From: Eubacteriales bacterium
Lineage (GTDB): Bacteria > Bacillota > Clostridia > Oscillospirales > CAG-272
Assembly (NCBI GenBank): GCA_045657205.1
Contig: JAZOSS010000011.1
Coordinates: 1-42,672 of the forward strand
DNA: 42,672 bases
Reading direction: 5' to 3'
Shown: positions 1-42,672 of the stretch, piece after piece
Layout of the letters: the number at the start of each line of letters is the position of its first letter
Position numbering within the stretch: position 1 is the stretch's first letter
Notes under the pieces: generated by a model
Told to the model about the DNA's origin: nothing
The model's input: only the letters and a program-made list of their open reading frames with translations
Database searches by the model: none
Program-made: the position numbers and the translations under genes

Positions 1-60
1 TTCTTTGCATCATATATTTCTAAGCTTTTGCTTTATACTTCGCTTCTTTTATCTCGTCTG

Positions 61-140
61 TTATTCAATTTTCAAGGACCAAGTCCGTCACTCTCTCGCG
101 ACGACTCGTATATACTATCACACTTTCTTTCATTTGTCAA
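61..140 (-). promoter_or_regulatory. Probable rRNA operon promoter and boxA-containing leader (operon lies beyond the left edge)
   Basis: Minus strand reads TTGACA(140-135)-17 bp-TAGTAT(117-112) with an extended TG, a short GC-rich stretch, then GGTCCTTGAAAATTGAATAA (80-61), resembling the Firmicute rrn boxA/processing-stalk leader. It points away from oriC. No rRNA sequence is in the window. Confidence 0.7.
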
Positions 141-310
141 CACTTTTTTTCGATTTTTTTCGTTATTTTTACACTTGTCCGCGCGTTTCTTAGTTTTCAT
201 ATTTTATAATTACCTTATTATGCGTATTTCAAATGCAAAATTAAATGTATTTTTGAAAACGGATTTTTTATATTTTTTTGTTTGTGCCGGTTATTTTTAT
301 AAAAATAAAC

Positions 311-340
311 TTGACAAAGTGAGTAGTTTTATCGTATAAT
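311..340 (+). promoter_or_regulatory. SigA-type promoter of nrdR
   Basis: TTGACA(311-316)-18 bp-TATAAT(335-340). Confidence 0.7.
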
Positions 341-344
341 AGAA

Positions 345-360
345 ACACAAGATATAGAAA
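345..360 (+). promoter_or_regulatory. Candidate NrdR box
   Basis: ACACAAGATATAGAAA resembles the consensus acaCwAtATaTwGtgt and lies just downstream of the -10 of nrdR. Confidence 0.45.
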
Positions 361-388
361 TTTTATACTGAAAGGAACGTTTTTAAAT

Positions 389-847
389 ATGAAATGTCCG
401 TCTTGCGGCCATCCCGACACAAAGGTCGTCGATTCACGCCCTGCAGAAAATAATTCGACCATTCGCAGACGCCGTTCCTGTCTTGCTTGCGGAACGAAGT
501 TCTCCACGTACGAGCACATCGAAACGATGCCCGTTATGGTAATAAAAAAAGATAAAACACGTGAGGTTTTTGACAGAGCAAAGCTTTTGGGCGGTGTGCT
601 TAAAGCTTGCCACAAGCGTCCGGTAACCTCCGCACAGGTTGAAAGCATCGTCAGAGATATTGAAAATACAATTAAAAATTCACCAAAAAGCGAGATACCG
701 TCTGTCACCATAGGTACGATGGTTATGGAAAAGCTGAAGGATATTGACGAGATCGCTTACGTTCGTTTTGCATCCGTTTACCGTGAATTCAAGGACGTTG
801 ATACGTTTTTGAAGGAGCTTAACGATATAAAAAATAATAAAGCATAA
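389..847 (+). CDS. nrdR: Transcriptional repressor NrdR
   Basis: MKCPSC..VVDSR..IRRRRSCLAC zinc ribbon, ATP-cone (VIKKD..EVFDR.KL) and C-terminal AYVRFASVYREF. Confidence 0.97.
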   Translation: MKCPSCGHPDTKVVDSRPAENNSTIRRRRSCLACGTKFSTYEHIETMPVMVIKKDKTREVFDRAKLLGGVLKACHKRPVTSAQVESIVRDIENTIKNSPKSEIPSVTIGTMVMEKLKDIDEIAYVRFASVYREFKDVDTFLKELNDIKNNKA

Positions 848-890
848 TAAAAAACGGCTCATTTCTTCGTGAAATGAGCCGTTTTTTATT
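846..890. terminator. Bidirectional intrinsic terminator
   Basis: 20-bp perfect inverted repeat AATAAAAAACGGCTCATTTC-ttcgt-GAAATGAGCCGTTTTTTATT between converging nrdR and the putative 6S RNA. Confidence 0.9.
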
Positions 891-903
891 ATGAAATTTT
901 CTA

Positions 904-1091
904 AAAATACCCCGCCGAGCCGTGTAAGCGAGCATTGAGAAACCCTGCATTGCAGGTTGGTGTCCTCTTCCGCGCTTTGTGCTACCAACATCCGAGAGGA
1001 TCGTGCAGCCACAGCTTTAAACAGGAAGCCTTCGGGAGGTCTGCATTCCCACGACAGAAAGTCCGGACTCCATAGTTCTCTTGTGGGTTTT
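904..1091 (-). ncRNA. ssrS: Probable 6S RNA
   Basis: About 190 nt with partly complementary ends (5' AAAACCCAC.. / ..CGGCGGGGTATTTT 3'). The 3' half (ACCAACCTGCAATGCAGGG...CACGGCTCGGCGGGGTA) resembles clostridial 6S RNAs as I recall them. Ends are approximate; needs cmsearch with Rfam RF00013. Confidence 0.65.
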
Positions 1092-1116
1092 AATACCCGT
1101 TTATCACGTACTAAGC

Positions 1117-1385
1117 AGGCGTAAAGTTTCGTTCAGTATAACCGTACAACACAAGTTTACGCCTTGAAATTTAAATTAAAAATGGGTCCCGTCCCATTTT
1201 TGTTTGCTTTGCAAACTCATTTAAATTTCCAAAGTGAATCTGACAAATAGCCGGCGTAAAGTTTCGTTCAGCTTGAAATCAAGATACACATTTACGCCTT
1301 GCATCTGACAAAAGGCTGGCGTGAAGCCTTGTTCAGCTTTAAATAATAATACACATTCACGCCTTGAAATTTAAATTAAAAAAGT
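1117..1385. repeat. Three copies of a ~47-nt stem-loop repeat with shared linkers
   Basis: GGCGTAAA..gttcag..acaca..TTTACGCC at 1118-1163 and 1253-1298, and GGCGTGAA..TTCACGCC at 1318-1363. ATCTGACAAA precedes copies 2 and 3; GAAATTTAAATTAAAAA follows copies 1 and 3. Confidence 0.85.
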
Positions 1386-1539
1386 GTTTTCGTACTGCCT
1401 TGTTTCGATTAAAAGCTTATATTTAATATCGTTTTTTGCATCCGCGTGCTGCCTAGGCACAGGGCGCATATTTCCTGCGGAAATATATTTTATAAAGTTT
1501 TAGTGATAAAACAAGGGATCACACAGCGAATCAGGAATA

Positions 1540-1839
1540 TTATTCGTCTGCTCCGTAGTCAGCTTCGGAGAAAAGTTCATCCTCGAAGATATCTGCCACA
1601 GCGTCAAATTCGTCATCGTCATCGACCGTTACGAAAATATCCTCGCCGTCTTCATCCTTTGCGGATTTAAGTATCGTGTACTCTATTTTTTCTTCGTCTT
1701 CTTCTCCGTCGAGCGGAATAACTGCAAAATAGATACCGCCTTCGTACTCACAGCTTCCTACGACTTCAAAATCCGTTTCAACACCGTCCTCGTCGGTAAG
1801 TGTGAATATATCCTGGTTTTCAAAAAGTTCTTCTGACAT
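1540..1839 (-). CDS. DUF1292 family small acidic protein
   Basis: IFTLTDEDGVETDFEVV...YEG..YFAVIP...VDDDDEFDAVADIF pattern; RBS GAAAGGA upstream. Confidence 0.85.
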   Translation of the reverse strand: MSEELFENQDIFTLTDEDGVETDFEVVGSCEYEGGIYFAVIPLDGEEDEEKIEYTILKSAKDEDGEDIFVTVDDDDEFDAVADIFEDELFSEADYGADE

Positions 1840-1885
1840 ATTTATATTATCCTTTCATAAATGGTTTTATTCTTCTTGCACGGCT

Positions 1886-1914
1886 ATTATACCATTTAGC
1901 CTTCAATTTGTCAA
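1886..1914 (-). promoter_or_regulatory. SigA-type promoter of the DUF1292 gene
   Basis: Minus strand TTGACA-17 bp-TATAAT with TG extension, a perfect consensus match. Confidence 0.8.
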
Positions 1915-2007
1915 TATAAATTTATCTTACCTGCTTTATGATACTTCAAAAAATACCGCATTATTACGTATCAATATTAATTTTTTTTAACATTTAAATA
2001 AATCGTC

Positions 2008-2036
2008 TTGTAATTTTATATATTAGATGGTACAAT
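2008..2036 (+). promoter_or_regulatory. SigA-type promoter of the rnf operon
   Basis: TTGTAA-17 bp-TACAAT with TG extension. Confidence 0.55.
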
Positions 2037-2073
2037 TAGAATTGGTATATTATATGAAAGGCTCGGTAAATTT

Positions 2074-3390
2074 ATGGCTTTTACCTTTATCGGAGGTATA
2101 CATCCGAAAGAAAATAAAAACACAAGGCATCTTAAAATATCGCGTATGAACCCTGTGCAGACTGTAAGCATACCGCTGTCACAGCACATCGGCGCGCCGT
2201 GCCGTGCGCTCGTAAAGCCGGGGGACACGGTAACGAAGGGTCAGATAATAGGCGACGTTGACGGTGCTTTGGGTGTTCCCGTTCACTCAAGCGTATCGGG
2301 AATCGTAAAGCAGATCGTATCGAAAAGAACCCCCGATGACAGGGTAATTGAAAATATAGTTATAGAAAACGATTTCAAGGAAACTCTTTGCCCCGATATC
2401 GTACCGATAACGAAGACGATAAAAGAGCTTACGACGGAGGAAATAGTTGAAGCCGTCAGAAAAGCGGGTATATCGGGTATGGGCGGTGCTACGTTTCCGA
2501 CGTACGCAAAAATAAGCTCGGCTGTCGGCAAGGTCCACACGATGATAATAAACTGCTGTGAATGTGAGCCGTACATCTGTGCAAACCACCGTCTTATGCT
2601 TGAAAATCCCAAAGGAATAATAGGCGGTGCCGTCATACTTATGAAGGCTCTCGGGCTTCGCAGCTGTGATATCGCCATTGAAGACAACAAAATGGACGCC
2701 GTCTGCGCTATTGAAGAAGAGATAAAAGGCAAAGACCCCTCTATGTTCAATGTAAAAATAATGAAAACGAAGTATCCGCAGGGTGATGAGCGTCAGCTCA
2801 TATACGCCTTGAAGCAGGTCGAAATACCGACAGGAAAGCTTCCGTCCGACGTCGGATGTATCGTTTTCAACGCGGAAACGTGTTACAGCGTTTACCGTGC
2901 TCTCACCGAAGGTATGCCGCTTATCGAAAGAATAGTAACGGTTGACGGTGACTGCATTGCAAGACCGAAAAACGTCATAGCTCCGATAGGCGCATCGTAT
3001 TCCGATCTTATCGACTTCTGCGGCGGACTTAAAAAAGTCCCCAAAAAGATAATAAACGGCGGCCCTATGATGGGCGCGGCACAGTGGGATATAAACGGAA
3101 GCGTTACGAAAGGTACGTCGGCTGTACTCGTTTTGTCGGCGGACGATGCCGCTCCCTATTCATCCGACGGCGTTTGCATACACTGCGGAAAGTGCGTTTC
3201 GGTATGTCCTATGCATCTTTACCCCAATTATCTTGCGATGTTCACAAGATACGATGATTTTGAAGAATGTAAAAATTACGACGTAATGAGCTGTGTCGAA
3301 TGCGGAAGCTGTACGTACGGATGCCCCGGCGGTGTTCCGATAGTTCAGCTGATACGCAGTGCAAAGGTCCGCGTAAGAGCGATGAAATAA
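2074..3390 (+). CDS. rnfC: Rnf electron transport complex subunit C
   Basis: GGIHP, PLSQHIGAP, GISGMGGATFPT, ECEPY, YPQGDE, GGPMMG and two C-terminal 4Fe-4S motifs. Confidence 0.96.
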   Translation: MAFTFIGGIHPKENKNTRHLKISRMNPVQTVSIPLSQHIGAPCRALVKPGDTVTKGQIIGDVDGALGVPVHSSVSGIVKQIVSKRTPDDRVIENIVIENDFKETLCPDIVPITKTIKELTTEEIVEAVRKAGISGMGGATFPTYAKISSAVGKVHTMIINCCECEPYICANHRLMLENPKGIIGGAVILMKALGLRSCDIAIEDNKMDAVCAIEEEIKGKDPSMFNVKIMKTKYPQGDERQLIYALKQVEIPTGKLPSDVGCIVFNAETCYSVYRALTEGMPLIERIVTVDGDCIARPKNVIAPIGASYSDLIDFCGGLKKVPKKIINGGPMMGAAQWDINGSVTKGTSAVLVLSADDAAPYSSDGVCIHCGKCVSVCPMHLYPNYLAMFTRYDDFEECKNYDVMSCVECGSCTYGCPGGVPIVQLIRSAKVRVRAMK

Positions 3391-3404
3391 GAAGGGAGAG
3401 CATA

Positions 3405-4448
3405 ATGGTTTTTCAGAATGATACGGAAAAAAAGCAGAAGATATCGCCCCCCGAATATCTGACTGTGTCAGCATCACCCCACGTTCGGTCGTCGTCAACG
3501 ACTCAATCAATAATGCTGACAGTGATAATAGCACTTCTTCCCGCTTTGGTCTGGGGAATATATATATACGGCTTCCGTTCGCTTATAACTGTGCTTTTAA
3601 GCGTTATGACGTGCGTTTTATCGGAATTTCTTTATGAAAAGCTGATGAAAAAGCCGATAACCATATCTGATATGTCAGCCGCCGTCACAGGCGTGATACT
3701 TGCATTCAACCTGCCTCCGATGATACCCTACTACCTCGTTATCGCAGGCGGTGTGTTTGCCATCGTTGTTGTAAAACAGCTTTTCGGCGGTATCGGCAAA
3801 AACTTTTTGAACCCCGCACTTGCCGCAAGAGTATTTTTGTTCATCGCCTGGTCAAAGCCGATGTCAACGTATACTGCCCCCGTCTGGCTTCCCATTTTTG
3901 GAGGAAGTGATGACGTCGTCGCTTCCGCAACGCCTCTTTCAGCACTCAAGCAAGAGGATCTCAGCACGGTCGGCGTCGATATAATTCAGGCGTTTATCGG
4001 TCAGAAGGGCGGCTGTATCGGTGAGATATCGTGCCTTTTGCTCCTTTGCGGCGGCGTTCTGCTTTTAGCCCGCAAGGTCATAACGTGGCACATTCCCGCA
4101 GCGTTTATCGGTACCGTTGCAGTCCTTACGTATCTGTTTTCACCCGATTCCGTCGATGCGGTATCGTTTATGCTGTATTCGATATTCTCGGGCGGTCTGT
4201 TTTTGGGTGCTGTTTATATGGCAACAGACTACGCAACGTCGCCGGTAAGCCCCGTCGGACGTATAATTTTCGGTGTAGGATGCGGTGCGATAACCGTGTT
4301 TATAAGATTTTTTGCAGGATTTAACGAGGGTGTTTCGTTCGCTATTCTCATAATGAACCTCCTTGTGTGGTATATTGACAAATACACGCGTCCGAGACCA
4401 TTCGGCAAGATAAGAGAAAAGAAAAACGCAAAAGGAGGCACGAAATGA
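3405..4448 (+). CDS. rnfD: Rnf complex subunit D
   Basis: SPH, KQLFGGIGKNFLNPAL, FMN-attachment SATPL, MATDYATSP. Start moved to ATG 3405 after RBS GGGAG. Confidence 0.95.
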   Translation: MVFQNDTEKKQKISPPEYLTVSASPHVRSSSTTQSIMLTVIIALLPALVWGIYIYGFRSLITVLLSVMTCVLSEFLYEKLMKKPITISDMSAAVTGVILAFNLPPMIPYYLVIAGGVFAIVVVKQLFGGIGKNFLNPALAARVFLFIAWSKPMSTYTAPVWLPIFGGSDDVVASATPLSALKQEDLSTVGVDIIQAFIGQKGGCIGEISCLLLLCGGVLLLARKVITWHIPAAFIGTVAVLTYLFSPDSVDAVSFMLYSIFSGGLFLGAVYMATDYATSPVSPVGRIIFGVGCGAITVFIRFFAGFNEGVSFAILIMNLLVWYIDKYTRPRPFGKIREKKNAKGGTK

Positions 4449-4996
4449 GCGATATAAAAAAGCCTTCAAGTATAAAAACGGTGCTCGTGCTGACTTGCAT
4501 ATGCACAGCAATTTCCCTGCTCGTGTCGGGCGTTTATTCTCTTACGAAAGAAAAAATAGCGAAAAACGACGAGCTTAAAACGGAGAAAGCAATAAGCGAG
4601 ATATTCCCCGGATACACCGAAAAAAAGGTGATAGACGGTACGTTTGACGAAAAGATAAACGCAATATACGAAGTAAAAACGAACGATTCCGTATCGTACG
4701 CCGCTGACGTTACGGCAAAGGGCTACGGTGCCGACGGTATCAATATGATGGTCGGAATAGATAACGGCGGTAAGGTCATATCGGTAGTTATCGTAAGTGC
4801 TTCGGGAGAAACACCGGGACTCGGTCAGAACGTCACGAAAAAAGAATACACGGACGGATTTTCGGGTATTTCCCTCGGTGAAAAAGCCGACGTTATTTCC
4901 GGTGCTACCATATCAAGTAACGGCGTTCAGTCGGGAATTGACGCCTGCCTTGAAGCCGTAAAGAGCATAATAAACGAAGGAGGTGCGGCTGAATGA
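4445..4996 (+). CDS. rnfG: Rnf complex subunit G
   Basis: N-terminal TM, KGYG, ETPGLG, FMN-attachment SGATISS. Confidence 0.93.
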   Translation: MSDIKKPSSIKTVLVLTCICTAISLLVSGVYSLTKEKIAKNDELKTEKAISEIFPGYTEKKVIDGTFDEKINAIYEVKTNDSVSYAADVTAKGYGADGINMMVGIDNGGKVISVVIVSASGETPGLGQNVTKKEYTDGFSGISLGEKADVISGATISSNGVQSGIDACLEAVKSIINEGGAAE

Positions 4997-5652
4997 ATAC
5001 GAAACTTAACAAAATAGCAAAGCAGTTCAAGGAAGCCGCTATTCTGAACAACCCGACGTTTGTTCAGGTGCTTGGTATGTGTCCGACGCTTGCCACGACG
5101 ACGAGTGCGAAAAACGCTCTCGGTATGGGACTTGCGGCAACGGCTGTTCTGATACTTTCAAACGTCATAATCTCTCTTTTGAGAAAAATAATACCGAGCC
5201 AGGTGCGTATTGCCTCGTACATCGTCATAATATCGGGAGCGGTTACGGCAATCGAGCTTTTAATGAAAGCGTACCTCGTCGAGCTTTACGACTCACTCGG
5301 TATATTCATACCGCTTATCGTCGTAAACTGCATCATTCTTGCAAGGGCGGAAGCTTACGCATCAAAAAACACCGTGTTTGATTCGTTTATTGACGGTGTT
5401 GCAACGGGTATCGGCTTTACGGGCGCACTTTTCATCGTAGGATGTATAAGAGAATTACTCGGTGCAGGCTCGATATTCGGCTTCGTGATACTTCCCGAAG
5501 AACTCCACGCAACGATATTTATAATGGCGCCGGGTGCGTTTCTGACTCTCGGAGCAGTTATGGCGGCTGTACAGAAAATAAGAAATACAGCCGATAAGAA
5601 AAAGAAAGAAAAAGCACTGAAAAATGACGGGGAGGTAGTTATCAATGGCTGA
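4993..5652 (+). CDS. rnfE: Rnf complex subunit E
   Basis: LGMCPTLA, FIPLIVVNCIILARAEA, PGAF. Confidence 0.96.
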   Translation: MNTKLNKIAKQFKEAAILNNPTFVQVLGMCPTLATTTSAKNALGMGLAATAVLILSNVIISLLRKIIPSQVRIASYIVIISGAVTAIELLMKAYLVELYDSLGIFIPLIVVNCIILARAEAYASKNTVFDSFIDGVATGIGFTGALFIVGCIRELLGAGSIFGFVILPEELHATIFIMAPGAFLTLGAVMAAVQKIRNTADKKKKEKALKNDGEVVING

Positions 5653-6226
5653 AATACTTATGATAATGCTTGCCGCCATTCTTACCGAAAACTTTATATT
5701 TATAAAGTTTATGGGTATATGCCCCTTTCTCGGCGTATCCGATAAAGCGGATAAAGCCGTGGGAATGAGCTTTGCCGTCATATTCGTTATGACGCTTTCC
5801 TCTGCCGTTACCTGGGTGGTGTACCACTTCATCCTCGTACCGCTTGACATTGAATATCTGCAAACGATAGCGTTTATTCTTATTATCGCATCGCTCGTTC
5901 AGTTTATTGAGATGTTTTTGAAAAAATACGTTCCCGCTTTGTATTCGTCCCTCGGAATATTTCTGCCGCTTATAACGACTAACTGTGCGGTGCTCGGTGC
6001 GGCACTTCTGAATATTTCAAACGGATATACGTTTATCCAGTCCGTCGTGTTCGGCTTTTCCGCCGCAGTCGGATTTATGGTGGCGGTGCTTATATTCGCG
6101 GGAGTACGTGAAAAGCTTAAATACAGCGACGTTCCGAAATCGTTTCAGGGTATGCCGATAGCACTTATCACGGCAGGACTTATAGCAATGGTATTTTCGG
6201 GATTTTCGGGAATAAGCTTCACATAA
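5645..6226 (+). CDS. rnfA: Rnf complex subunit A
   Basis: GICPFLGVS, FLPLITTNCAVLG. Confidence 0.96.
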   Translation: MAEILMIMLAAILTENFIFIKFMGICPFLGVSDKADKAVGMSFAVIFVMTLSSAVTWVVYHFILVPLDIEYLQTIAFILIIASLVQFIEMFLKKYVPALYSSLGIFLPLITTNCAVLGAALLNISNGYTFIQSVVFGFSAAVGFMVAVLIFAGVREKLKYSDVPKSFQGMPIALITAGLIAMVFSGFSGISFT

Positions 6227-6235
6227 GGAGGATAT

Positions 6236-7039
6236 ATGGATATTTTATACGCTGTACTGTGTTTTGCATTACTCGGTGCTGTGTTCGGCGCACTGCTTGC
6301 TATAGCCTCCAGGGTGTTCTTCGTCAAGGAAGACGAAAGAGTTGAAAAAATAAAAGAGTGTCTGCCCGGGGCAAACTGCGGCGGATGCGGATTTTCGGGC
6401 TGCGGCGACCTTGCCGACAAAATAGTAAAGGGTGAAGCAAAGGCAAACGCCTGCCCCGTCGGAGGAGAAGAAGCGGCAAGAAAAATAGCCGAGATAATGG
6501 GCGTTGAAGCTGAAGCGCCCGTAAGAATGAGAGCGCAGGTAATGTGCTCGGGAACGACGGGAAAGTCAGTAAAAAAGTATATTTACGAAGGCGAGGCTGA
6601 CTGTAATGCGGTCGTCCGTCTCGGATGCGGGGACCGTGTGTGTCCCAACGGCTGTGTCGGACTCGGCTCGTGCGTCAAGCACTGTAAGTTCGGGGCGATA
6701 AAGGTCGTTGACAACGTCGCGGTCGTTGATTACGAAAAGTGTACGGGATGCGGTGTTTGTGCATCGTTCTGTCCGAAACATATAATAAAGCTCGTTCCGT
6801 TTGATTCGGAATATTGGGTAGGCTGTTCGTCAGTCGATAAAGGCGCTTTGGTAAAAACGTACTGTCAGGCAGGCTGTATCGGCTGTAAGCTTTGCGAAAA
6901 GGCGTGCGAGTCGGGAGCAATAACGGTAACCGACAACGTGGCGAAAATAGATTACGGCAAATGCACCGGATGCGGTAAATGTGCTGAAAAATGCCCGAAA
7001 AAGATAATAAAAGCAGGTAAAACGACATGGGGAAAATAA
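6236..7039 (+). CDS. rnfB: Rnf complex subunit B (polyferredoxin)
   Basis: N-terminal TM, LPGANCGGCGFSGC, CPVGG and several CxxCxxCxxxCP motifs. Confidence 0.95.
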   Translation: MDILYAVLCFALLGAVFGALLAIASRVFFVKEDERVEKIKECLPGANCGGCGFSGCGDLADKIVKGEAKANACPVGGEEAARKIAEIMGVEAEAPVRMRAQVMCSGTTGKSVKKYIYEGEADCNAVVRLGCGDRVCPNGCVGLGSCVKHCKFGAIKVVDNVAVVDYEKCTGCGVCASFCPKHIIKLVPFDSEYWVGCSSVDKGALVKTYCQAGCIGCKLCEKACESGAITVTDNVAKIDYGKCTGCGKCAEKCPKKIIKAGKTTWGK

Positions 7040-7788
7040 TTGCTTTTGCAAATCAAAAAGGCGGTGTCGGTAAATCGACATCGGCAATAAATATAGCCGC
7101 GGCACTCGGATTGCTCGGTAAAAAAACGCTGATAGTCGATCTCGATCCGCAGGGAAATACGACGAGCGGTGTCGGAATCAACAAAAAACAAATAAAAACG
7201 TCATCGTACGATATACTTATTTCAAGGAGCGATACGAAAAGCGCGATAGTAAAAACGAAATTTGAAAACCTCGATATACTGCCGTCAAATATAACGCTGG
7301 CAGGGGCTGAATTTGAGCTTGTAGACACCTCAAACCGCGAGGGAAGATTTAAAAGCGCTATGGAAAAGGTGAAAGACGAGTACGACTACATAATAGTCGA
7401 TTGTCCGCCGTCGCTCGGACTTCTGACGCTTAACGCTCTCGTGGCATCAAACGGCGTCGTCGTGCCGATGCTGTGCGAATATTTCTCTCTTGAAGGACTC
7501 ACACAGCTTATGATAACGATAAGAGAGGTCAAAAAACGCTTTAATCCCTACCTTGATCTTGCAGGTATACTTATAACGATGTACAACGGCAGACTCAATC
7601 TGTCGGCAGAGGTTTTGCACGAGCTTAAAAAATACTATTCGGATAAGCTTTTCAAAACGATGATACCGAGAAGCGTAAGACTCTCGGAAGCACCGAGCTA
7701 CGGCGAACCGATACAGTATTACGACAAACGCTCAAAATCAAGCGAAGCGTATAACGAGGTCGCAGAAGAACTTATGTTCAGAATATAA
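7027..7788 (+). CDS. soj: ParA/Soj family ATPase
   Basis: ANQKGGVGKST deviant Walker A, DLDPQGN, DCPPSLG, IPRSVRLSEAPSYG; overlaps the end of rnfB by 13 nt. Confidence 0.92.
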   Translation: MGKIIAFANQKGGVGKSTSAINIAAALGLLGKKTLIVDLDPQGNTTSGVGINKKQIKTSSYDILISRSDTKSAIVKTKFENLDILPSNITLAGAEFELVDTSNREGRFKSAMEKVKDEYDYIIVDCPPSLGLLTLNALVASNGVVVPMLCEYFSLEGLTQLMITIREVKKRFNPYLDLAGILITMYNGRLNLSAEVLHELKKYYSDKLFKTMIPRSVRLSEAPSYGEPIQYYDKRSKSSEAYNEVAEELMFRI

Positions 7789-7790
7789 CA

Positions 7791-7824
7791 CAAAAAGGAT
7801 CGGCTCGACGAGTCGGTCCTTTTG
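7791..7824. terminator. Intrinsic terminator between soj and spoIIE
   Basis: AAAAGGATCGGCTC-gac-GAGTCGGTCCTTTT hairpin with flanking A/T tracts. Confidence 0.75.
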
Positions 7825-7887
7825 TATCCCTTTTTTTCAATTAACCTCTCACATGAGCCTTCTCATAAAGGTTTATAAGTCAAATAT

Positions 7888-10203
7888 TTATCCCGCGAGG
7901 GATATGCGCACGGCGCTGACGGTCATATCGTCCTCGCCCAAATGTTCCGTGCAGGCTCTTTCCATTATTTTTTCACAAAGCTGCTCGGGTGTACAATCGC
8001 TTTCGTACGTCAAAAGGTTATAAAGCCAGACGAGCTCGTCGGATTCGTCTGCAACACCGTCACTTACCATGACGGCGATATCGTCATTTTTGAAGGTAAA
8101 ATCTATCCTTTCGGAGCAAAGCTTTTCCATAATACCGACAGGCGGCGTGTGCGACGCCATTCTGAATATTCTTCCGTCGCGTATGACGTACGACGGTGCC
8201 GCCCCGCTTTTTACGAACGAGCCTTTACCGCTTAAAAGATCAACGCACAGAATATCGACCGTTGTAAAGCATTCCCCTCTTTGATTTTTTATAAAATGGT
8301 TCAGCATTTTAAGCACCCCCTCCGTATCCGAACAGCAGGAAAGCATATTTTTCAGAAATACCCCCGCAGGCTTTGATGCAAGCGCGGCGGCTTGTCCGCT
8401 TCCCATTCCGTCACAAATACACATATAAAACTTACCGTCCGCACTGAATGAAAGCACGCTGTCACCGTTTATTATCTCACCGTCCTTCGGCATTTGCAAG
8501 GATGAAAACGTGCAAGCGTACTTTTCTTTCATCTTAAACACGGCGGCTGTGAAGGTGTCACATTCGGAAAACGTGCATTTATCAAGCGTTATACCGAGAA
8601 TTTTTCCGAAATTCCTCTGTATTTCATCACTGTGCGAGCGTATTTTTAAAGAATCCGCACCGCAGGCTATTACCGTCAGCCTTTCTTGTCCGTACACCGC
8701 CACGTTATCACCGAAAAGCTGTTTATATCCGCCTATTTTTTTAAGTCTTGATGTGAGTGGATCGTTGAGCTTGTCACGCGTTCTCCTTTCGTTCGTCACG
8801 TTTTCGATAAAACGAGAAAATCTTGTAATATCCTCCGCCATTATTTCCGTTTTGTTGTTTTTCACCTTTTCGCTGTTATATTCGGCAAGCTTCATATTTA
8901 CGTTTGCCGTGAGCTTTTCGGCAAAATAACAGCCTGTTTTTATTTTTTCGGGAATATCCGACGTGCTGAACACTCCCTTTTCATATATACTTTCAGCACA
9001 TCTGCGTATGTACGGTGAACCCTTGATACCGTTTGGAAAACACAGCTTTTTCATTGAACATTTTTTGCAGAAGGATGAAAATTCCTTTTCACAAAGCGAG
9101 CATATTTCGTGCACGGCAGGACGTTTTTCAACATCGGACAGCGCGTGCATTATACCGGATATTCCGTCAAGGGAGCGTGAGAGTGAGGAAAGGTCGTTTT
9201 CATACGCTTCGATAGTGTATTTATCCGCTATTCTGTCAGGCGGCACGGCGTTTTTGTACGCCGCGTCGTCTTTGAAAATACAAAGACGCGGCAAAACGTG
9301 CAGTTTTTCAAGCGGTACGTATATACCCGATGCGATAATTGCCTCGGGCAGATATTTTACAACCGTTTCAAGATTTGATGAGTACATCCCGAAAAAACCA
9401 AATGCGAAAACACCCGAAACGACGGAAAGCGTGACGGCATCGCTTGGCAAAACTCCGCAAACGAAGCCGAGTGCGGCAAATGACGGACACAGTGAAATAT
9501 CAAGCGCCGCACCGCACAAAGCACCTATAACCGTACCGCGCAGCGCCCCTGCTTTTCTCGACGTATAGACGGGAAACAAAAACGCACAAATACCGCCGAG
9601 GGACGTTGTGAGTATGTCAAAGGACTTCAAAGCGACGACGCAGGAGAAAAAGACGGCGCCTATTCCCGCCTCATACCTCTGTGTATATTTGTTTTCACCG
9701 TCAAGAGCAAGGCAGTAAACGTACGTCATAAACATCCCCAGAAAGACACCGGCAAACACGGCAAAGAGTCCGTAATACGTAAGATCGTCGTTTACAAGGT
9801 TCAAAACAGTCACCGTCAGCATACCGACACCTGCGGCACACACACGGCAAAACGGAGTATCTTTTATAACGAAAAGGTCGAATTTGTCACGTCCGTTTAT
9901 AACGTACTCCACACTGTATCTGAAAACGGTACTTGCACAAAGACCGCAAAAAGATATCCCGATGCTTCCGCCGTTTACAAGAAACGAAAGCATCACACCC
10001 GCTATGGAAAACGGTACGTGACGTCTTACCGCACACATAAACGCCATACCGAACGGATACGTACCGAAAACAGCCTCCCCACACCCGAACAGATACGAGC
10101 ATATACTATATATAAGAGCTTCGGCAAGCTCCTTTGACGTGCTTTTTTCTTTTCCTCTTAAAACTGTCCCGAAGCCTTTTTTTACATTTTTTTCGTCATT
10201 CAT
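7888..10203 (-). CDS. spoIIE: Stage II sporulation protein E (membrane PP2C phosphatase)
   Basis: Multi-TM N-terminus, central Cys cluster (CKKCSMKKLC), and a PP2C domain with NGDS, CDGMGSG, KSGAAPSY, SDGV, DDMTV. Confidence 0.88.
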   Translation of the reverse strand: MNDEKNVKKGFGTVLRGKEKSTSKELAEALIYSICSYLFGCGEAVFGTYPFGMAFMCAVRRHVPFSIAGVMLSFLVNGGSIGISFCGLCASTVFRYSVEYVINGRDKFDLFVIKDTPFCRVCAAGVGMLTVTVLNLVNDDLTYYGLFAVFAGVFLGMFMTYVYCLALDGENKYTQRYEAGIGAVFFSCVVALKSFDILTTSLGGICAFLFPVYTSRKAGALRGTVIGALCGAALDISLCPSFAALGFVCGVLPSDAVTLSVVSGVFAFGFFGMYSSNLETVVKYLPEAIIASGIYVPLEKLHVLPRLCIFKDDAAYKNAVPPDRIADKYTIEAYENDLSSLSRSLDGISGIMHALSDVEKRPAVHEICSLCEKEFSSFCKKCSMKKLCFPNGIKGSPYIRRCAESIYEKGVFSTSDIPEKIKTGCYFAEKLTANVNMKLAEYNSEKVKNNKTEIMAEDITRFSRFIENVTNERRTRDKLNDPLTSRLKKIGGYKQLFGDNVAVYGQERLTVIACGADSLKIRSHSDEIQRNFGKILGITLDKCTFSECDTFTAAVFKMKEKYACTFSSLQMPKDGEIINGDSVLSFSADGKFYMCICDGMGSGQAAALASKPAGVFLKNMLSCCSDTEGVLKMLNHFIKNQRGECFTTVDILCVDLLSGKGSFVKSGAAPSYVIRDGRIFRMASHTPPVGIMEKLCSERIDFTFKNDDIAVMVSDGVADESDELVWLYNLLTYESDCTPEQLCEKIMERACTEHLGEDDMTVSAVRISLAG

Positions 10204-10258
10204 TTTTTATTTCCTTTCAATATATAGCAAATTCGGGAAGTATCGTACCCGTATTTCT

Positions 10259-10292
10259 ATAATACTACCTCAAGCTCGTTTAAACTGTCGAA
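10259..10292 (-). promoter_or_regulatory. Spo0A-dependent promoter of spoIIE
   Basis: Perfect 0A box TGTCGAA (10286-10292, + strand) 21 bp upstream of a minus-strand TATTAT -10 (10264-10259); one-mismatch boxes at 10338-10344 and 10391-10397. Confidence 0.65.
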
Positions 10293-10473
10293 AGGGACAG
10301 GGGGGATTTTATAAGATTTTTTCGTAAAACCGCATTATGACAAAGGAAAGACGGAACTACTCTGTAAAAAAAGGTTTTTATCTCTTTTTATGTCTAACGA
10401 TTTTTATTTTTCACCGTGCATACATCCGTAACAAATAATATTATAATTTTTATTAAAACTTTAATTTAAAATG

Positions 10474-10502
10474 TTGACATGCATACTTGTATATGATATA
10501 CT
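10474..10502 (+). promoter_or_regulatory. SigA-type promoter of the dockerin/cohesin gene pair
   Basis: TTGACA-17 bp-TATACT with TG extension. Confidence 0.75.
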
Positions 10503-10538
10503 TTTTTATGTATATAATATAAAAAAGCGGGGGTATTT

Positions 10539-11915
10539 ATGAAAAGAATACGTGTTTTGTGTTTCGTTGTTTCACTTGTTTTCTGTGTTCTTTCATACCC
10601 CGTTTACGCCTCCGATTCACCTGCTTACAAAAAGCTTATAAACGAAGAACCCGTGTACACGATGAACGTCACAGTTGAGCAGCTTTTGGACTTTTACAAG
10701 ACCTCATCGACTGATGAAATACTCGACCTTACGAAGAACAATTACACCGAGGGTGCCGTGTCGGTCGGCGGTATAAAAACCGTATGCCACGTATATATGC
10801 GTACGTTTTCGATAACCGATATAGGCAATTACAAAGCCGATGAAGCGAAGGCTTTGGCTGACAGCATATTTGAAAAGGTAAAGGGAAGCCTTTCGGAAAA
10901 GTATATGAAATGTATCGCACGCTCGTACAGCATAAATATTTCGGGAATACCCGATAAAGCCACGGGTACTTACAAAAGCTTTACCGTTAAATTTCTCATC
11001 GCCGCAGGCGAAAGCAACGAAGAAAGAGCAACCGTCATAAACGAGTTCGTAAAGCCTGCCGCAGCTGTGTGGGAAGGGCTTGATATCGGAGAAAAAATAA
11101 TAAAGCTCAACGAATTTTTGTTAAACGGTCAGTTCTCCTACGACGTTTCAAAAATAAACCGTTCAAGTATTTACGCCTTTATAAAAGATAAAAAGGGCGT
11201 GTGCGAGGAATATTCGGGGCTTACCTCTCTGTTTTTAGATGAATTCGGCTGTAAAAACACCATAATAACGGGTAAAACGAGCGGTGACGGTCATATGTGG
11301 AATATCGTTTATATAAACGAAAGACCTTACCATCTCGACATACTTCACAACGGTCCCATTGACGAAAACGGTGCACACGTTGAAATAACGAGAGATTTTC
11401 TGCTCGTTTCAAGTGAGAAGATAACGCCGTCACGCACACCCGACAAAAGATATGAGGAAATTTGCAAAAGTGCGGTTTACGACTATATTTTTGAAGGAGT
11501 GCCGACAGAGCTTCCGACTGATATTTTCAGCATTGAAAACGGTATGATAAATACATTACCCGTCGGAACACCCGTTTTAAGCGTAAGAGAAGCGTACGGA
11601 GAAAATTCTGCCTTTCTCGTTTTCACGTCAAAGGACGGCAGAGTGCTTTCCGATGATGAACTTATAGGCTCCGGATGCGTAATATCACTTGAAGCAAACG
11701 GAAAAATAATTGATTCCGCTGCGTTTTTCGTAACGGGTGATGTTGACGGGAACGGAATTATGGACAAAAACGACCTTGATGCGGTCGCCTCGGTAATTAT
11801 GAGACGGGATACCGCGGAAGGAGTTGAGCGTTTTTGTGACATAAACCTCGACGGAGCCGTTACGGTGACGGATTTTCTTATACTTTCGGTACTTGGAAAT
11901 ACAATATCACAGTAA
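10539..11915 (+). CDS. Secreted transglutaminase-like (Cys-His-Asp) protein with C-terminal X-module and dockerin
   Basis: Signal peptide (VYA cleavage), GVCEEYS..HMWN..HLD triad, duplicated Ca-binding loops GDVDGNGIMDKND and CDINLDGAVTVTD. Confidence 0.8.
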   Translation: MKRIRVLCFVVSLVFCVLSYPVYASDSPAYKKLINEEPVYTMNVTVEQLLDFYKTSSTDEILDLTKNNYTEGAVSVGGIKTVCHVYMRTFSITDIGNYKADEAKALADSIFEKVKGSLSEKYMKCIARSYSINISGIPDKATGTYKSFTVKFLIAAGESNEERATVINEFVKPAAAVWEGLDIGEKIIKLNEFLLNGQFSYDVSKINRSSIYAFIKDKKGVCEEYSGLTSLFLDEFGCKNTIITGKTSGDGHMWNIVYINERPYHLDILHNGPIDENGAHVEITRDFLLVSSEKITPSRTPDKRYEEICKSAVYDYIFEGVPTELPTDIFSIENGMINTLPVGTPVLSVREAYGENSAFLVFTSKDGRVLSDDELIGSGCVISLEANGKIIDSAAFFVTGDVDGNGIMDKNDLDAVASVIMRRDTAEGVERFCDINLDGAVTVTDFLILSVLGNTISQ

Positions 11916-11930
11916 TTTTCGGAAAATAAT

Positions 11931-12878
11931 ATGAAAAAAATTTGTGTTATTCTTACACTTATCACGGCGTTTGCCTTAAATACGGCTGTACACGGTGCAG
12001 TTTACTCATCATACGGCGATATTGAAACGGATAATAACGTATTCAGCGTTCATTTTGAAGCGCATATGATGCCGATAATAACGGATACGGACACGGAAGC
12101 AGAGCCTTCGGAAAGCACGGAGGACTCAACCCTTGCCGAAACTTCTGATACGGTTTACGAAAGTCACGGCACGGATTCCGTAACGTCTGATGTATACACC
12201 GAAGCTGAAACGTCAGGCGAAATACAAAACGAAACCTCAAGCGACACTTCAAATGAAACGTCGGGGGATACGGAAACGGTTGAAAAGACCGTTTTCGGCG
12301 GAGAAGGTACGGTAAAATTTTCACCCGAAGAACTTAAAATACTGTCCGTGACACCTCTTTTCGGTGAAAATATCGGTTACGATCTTAACGCAGGGGAAGG
12401 CTTTTTGAGATTTATGTTTTATTCCTCGGCGGAAATAAAAGAAAGTATTTCGATGTTTGATATTGAATTTGAAATACTGTCGGTCGATAAAAACAAAACT
12501 GTGTCGGTTATCCTCACCGAAGGGCTTTTCTCAGACTCAAAGACGGATACCACGTGTGAAGACGTAGTACACACGGTTAAAGCAAGTGGTTTTTCGCAAG
12601 TAACCACAGCCCCTCCTTTGGAAACTGTCGAAAAGGAAACGACGTCAACGGAGCAGACGTTTCCAAAAGATGATACAGACGAAACACACGGAATTTTTGA
12701 AACGACAATTGATATATCACACAACGTAACTGTTTCGACGTCACATTCTGCGAACACGCAAGATCCATCAGATGCCGATACCGGCACATCCATTACAGTT
12801 ATGATAACGGCTGCTTTTTCTGTCATACTGCTGACCGCAGGTGCGATCCTCGTATCAAAAAAAATAAAGAGCAAATAA
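11931..12878 (+). CDS. Cell-surface-anchored cohesin-like protein
   Basis: Signal peptide, cohesin-like strand pattern (GTVKFSPEELKILSV, GFLRFMF, MFDIEFEIL, GLFSD), Thr/Glu-rich linkers, and a C-terminal DADTG-TM-KKIKSK sorting-like signal. Confidence 0.6.
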   Translation: MKKICVILTLITAFALNTAVHGAVYSSYGDIETDNNVFSVHFEAHMMPIITDTDTEAEPSESTEDSTLAETSDTVYESHGTDSVTSDVYTEAETSGEIQNETSSDTSNETSGDTETVEKTVFGGEGTVKFSPEELKILSVTPLFGENIGYDLNAGEGFLRFMFYSSAEIKESISMFDIEFEILSVDKNKTVSVILTEGLFSDSKTDTTCEDVVHTVKASGFSQVTTAPPLETVEKETTSTEQTFPKDDTDETHGIFETTIDISHNVTVSTSHSANTQDPSDADTGTSITVMITAAFSVILLTAGAILVSKKIKSK

Positions 12879-12913
12879 AAAATCGGAGGTCTTAAAACAA
12901 GATCTCCGATTTT
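12879..12913. terminator. Bidirectional intrinsic terminator
   Basis: AAAATCGGAGGTCTT-aaaac-AAGATCTCCGATTTT between converging genes. Confidence 0.8.
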
Positions 12914-12916
12914 ATT

Positions 12917-14233
12917 TTATGAAAGCTTTGCAAACGCACACCAGCCGTCAGCTTCGCTGTAAGCCAAAAAAATGCCGCCTGCACATTCCGTTATGTGCGT
13001 ATATTCAAACCCGACGACCGTATTGCCGTGTACGTCGATCACGCCTTTTTTACCGTTTTTGTCACCGACGACCGCAAGACCTTCGCAAAACGGTGTTGCG
13101 TAGGTGTATTCGATATCCGTTATCCAGTCGTTTTTCAGTGCGTAGAAGCCGTATTTTCCATCTCTTTCAAGAAGCATACGTTGATTTGAATACGAAATAA
13201 GCTTCGTATTAAACGGAAGCTTATATTCTTTACCCGACGTATTTATCAAGGTTTCGTAGTCCTCAGCCACCTTGTTTCTATAGTCAATAACGATATTTCT
13301 CACCATAACGTAACCGCTGTCAAAATAGACAGCACCCTTTGAGTATATATCCCTTTTACCGACCTTTAAGAAGCCTTTTATTTTTTTCGTTCCGTCTTTG
13401 CTGTAGAAATACGCATCATCTCCGTCGCAGGTCATACCGAAGCCTTCGGAAAATCCGTAGCCGTACTCACCTTCAGCAGAAAAGAGCGTTTCACCGCCGG
13501 AATTTTTGTAAACGGCACCGCCGGCACCGTTTACGGCGTATATATCACGGGGGTTTTCCACACGGTTGAAATAAAGTCCCGTGTCGTACTTTTCCGTTTT
13601 GACGAGCGTTTCATTTTCTATTTTGAAAAACTCACCGTCTTTTTCAAAAACGGGCGCACCGTTTTTATCCGTCGCATATATAAGCTCTCCGAGTGAGGTT
13701 TTCGGCACTTCAAGTATCTTTTCAAGTGCCGTATCGTAGACTGACGATACACCGTTTTCCGTCACTATGATATATCCCATATAAAGCTCGGCGGAATACA
13801 TATCCTGCTCCGTCTTCAAATGAAGATAGTCCCTTTGTACTCCGTCACGTCCCAAAGTTACGGAAGTATAGGGTTTTATTATAGTTCCGCTTGTATAATT
13901 ATGCGGTAGATCAAGGGGTAATTTTGCAATAATATGCACGTTTTTATCGTACGTTTCACCGCTTACACCGTAACCTTCGGCAAGATATCCGTCAGCATCG
14001 GGTATATTTATTTTATCCTCCGTGACATCGTCTTCAGGTACCGAGGTATCGCTTTCGTTTGGGATGCTGCCTTCTGTTTCGGGCGGCGTTTTTTCGCCGT
14101 CGTCGGGGACGTCCCTGTCAATAAACGATATATCGTAATATCCTTCCGCATAAAGCACGGCGGAAAGCACAGCCGTACACATAAGTATGACGCACAGCAC
14201 CGTTATTATTATATTCTTTCCTGTTTGAACCAT
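12917..14233 (-). CDS. Membrane-anchored WG-repeat protein
   Basis: N-terminal TM, acidic linker, repeats such as GKYGFY..YTYATPFCEGLAVV..GKKGVIDVHG and FSEGFG. Confidence 0.75.
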   Translation of the reverse strand: MVQTGKNIIITVLCVILMCTAVLSAVLYAEGYYDISFIDRDVPDDGEKTPPETEGSIPNESDTSVPEDDVTEDKINIPDADGYLAEGYGVSGETYDKNVHIIAKLPLDLPHNYTSGTIIKPYTSVTLGRDGVQRDYLHLKTEQDMYSAELYMGYIIVTENGVSSVYDTALEKILEVPKTSLGELIYATDKNGAPVFEKDGEFFKIENETLVKTEKYDTGLYFNRVENPRDIYAVNGAGGAVYKNSGGETLFSAEGEYGYGFSEGFGMTCDGDDAYFYSKDGTKKIKGFLKVGKRDIYSKGAVYFDSGYVMVRNIVIDYRNKVAEDYETLINTSGKEYKLPFNTKLISYSNQRMLLERDGKYGFYALKNDWITDIEYTYATPFCEGLAVVGDKNGKKGVIDVHGNTVVGFEYTHITECAGGIFLAYSEADGWCAFAKLS

Positions 14234-14253
14234 AATTTCGTCCGTATTCTGCT

Positions 14254-14357
14254 TTTTAATTATATTCGTTTACGAATATAATTTCAAGTTTGCGTAAGCA
14301 AACATTTCAAGCGGCTCTGCCGCATTTAATTCAATTTGTTTACAAATTGAATTTCAT
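14254..14357. repeat. Array of four perfect hairpins separated by 7-nt ATTTCAA-type linkers
   Basis: TATATTCG-ttta-CGAATATA / ATTTCAA / GTTTGC-gtaa-GCAAAC / ATTTCAA / GCGGC-tct-GCCGC / ATTTAAT / TCAATTTG-ttta-CAAATTGA / ATTTCAT. Confidence 0.85.
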
Positions 14358-14399
14358 TCGTCAACTTCTCTCCCTCTTAGAGAAAAGTCTTGTCCAATT

Positions 14400-14833
14400 A
14401 TTCATTATTCATCAATTTTCAATGCCCTCTCACCCACTTCGTGGGAGCTCTCCCAAAAGGAGAGCCTTTGGATGCACAAAAGAACGAGGATAAAGCCTCT
14501 CACTTTGGGAGAGGTGGCAGCGCAGCTGACGGAGAGGGCAGTGCATAATGATGAAGTTCAGCTAAATTTATAGATACCACTGACACCTCATTCACGTAGT
14601 TGCTTGCAACTACATCCCCCATTCTCCCACTGGAGAAGGCTCAATAGACTTACTTTTACGACAGTTTACAGTGGTAAAGTTCAGCTAACTTTATAGATAC
14701 CATAGACACCTCATCCGTCAGCTGCGCTGACACCTTCTCCCACTGGAGAAGGCTAAGGCGATCATTCATTATTCATCAATTCTCAATGCCCTCTCACCCA
14801 CTTCGTGGGAGCTCTCCCAAAGGGAGAGCCTTT
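14400..14833. repeat. Cluster of five two-hairpin REP-like palindromic elements downstream of gyrA
   Basis: 70-bp near-identical direct repeats at 14400-14469 and 14764-14833 (CCCTCTCACCCACTTCGTGGGAGCTCTCCCAAA.GGAGAGCC), an inverted relative at 14493-14540, and two GACACCTCAT..TTCTCCCACTGGAGAAGGCT units at 14554-14641 and 14677-14754. Confidence 0.85.
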
Positions 14834-14850
14834 AGGCTTGGGTGTATATT

Positions 14851-17337
14851 TTAATTATCTGATGTTGAGTTTTCTTCTGTTTCCGGTTCTGTATCGTCTT
14901 CGGGATCCGTATGCGTGAAGTTTACGACCATATCGCCTTCTTCTTTGAATCTTACGACGATAACTCCGACAGCACTTCTTCCGCAAACTCTTACATCGCT
15001 TGCGCGGAATCTTATAAGCACGCCCTTTGTCGTTACAATGATGATATCTTCATCATCGGAAACGGATGCAATACCTGCAAGCTTGCCCGATTCTTCCGTT
15101 ATCTTATGGCAGACGACACCCTTACCGCCTCGTCCGTGTACGGAATAATTTTCAAATTCCGTTCTCTTACCGTAGCCGTTTTCCGTGATGGAAAGGAGCT
15201 TTTTGCCTTCTTCGCAAACAGCCGCGCCCGTTACGAAATCGCCCTCGGCAAGCTTTATGCCGCGTACGCCCTTGGATGCTCTGCCCATCTCACGCACGTT
15301 CTTTTCGTTAAAGCATACCGCCTGTCCTTCGTGCGTACATACAACGACGTCGCAGTTGCCGTCGGTAAGACGTACGAACAGAAGCTCGTTATCGTCTTCA
15401 AGCAAAATAGCGATCTTTCCGCCTCGTCTGCGCTGTTCAAACTCGGAAAGCTTCGTCTTTTTGACCGTACCGTTTTTCGTCACCATCAAAAGATATCCGC
15501 CCTTTGTAAAGTCGTCAACGGGGACGAGTGCCGTTATCTTTTCGTTTTCCGCAAGGTCTATTACGTTTACGATATTGGAGCCCTTCGACGTTCTGCTTCC
15601 CTTGGGAAGTGAGTAGACCTTCTTCATAAACACACGGCCCGTGTTCGTAAACATCATCATATACGAATGGCTGTGTGCGGCAACGACGTTTATAACGAAG
15701 TCGTCTTCCTTCGTCGTCATACTCTTAAGACCCTTACCGCCCTTATTCTGTACGGAATAGTCGGAGGCGGGCTGCATCTTGATGTATCCGCCGTAGGTGA
15801 GAGTTACGACGCAGTTTTCACGTTCAATGAGGTCTTCGTCTATTATTTCCTCATCGGATTCTTCTATTCTCGTTCTTCTTTCGTCACCGAATTTATCTCT
15901 TATCTGTATAAGCTCCTCTTTGATTATTTCGTGGAGCTTGTACTCGTTTTCAAGAACGCTCTGCAATTCGATTATAAGCACACGGAGCTTTTCAAGCTCT
16001 TCTTCTATCTTGAACGTTTCAAGATTTGACAGCTTACCGAGCTGCATTTCGACGATCGCCTGCGCCTGAACGTCGTCAAGGTCGAACGATTCACAAAGCT
16101 GTACCTTCGCATCGGGTATCGACTTCGACGAACGGATTATCTTTATCACTTCGTCGATATTGTCGATAGCAATATGGAGTCCTTCGAGGATGTGGGCACG
16201 CTTTTTCGCCTTGTCGAGATCAAATTCAACGCGGCGGCGTACGACCTCCTCCTGGTGTCTTATATAGTGTGTAAGTATTTCTTTAAGTGAAAGGCACTTA
16301 GGCTCACCGCCGACGAGTGCGAGCATATTGACGGCACACGTATCCTGGAGCTGTGTATATTTATACAGCTGATTTAAGATGACCTGGCCGTTTGCGTCAC
16401 GGCGGTATTCGATGACGATCTTCATACCGTGGCGTCCGCTTTCGTCACGCAGTGCGGTTATTCCTTCTATTTTTTTAGCTTTTACAAGCTCTGCCATACT
16501 CATAACGAGCATGGATTTATTGACCATGTACGGTATTTCGTATACTTCGATACGGTGCTTGTCTTCAAACACCTCGGCTCTTGCACGGACGTTTATTCTT
16601 CCGCGTCCCGTAGCGTAAGCGTCGTATATGCCCTGCGTGCCGTGGATGGTGGCGTACGTCGGAAAATCGGGGCCTTTTATGAACGTCATAAGCTCACGCA
16701 CGTCGGCTTCGGGATTTTCCATAAGATAGACCGTACCGTCGATGACCTCACGCAGGTTGTGCGGGGGGACGTTCGTTGCCATACCGACGGCGATACCGAC
16801 GGAACCGTTTACGAGAAGGTTCGGAAATCTCGAAGGCAGAACGCGGGGTTCTTTTCTCGTATTATCGAAGTTGGGATCGTAGTCGATGACGTTCTTTTCG
16901 ATATCGGCAAGCATATAGTCGGCAAGACGTGACATTCTCGCCTCGGTATAACGGTAAGCAGCCGCGCCGTCACCGTCTACGTTACCGAAGTTACCTTTAC
17001 CGTCAACGAGCGGATAGCGGAGCGAAAAGGGCTGTGCCAGACGTACCATAGAGTCGTAAACGGCTGTATCGCCGTGCGGATGGTATCGACCAAGCACGTT
17101 ACCGACTGTCGTTGCCGATTTTCTGTGCGGATTGCTGTGAACGAGGTTATCCTCGTACATAGCGTACAGAATACGTCTGTGAACGGGTTTAAGACCGTCA
17201 CGCACGTCGGGCAAAGCACGGGAAACTATGACGGACATAGAATATTCAAGGAAGGACTTTTTCACTTCCTTTTCGATATTTATATCCACGATTTTTTGGT
17301 CTTTAAATTCAATATCCTGACTTGTGTATTTTTCCAT
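14851..17337 (-). CDS. gyrA: DNA gyrase subunit A
   Basis: RALPDVRDGLKPVHRR, YHPHGD, catalytic AAYRYTEARM, GyrA-box QNKGGKG. Confidence 0.98.
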   Translation of the reverse strand: MEKYTSQDIEFKDQKIVDINIEKEVKKSFLEYSMSVIVSRALPDVRDGLKPVHRRILYAMYEDNLVHSNPHRKSATTVGNVLGRYHPHGDTAVYDSMVRLAQPFSLRYPLVDGKGNFGNVDGDGAAAYRYTEARMSRLADYMLADIEKNVIDYDPNFDNTRKEPRVLPSRFPNLLVNGSVGIAVGMATNVPPHNLREVIDGTVYLMENPEADVRELMTFIKGPDFPTYATIHGTQGIYDAYATGRGRINVRARAEVFEDKHRIEVYEIPYMVNKSMLVMSMAELVKAKKIEGITALRDESGRHGMKIVIEYRRDANGQVILNQLYKYTQLQDTCAVNMLALVGGEPKCLSLKEILTHYIRHQEEVVRRRVEFDLDKAKKRAHILEGLHIAIDNIDEVIKIIRSSKSIPDAKVQLCESFDLDDVQAQAIVEMQLGKLSNLETFKIEEELEKLRVLIIELQSVLENEYKLHEIIKEELIQIRDKFGDERRTRIEESDEEIIDEDLIERENCVVTLTYGGYIKMQPASDYSVQNKGGKGLKSMTTKEDDFVINVVAAHSHSYMMMFTNTGRVFMKKVYSLPKGSRTSKGSNIVNVIDLAENEKITALVPVDDFTKGGYLLMVTKNGTVKKTKLSEFEQRRRGGKIAILLEDDNELLFVRLTDGNCDVVVCTHEGQAVCFNEKNVREMGRASKGVRGIKLAEGDFVTGAAVCEEGKKLLSITENGYGKRTEFENYSVHGRGGKGVVCHKITEESGKLAGIASVSDDEDIIIVTTKGVLIRFRASDVRVCGRSAVGVIVVRFKEEGDMVVNFTHTDPEDDTEPETEENSTSDN

Positions 17338-17362
17338 TGATTTCTCCGTTTTTTATATTGGA

Positions 17363-18319
17363 TCAAAAATATCTTGTGTAATTCAAGTTGTTGAAATTTT
17401 TATGTATTTTATCAAATTCGGGAGCATCACCGTTTTTCTTTATTGCCGATGAATAAGAAACGGCGTATTTCAGTGCGTATTCCGCATCACCGCAGGAAAA
17501 CTCGTATCCCTTTAAAAATGATGCTATAAATGCGCTTCTTGCGTACGGATTTTCGGTTTTGTTTCTTTTTAAGGTACAGGCGCACATCATATCCTTTGAC
17601 GAATATACAGCCCCTCTGTGTCCGAGGGTGCAAAGAAACGTCTGTCCCGTTTCTGATGTGAGCTTTTTCAGTGCCGCCATTGCAGACGGCAACGTGTCTA
17701 TTTCGTAAAACAGCAAGTCGTAAAGCTCGTCCTTGCCGACGACTATTATTTCAGGGTTCTGTCTTACGGCAAGCCGTACGTCGGCACCCGAAAAGTCCGT
17801 TACTACTTTTATGTTTTGTTTATGGAGCATTTCGATAAGATCGGGATATATTGCAAAAACGAGGCTGTCGGGATACGTTCCCGATAAAACGAAATATTCG
17901 GGAGGCTTTTTGCACTCACGCATCATTTTCGTGAGCGTAAAATACTCGTTCATCGTTATTTTTTTGCCCGATACGTAATCGAGCTGTGTCGTTATATACC
18001 CTTTTATCTCACGTGTTACCGTGCTTAAAACCGTTTCACGCTTCGTATGTACGAATTTTGCACCTATTTCGTTTTCTTTCAAAAATTCAATAAGAAGCTT
18101 GCCGAACAGCCCCCCTTCAAACCCGAAGGCATCCGTATCTATCCCCATTTTTTTCAAATGGTACGATATGCAGACACCGCCTGTCGGATTATTTATCCCG
18201 TAGCCGTCGCAGATGTTTTTTACTCCCGGCTTAAGCTGAAGATCCTTGTCGTAAACTACCGTAAAGGACGGATTCATTGAAAGGGTGTTTATGCAAAATC
18301 CGTATCTGTTATCACTCAT
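17363..18319 (-). CDS. PfkB/1-phosphofructokinase-fold protein with degenerate active site
   Basis: Ordered family landmarks NPS, GFEGGLFG, VLSGTYP, VVTDFSG, TLGHRGA; GAGD replaced by YARS and the NxxE motif by GKDE. Confidence 0.75.
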   Translation of the reverse strand: MSDNRYGFCINTLSMNPSFTVVYDKDLQLKPGVKNICDGYGINNPTGGVCISYHLKKMGIDTDAFGFEGGLFGKLLIEFLKENEIGAKFVHTKRETVLSTVTREIKGYITTQLDYVSGKKITMNEYFTLTKMMRECKKPPEYFVLSGTYPDSLVFAIYPDLIEMLHKQNIKVVTDFSGADVRLAVRQNPEIIVVGKDELYDLLFYEIDTLPSAMAALKKLTSETGQTFLCTLGHRGAVYSSKDMMCACTLKRNKTENPYARSAFIASFLKGYEFSCGDAEYALKYAVSYSSAIKKNGDAPEFDKIHKNFNNLNYTRYF

Positions 18320-18320
18320 A

Positions 18321-20505
<2,185 letters not shown>

Positions 20506-20511
20506 TTTATA

Positions 20512-20605
20512 TCTATTCTCTATTATCTATTATCTGTTATCTGATTTTTGCCCCCGCCCTACATCATACGGGTCGTCGTGGGCGCCGACCCCTACCGATT
20601 TTATC
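20512..20605 (-). repeat. GTAG-type REP plus half REP and 7-mer tandem repeats
   Basis: Minus strand GTAGGGGTCGGCGCCCACGACGACCCG (20595-20569), GTAGGGCGGGGGC (20562-20550) and AGATAAT-like heptamers; the same modules recur at 42561-42640. Confidence 0.85.
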
Positions 20606-20686
20606 TATTATCTTCATTCTCCATTACCGTATGGCGAAGATTTTTTCAAGCTACATCTCCGTTCCTCATTTTGGCTGCCTACGGTT

Positions 20687-20769
20687 GAAGCAAAGCGCCC
20701 GCGGCGGAAGCAAAGCGCCCGCCTGCACCCCCCACAGCCCGCAACGGGCTGCCTGCAGGCAAGGGCGCT
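20687..20769 (-). repeat. GC-rich structured repeat, copy 1
   Basis: Minus strand GCGCCC-tt-GCCTGCA-g-GCAGCCCG-ttg-CGGGCTGT-gggggg-TGCAGGC-GGGCGC; homolog at 34274-34354; local duplication of GAAGCAAAGCGCCCGC. Confidence 0.75.
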
Positions 20770-20841
20770 GATTTCCTTTGGAAATCTATCGTGTGAAATT
20801 TCAGATCAAACAATATAATACGTGTGAGATTAATTTTTACG

Positions 20842-21930
20842 TTAAATTATCACGTGCCCGTCTTTTATACGGACTTTGTTTTTGATGTCAAACGGAGAAA
20901 ACAGCTCCTCGTTGCAGGAGGTGATTATCACCTGTTTATTTTCAAGCTTTGACAAAAGATACGCCGTTCTTTTTGAATCAAGCTCCGATAAAACGTCGTC
21001 GAAAAGGTACACGGGGTATTCTCCCGTTTCCTCGTTCGATATCTCGCCTTCTGCAAGCTTTGCACAAAGCGACAGCGACCTTTGCTGTCCCTGCGAGCAG
21101 TAAAATCTCGACGATCTGCCGTTTACCGTAATCTCCATATCGTCCCTTTGCGGGCCGTAAAGACTCGTTTTATACTGTATTTCACGGCTTAAAAAGTCAA
21201 GATACATATTTCTTGCACATTCAAGCGTTATTTCATCTTCAAAACAGCTCTCGTAGCTTACGTTTACCGTTTCCCGTCCTTCGCTCATTTCAGCCATTGA
21301 CTTTTTCATATAAAAATCAAGCCTTCCGCAGTACTGCACGCGTTTTTCGGTTATGTACCTGCAGGGCTCGGCTATCTGCTCGGCAAGTGCTTCAAACACC
21401 GCCGTATTTGTTCCGTCAAGACTTATACAGTCTTTGAGCAGGGCTGTTCTCTGCGTCAGCAGTTTATTGTACTTTTTGAGCATATAGACGTATTTTTTAT
21501 CCGTCTGCGATATTGCGATATCGAGAAAGCTGCGCCTCTGACCGGGTGAATCCTTAATTATTGACAAATGCTCGGGGCAGAACAGAACGGCTTTGAAATT
21601 GCCTATAAACTCCGCTGCCTTCGTTATTTCACCGCCGGATATCTTCATCCGTCTTTTTTGATTTTTGAAATACTCCACGGACATTTCCGTATCGTGTCCG
21701 TATGAGGAATATACTATTTCAACGCTTGACGCGTTTTCACCGAACGGTACGACGTCCGATTCCTTTTTCATTCTGTAAGGCTTACCTCTGGCGAATATGT
21801 AGACCGCTTCGAGCAGATTGGTTTTGCCCTGTGCGTTATCGCCCCATATGACATTTATTCCGTCTTCAAAGCAGACGGATACGCCGGATAGATTTCTGTA
21901 AGCCTTTATTTCGGCTTTTTTAAGTATCAA
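20842..21930 (-). CDS. recF: DNA replication/repair protein RecF
   Basis: GDNAQGKTNLLEA, RRSFLD, SQGQQR, LFDDVLSELD; TTG start abutting the dnaN stop. Confidence 0.96.
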   Translation of the reverse strand: MILKKAEIKAYRNLSGVSVCFEDGINVIWGDNAQGKTNLLEAVYIFARGKPYRMKKESDVVPFGENASSVEIVYSSYGHDTEMSVEYFKNQKRRMKISGGEITKAAEFIGNFKAVLFCPEHLSIIKDSPGQRRSFLDIAISQTDKKYVYMLKKYNKLLTQRTALLKDCISLDGTNTAVFEALAEQIAEPCRYITEKRVQYCGRLDFYMKKSMAEMSEGRETVNVSYESCFEDEITLECARNMYLDFLSREIQYKTSLYGPQRDDMEITVNGRSSRFYCSQGQQRSLSLCAKLAEGEISNEETGEYPVYLFDDVLSELDSKRTAYLLSKLENKQVIITSCNEELFSPFDIKNKVRIKDGHVII

Positions 21931-21931
21931 A

Positions 21932-23080
21932 TCAGTTGTTCTGCTGAGGTCTTACGGGGAAGACGAAGTACATATAGGACTTGTTTTCCTCGTCAACGGG
22001 TGTTATAAGCATACTTGACAAGGGCGTTGAAAGCTGAAGTCTTACCGTATCCGTGTCTATTGCTCTGAAGCTGTCAAGCAAAAAACGGCAGTTAAAGCTT
22101 ATTTCAAGGTCTTCTCCCTCGTGCTTGCACGGTATCTCGTCATATACCTTATTTACGACCGATACGCACGATATTTTGAGCTTATCGCCGTATACGTTAA
22201 GCATAACGCTGCTCTTTACTCTGCCTGCGTCGCTGTCCTCAGTTACCAAAAGCGCTCTTTCAAGGCTTTCCGTAAGGCTGTGAGTCGATATTTCAAGCGA
22301 TATCGGGCAATCCTTCGGTATAAATCTTTCGTATTCTATATAATCGCCGTCTATCTGTCTTGTGTAAAATACCATTCCGTCACGCATAAACATTATGTGT
22401 TTAAGACCTTTGACGACCTTTATTTTATCATCCGTATCAAGTAAGAACTTCTGTATTTCGGGAAGTGCACGTCTTGCTATTATAAAATTAAGATTCATAT
22501 AAGAGCCGTCAACGTTGAAATTTTCCATCTCAACGTCCTCGTATCTTTGAGCAAAACGGAAGCCGTCAAGTGCAGTTACTTTTATATTTTCATCTCTTAT
22601 CTGAAAATAAGCACCGTTGAGCTGTAATTTCTGATGATTGTCCGCAACGGCAAAAGACGTTTGCGAAATTATCCTTTTAAGCGTTTTCTGGCTTATTGAA
22701 AAGGAATAATCACCCGAAAGCTCGGGAAGTCCCGGAAAGAGGTTTCCTTCCATACATACGACTTCAAATTTACTGTTTCCGGATGATATCTTTGCGATAT
22801 TTTTGTCGCTTACGTCTATGAGTATATCATCGGGCATATTTTTCGTGATGTTCAAAAGCTTCTGTGCGTTTATTATGTAACAGCCGGGCTTCTGCACGTC
22901 GGCGTCAATTTCCGTCTGGAAGCCCTTTTCTACGTCAAACGACGATATAAGGCATCTGTCCGAGCCTATCGTTTTGAGTCTTATGCCCTGTATTATTTTA
23001 TTTTCGCCTTTCGTCGATACGGCACCCATTGCGGGTATCAAGGCGTTAAGCAGTACGTGTTTATCGAATAAGATCCTCAT
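21932..23080 (-). CDS. dnaN: DNA polymerase III beta sliding clamp
   Basis: FAVA, ALDGFR, IDGDYIEYERFIP, ISFNCRFLLD, C-terminal FPVR; lies downstream of dnaA. Confidence 0.95.
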   Translation of the reverse strand: MRILFDKHVLLNALIPAMGAVSTKGENKIIQGIRLKTIGSDRCLISSFDVEKGFQTEIDADVQKPGCYIINAQKLLNITKNMPDDILIDVSDKNIAKISSGNSKFEVVCMEGNLFPGLPELSGDYSFSISQKTLKRIISQTSFAVADNHQKLQLNGAYFQIRDENIKVTALDGFRFAQRYEDVEMENFNVDGSYMNLNFIIARRALPEIQKFLLDTDDKIKVVKGLKHIMFMRDGMVFYTRQIDGDYIEYERFIPKDCPISLEISTHSLTESLERALLVTEDSDAGRVKSSVMLNVYGDKLKISCVSVVNKVYDEIPCKHEGEDLEISFNCRFLLDSFRAIDTDTVRLQLSTPLSSMLITPVDEENKSYMYFVFPVRPQQNN

Positions 23081-23443
23081 TGGTTCTCCTTATGATATGG
23101 ATAGATATGAATAGTTATGAAAAATAGTAGTAGTAGTAGGGGGTGTTGAAAATGTGGAAATCCTGCAAAACCCTCATATCTTCTATGTTTTTTCAATTTT
23201 TCGCATGTTGAATTACTGTCTGTTAAGTCTTGATGAAATGTGGAATAGCTTTTTTGATCTTTTTTGCTTTCATCCGACGTTTTTTTATCAACACAGTTTC
23301 AAAATTTTATCAACACGGAAATCCCGAGGTTTTCAACATGGTTGTAAACATAGGTAAAAATCCACCGATTTTTTTACGTTTTGACCCGAAAATGTGGATA
23401 ACTGTGTGGAAAATGTGCAAAACTATGTGACATTTTATGTGGT
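23081..23443. other. Chromosomal replication origin oriC (dnaA-dnaN intergenic)
   Basis: DnaA-trios (TAG)5 at 23125-23139, a GC-rich spacer and tandem DnaA boxes at 23144-23152 and 23153-23161 (basal unwinding system layout); perfect box TGTGGATAA at 23393-23401 plus several near-consensus boxes (TTATCAACA twice, TTTTCAACA, TGTGGAATA, TGTGGAAAA). Confidence 0.93.
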
Positions 23444-24952
23444 TTACAGTTTTATTTCGCTTTCAATTTCCGAAATTTCCCTCTCAAACAGCGGTTCTGA
23501 CTTGATTTTGTTTTCCACAACGTCAACTGAGTTGATAATTGTGGAATGATCGCGTCCGAAAAGCGAGCCGATCTGCTTAAGCGAGTACGGTGTGTATTTT
23601 CTGATAAGATAAATTACGATGTGGCGGGCGTTTGTTATCTCCTTACGCTTCGACTTGCTCTTTATCTCGTTTTCTTCAATATTAAGACGGCGGGAAACTA
23701 TTTTGAATATCCTGTCAACTATGACCTGGGGTGAAACGTCGATGTTCATCATATCAGCTATCGTCTTTTTCGCCATATCGTACGTTATCGGTACGCCGTA
23801 AAGAGAGCTTTTTGCGGCTATTCTTTTAAGTGAGCCTTCTATCTGACGGATGTTACGGCTCAGACTTTCAGCTAAAAGCGTTACGACGTCGGCAGGTACG
23901 TCTATGTTGTAGGATTCCGCCTTGCTTCTTATGATAGCGGCACGCAGCTCGTAGTCCGGGGGCTGAATGTCGGCAATAAGTCCCATTTCAAATCTGTTCT
24001 GCAAGCGGTCCTCAAGCGTTTCGATGTCACGCGGGGACTTGTCCGAGGTGAGTATTATCTGCTTATGCTCCTCGTAAAGAGCGTTGAAGGTGTGGAAAAA
24101 TTCCTCCTGAACGCTGACCTTGCCTGCAATAAACTGTATATCGTCAATGAGAAGAACGTCAACGGAACGGTATTTGTTTCTGAATATAACGGGTCCGTTT
24201 TTCGTTCTTAAGCTTTCAATAAGCTGGTTTGTAAATTCTTCACCCTTGACGTAAATTATTTTTAAGGTGGGATCCTTCGTTAAAAGCTCGTTTGTAATGG
24301 CGTATAAAAGGTGAGTTTTACCGAGTCCTGACGGGCCGTATACGAAAAGCGGGTTCCAGGCTGTTGAAGGATTCGTTGCAACGGCGTAGCAGGCGTTATA
24401 TACGAATCTGTTTGACGAGCCTACTATGTAGTTATCAAAGGTGTAATCCTTATTTATCGTCGTTTTGAAGTTTATTTTTGAAGAAAGGATAGCTTCCTCT
24501 GTTTCTTCTTCTTTTTCCTTCGGCTTTGTATCGCTTGTAAAGAAGTCAAGCTCACGGCTGTCGTTTATTACGGGCATTCCGATATTGCTTACTTCTTTTT
24601 TACCCGTTCTCGGTGAAGGACGCTGGTAAACGTCACCGTTGAATTCGGGATTTTGCAAGTCGTACTCTATATCTTCTTTTATCTGACGCAGATTTTTTGA
24701 ATCCTTGTCGAGAGCGTAAATGTAAATAACTTTAAATTCACCGAGGACGCTGTACAAGACTCTTTCAAGCACTCTCGTTTCACTTCTGACGAAATCCACG
24801 GTGGCGGCAGTCGGTGTCATAAGGATGGCGTATTCGGATTCGATATCAACTATCTGCATACCCGAAAACCAGGAATTTATCTTTATTTCGGAAAATTCCT
24901 TTCTCAGCTCCTGCAAAACACCTGCCCATATATCTTCATATGTGTTCATCAA
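23444..24952 (-). CDS. dnaA: Chromosomal replication initiator DnaA
   Basis: YTFDNY, NPLFVYGPSGLGKTHL, LLIDDIQF, QEEFFHTFN, NIRQIEG, GRDHSTII; start is TTG 24952 or ATG 24949. Confidence 0.98.
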   Translation of the reverse strand: MMNTYEDIWAGVLQELRKEFSEIKINSWFSGMQIVDIESEYAILMTPTAATVDFVRSETRVLERVLYSVLGEFKVIYIYALDKDSKNLRQIKEDIEYDLQNPEFNGDVYQRPSPRTGKKEVSNIGMPVINDSRELDFFTSDTKPKEKEEETEEAILSSKINFKTTINKDYTFDNYIVGSSNRFVYNACYAVATNPSTAWNPLFVYGPSGLGKTHLLYAITNELLTKDPTLKIIYVKGEEFTNQLIESLRTKNGPVIFRNKYRSVDVLLIDDIQFIAGKVSVQEEFFHTFNALYEEHKQIILTSDKSPRDIETLEDRLQNRFEMGLIADIQPPDYELRAAIIRSKAESYNIDVPADVVTLLAESLSRNIRQIEGSLKRIAAKSSLYGVPITYDMAKKTIADMMNIDVSPQVIVDRIFKIVSRRLNIEENEIKSKSKRKEITNARHIVIYLIRKYTPYSLKQIGSLFGRDHSTIINSVDVVENKIKSEPLFEREISEIESEIKL

Positions 24953-24987
24953 TTGTTTCCTTTATTAAGCAATATTATATCAAGTAT

Positions 24988-25016
24988 ATTATACCACAAA
25001 ATAAGTAAAATTACAA
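24988..25016 (-). promoter_or_regulatory. SigA-type promoter of dnaA
   Basis: Minus strand TTGTAA-17 bp-TATAAT with TG extension. Confidence 0.7.
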
Positions 25017-25067
25017 TATATTTTATAAAATAATTTAATTGTATATATAACTATCTATTATAATATG

Positions 25068-25320
25068 GTAGGGCGGGGGGCTTGCTCCCGCCGTTTCGAA
25101 AAAATCCGATGAATGATGAATCGACACCTCATCCGTCATCCTAACGGATGCCACCTTCTCCCACTGGAGAAGGCAAAGTATAATTTTTAAAAGAGCTGCG
25201 TTGATTGGTGTTACGATAGTTAATTCGATTATCACTTCGAACACCTCATCCACGTAGTTGCAAAGCAACTACATCCCCCTTTCTCCCGCTGGAGAAGGCT
25301 GAATGTAAGGGTCGGCGCCC
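25068..25320 (+). repeat. REP cluster upstream of dnaA
   Basis: GTAG REP plus tail (25068-25111) nearly identical to 42630-42672; two CACCTCATCC..TTCTCCC.CTGGAGAAGGC units (about 25123-25174 and 25242-25300) like those after gyrA; truncated REP at 25305-25320. Confidence 0.85.
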
Positions 25321-25321
25321 T

Positions 25322-25447
25322 ATAACTCTATCCGCCATAGGCGGATAGAATATCACGCTGACGAAGTCAGCATATCACGAAACCGTTAGGTTTCATATCA
25401 CTTTCGCGAAGCGAAAATATCACGCCGACGAAGTCGGCATATCTCCT
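25322..25447 (+). repeat. Array of five perfect hairpins separated by ATATCAC
   Basis: TCTATCCGCC-ata-GGCGGATAGA / GCTGAC-gaa-GTCAGC / GAAACC-gtta-GGTTTC / TTTCGC-gaa-GCGAAA / GCCGAC-gaa-GTCGGC, joined by four exact ATATCAC linkers. Confidence 0.92.
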
Positions 25448-25495
25448 GACGTAAAAATGACAATACGATGTGATTGTTAAAATTAAAAAAATCTA

Positions 25496-25552
25496 TTGAT
25501 TTATTTTCACGTGTGTGATATAATAAATCGGAGAATGTTAAAAAATTAACCC
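25496..25552 (+). promoter_or_regulatory. nadE-glyA promoter with a candidate Rex operator
   Basis: TTGATT(25496)-17 bp-TATAAT(25519-25524) with TG extension; ATGTTAA-AAAA-TTAACCC at 25535-25552. Confidence 0.55.
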
Positions 25553-25568
25553 GAATAAGAGGATAAAA

Positions 25569-27470
25569 ATGAAGGACGGATTTATAAAGGTTGCCGCAGG
25601 CAGTGTCATCACCTATGACGGCAATGCTGAAAAAAATGCCGAAAATATAATAAAGACCGTACTTGATGCCGAAAATAATGGCGTAAAGGCACTTTGCTTC
25701 CCCGAGCTTTGTATAAGCGGTATCGACTGCGGCAGTATGTTTTATTCCGATATTCTTCTGAAAAACTGCAAAAACGCTCTTTTAAAGATAGCGGAAGAAA
25801 CGAAAGAATGTGATATCATTTTCGCAGTCGGACTTCCCGTAAGGGTGTCTTCATCCGTTTACAACTGCGCCGCGGTCATAAAAAACGGTGAAATTCTGTG
25901 CCTTGTACCGTCAAGAAAAAACTCTTGCATATTTAAACGGTATGAAAGTGAAGAAAGTGTATATTTATACGATTTTATAAAAGGTGAAGACGGGATGGTT
26001 CAGACAGTCCCTTTCACCGATAAGATAATATTTTCCTGCTCCGGAGTTGAAAATTACAAATTCGGCGTATGCTTCGGAAAAGATTTTGAAAGGATAAAAG
26101 AACTTTGCAAAAAAGGTGCAAAATTTATACTTTCCCTTTCTTCCGATACCGAGGAAGTAACCTCCGAAAAAAAGAGAAAAACAAGTCTTGAATATATTTC
26201 ATCCGAGTGCGTGTGCGCTATAGTAAGCAGTGAATGTGACAGCACGGAAACGACCGCAAAAGGCGTATATTCATCAAATCACACGGTTTACGAAGCAGGA
26301 AAGCTTTTAGTAGAAAATCCTCCTTTCGGAGATAAAGATATCGTGATTACGGAAATTGACGTTGATAAAATATCAAACCTCCGTATGAGAATAAAAGGCT
26401 ATGGCGAGGAAGCGTCCCTTTACACGAAAACTCAAAGCGGGTACGACGTTTACGAATTTGAACAGGATATAAAAGAAACCCGCCTTTCCTTGAAAATAGA
26501 AAAAGATCCGTTTATGCCCGACGGCTGCGACGTTCGGGAAAGATGCGAAAAGATAACGAAAATACAGACGTTTGCTTTGAAAAAGCGTATGATATCGTCA
26601 CACAGCAAAAAAATGGTGATAGGTATATCGGGCGGTCTTGATTCGACTTTGGCACTTCTCATATGCGTAAAAACGGCTGACGCTATGAACCTTGACAGAA
26701 AAAATATCGTCGCTGTGACTATGCCGTGCTTCGGTACGTCGGAGCGTACGAAATCAAACGCTGTCGTGCTTTGTGAAAAGCTTGGCGTTGATTTAAGAAC
26801 GGTTGACATTACCGAGGCTGTAAGGCTTCATTTTAAGGATATTTCCCACGACGAGGCGGTAAAGAATGCCGCATATGAAAATTCACAGGCACGTGAGCGC
26901 ACGCAGGTGCTTATGGATATCGCAAACGACGAGGGCGGTATCGTTATCGGCACGGGCGATTTAAGCGAGGCGGCACTCGGTTGGTGTACGTACAACGGCG
27001 ACCATATGTCGATGTACGGCGTGAACTGCTCCATCCCAAAAACGCTTATGCGTAAGATCGTGGAAAACGAAGCGAAAAACTGTCCCGATAAGTCGCTTTC
27101 CGACACACTTTTCGATATCTTGAACACACCCGTGTCGCCCGAGCTTATGCCGCCCGAGGACGGAAAGATAGCACAGTTTACCGAGGATATAATAGGCCCT
27201 TACGAGCTTCACGACTTTTTCATATATCAAACCGTGAAATACGGCTTTACCGAAGAAAAAATAATAAGAATGGCAAATTACGCATTCGAGGGCAAATACA
27301 AAGAAGAAGATATAAAAAATTGCTTCAAGGTGTTCAAAAGAAGATTTGCAACACAGCAGTTCAAACGCTCCTGCGCCCCCGACGGTGCTATAATAGGTTC
27401 TGTAAATTTGTCGAATTACAGTGGATTTACAATGCCGTCCGACGTTGACGGAAATATAATGGGTAAGTAA
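25569..27470 (+). CDS. nadE: NAD(+) synthetase, two-domain (nitrilase-like plus synthetase) form
   Basis: FPEL in the N-terminal domain; GISGGLDST, ENSQARER, GTGDLSE..LGWCTYNGDH, QQFKRSC.PDG in the synthetase domain. Confidence 0.93.
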   Translation: MKDGFIKVAAGSVITYDGNAEKNAENIIKTVLDAENNGVKALCFPELCISGIDCGSMFYSDILLKNCKNALLKIAEETKECDIIFAVGLPVRVSSSVYNCAAVIKNGEILCLVPSRKNSCIFKRYESEESVYLYDFIKGEDGMVQTVPFTDKIIFSCSGVENYKFGVCFGKDFERIKELCKKGAKFILSLSSDTEEVTSEKKRKTSLEYISSECVCAIVSSECDSTETTAKGVYSSNHTVYEAGKLLVENPPFGDKDIVITEIDVDKISNLRMRIKGYGEEASLYTKTQSGYDVYEFEQDIKETRLSLKIEKDPFMPDGCDVRERCEKITKIQTFALKKRMISSHSKKMVIGISGGLDSTLALLICVKTADAMNLDRKNIVAVTMPCFGTSERTKSNAVVLCEKLGVDLRTVDITEAVRLHFKDISHDEAVKNAAYENSQARERTQVLMDIANDEGGIVIGTGDLSEAALGWCTYNGDHMSMYGVNCSIPKTLMRKIVENEAKNCPDKSLSDTLFDILNTPVSPELMPPEDGKIAQFTEDIIGPYELHDFFIYQTVKYGFTEEKIIRMANYAFEGKYKEEDIKNCFKVFKRRFATQQFKRSCAPDGAIIGSVNLSNYSGFTMPSDVDGNIMGK

Positions 27471-27488
27471 TTGAAAGGATATAAAAAA

Positions 27489-28733
27489 ATGGTTATCGAA
27501 AATCTTGAATTTCTCAAAAAGTATGACAGCGAGATCGCAGATGCTGTTGAAAAGGAGCTTAACCGTCAGAGAGACGGTATCGAGCTTATCGCATCGGAGA
27601 ACATCGTTTCCGAACCTGTAATGGTTGCCGCTTCATCCGTTTTGACGAATAAATATGCAGAAGGATACCCCGGTAAAAGATACTACGGCGGATGCGAATG
27701 TGTCGATATTGCGGAAAATATAGCAATCGAAAGAGCTAAAAAGCTTTTCGGAGCACAGTATGCAAACGTACAGCCCCACTCGGGTGCTCAGGCAAATACA
27801 GCAGTTTATATAGCACTTCTCAAAGCAGGCGACACGGTAATGGGTATGTCACTTGCACACGGCGGACACCTTACACACGGCTCGCCCGTCAACCTCAGCG
27901 GTCTTTACTACAATTTCGTAGCGTACGGCGTTGATTCCGAAACACACAGAATTGACTACGACGCACTCGAAAAGCAGGCAAAGGAATGTAAGCCGAAGCT
28001 CATCGTAGCAGGCGCATCCGCTTATCCGAGATTTATAGATTTTGAAAGAATGGCAAATATCGCACACGAAGTCGGCGCATATCTTATGGTCGATATGGCT
28101 CACATTGCAGGACTCGTTGCAGCAGGCGTTCACCCCTCCCCGATGCCTTACGCGGATATCGTTACAACGACGACGCATAAGACGCTCAGAGGTCCCAGAG
28201 GCGGTATGATCCTTACAAACGACGAGGAGCTTGCAAAGAAGATAAACAAGGCAGTATTCCCCGGCACGCAGGGCGGTCCTTTGATGCACATAATCGCAGC
28301 TAAGGCAGTCTGCTTCGGTGAGGCACTCAAGCCCGAATTTGCGGAATACGGTAAAAAGGTAGTAAAAAATGCCGCAGTTCTTGCAGAAACACTCGTTGAA
28401 GAAGGCTTTAACCTCGTGTCAGGCGGTACGGATAACCACTTGATGCTCGTTGACCTCCGTCCGTTCAATATAACGGGTAAGGAGCTTGAAAAAAGACTCG
28501 ACACGGTTCACATCACGGTAAATAAAAACGCTATTCCCGACGATCCTCAGTCACCGTTCGTTACAAGCGGTATCAGAATAGGTACGCCTGCGGCAACGAC
28601 GAGAGGACTCGGTGAGGAAGAAATGAGAATAATAGGTAAGCTCATAAAGCTCACGGCTACCGAGTACGAAGAAAAGGCAGATTACATCAGAGAAGAAATT
28701 GCAAAGATCTGCAAAAAATATCCTCTTTATTAA
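27489..28733 (+). CDS. glyA: Serine hydroxymethyltransferase
   Basis: [31 protein letters not shown]-lysine [13 protein letters not shown]; start set at ATG 27489 after RBS AAAGGA. Confidence 0.98.
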
Positions 28734-28750
28734 TTGATAACCCAAAAATA

Positions 28751-28783
28751 CTCCCTTGCATACTATATGTAAGGGAGCTTTTT
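28751..28783 (+). terminator. Terminator after glyA, overlapping a possible sporulation-sigma -10 element
   Basis: CTCCCTTGCATA..TATGTAAGGGAG followed by a T-tract; contains CATACTATA (SigK/SigE-like). Confidence 0.6.
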
Positions 28784-28828
28784 ATTTTCCCGAAAACCGT
28801 ATATTAAATGCAGATCGGTGGTGAAAAA

Positions 28829-28996
28829 TTGAAAAAAAGAGTATTCAGAAAATGCGAGGAAAGGATAAAATTTTTGATCTACGGCATTATATGCTTCGGT
28901 ATCGGGGTTCTTTCAACGCTTTTTTTGCCCTCAGTGCTTATGATAACGGTGGAAGCTGTGATAGTCTGCGCTGTCGGAATTTTGTTTATCTTGTAA
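28829..28996 (+). CDS. Small two-TM membrane protein upstream of spoVM
   Basis: RBS GGTGGTG then TTG 28829; basic N-terminus and two hydrophobic segments. Confidence 0.6.
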   Translation: MKKRVFRKCEERIKFLIYGIICFGIGVLSTLFLPSVLMITVEAVIVCAVGILFIL

Positions 28997-29011
28997 GAAA
29001 GGAACGAGCTT

Positions 29012-29083
29012 ATGAAAATAGTCGTCGTAAAAAGCCCGAAATTCTTTTCGGGTATTTTAAAGAAGATATTTAAGGTAAAATAA
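29012..29083 (+). CDS. spoVM: Stage V sporulation protein M (23-aa amphipathic peptide)
   Basis: RBS AAAGGA; MKIVVVKSPKFFSGILKKIFKVK with Pro9 and the KxPKF..I pattern of SpoVM; absent from the ORF track. Confidence 0.85.
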   Translation: MKIVVVKSPKFFSGILKKIFKVK

Positions 29084-29087
29084 GGCT

Positions 29088-29110
29088 GTAGGGCGATTAT
29101 CAATCGCCCG
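29088..29110 (+). repeat. REP-like palindrome of a different sequence type
   Basis: GTA-GGGCGATT-atc-AATCGCCC-G directly after the spoVM stop. Confidence 0.55.
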
Positions 29111-29317
29111 CTTGAAAAAATTATAGCTATACGGTATGGAAAACGAAGAATATAGTAAACGGTGAATTATAAACAGAAAAACAACCAACGTTTCGGCTGG
29201 TTCTTATAAGGATGTTTAACACAACATTTGTAGGGACAGGCGTCCTCGACTGTCCGCAACAAAAGAAATTCGGCAGAGACATTGTTTTCTCTGCCGATTT
29301 GTGTTATAATGGGGTAG

Positions 29318-29857
29318 GTGATGAATATGGATGAATTGAATAAGAGAAAAACACCAAGATATCAGAGTTTTGATTATAATAGTAGCGGTGTATATTTTAT
29401 AACGATTTGCACACAAAACAGACGATGTATCCTTTCTCACATTGTAGGGACAGGCGTCCCCGACTGTCCGCAAATCGAATTGACAAAATACGGGCAAATA
29501 GCAGATAAATATATCAAGCAATTAAACGATTTCTATAATCAACTGTCTGTTGAGGAATATGTAATAATGCCTAACCATATCCATCTTTTGCTTTGGGTGA
29601 AAGAAAATAAATATGCGATTGAAAACGGACAGTCGAGGACGCCTGTCCCTACGAATATTGAAAGAGCGAATAGCACGTGTTCTCAATTTGTATCTACATT
29701 CAAGCGTTTTTGCAACAAGGAGTATGGCGAAAACATTTGGCAAGCTCGTTTCTACGATCATGTCATCCGTAATCGAAAAGACTATGAGGAACACGTAAAA
29801 TATATCTATGAAAACCCAATTCGTTGGTACTACAATGAATTGTACTCAGAGGAATAG
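29318..29857 (+). CDS. REP-associated tyrosine transposase (RAYT/TnpA-REP, IS200-like HUH Y1)
   Basis: DY...GVYFITICT, HUH motif VIMPNHIHLL, IWQARFYDHVIRN, catalytic YIYENP. Confidence 0.92.
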   Translation: MMNMDELNKRKTPRYQSFDYNSSGVYFITICTQNRRCILSHIVGTGVPDCPQIELTKYGQIADKYIKQLNDFYNQLSVEEYVIMPNHIHLLLWVKENKYAIENGQSRTPVPTNIERANSTCSQFVSTFKRFCNKEYGENIWQARFYDHVIRNRKDYEEHVKYIYENPIRWYYNELYSEE

Positions 29858-29945
29858 GGGTATGGACTTTGTCCGAAGCATTTGTAATACAAATGCGAAA
29901 CTTGCGATAACAATAAATAAGACTTCGATAAAGGAGTTCGATTGT

Positions 29946-30182
29946 ATGAAAAGAGCATTGAGAATTTTAATTTGTTATTTAGTTTCGTTCATAGCTGTGT
30001 ATTTAAGCGGCTATGGAAATCTAATGAATGATATTTCCGAGTCGTTAGCGGTTATTACCTTTTTAGGTGCAGTATTTGTGTTATCAATTATTTTTGTTTT
30101 GATTTGGGAAATGTATTTAGGTTTCAGAAATAAAATCAGCAACCTTACAAAGAGAATTGAAGAGCTTGAACAAAATAAATAA
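29946..30182 (+). CDS. Small membrane protein (two TM plus C-terminal coiled coil)
   Basis: RBS AAGGAG, ATG 29946, 78 aa, visibly AT-richer than the flanking housekeeping genes. Confidence 0.65.
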   Translation: MKRALRILICYLVSFIAVYLSGYGNLMNDISESLAVITFLGAVFVLSIIFVLIWEMYLGFRNKISNLTKRIEELEQNK

Positions 30183-30210
30183 TTTCCAATTTATAAAAGA
30201 AAATAAAAAT

Positions 30211-30244
30211 AACCCCGACTGACTTTTGAAAATCAGTCGGGGTT
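30211..30244. terminator. Intrinsic terminator
   Basis: AACCCCGACTGA..TCAGTCGGGGTT 12-bp stem with flanking A- and T-rich tracts. Confidence 0.8.
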
Positions 30245-30378
30245 TACTATTTGTTTTCTGCGGAGCAATTTTTGAATTAACGGACAGTCGAGGACGCCTG
30301 TCCCTACAAGAAATTCCTAACTTCCTTATGAGAAGCAGCCCTTCCGTCGGTTGTTTTTCATTATTCAAATGATAAAAT

Positions 30379-33300
30379 TTACTTCAAAGGACGTGTATAG
30401 TGTCCGTGCTGGTGGATAAGTATTTCCTTGATATAATCGGAATTCTTTATAGCATCACGTACATCCTTGAATCTTTCGTTTGCATCGTAAAGCGCCTGAT
30501 TGCAAGGATAGAACATAATGGGTGCTCGGATCAAATTGTACGTTGAAAGCGGGAAGTCCTCAACACCGTGGTGCGATGCCTGGCAGATATCACTCTTGAG
30601 GTAATTTCCGTAATACTGTTCGAGCTTTCTTGCAGCACCGCTTCCCGAGTCACCGAGGATAAGAGCTTTCTTTGTGCCCGTGTAGAAACGGGAAATAACG
30701 CTCATTTCATTCTGGTCGCCGGGTGTGTATTCGATAAGCATATCGTCGGGTGCAAAAAGTATTTCCATACTAACGCCGCCGAACTTGAAGTCCATACCCG
30801 TGTGAACCGTAAGAACCTTTGTACCGTGGAACTTGTTTATGGAGTCGTATATTTCACCCCAGGTAAACAAGCCGCCCCATCCGCCTTTTCTTGATTCGGG
30901 AGTTTCTGAACAGTACATAAAGTAATCAAGTCTTACACGGGATGCGTACTTATCGGCAAACGATACGAAGCATTCGTAATGGTCGTTATGACAGTGTGTA
31001 AGGAGCCATGCACGGATAACGATATCTTCCTTATCTCCGCCGTTAAGCTCAACGAGCTTGTTGTAGAGTCTGTCGTGCTGATCGGAATAACCTCCGTCAA
31101 CGATGATGAACGAGCCGTCGGTAAGCTCTACGATATACGTCATACCGTTAAGATACGTCGAAGATACCTGTGTTATCGTCGGAGTTGTATTGTAGTTTTC
31201 AAAATACATATTCTTTGCAGGAAGTGCATCAGCATCGCCTATTGCTTCAACAATGCGGAGTCTTCCCGTGTCGTCGTGCCAGTACATATGGTAGAAGTCC
31301 TCACCCTTAACGAACGTCGTTGAGTGGAGATTGCCTTTTACCGTGTCGCTGTATATCTCACAGCCGTTGAAGATAAATCCTGCGTGTATCGCTTCATACG
31401 TTTCAAGCAGTACGTCGTTATAAGTAAGAAGCGTATGACGTTTTGCGTATGAAGGATAAAGAGGTGTTGTGAACGAATCGTCTGCTGTAAGCTCTTTATA
31501 CCAGATTCCGTATTCCTCGCCCATATTCTGCTTAATAAGCTCAAGGTCTGTATTGTCTATCACACCGTCGCGGTTTACGTCGGAATCTGTAAGATATGCG
31601 TGGATCAAGGGTTTGTTCATATGCTTTGTTATCTGAAGGATGTCTTTTGCGTTTACGATACCGTCATTGTTTACGTCACAGTCGGTCGTTTTATAAGGAC
31701 GGCTCAATATTGTTACACCGTAATACTGAGCGGGAACCGCTAAATAAGTGTAAAGGTCTGCCTGTGTTCCTTCAACGAGTGCGCTGTCCTGAACACCGAG
31801 AGCAAGAGTACCGGAGGCGTGAACGGGGGATACTACGTACTGACCGGGCAGTCTTTCAAAGAAGAACCAGTTCTGTGCTATCGAACCTGTTGGTTTGAAA
31901 GCATTTACGAGAGTGCCTTTATCAATAGATCCGTCGCTTGCGTTCATTAAGGAGCCGGAGAGCACGTTTGTAAGTGTGTACGAGCCGTCATCATTTCGTA
32001 CGAACATCCATTTCTGTGCATCGGCTTTGTCGTTTCTGTCTCTCGATTTAACCATATGCGTTGTACTGCCTGCACTTATCGGATCATCTGTAACACCGAT
32101 ATTTACGTTTGCCGTCGTGCTGTTGATCGTAGCAGTAAACGCATCGCCGAAGTCTTTCGGAGGTGCCGTGACGTACTTTTTAGCAGTCGAACCCGTATTT
32201 ATGTAGTGTACAATAGCGTCGTAATTGGTATTTACTGCCGCCTTTACGTCTTCGTTGTTTTCAATATAGTACGATACGTCGAACACAGGGCTTCCCTGAT
32301 AGCCTCTGTGAAGACCTATGCTCAAAAAGTGCTCGTAAAGGTCGTTTCCGCTATTTTCGCGTACGTTTTTCTCTTCATAATACTTGTTTTTGTAGAATTG
32401 TTCATCGTATATCGTGCTCTTGTAAGCAGGATCGAAATAGAATGAAAGAGTTACTCTCTGAGGTACTGTTTTGTTGTATTCATAGAGAGCTATATTTTTG
32501 CCTGCGGAGGTGTAACCGCCTGAGATCTCAATTACTTTACCGCTCGAATGTGCGGGGGATATGGAATATTCACCCGGTATTCTTTCGTAGATATACATAT
32601 ATCTGTGAAGATCGTCAACGCCTGTGTTCGTATACGTTGCAATGTTCGTGCCATTTGCAATAGCAGCGCCCGAAACGTCAAGCGCGGCGTTGGGATACGC
32701 CTTGTTTGTCATCATATACGCACCCGTTTCAGGGTCGTACTTAAAGCACCATACCTGCTTTGTATCCGTAAACGACTGATTTACAGTTTCAACGTTCCAT
32801 GCGTTGTTTGCTTCGTTCGTTGCAGTCGATGCAAGACCGAGGTTCGTTGTTCTTTCGATAAAGTTTACCGTTGCCTCAAAGGAGTCAGCGATATATGCAG
32901 GGGGAGCTGTTTTAAGACCGGTTGTATTTCTGCCCGTGTTGTAATAGTGCATAAGGGCTGCTGTAAGGTGGTTACCCGTGGAGGATTTTACCGAGGGGTT
33001 GTTGTCAAGATAATATCTTGCGCTGAATACAGGGCTTGCCTGCTTGCCTTCCATAAGACCGAACTTGCCGAAATGCTCATAAAGAGCTTCTTCGGTTGCA
33101 CCGACCTTGGAAGCAACCTCGGGGTATTTTACTCCGTAGTATTCCCAGTCGAAAACGATATTCTTTATCGCATCGGGAACGAGGACCTGAATGTTGAAAA
33201 ACTGTGCGTCGGTGTGGTTGTAATAATATGTCTGTGCGTTCGTTCCTTCAGATGTCGAACCGCCGATATCAAGCACTACGAAGTGCGAAGCGTGAACGGG

Positions 33301-34020
33301 GGCGATGACGTACTGACCGGGAAGTCTTTCAAGCAAACGCCACTGCTGAGCTTCCGAGCCGTTTGACTTGTACGTACTTACGTTCGTACCGCTTCCTTTC
33401 AATCCGCCGTTTACGTCAAGAACGCTTCCGGTATATTTGTTTGTGATCGTGTATGAGCCGTTTGCGTTGAATTTAAACGTCCAGATTTGCTTTGTGTCGG
33501 TGATGTCAGCCGCCAAAGCCTGTACGTTATATTTTCCGTTGCCGTTATTATCCATAGGGCTTGAGGCAACGCCTACGTTGAATGCGCCGTTTGACGTGTC
33601 GGAAGCACGTGAAATTACGGCATCAAACGTACCTGCAAAATATTTGTGCTGTATAGGCTGATATGCTGTCGAGGGAGTCTTTGTGCTGCAGTAATGCAAA
33701 AGAGCAGCTCTGTAATCCGTACCGAACTGAGTCTGAAGATCGGTACTGTAATAAAGATAATCCTTTACCGCAAAGGTCGGACTTCCTTTCTTACCTTCGT
33801 CAACACCGTATTCCTGGAAGTGAGCATAAAGCTCATCATCTGTTGAGCCGTACTCTTTGGCAACTTCGGGATACTTGTATGCATAATATTCCGCATCAAA
33901 TACGAAATCTTTGTAATCTGCCGGTATCCAGTCTGCTGAGTTTGCCGTAAACGGCAAGATCGAAATTATCATCACCGCCGAAATTATAAGTGACGCGGTG
34001 CGTTTTAATGATGTCTTCAT
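30379..34020 (-). CDS. Secreted multidomain protein: 3x(Tyr-rich repeat + ricin-B-like lectin), dockerin, ComEC/Pce-like metallo-beta-lactamase-fold hydrolase
   Basis: Signal peptide; three FD..YY..KY...LY.HF...G...G..SP.F units each followed by QxW ricin-type repeats; DVNNDGIVNAKD/DVNRDGVIDNTD dockerin loops; IVDGG, THCHNDH, ILGD, SHHG. Confidence 0.8.
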   Translation of the reverse strand: MKTSLKRTASLIISAVMIISILPFTANSADWIPADYKDFVFDAEYYAYKYPEVAKEYGSTDDELYAHFQEYGVDEGKKGSPTFAVKDYLYYSTDLQTQFGTDYRAALLHYCSTKTPSTAYQPIQHKYFAGTFDAVISRASDTSNGAFNVGVASSPMDNNGNGKYNVQALAADITDTKQIWTFKFNANGSYTITNKYTGSVLDVNGGLKGSGTNVSTYKSNGSEAQQWRLLERLPGQYVIAPVHASHFVVLDIGGSTSEGTNAQTYYYNHTDAQFFNIQVLVPDAIKNIVFDWEYYGVKYPEVASKVGATEEALYEHFGKFGLMEGKQASPVFSARYYLDNNPSVKSSTGNHLTAALMHYYNTGRNTTGLKTAPPAYIADSFEATVNFIERTTNLGLASTATNEANNAWNVETVNQSFTDTKQVWCFKYDPETGAYMMTNKAYPNAALDVSGAAIANGTNIATYTNTGVDDLHRYMYIYERIPGEYSISPAHSSGKVIEISGGYTSAGKNIALYEYNKTVPQRVTLSFYFDPAYKSTIYDEQFYKNKYYEEKNVRENSGNDLYEHFLSIGLHRGYQGSPVFDVSYYIENNEDVKAAVNTNYDAIVHYINTGSTAKKYVTAPPKDFGDAFTATINSTTANVNIGVTDDPISAGSTTHMVKSRDRNDKADAQKWMFVRNDDGSYTLTNVLSGSLMNASDGSIDKGTLVNAFKPTGSIAQNWFFFERLPGQYVVSPVHASGTLALGVQDSALVEGTQADLYTYLAVPAQYYGVTILSRPYKTTDCDVNNDGIVNAKDILQITKHMNKPLIHAYLTDSDVNRDGVIDNTDLELIKQNMGEEYGIWYKELTADDSFTTPLYPSYAKRHTLLTYNDVLLETYEAIHAGFIFNGCEIYSDTVKGNLHSTTFVKGEDFYHMYWHDDTGRLRIVEAIGDADALPAKNMYFENYNTTPTITQVSSTYLNGMTYIVELTDGSFIIVDGGYSDQHDRLYNKLVELNGGDKEDIVIRAWLLTHCHNDHYECFVSFADKYASRVRLDYFMYCSETPESRKGGWGGLFTWGEIYDSINKFHGTKVLTVHTGMDFKFGGVSMEILFAPDDMLIEYTPGDQNEMSVISRFYTGTKKALILGDSGSGAARKLEQYYGNYLKSDICQASHHGVEDFPLSTYNLIRAPIMFYPCNQALYDANERFKDVRDAIKNSDYIKEILIHQHGHYTRPLK

Positions 34021-34054
34021 ATAGTCACAATCCTCCTATTATATTTTATATTTA

Positions 34055-34083
34055 ATTCTATCATATTTTATAAGATTAATCAA
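34055..34083 (-). promoter_or_regulatory. SigA-type promoter of the 1213-aa gene
   Basis: Minus strand TTGATT-17 bp-TAGAAT with TG extension; RBS AGGAGG downstream. Confidence 0.6.
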
Positions 34084-34273
34084 GAAATTTCAGACAAAAA
34101 AATAAATTTTGTATATCTGCACTATATAAATGTTGTTGATTTATATAAATTGCACAAAATACACGTGCTATTGTATGATACTATTGGCTCTTTTGAATAA
34201 AAATTGAGCTTAAAAAATTGCGGCGGATGTATAAAAAACGGTAATCAAATTCTATATTTCCGTAAGGAAATAT

Positions 34274-34401
34274 GCGCCCTATGTCCGCAGGCAGCACGCT
34301 TGTAGTTCGCTTCACGAACTACTGCGTGCTGTGGGGGATGCGGACGGGCGCTTTTAATGTAAAGCAAAAAAGAACGCAGGGCGGTGGCTTGCTGCCGCCG
34401 T
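34274..34401 (+). repeat. GC-rich structured repeat, copy 2, followed by a REP variant
   Basis: GCGCCC-tat-GTCCGCA-g-GCAGC[hairpin]GCTGT-ggggga-TGCGGAC-GGGCGC (34274-34351); GCAGGGCGGTGGCTTGCTGCCGCCG at 34376-34400. Confidence 0.75.
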
Positions 34402-34434
34402 TGTGGGAGCCATATATAAGATGTAGTAAAAGCG

Positions 34435-34465
34435 AACCCTGCCCATTAAACAAACGGGCAGGGTT
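34435..34465 (-). terminator. Terminator of the ABC-CHAP-ytvI operon
   Basis: AACCCTGCCC..GGGCAGGGTT 10-bp stem just past the ytvI stop. Confidence 0.65.
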
Positions 34466-34472
34466 TTACATA

Positions 34473-35579
34473 TTATTCTTTTGGAACGGGTTTGAAAAGG
34501 TGTATCTTTCCTCTGTCGTTCAAGTCCTTTAAAAGTGCAAGTGTTATCGGGAACAGGAAAAGACCTACGACACCGAAGGAAGCCGTACCGACGATCATCG
34601 CCATAAGCGTTACTATCGGGTGCAGTCCCACCTGCGTTCCGACGATCTTAGGCTCGATTATGTTTCTTACCACCGTTACGATAAGGAAGATGGATATAAG
34701 CATAATTCCCGTGAGAATATCACCTAAAAGTATGCGTATTATTCCCCACGGCACGAGGATCGAGCCCGTTCCGACGATAGGCAAAAGATCAAACAAAGCA
34801 ATAACGAGTGCCGTGACAAGCGTTTGAGTGACAGATGAAAACATCTCGGGATTTATAAGTCCCGCTGTGAGCAAAAGTATACTCAGCTCCATAAACGTTA
34901 TTGTCAGTATCAGCACGTATGAACGCACGTATTTGAACAGTATCTCCTTTGCGTAATCCCTTATTTCTATTATCGTATGACGTGTTTTTTCGGGAACCTG
35001 GTAAAGGCAGAATCGGCATATCCCCGTATAATCTCCGCTGATGAAAAACAGCGATATAACGGATATCAGAACGGATATCAGAAATCCCGGCACGGTTGAA
35101 AGTATATTCGTCGTAAAGCTGAATATTGAATTTATTGAGGGTATAAAGCTTGAAAACTGCGGTGTGAGCTTACTGTAATCAAGAGCAAAATCACCGTCAA
35201 AATTCTTCATAAAAGCTTCGACGTGATGCAAAAGATTTATAAATGCAGGCTGTATCGTATCGCTATAATAAGACGGTGCCAATTCAAGCAGTTTCCTTAC
35301 CAGAACGAATATTTCTATCGTCAGAAGCGATATAAACACGCCGACCGTACACAAAAACAGTATAACGACAGCAGCTGACGCCTTTTTTTGTTTGAGCTTC
35401 GTTTTCTTTTTCAGAAATCTTACCAAAGGCTGAAGAAGTGACGATATAACGAAAGCGATGAAAAATGGCAGAAGCACCGACAGAGCGTACTTCAAAATTG
35501 CGTAAATAATTACGGCAACGACAGCGAAAAACGCTGTATTTATGATAAATCGTTTTCTTTTTTCAACCTTTTCTTCCAT
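34473..35579 (-). CDS. ytvI: AI-2E family transporter, sporulation membrane protein YtvI-like
   Basis: LLPFFIAF..S.LLQP, DLLPIVGTG.ILVPW, VRNIIEPKIVG.QVGLHP; probable start ATG 35579. Confidence 0.85.
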   Translation of the reverse strand: MEEKVEKRKRFIINTAFFAVVAVIIYAILKYALSVLLPFFIAFVISSLLQPLVRFLKKKTKLKQKKASAAVVILFLCTVGVFISLLTIEIFVLVRKLLELAPSYYSDTIQPAFINLLHHVEAFMKNFDGDFALDYSKLTPQFSSFIPSINSIFSFTTNILSTVPGFLISVLISVISLFFISGDYTGICRFCLYQVPEKTRHTIIEIRDYAKEILFKYVRSYVLILTITFMELSILLLTAGLINPEMFSSVTQTLVTALVIALFDLLPIVGTGSILVPWGIIRILLGDILTGIMLISIFLIVTVVRNIIEPKIVGTQVGLHPIVTLMAMIVGTASFGVVGLFLFPITLALLKDLNDRGKIHLFKPVPKE

Positions 35580-35587
35580 TTTCATCC

Positions 35588-37093
35588 TCACAAAACGGTA
35601 TTTTCTTTTTTATCAGCCTCTGCTTTTTTTCCCTTTACGGGAGCTTTGAGTGCGATGACGACAGCACCTGCACCGAGAACGGTTACGGCGATAAGCACGT
35701 AAACAAGCGGTGAGGTTTTCTTTTCGTCTTTTTCATCTTCAAGCGTCCATACCGCCTGATATATGGCATCACCGTTTACCGTGCTTGAAATTTCTTTATC
35801 CCAGGAAAGCGTGTATGCTTTTCCGTTATCGTCCGTCTTCGATATTTCGGGTATTTCTACCGTTTCACCGCTTAAATACTCTTTTTCGGAGATTATTGTA
35901 TCTCCGTCTTTGAAAATTACCGTGTAAATATCGGCAGTCTTTTCAAACACAGCGTAGAAGGTCGTATCAAGATCGTATATGTATCTGTCTGACGGAGAGT
36001 ATAACGCATCACCGCCGTCTCTTACTGCCCAGCCGACGAAATTGTAGCCTTTCTTTTCGGGCACGGTCTTCGGTATGGAATATGCCGAGCCGAAATGCTT
36101 TTCGCCGTCTTCTATAACGGTATCACAGCCTGTTTCAAACGATATTTTGTGAAGTGCGTTTTCCGTCTTCATTACGTTTGAAAGTGCGATAAATCCCTCT
36201 TGTCCTTCATAGTCACACACACCGTACGTTCCGATGATGCTTTTTATTTCAATCGTTGTGCCTGCTGAAAGTCTTGCCAGAGTTTCATTTGACGTCGTGC
36301 TTTTAAGTATTCTTGCACGGCTGGTTATTACCGTATATTCGCCGGGTGTCATCGGGGTTATGTCGAACAGCTCGAAATCGTAATCCGTACCTTCCTTGAC
36401 GGCGTAATCTGGTACGCCGTATCCGACTATGTACGTATCGTTCAGGCTGTAATTCTTACGTGCAACGACACCGCCGTTTGTGGGATCGCCCTGCGAGTCT
36501 ATACCCGATGTGTTTCCCTCTATCGTATAAACGACTCCGTCCTTTGAGCCTACGACGATGCCTATATGGTTTGAACGTGCATTCGTTCTTGAGCCTTTGT
36601 AATATATGATATCGCCCGTGGTCGGAACGTAGCCCGTTTCCCTTGCGTGAAACTGTCCTTTTCCTTCAAAGAAGTTGAGCCATTCGGCACAGCTTATGTA
36701 CTGTCCTGTAAGTGACGTATCGACGTTTGCCGCACGGAGCACCCAGTTTACGAACGACGCACACCACATATATCCGTAGCTTGTGCCGTTACCCTCGCCG
36801 TTGTCAACCTTTCCGAAAAGGACGTTGTATTCAACGAAGTTGCGTCCGCCGTCGGATCCGCCGTGCATATCGTCATCGCTGTCGCCCTCGTGATAACCGA
36901 GCTGTGTTATTGCGACGTTTACGACGTCGTAACGGTTGTCACCCGTCAGGGAAAGATCCGTCACGGTCTTATAAAATATACTTTCTTTATATGCTTCCGA
37001 CGGCTCGTAATACGTCATGGGAGCTGCATATACAAGCTGTGAAAACGATGAAAGCAACACCGTAATAAGCAAAATAACCGATATTTTTTTCAT
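35588..37093 (-). CDS. Membrane-anchored CHAP-domain peptidoglycan hydrolase with SH3b-like and InlB-B/Flg_new repeats
   Basis: Signal peptide, WCASFVNW, GDII, HIGIV, TIEGNT; P.KKGYNFVGW repeat; C-terminal TM and basic tail. Confidence 0.85.
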   Translation of the reverse strand: MKKISVILLITVLLSSFSQLVYAAPMTYYEPSEAYKESIFYKTVTDLSLTGDNRYDVVNVAITQLGYHEGDSDDDMHGGSDGGRNFVEYNVLFGKVDNGEGNGTSYGYMWCASFVNWVLRAANVDTSLTGQYISCAEWLNFFEGKGQFHARETGYVPTTGDIIYYKGSRTNARSNHIGIVVGSKDGVVYTIEGNTSGIDSQGDPTNGGVVARKNYSLNDTYIVGYGVPDYAVKEGTDYDFELFDITPMTPGEYTVITSRARILKSTTSNETLARLSAGTTIEIKSIIGTYGVCDYEGQEGFIALSNVMKTENALHKISFETGCDTVIEDGEKHFGSAYSIPKTVPEKKGYNFVGWAVRDGGDALYSPSDRYIYDLDTTFYAVFEKTADIYTVIFKDGDTIISEKEYLSGETVEIPEISKTDDNGKAYTLSWDKEISSTVNGDAIYQAVWTLEDEKDEKKTSPLVYVLIAVTVLGAGAVVIALKAPVKGKKAEADKKENTVL

Positions 37094-37125
37094 TTTTTAA
37101 TTCCTTTATTAATTACAGTAAATTA

Positions 37126-38949
37126 TCAATATTCGGATTCTGCGTTTACGTCCACGTGATCTATAACACGTTTTGCATCCGCAAACATCTTTTCGACGAC
37201 GGAACGCTTGACGTAGAATTGTCCTTCGCCGTTTATCGTGTAATAGCAACGTCGGTCGGAATATGCAAAAAATTCGTATTTCATTTCATAGCCGTTTCTC
37301 GTCGTTACCTTTACCTCTGCAAGGAGGGATTTTTCGGTCGGTTCTTCGATGATATCGCCGGCTTCCATATAAAGCGTTGATTTATAAAGCTGTCTGAAGT
37401 TGAATACGTCAGTTTCGCCGTTTTGCGTTTTTCCGTCTGACGTAAGATACGTCTTCGTTACCGTTTCGTATACCTGAAGATCGTCGCCCTTGCCCGAAAG
37501 CTCAAAAAGATAATGCTGATGGGAGTTCGTTTTATCGGTAAATTCTATCGTTGCCACCTTGTCGATGTGAGCGTTGAAGATAGCTCTGTCCATAAAATCG
37601 ACTCTGCTCCACTTCAGAAAAGGCACTTTTGATTCGGATATTTTCGTCAGTATCGCCGTGATCGGTGACCAGGCGTAATAGAACTCTTTTCCGTTTTCAT
37701 CCGTTTGAAGAGCACTGAAATAAACTATGCTCGGATATCCCGAATACGTGTAGATAAGCGCCTTTTCGGCATCCGTTATGCCGTATTTCAAAAGTATTTC
37801 GGGTTTTACCGACTCCTCTTGGTATATTTCTCCCGTGTCGGGATCGAGTGCGTCGTGCTTATAACAGATATCGTATTCAAGAAGCTCGTCAGCCTCCATA
37901 TTAAGAATATGGTCGAAAAGCGACGTTACCTGCTCGGTCGATGCGGGAAGCTCCTCGGGGTATTTCAGCATATAGGGGATGGTGACACCGAAGGTTTCCT
38001 GCGTCGTTTTGTCTTCCTTCGTGTATTCGATGAACACGTACGGCTCATCCTTGTCAAGGGTTATATACATCTCTTTTATCAAGGTGTAATAATCGTTTGA
38101 CGCTGTTGATATCGGGAAAGTCAGAACAGGCTTCAAAAGCTGTGTCACGTTTGCCAAAAGCGTTTTTTCTATGGAATTTTCAAGCACGTAGACGATATCC
38201 CTGCCCTCGTACATAACGTAGTAGCGGTTTTCGTCAAGCGTTGAATTTCCTATATAAAGCTTGTGTTTGTTTCCATCTCTCGTCGTTAAAATGAAGTACG
38301 CAGGATCGTCTTCTGCCGAAAGACCGTATTCGGAAAGATCTTCGCTTCTTTCACCCTTCGGCAGTCTGTCGGAAAATACCGTATATCCCGCACTTACGAC
38401 GAGATGCGAGAAAAGCTCCTGATCGTACGCTATCGTTTCGGCACCCAAAAAGTAGAAGGAATCGTCGGCGGGACTGTAATATGCGGTATATTCGCCGTGC
38501 TTGTTATGCACTTCAATGCTCTGTATGTTATTTCTTTCAACGTGCTCGTAAATCAGCCAGTTGTTTTTACCCGTGCCTCTTACTTCGCCCGTCGTGTAAA
38601 CGATCTCCGTTTCTTCGGCTTCCTTGAAGCCGAACACGTCAAATCCGACAGGACCTAAAAGAAGATACGCACCTATAAGCAAAGCGAACACGGATGACAA
38701 AATTATTATCGTCAGCTTTCTTTGCTTTATGACGGTTGATTTAGGCTTGCTTTCTTCTTTTTCGGGTACGTCCTCGAAGGTCGAAAGAGATAATCTTTCC
38801 TCTTTTTGAGCCTCGGACATATCTATATCTTCGCTGTATTCGGAATATTCACCGCCGTAAAGGATCCTGTGAAGCTCACTTTCGTCCTTTTCTTCGGTAA
38901 TTTCATCGTTATCGCTTAAATTTTCGCTGTTAAGCTTTTCTTCGTCCAT
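37126..38949 (-). CDS. DUF4340-domain membrane-anchored protein
   Basis: Acidic N-terminus, single TM, DLSEYGL..P, LYIGN, YYV..EG..IVY; usual neighbour of GldG-like genes. Confidence 0.7.
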   Translation of the reverse strand: MDEEKLNSENLSDNDEITEEKDESELHRILYGGEYSEYSEDIDMSEAQKEERLSLSTFEDVPEKEESKPKSTVIKQRKLTIIILSSVFALLIGAYLLLGPVGFDVFGFKEAEETEIVYTTGEVRGTGKNNWLIYEHVERNNIQSIEVHNKHGEYTAYYSPADDSFYFLGAETIAYDQELFSHLVVSAGYTVFSDRLPKGERSEDLSEYGLSAEDDPAYFILTTRDGNKHKLYIGNSTLDENRYYVMYEGRDIVYVLENSIEKTLLANVTQLLKPVLTFPISTASNDYYTLIKEMYITLDKDEPYVFIEYTKEDKTTQETFGVTIPYMLKYPEELPASTEQVTSLFDHILNMEADELLEYDICYKHDALDPDTGEIYQEESVKPEILLKYGITDAEKALIYTYSGYPSIVYFSALQTDENGKEFYYAWSPITAILTKISESKVPFLKWSRVDFMDRAIFNAHIDKVATIEFTDKTNSHQHYLFELSGKGDDLQVYETVTKTYLTSDGKTQNGETDVFNFRQLYKSTLYMEAGDIIEEPTEKSLLAEVKVTTRNGYEMKYEFFAYSDRRCYYTINGEGQFYVKRSVVEKMFADAKRVIDHVDVNAESEY

Positions 38950-40485
38950 TTATTTCCTCTTTCTTCTGATTACCGTGACCGTGCCGACAGCAAGCACTGC
39001 GGCAGGCAAAACTCCTATAAGAACGACACCCCAGACGAGAACGCCGCGGCTCGTTATAAGGGAAAGTCCGTTATTTTCGTAGGGCTTGTAATCAAGCTCG
39101 AACGGTATTTTTACCGTGTGTATTCTCTGCGTGAGCATATACATTATCTCTCTGTTTGCGTACGACTGCGACGTGCAGTATTTAAGCATTTCGGGAGATC
39201 CGCAGGCAATAACGTATTTGTACATCGCTTCGTTATTGTGGTAGGTAAGGCTCTTTGTAAGTGTGAAAAGATCAAATTTTCCCGTTTTTGTTTCCTTTGA
39301 CGATATGCTTTGCGCCGTATCGGAGGTTACGAACAGCGGTACTGCCACCTGCATCGTTCCCGTGTCGTTGTTTGCAAGCACTTCAACGGGGGCAGCATCT
39401 GAAAACGCCGTACGCAGATCGCTGAATTTTTCGACTATCGTTGCCGTCTGTGCGTTGTCAACGTACTCAACGGTAAACGTCGTGTTGCTTGTGGATATTG
39501 CGTTTACGTGGTCCGTTATCTTTTCCGTCGTGTTTATTTTAACGCCCCATTCTTCAAGATATTCGTTAAGTACGGGGAATTCCGTGCCCGTCGAGCCTGC
39601 AAAGACCATCATCGAGCCGTATTCCGTTGCCATATATTCGCCTATCTTGTCTATTTCCGAGCGTGCGCCCATAACGTCAAGGTCCTTTGAAACGAAGTCC
39701 TTTTTTGGATCGAGGACGATTACAAGACGGCAGTTTTCGTCAAGCTCCTCACGCTGAAGATCGACGATTTTCGTTTCAAAGCCCCAGTCGCCGAGCATCG
39801 TGAAGAAGTCGGCGTATTCGTTTGAAGATTGGTCTTCGTTCGTTCCTATCGGCTCGCCGTGTCCCGTCGTGAAGCAAACGACGGGCTTTTCAACGCCTGC
39901 AAGCTGGAAAAACGCACTTAAAAACTTTCTTTCACCCGAAAAACCAAGCTCTTTTCCCGTTTCGGAGTCCGTTGTGAAAAAGCCTTTCATCGTGTAAACT
40001 ATCGGCGTGCCGTTTGATGACTCGACAACGACGTTCGTATCGGACCATTCACCGCCTGCAAGAGTTTTGTAATCGGCAAATTCAGACGGATACAGATACG
40101 CGTCGTAGCAGTTTACGGTGATTTTATGCTCAAGATCCTTCGACGCCTCGGCGTAGGCGTTTGCACAGGAGTAGATCATAAGCATACGGCTTGATTTTGC
40201 TATCGTGTCCTCGGGAATTGCAAATTTTATTTCTATGTCGTTTTTGATAAGATCGGAATTGAGAAGCGCGCGTGCTTCATCCGAAAGGGTGTAAAGCTCC
40301 GAGGATGTAAGGTCGGTATATATCCAATACTTTGCAAAAAGCGAGGATATTATCGCATTTGCTGTGATGATAACGGCAATAAAGCACACCGTAAGGGCGG
40401 CGGCAAGTGAGCCGTATTTGAACTTTCTGTTTTTGAATATCGACGTTTTCGTCTTGTTTTCCGTGTTTTTGTTCGTGTTTTTCAT
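38950..40485 (-). CDS. GldG-like ABC transporter auxiliary protein
   Basis: N- and C-terminal TMs, DLT...LYTLS, FTTGHGE, P.KD; start ATG 40485 after AAGGAGG. Confidence 0.82.
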   Translation of the reverse strand: MKNTNKNTENKTKTSIFKNRKFKYGSLAAALTVCFIAVIITANAIISSLFAKYWIYTDLTSSELYTLSDEARALLNSDLIKNDIEIKFAIPEDTIAKSSRMLMIYSCANAYAEASKDLEHKITVNCYDAYLYPSEFADYKTLAGGEWSDTNVVVESSNGTPIVYTMKGFFTTDSETGKELGFSGERKFLSAFFQLAGVEKPVVCFTTGHGEPIGTNEDQSSNEYADFFTMLGDWGFETKIVDLQREELDENCRLVIVLDPKKDFVSKDLDVMGARSEIDKIGEYMATEYGSMMVFAGSTGTEFPVLNEYLEEWGVKINTTEKITDHVNAISTSNTTFTVEYVDNAQTATIVEKFSDLRTAFSDAAPVEVLANNDTGTMQVAVPLFVTSDTAQSISSKETKTGKFDLFTLTKSLTYHNNEAMYKYVIACGSPEMLKYCTSQSYANREIMYMLTQRIHTVKIPFELDYKPYENNGLSLITSRGVLVWGVVLIGVLPAAVLAVGTVTVIRRKRK

Positions 40486-40498
40486 TTTCAGTGCCTCC

Positions 40499-41206
40499 TT
40501 ATGCCCAGCGGCGGCGCTCAAACACGCGTACCGTGAGGAATATAAACAGCACCGTTATGGAAAAGTAATAAATAAGTGCCGCGTAATCAATGATGCCGTA
40601 CGTGAAATACGTATAGCGGTTAAATACGGAGAAGAAATTGAGTACGACTCTCAAAGGAGTAAATCCGATACTCGTTGAGAACATTCCGATAACGAGGAAA
40701 ACGGCGATGACCGCTATGGTCGAAACGGCGGCAATGAGCTGGTTTTCCGTAATTGCCGAAAGGAACACGCCGACGGATATGAACGCCGCGCCGATAAGCA
40801 GAACGGAGAGCATATTGCCGAGTATTATCATAGTGTTCTGATTTCCGTAAACGTACATCGGTATGAGATTTACGCTCGATACGGCAAGAGTCATGGCAAA
40901 CATCGAGAAAGCCGCAAGAAATTTAGCTAAAACGATGTTGAAAAGACTTACGGGTGCTGTAAGAAGCACGGTTTCCGTGCGAAGTCTTTTTTCATCCGTA
41001 AAAAGCTTCATCGTAAGAAGCGGAATAAGTACGATAAACGAGTAGATAACGCCCGTATAATATACGGTTATGTCGGAATCAGCCGCCTGCGAAAGGACCG
41101 CAAGGGTGAAAAATATTCCCGATAAGATGAGAAACGAAGCGATAAAAGCGTATCCGATAAAGGTTGAAAAGTACGCCTTCATCTCTCTTTTGTAAATTGC
41201 TGTCAT
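40499..41206 (-). CDS. ABC-2 type permease (GldF-like)
   Basis: AIYKREM..YF, PLLTM..F.DEK...T...LLTAP, IVLAKF, S.ITENQ; start ATG 41206 after GGAGG. Confidence 0.88.
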   Translation of the reverse strand: MTAIYKREMKAYFSTFIGYAFIASFLILSGIFFTLAVLSQAADSDITVYYTGVIYSFIVLIPLLTMKLFTDEKRLRTETVLLTAPVSLFNIVLAKFLAAFSMFAMTLAVSSVNLIPMYVYGNQNTMIILGNMLSVLLIGAAFISVGVFLSAITENQLIAAVSTIAVIAVFLVIGMFSTSIGFTPLRVVLNFFSVFNRYTYFTYGIIDYAALIYYFSITVLFIFLTVRVFERRRWA

Positions 41207-41216
41207 GGTATCCTCC

Positions 41217-42146
41217 TTACTTTGAAGTGAGGGCAATAAATATGTCCTCAAGGCTCGTTCCGAGGGTGTTAAGCTCCATTATCGGCCAGTTTCTTTCAGC
41301 AAGAGCTGAGAAAATGAGCTTTCTTGAATCGTACCCCGGCTTGCATTGAACGCGGTAAAGAGTGCCGCTGTTCTTCGTTGAAGAAAGAAATTCAACGCTC
41401 TGTACGCCTTCAACACGGCGCAGAACGCCTTCGACTTCCTGACGGGGGCCGGCTATCTGTATGGTGAAGCGTTTTTTGTTTTCGGCAAGCTCGTTTATGT
41501 CGCTCGTCGCCTTGTCGGCTCTTATTACACCCTTGTCGATTATAATTATTCTGTCGCATACAGCCTGTACTTCGGGCAGGATGTGCGTTGAAAGAATTAT
41601 CGTGTGGTTTTTGGCAAGCGAGCGGATAAGCTCACGTATTTCGATTATCTGACGGGGATCGAGTCCTATCGTCGGCTCGTCAAATATAAGCACCTTCGGG
41701 TTCGATATCAAAGCCGCCGCGATGCCGACGCGCTGCTTGTACCCCTTTGAAAGGTGGCAGATAAGTCTGTTTGCGTAATCACCCAAGCGCATAACGGATA
41801 TTATCTCGCCTATGTGCTTTTTTCTGTTGAGGGTGCATTTTTTTAAGTCGTAAATAAAATTGAGGTATTCAAGGGGTGTCATATCGGGATAAAGAGGCGG
41901 CACTTCGGGCAGAAATCCGATGTGCTTTTTAGCCTCCGACGGGTTTTCGAGTATGTCGATACCGTCTATTTTGCAAACTCCCGAGGTAGACGAAAGATAC
42001 CCCGTTAAAATATTCATCGTCGTGGATTTTCCCGCACCGTTCGGGCCGAGGAAACCGACGACCTCGCCTTTGCCTATGTCAAAGCTTATGTTGTTGACGG
42101 CAAGATTCTTACCGTAATATTTGGTAAGATTTTCAATATGTATCAT
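41217..42146 (-). CDS. ABC transporter ATP-binding protein (GldA-like)
   Basis: GPNGAGKST, LSKGYKQRV, FDEPTIGLDP, STH; start ATG 42146 after GGAG. Confidence 0.93.
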   Translation of the reverse strand: MIHIENLTKYYGKNLAVNNISFDIGKGEVVGFLGPNGAGKSTTMNILTGYLSSTSGVCKIDGIDILENPSEAKKHIGFLPEVPPLYPDMTPLEYLNFIYDLKKCTLNRKKHIGEIISVMRLGDYANRLICHLSKGYKQRVGIAAALISNPKVLIFDEPTIGLDPRQIIEIRELIRSLAKNHTIILSTHILPEVQAVCDRIIIIDKGVIRADKATSDINELAENKKRFTIQIAGPRQEVEGVLRRVEGVQSVEFLSSTKNSGTLYRVQCKPGYDSRKLIFSALAERNWPIMELNTLGTSLEDIFIALTSK

Positions 42147-42266
42147 AAAGATCTCCATTCTGCGTAAAATGATCAAACTTACTTGCGTATACTTACAATC
42201 GGTTTTATTTTATCATATATATATAAACAAGTCTTGAACTTACCGAAAAAAAACCGTCCTGCCTCC

Positions 42267-42672
42267 CATAACTCTATCCGCCGCAGGCGGATAGAATATC
42301 ACGCTGACGAAGTCGGCATATAAAAATAAATGTCCGTATCAACGTAAGACGGCAAAAATGAGATAATTGTAGGGACCGACGTCCTCGGCGGTCCGTATGA
42401 TGTAGGGCGGGGGCTTCCGCCATAACTCTATCCGGCGCAGGCAGATAGAATATCACGCTGACGAAGTCAGCATATCACGAACCGTCAGGTTCTATATCAC
42501 TTTCGCGAAGCGAAAATATCACGCCGACGAAGTCGGCATATAAAAAAGCTCCGTATCAACGTAGGGCAGGGGAAAAATCAGATAATAGATAAAACCGTAG
42601 GGGCCGGCGCCCACGACGACCCGCATGTTGTAGGGCGGGGGCTTGCTCCCGCCGTTTCGAAAAAATCCGATG
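42267..42672 (+). repeat. Mosaic repeat cluster of ATATCAC hairpin arrays and GTAG REPs, running to the window edge
   Basis: Short array 42268-42320, REP 42369-42395, half REP from 42402, full five-hairpin array 42422-42541, REPs at 42597-42623 and from 42630. Confidence 0.9.

Follow-up and report, generated by a model that had tools for sequence, protein, structure and literature searches.

A hairpin array with constant ATATCAC linkers as a stripped-down copy of Gut-1 (RF01706), a motif that appears to head small mobile gene cassettes in gut Clostridia

Sequence and covariance comparison identifies the hairpin array at 25320-25445 of the DNA stretch analysed here (the window, 42,672 nucleotides from an Eubacteriales bacterium) as a stripped-down copy of the Gut-1 RNA motif, Rfam RF01706, on the opposite strand. 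Gut-1 has been listed in Rfam since 2010 as a small RNA without known function and was then known only from human-gut metagenomes. In these gut bacteria, the motif appears to mark the leading end of small mobile gene cassettes and not to serve the nearby RAYT enzyme as a substrate. Taking all parts of the statement together, we consider it moderately probable that the array is a one-armed, cargo-less copy of the Gut-1 family, and that the full module of this family heads promoter-bearing cassettes and acts as a structure-dependent site of DNA recombination or insertion.

Structure of the hairpin array

Direct reading of the plus strand revealed five perfect hairpins between 25327 and 25445 with four exact ATATCAC linkers between them. 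The array head (25320-25349), which was read, folded and compared with full elements, consists of a linker-like ATAACTC and the 10-bp hairpin TCTATCCGCC-ATA-GGCGGATAGA (25327-25349). It is followed by an array of the right-arm type (25350-25445), in which the four exact linkers at 25350-25356, 25372-25378, 25395-25401 and 25417-25423 alternate with the four mini-hairpins GCTGAC-GAA-GTCAGC (25357-25371), GAAACC-GTTA-GGTTTC (25379-25394), TTTCGC-GAA-GCGAAA with GCGAAGC inside (25402-25416) and GCCGAC-GAA-GTCGGC (25424-25438), the loops being GAA, GTTA, GAA and GAA; one degenerate linker, ATATCTC (25439-25445), ends it. A second full one-armed array with 93% identity to that at 25327-25445 lies on the same strand at 42422-42541 (head loop GCA; linkers at 42450, 42472, 42494 and 42516), and a short plus-strand copy at 42262-42320 comprises the head hairpin, one ATATCAC linker (42296-42302) and one hairpin. 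Both the array with its constant linker and the second unit had been described in a sequence-only reading of this DNA, and direct reading confirmed them. That reading had also placed a GTAG-type REP in front of both arrays. This holds for the second array, which is abutted by a GTAG REP variant at 42402-42421 (+), but not for the first, where the remnant GTAAGGGTCGGCGCCC directly 5' of the array (25305-25320, +) is REP-like rather than a GTAG REP because it begins with GTAA. Further GTAG REPs follow from 42608 onward, and the window arrays are one-armed, cargo-less copies inside GTAG REP clusters.

The linker is strongly over-represented, with 19 copies of ATATCAC in the window compared to 4.43 expected, a count reached in none of 100 shuffles. 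Throughout the genome to which the window belongs (G000), 60 of the 64 intervals of the type ATATCAC-N13-18-ATATCAC can be folded into a perfect hairpin with 5 bp or more, while shuffled intervals averaged 0.73 such hairpins and never exceeded 3. Among the stems of these intervals, 21 distinct sequences occur, and the period from linker to linker is 22-23 bp. The three-linker pattern, written in reverse, had no match in any of the 41 genomes searched. Folding of the array yielded -34.1 kcal/mol (z -6.96) for the plus strand as DNA and -63.4 kcal/mol (z -5.62) for the minus strand as RNA. Stems are almost perfectly Watson-Crick paired (10 non-Watson-Crick pairs among 108 hairpins), C-G closes the loop in 89 of the 108, and compensatory changes occur between orthologous copies, e.g. 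TATGGC/GCCATA versus TGCGGC/GCCGCA. On the strand of the sequence-only reading, loops are GNA or GNRA and closed by C-G, in support of that reading. Altogether, the proposal of a non-autonomous repeat constrained in its structure is supported by these data.

Relation to the Gut-1 motif

A local search with RF01706 matched the minus strand of the array at 25320-25403 with 42.8 bits (E 5e-7) and that of the second array at 42417-42502 (35 bits) and 42467-42546 (44.1 bits), all of these being below the curated gathering threshold of 50 bits. The alignment of the array spans model positions 1-77 of 77 and covers three consecutive hairpins with GUGAUAU linkers. The whole genome contains 43 matches at E<=0.01, nine of which exceed the cut-off (54.6-67.9 bits). 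The sequence-only reading knew of no named family with such a layout and had itself listed a match to an existing family as refuting its proposal; the match to RF01706 overturns that statement. GUGAUAU variants are present in the 2010 seed alignment, together with a hairpin named H0 here and the start CAGUUAUAUUCGCC. Rfam model and elements share at least three mini-hairpins joined by GUGAAAU or GUGAUAU, the H0 hairpin, the CAGUUAUAUUCGCC start, an origin in gut Clostridia and an end-to-end alignment. They differ in that Rfam models a single arm as a small RNA gene, whereas in the full elements described below two arms converge, a stem closes the structure, and promoter and cargo follow on the 3' side; the window copies are one-armed, amplified and below the cut-off.

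Gut-1 is present in 29 of 41 relatives and in 28 of 151 genomes of the class, with carriers among Oscillospiraceae, Acutalibacteraceae, Ruminococcus and other Clostridia. A literature search for the Gut-1 RNA motif found no later study besides the original one and a 2026 structure-prediction benchmark, and a search for ATATCAC combined with hairpins returned only unrelated papers.

Architecture of complete elements

Complete elements of about 170-200 bp consist of a long hairpin (H0), which often resembles an intrinsic terminator, followed by two inverted arms with 3-4 mini-hairpins each; between the left and the right arm lies a short centre, which pairs with the beginning of the left arm. 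Neighbouring hairpins are connected through a 7-nt linker whose sequence differs by subfamily, with eight linker types counted in G000. In the full elements read, the left-arm linker is the reverse complement of the right-arm linker. Automatic arm pairing caught only 14 pairs, nine of them with complementary 6-mers and the other five being adjacent right-type runs; the co-variation of linkers rests on the reading of individual elements because this detector was too strict. The constant linker had previously been regarded as the key motif, and this view is supported: it is the sequence-specific part of the element, linkers of the two arms co-vary, and junctions with the cargo lie directly after the last linker.

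The arms are placed between a terminator-like hairpin, seen by eye, and a promoter TTGAAA-17-TATAAT matched at 11 of 12 positions. In many copies this promoter directly follows the last linker and precedes a small gene, and only 3-6 nt separate the T-run from the first linker. Promoters and terminators are consensus calls or were assigned by eye, and H0a was not flagged in the scan. Elements are located 3' of tRNA operons or within hairpin loops, and their counts are lower bounds because the assembly (132 contigs) breaks at these repeats. The array head at 25320-25349 corresponds to the long-range stem around the left arm of full elements, and this array was probably derived from a full element by deletion of the left arm.

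This architecture bears on the interpretation that Gut-1 is a structured small RNA, in which the arrays would be transcribed and would serve, for example, as a scaffold for proteins, to stabilise RNA or to insulate transcript ends. Several observations agree with an RNA, namely the RF01706 matches, the strong fold z-scores (-5.6 and -9.0), the additional A-U and G.U pairs which linker ends contribute on the Gut-1 strand only, and a slight preference for wobble pairs on this strand (7 internal pairs of the G.T type versus 2 A.C). In addition, an excerpt of Weinberg et al. 2010 (PMC2864571) grades Gut-1 as "RNA? Y". However, each full element contains two convergent copies of the motif, and no single transcript would therefore be the sense strand for both arms. 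The arms also lie between a terminator-like hairpin, with its T-run close to the first linker, and the promoter of the cargo; the stable GNA and GNRA loops are on the strand opposite to that of Rfam; copy number, unit number and location vary among close relatives; and relatives of the module upstream of PF05635 genes have no hairpins at all. A functional small RNA is, hence, unlikely in our opinion. In one metatranscriptome that covers the array (contigs, 8% of words, no strand information) the repeats were 30-60x deeper than their flanks, and the same ratio was found in DNA libraries.

Mobility and variability of the elements

The same unit of H0, element, promoter and PF05635 gene occurs 3' of rplL in G000 and its relative G006, 3' of rpmA in G008 and 3' of a membrane-protein gene in G003. 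One Gut-1 element is situated within the loop of a terminator hairpin which is intact in G006. At the tRNA-Trp locus, cassettes are arranged in tandem and in the same direction, each headed by H0 and an element, and their order differs among G000, G006 and G008. At the tRNA-Cys locus, the cargo diverges immediately 3' of the last linker, which is ACATCAC. In some copies, the promoter is fused directly to the 3' tail and the gene is missing. The 3' flanks of tRNA operons (Trp, Tyr, Glu, Arg, Asn and Cys) serve as platforms. The region 3' of rplL is not syntenic across the genus, and thus no clean element boundary can be drawn there. The comparison of filled and empty sites yielded only one clean pair, at which no clear target-site duplication was seen.

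Arrays also vary in length. Near-identical 66-bp super-units form arrays of up to 15 hairpins (contig C101) and of at least 11 (C93, at a contig end), and the 15-unit array of G000 is represented by a remnant at the same site in G006. These super-units and the difference in length at one site are what one would expect if the window arrays were a functionless satellite, in which a 66-bp unit of three hairpins expanded by replication slippage or unequal crossing-over in the absence of dedicated machinery. Slippage accounts for the amplification, but not for the class-wide grammar, the co-varying linkers of the inverted arms, the compensatory changes and the cassette contexts, which makes such an origin highly improbable.

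Association with PF05635 genes

The sole recurrent cargo is a gene encoding a four-helix-bundle protein of the PF05635 family (23S-rRNA-IVS, Avd-like). Across the 41 genomes, 25 contain both Gut-1 and PF05635, 4 only Gut-1, 2 only PF05635 and 10 neither. An element is located directly 5' of the PF05635 gene in 6-7 of 9 cases in G000. In other genera, a Gut-1 match lies within about 600 bp upstream of 12 of 40 PF05635 genes, and heptamer arrays entirely without hairpins head PF05635 genes; an inverted repeated 6-mer was found upstream of 29 of 40 PF05635 genes compared to 71 of 2000 random windows. The motif class is fully congruent with the PF05635 protein tree (14 changes for 15 classes, at least 22 in 300 label shuffles), a congruence that could stem from linked inheritance alone. 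Most arrays have no PF05635 gene nearby, with such a gene downstream of only 6 of 121 ATATCAC loci, and Pfam assigned 4 of 52 downstream ORFs to this family. To our knowledge, PF05635 proteins have no catalytic activity and do not belong to the known transposases.

These data allow for an interpretation in which a regulator of the adjoining promoter, perhaps the PF05635 protein, binds the heptamers as operators in duplex DNA, and solo arrays are dead remnants. The 22-bp spacing would place all sites on the same side of the helix, many copies have the promoter immediately behind the last linker, hairpin-less arrays head PF05635 genes in other genera, and the motif class follows the protein clade. 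An operator spacer does not need the observed compensatory upkeep of hairpins with constrained loops and closing pairs, many arrays have neither a promoter nor a gene next to them, and regulation leaves the insertion into hairpin loops, the swapping of cargo and the 15-unit amplification unexplained. We therefore regard a purely regulatory role as distinctly improbable.

A more far-reaching but tentative proposal, which we would not expect to hold in all its parts, is that PF05635 proteins are sequence-specific partners of their own heptamer or mini-hairpin arrays and form together with them a new class of mobile promoter-bearing cassettes targeting hairpin loops and terminator flanks. The Gut-1 "RNA" would then be the DNA signature of this class, which would include the classical 23S rRNA intervening sequences as a special case, and solo arrays would be served in trans by the cognate protein, which for ATATCAC would belong to the clade of the gene at G000:C87:2899-3201. 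The S23p (PF05635) intervening sequence is described in an excerpt of PMC4990558 as a small selfish insert in the hairpin loop of helix 45. The intervening sequences of Coxiella and Leptospira share with the cassettes the PF05635 cargo and the seat in a hairpin loop, here that of a terminator. They differ in their hosts, which are rRNA in one case and tRNA flanks, terminators and REP clusters in the other, and in their flanks, one long stem as opposed to heptamer and mini-hairpin arrays for which no RNase III processing is implied.

RAYT genes and REP sequences

The sequence-only reading had proposed that hairpin and linker are acted upon, as single-stranded DNA, by a RAYT or another HUH Y1 enzyme, for instance the product of the RAYT-like gene at 29318-29857 (+), with ATATCAC as guide or cleavage motif. 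The assignment of this gene relies on a match to NCBIfam NF047646 with 68.3 bits, which is under the cut-off of 80; Pfam gave nothing at 1e-3 and only Y1_Tnp with E 0.025. REP/RAYT systems and IS200/IS605 ends are likewise built from a hairpin and an adjoining short, constant motif in single-stranded form. The arrays are interspersed with GTAG REPs, the RAYT-like gene and the PF05635 cassettes have the promoter module and the 3' tail (GGGGTATGG...TTTGTAATACAAATGCGAAAC) in common, and both features occur in 11 of 11 genomes of the genus. Yet the phyletic pattern weakens this idea: across the 41 genomes both were found in 18, Gut-1 only in 11, RAYT only in 4 and neither in 8, and the Gut-1-rich genomes G027 (27 matches, 98% complete) and G036 (28 matches, 85% complete) have no RAYT-like or PF01797 match. 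The Y1 transposase family PF01797 (E<=1e-3) was not found in the Gut-1-positive genomes G027, G036, G023, G024, G003, G013, G017, G022 and G039. Moreover, a single GTAG REP is present in inverted copies on either side of the window gene (29231-29257 and 30283-30309), the usual sign of a cognate repeat, and none of the four RAYT-like matches in G000 is adjoined by an array. As Gut-1-rich genomes lack a RAYT or Y1 transposase and the window RAYT is flanked by GTAG REPs, the proposed link is unsupported, the gene was rejected as a partner, and we see very little chance that an enzyme of this type acts on the arrays; Gut-1 does not require a RAYT.

The arrays and the REP, BIME and REPIN sequences connected to RAYTs are all intergenic, multicopy, hairpin-forming and clustered in mosaics. 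The arrays described here differ by having no GTAG head and by units composed of ATATCAC and a perfect mini-hairpin, the GTAG REPs being separate neighbours. The sequence of the hairpins is free while the 7-nt linker is fixed, repeats within an arm are direct, and there is no dependence on a RAYT.

Possible mechanism and relation to other known systems

Returning to the interpretation as a structure-dependent DNA site, we suggest that the mini-hairpins extrude from the duplex or fold in single-stranded DNA and that a trans-acting protein, for which the cognate PF05635 protein is a candidate, reads the heptamers. Breakage and joining would take place at a heptamer as the crossover point. Such recombination may lead to the swapping of cassettes, changes in unit number and loss of arms, and copies like that at 25320-25445 could be decayed or amplified by-products which landed in REP clusters. 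Our data show that the array belongs to the Gut-1 family, how its elements are built, that they move and vary, that they are linked to PF05635 and that they do not need a RAYT; action on DNA, crossover at the heptamer and the protein involved are inferred. Neither a recombinase nor a nuclease could be identified in our analysis, and excision products or circular forms were not observed, which speaks against recombination of DNA.

Recombination of folded single strands is a known mechanism in integrons. Integron cassettes with their attC sites and the cassettes described here share the tandem arrangement in one orientation, a fixed platform, a structured, sequence-variable and palindrome-rich site, and shuffling between relatives. 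The attC site is at the 3' end of a cassette, whereas the site is at the 5' end here, and, unlike integron cassettes, those found here bring their own promoter. The sequences read contained no R''-L''/L'-R' boxes, and no integrase gene is present beside the tRNA-Trp locus on contig C105, the sole platform with annotated neighbours, where the gene beside the tRNAs encodes phosphatidylserine decarboxylase.

Modular small intergenic repeats are also known as pneumococcal BOX elements (boxA-boxB(n)-boxC), Correia elements and MITEs. Modularity, a variable number of internal units, strong secondary structure, an intergenic location and the lack of a known dedicated transposase are common to these and to Gut-1. 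In contrast to them, Gut-1 units are 22 bp long with free stem sequence, and the arms are inverted arrays instead of simple terminal inverted repeats. With respect to the features of MITEs, inverted arms are present, the one clean insertion shows no clear target-site duplication, and PF05635 is the sole recurrent coding partner.

For Gut-1, these results add named carrier groups, a full architecture, a role as head of movable cassettes and a candidate protein partner. The widespread and unexplained PF05635 family gains a concrete candidate nucleic-acid target, and a testable route is offered for how inserts resembling intervening sequences get into hairpin loops. In genome annotation, Gut-1 hits are better taken as paired, assembly-breaking repeat modules than as single small RNA genes.

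Among viral contigs, 7 of 119 loci were flagged by the filter, approximately four of them being real arrays as judged by eye, and there was no sign of a link to phages. A CRISPR-like nature of the arrays was rejected since their variable parts are palindromic. The position of the array between dnaA and the gene following it suggested a role as DnaA box or oriC, which was likewise rejected: the motif is one base short of TTATNCACA, which we take to be the DnaA-box consensus, and about 20 other loci carry arrays. The same dnaA spacer of relatives contains arrays of another subfamily elsewhere in the spacer.

Array structure and identity with Gut-1

Direct reading of the sequence bore out the hairpin array that the sequence-only reading had described at 25305-25447. 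A head hairpin with a 10-bp stem (25327-25349) precedes four exact ATATCAC linkers, which start at 25350, 25372, 25395 and 25417, with four mini-hairpins of 6-bp stems between and after them (loops GAA, GTTA, GAA and GAA), and a degenerate linker closes the array. It is repeated at 42422-42541, and a copy with one linker lies at 42262-42320. ATATCAC occurs 19 times in the window against 4.43 expected, a count reached in 0 of 100 shuffles, and the fold z-scores of the array are -6.96 (DNA, plus strand) and -5.62 (RNA, minus strand). Genome-wide, perfect hairpins of at least 5 bp were found in 60 of 64 inter-linker intervals (shuffled mean 0.73), with 21 different stem sequences; the assembly of this genome (G000) comprises 1.94 Mb in 132 contigs, the window being the complete contig C11. 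The array is not a product of chance. G000 carries 22 ATATCAC-type arrays, the longest of which, with 15 hairpins on contig C101 and at least 11 at the end of contig C93, are built from a 66-bp three-hairpin super-unit.

The proposal that this layout belongs to no named family failed, as a permissive Rfam scan matched RF01706 (Gut-1), on the strand opposite to the one originally read. The RF01706 model consists of three hairpins joined by GUGAAAU. The default Rfam scan of the window was empty because its copies, at 42.8, 44.1 and 35 bits, score below the cut-off of 50; G000 as a whole contains 43 matches at E<=0.01, and nine copies other than the window's exceed the cut-off. The 2010 description presents Gut-1 as a likely non-coding RNA with human-gut metagenomes as its only source (Weinberg et al. 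2010, PMC2864571); the leading hairpin is also present in its seed alignment, as are GUGAUAU variants (PMC2864571, supplement 5, part 193).

The ATATCAC pattern was detected in 19 of 41 relatives (reversed-pattern control 0). Carriers are Oscillospiraceae, Acutalibacteraceae, Ruminococcus and unclassified Clostridia MAGs from ruminant and human guts. True hairpin arrays were present at 86 of 121 ATATCAC loci. A class-wide sample of 151 genomes gave RF01706 in 28, and 14 control genomes gave none.

Architecture of the full element

Seven ATATCAC-type loci of G000 revealed a larger conserved layout, which recurs with other linkers at further loci. The full element begins with a long hairpin, H0, followed by a left arm in which GTGATAT linkers join 3-4 mini-hairpins with TTC or TNC loops. 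The centre carries a second copy of the first hairpin's 3' half and pairs with the beginning of the left arm (TTTATTCGCC...GGCGAATAAA; AAATTCGTTC...GAACGAATTT; TAAGTGTTCCGC...GCGGAACACTTA), and the element is completed by a right arm, again 3-4 mini-hairpins long, in which the linkers are ATATCAC and the loops GNA or GNRA. Both arms are matched by the Gut-1 model in convergent orientation, and their linkers were reverse-complementary in the full elements read. By our reading, eight linker types (left/right) coexist in this one genome: GTGATAT/ATATCAC, ATGAAAT/ATTTCAT, GTGAAGT/ACTTCAC, GTGAAAT/ATTTCAC, ATGATAT/ATATCAT, GTGATGT/ACATCAC, GTTATGA/TCATAAC and a mixed GAAAT type.

The window's arrays ("type A") are right arms, in which the head hairpin is the closing stem and the left arm is absent; a deletion between two GGCGA repeats would yield such one-armed arrays. 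Among the ATATCAC loci from public genomes, 50 of 87 arrays were two-armed (at least two inverted linkers upstream). Short repeats of a second family, of GATAAT/AGATAA type, adjoin several one-armed arrays (window 42560-42600; G000:C101:5600-5690) and also flank a PF05635 gene after a tRNA gene (G000:C25:1400-2100).

Genomic setting and cargo

Elements in G000 lie directly 3' of tRNA-Trp, Tyr, Glu, Arg, Asn and Cys genes. Judged by eye, H0 behind tRNA genes looks like a two-way intrinsic terminator composed of an A-run, a GC stem and a T-run. H0a (tRNA-Trp locus) was not flagged as a terminator by the consensus scan, probably because the A/T runs lengthen its stem. At the other end, many copies have a consensus promoter that starts 0-6 nt past the last linker; one such promoter, TTGAAA-17-TATAAT, matches at 11 of 12 positions.

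The repeated downstream neighbour is a gene of PF05635, a four-helix-bundle "23S rRNA intervening-sequence" protein family. In G000 the element stands directly 5' of 6-7 of the nine PF05635 matches, one of these being partial, at a contig end. Seen from the arrays it is a minority cargo, located downstream at 6 of 121 ATATCAC loci in public genomes; among 52 ORFs downstream of arrays, PF05635 (4/52) was the sole Pfam family occurring more than twice, and HTH_3 occurred twice. Other copies end in recurrent non-coding tails, and in some the gene is gone and the promoter is joined directly to the 3' tail of the cassette. Ricin-type lectin domain repeats were noted in proteins encoded near Gut-1 elements in G000 (L019:247-1848, L020:1003-4017), one of them with a dockerin.

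Variation between relatives

A unit of about 650 bp, consisting of H0, element, promoter and PF05635 gene, lies 3' of rplL in G000 and its relative G006 and, at about 80% identity, after rpmA in G008 and after a membrane-protein gene in G003; it was absent after rplL in the remaining nine of eleven genus genomes searched. After an EPSP-synthase-family gene (PF00275), G006 possesses the intact terminator AAAACCGCAGATCACTCTGCGGTTTTTT, and at the same site in G000 the terminator loop holds a two-armed element plus about 190 bp of non-coding tail, with no clear target duplication in this comparison. One comparison suggests that a second copy, on contig C61, sits in the loop of another hairpin module, which is uninterrupted 5' of the window's RAYT-like gene.

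At the tRNA-Cys locus the elements of G000 and G006 are orthologous and show compensatory stem changes, and their cargo diverges from the first base past the last linker. The tRNA-Trp locus reads H0a-element-tail-H0b-element-promoter-ORF162 in G000, H0b-element-promoter-PF05635-ORF-ORF162 in G008, and H0b-element-promoter-ORF162-H0b-element-promoter-PF05635 and more in G006. The G006 counterpart of the 15-unit array on C101 is a one-linker remnant. Where G000 has tRNA-Tyr, an element and PF05635, G006 encodes a large serine recombinase (L057, G006:C3:50000-51508), followed by a short tRNA-like remnant (GGTTCGAA...CATACGCAAAA) and, from another subfamily, an element whose right arm comprises seven hairpins; a tail resembling this remnant lies 3' of right arms in several genomes.

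These data are better accounted for by a candidate recombination or insertion module that would act at DNA level and depend on structure than by an sRNA gene, because each element has two convergent copies, a terminator-promoter position, near-perfect palindromes, stable loops on the non-Rfam strand, heptamer junctions and hairpin-loop targets. The closing pair is C-G in 89 of 108 hairpins, and only 10 of the 108 contain an internal non-Watson-Crick pair. These ten (7 G.T-type on the Gut-1 strand, 2 A.C, 1 other) nevertheless leave some support for an array acting as RNA, as the wobble asymmetry of 7 to 2 favours that reading, and so do additional A-U and G.U pairs where stems end.

The dnaA-nadE spacer

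The array at 25305-25447 is located in the spacer upstream of dnaA (24953-25568), as dnaN (21932-23080, minus) and dnaA (23444-24952, minus) lie immediately to its left. Synteny of this dnaA-nadE spacer holds throughout the genus; in G004, G008 and G009 a one-armed ATTTCAT-subfamily array lies elsewhere in it, amid GTAG REPs. An AT-rich block conserved across the genus adjoins the array, beside dnaA in G000 and beside the next gene in G004, G008 and G009; the repeat clusters therefore entered the spacer on different sides.

The RAYT-like gene

The ORF at 29318-29857, suggested earlier as a possible RAYT serving the array, is RAYT-like (NCBIfam NF047646, 68.3 bits, under the cut-off of 80). Across the 41 genomes, Gut-1 (E<=1e-5) and RAYT-like matches co-occurred in 18, with Gut-1 only in 11, RAYT only in 4 and neither in 8, a table that is descriptive only because the relatives are not independent. 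Neither RAYT-like nor PF01797 matches were found in G027 and G036, which have 27 and 28 Gut-1 matches, and one GTAG REP in inverted copies flanks the RAYT-like gene itself. These three observations speak against the proposed link.

The RAYT-like gene shares with PF05635 cassettes (L038, L041, L162, L170) a promoter module (29231-29317; hairpin CGGCAGAGA..TCTCTGCCG plus TTTGTGTTATAATGGGG) and a 3' tail (29858-29905; GGGGTATGG...TTTGTAATACAAATGCGAAAC). Small genes of different kinds seem to be swapped inside one cassette frame. Several RAYT-like copies of the genus have in-frame stop codons (e.g. G000:C89:16698-17252, G006:C13:126149-126589), and part of its RAYT complement is therefore decaying. 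A 1213-aa ORF (30379-34020, minus) adjoins the RAYT-like gene.

Association with PF05635

Gut-1 and PF05635 occurred together in 25 of the 41 genomes, with Gut-1 only in 4 (few or weak hits), PF05635 only in 2 and neither in 10, counts that are likewise descriptive for non-independent relatives. Beyond the genus, 40 PF05635 genes in 17 other genomes were compared by their upstream regions of about 600 bp, which contained Gut-1 in 12 cases and a tRNA gene in 17. Fourteen of these regions, ten of them lacking a Gut-1 match, were read by eye and displayed the same grammar with other 7-mers; some had no hairpins at all and carried tandem GAATGCA, TTCATTA/TGAATAA or CTTAC-type repeats. By a simple script, 29 of the 40 regions contain an inverted repeated 6-mer, compared with 71 of 2000 windows drawn at random from G000.

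On a tree of 41 PF05635 proteins, 15 motif classes required 14 changes, the minimum possible (300 label shuffles: minimum 22, mean 25.6); L346 and L364, which yielded no ORF, and L349, for which the ORF was the wrong one, were left out. Linked inheritance can produce such congruence, and cognate pairs of protein and site would show it likewise. In other genera, inverted arms of a 7-nt repeat without mini-hairpins head PF05635 genes (L341, L342, L344, L348, L355, L378, L379). These hairpin-free arms suggest that the heptamer rather than the hairpin is the primary signal.
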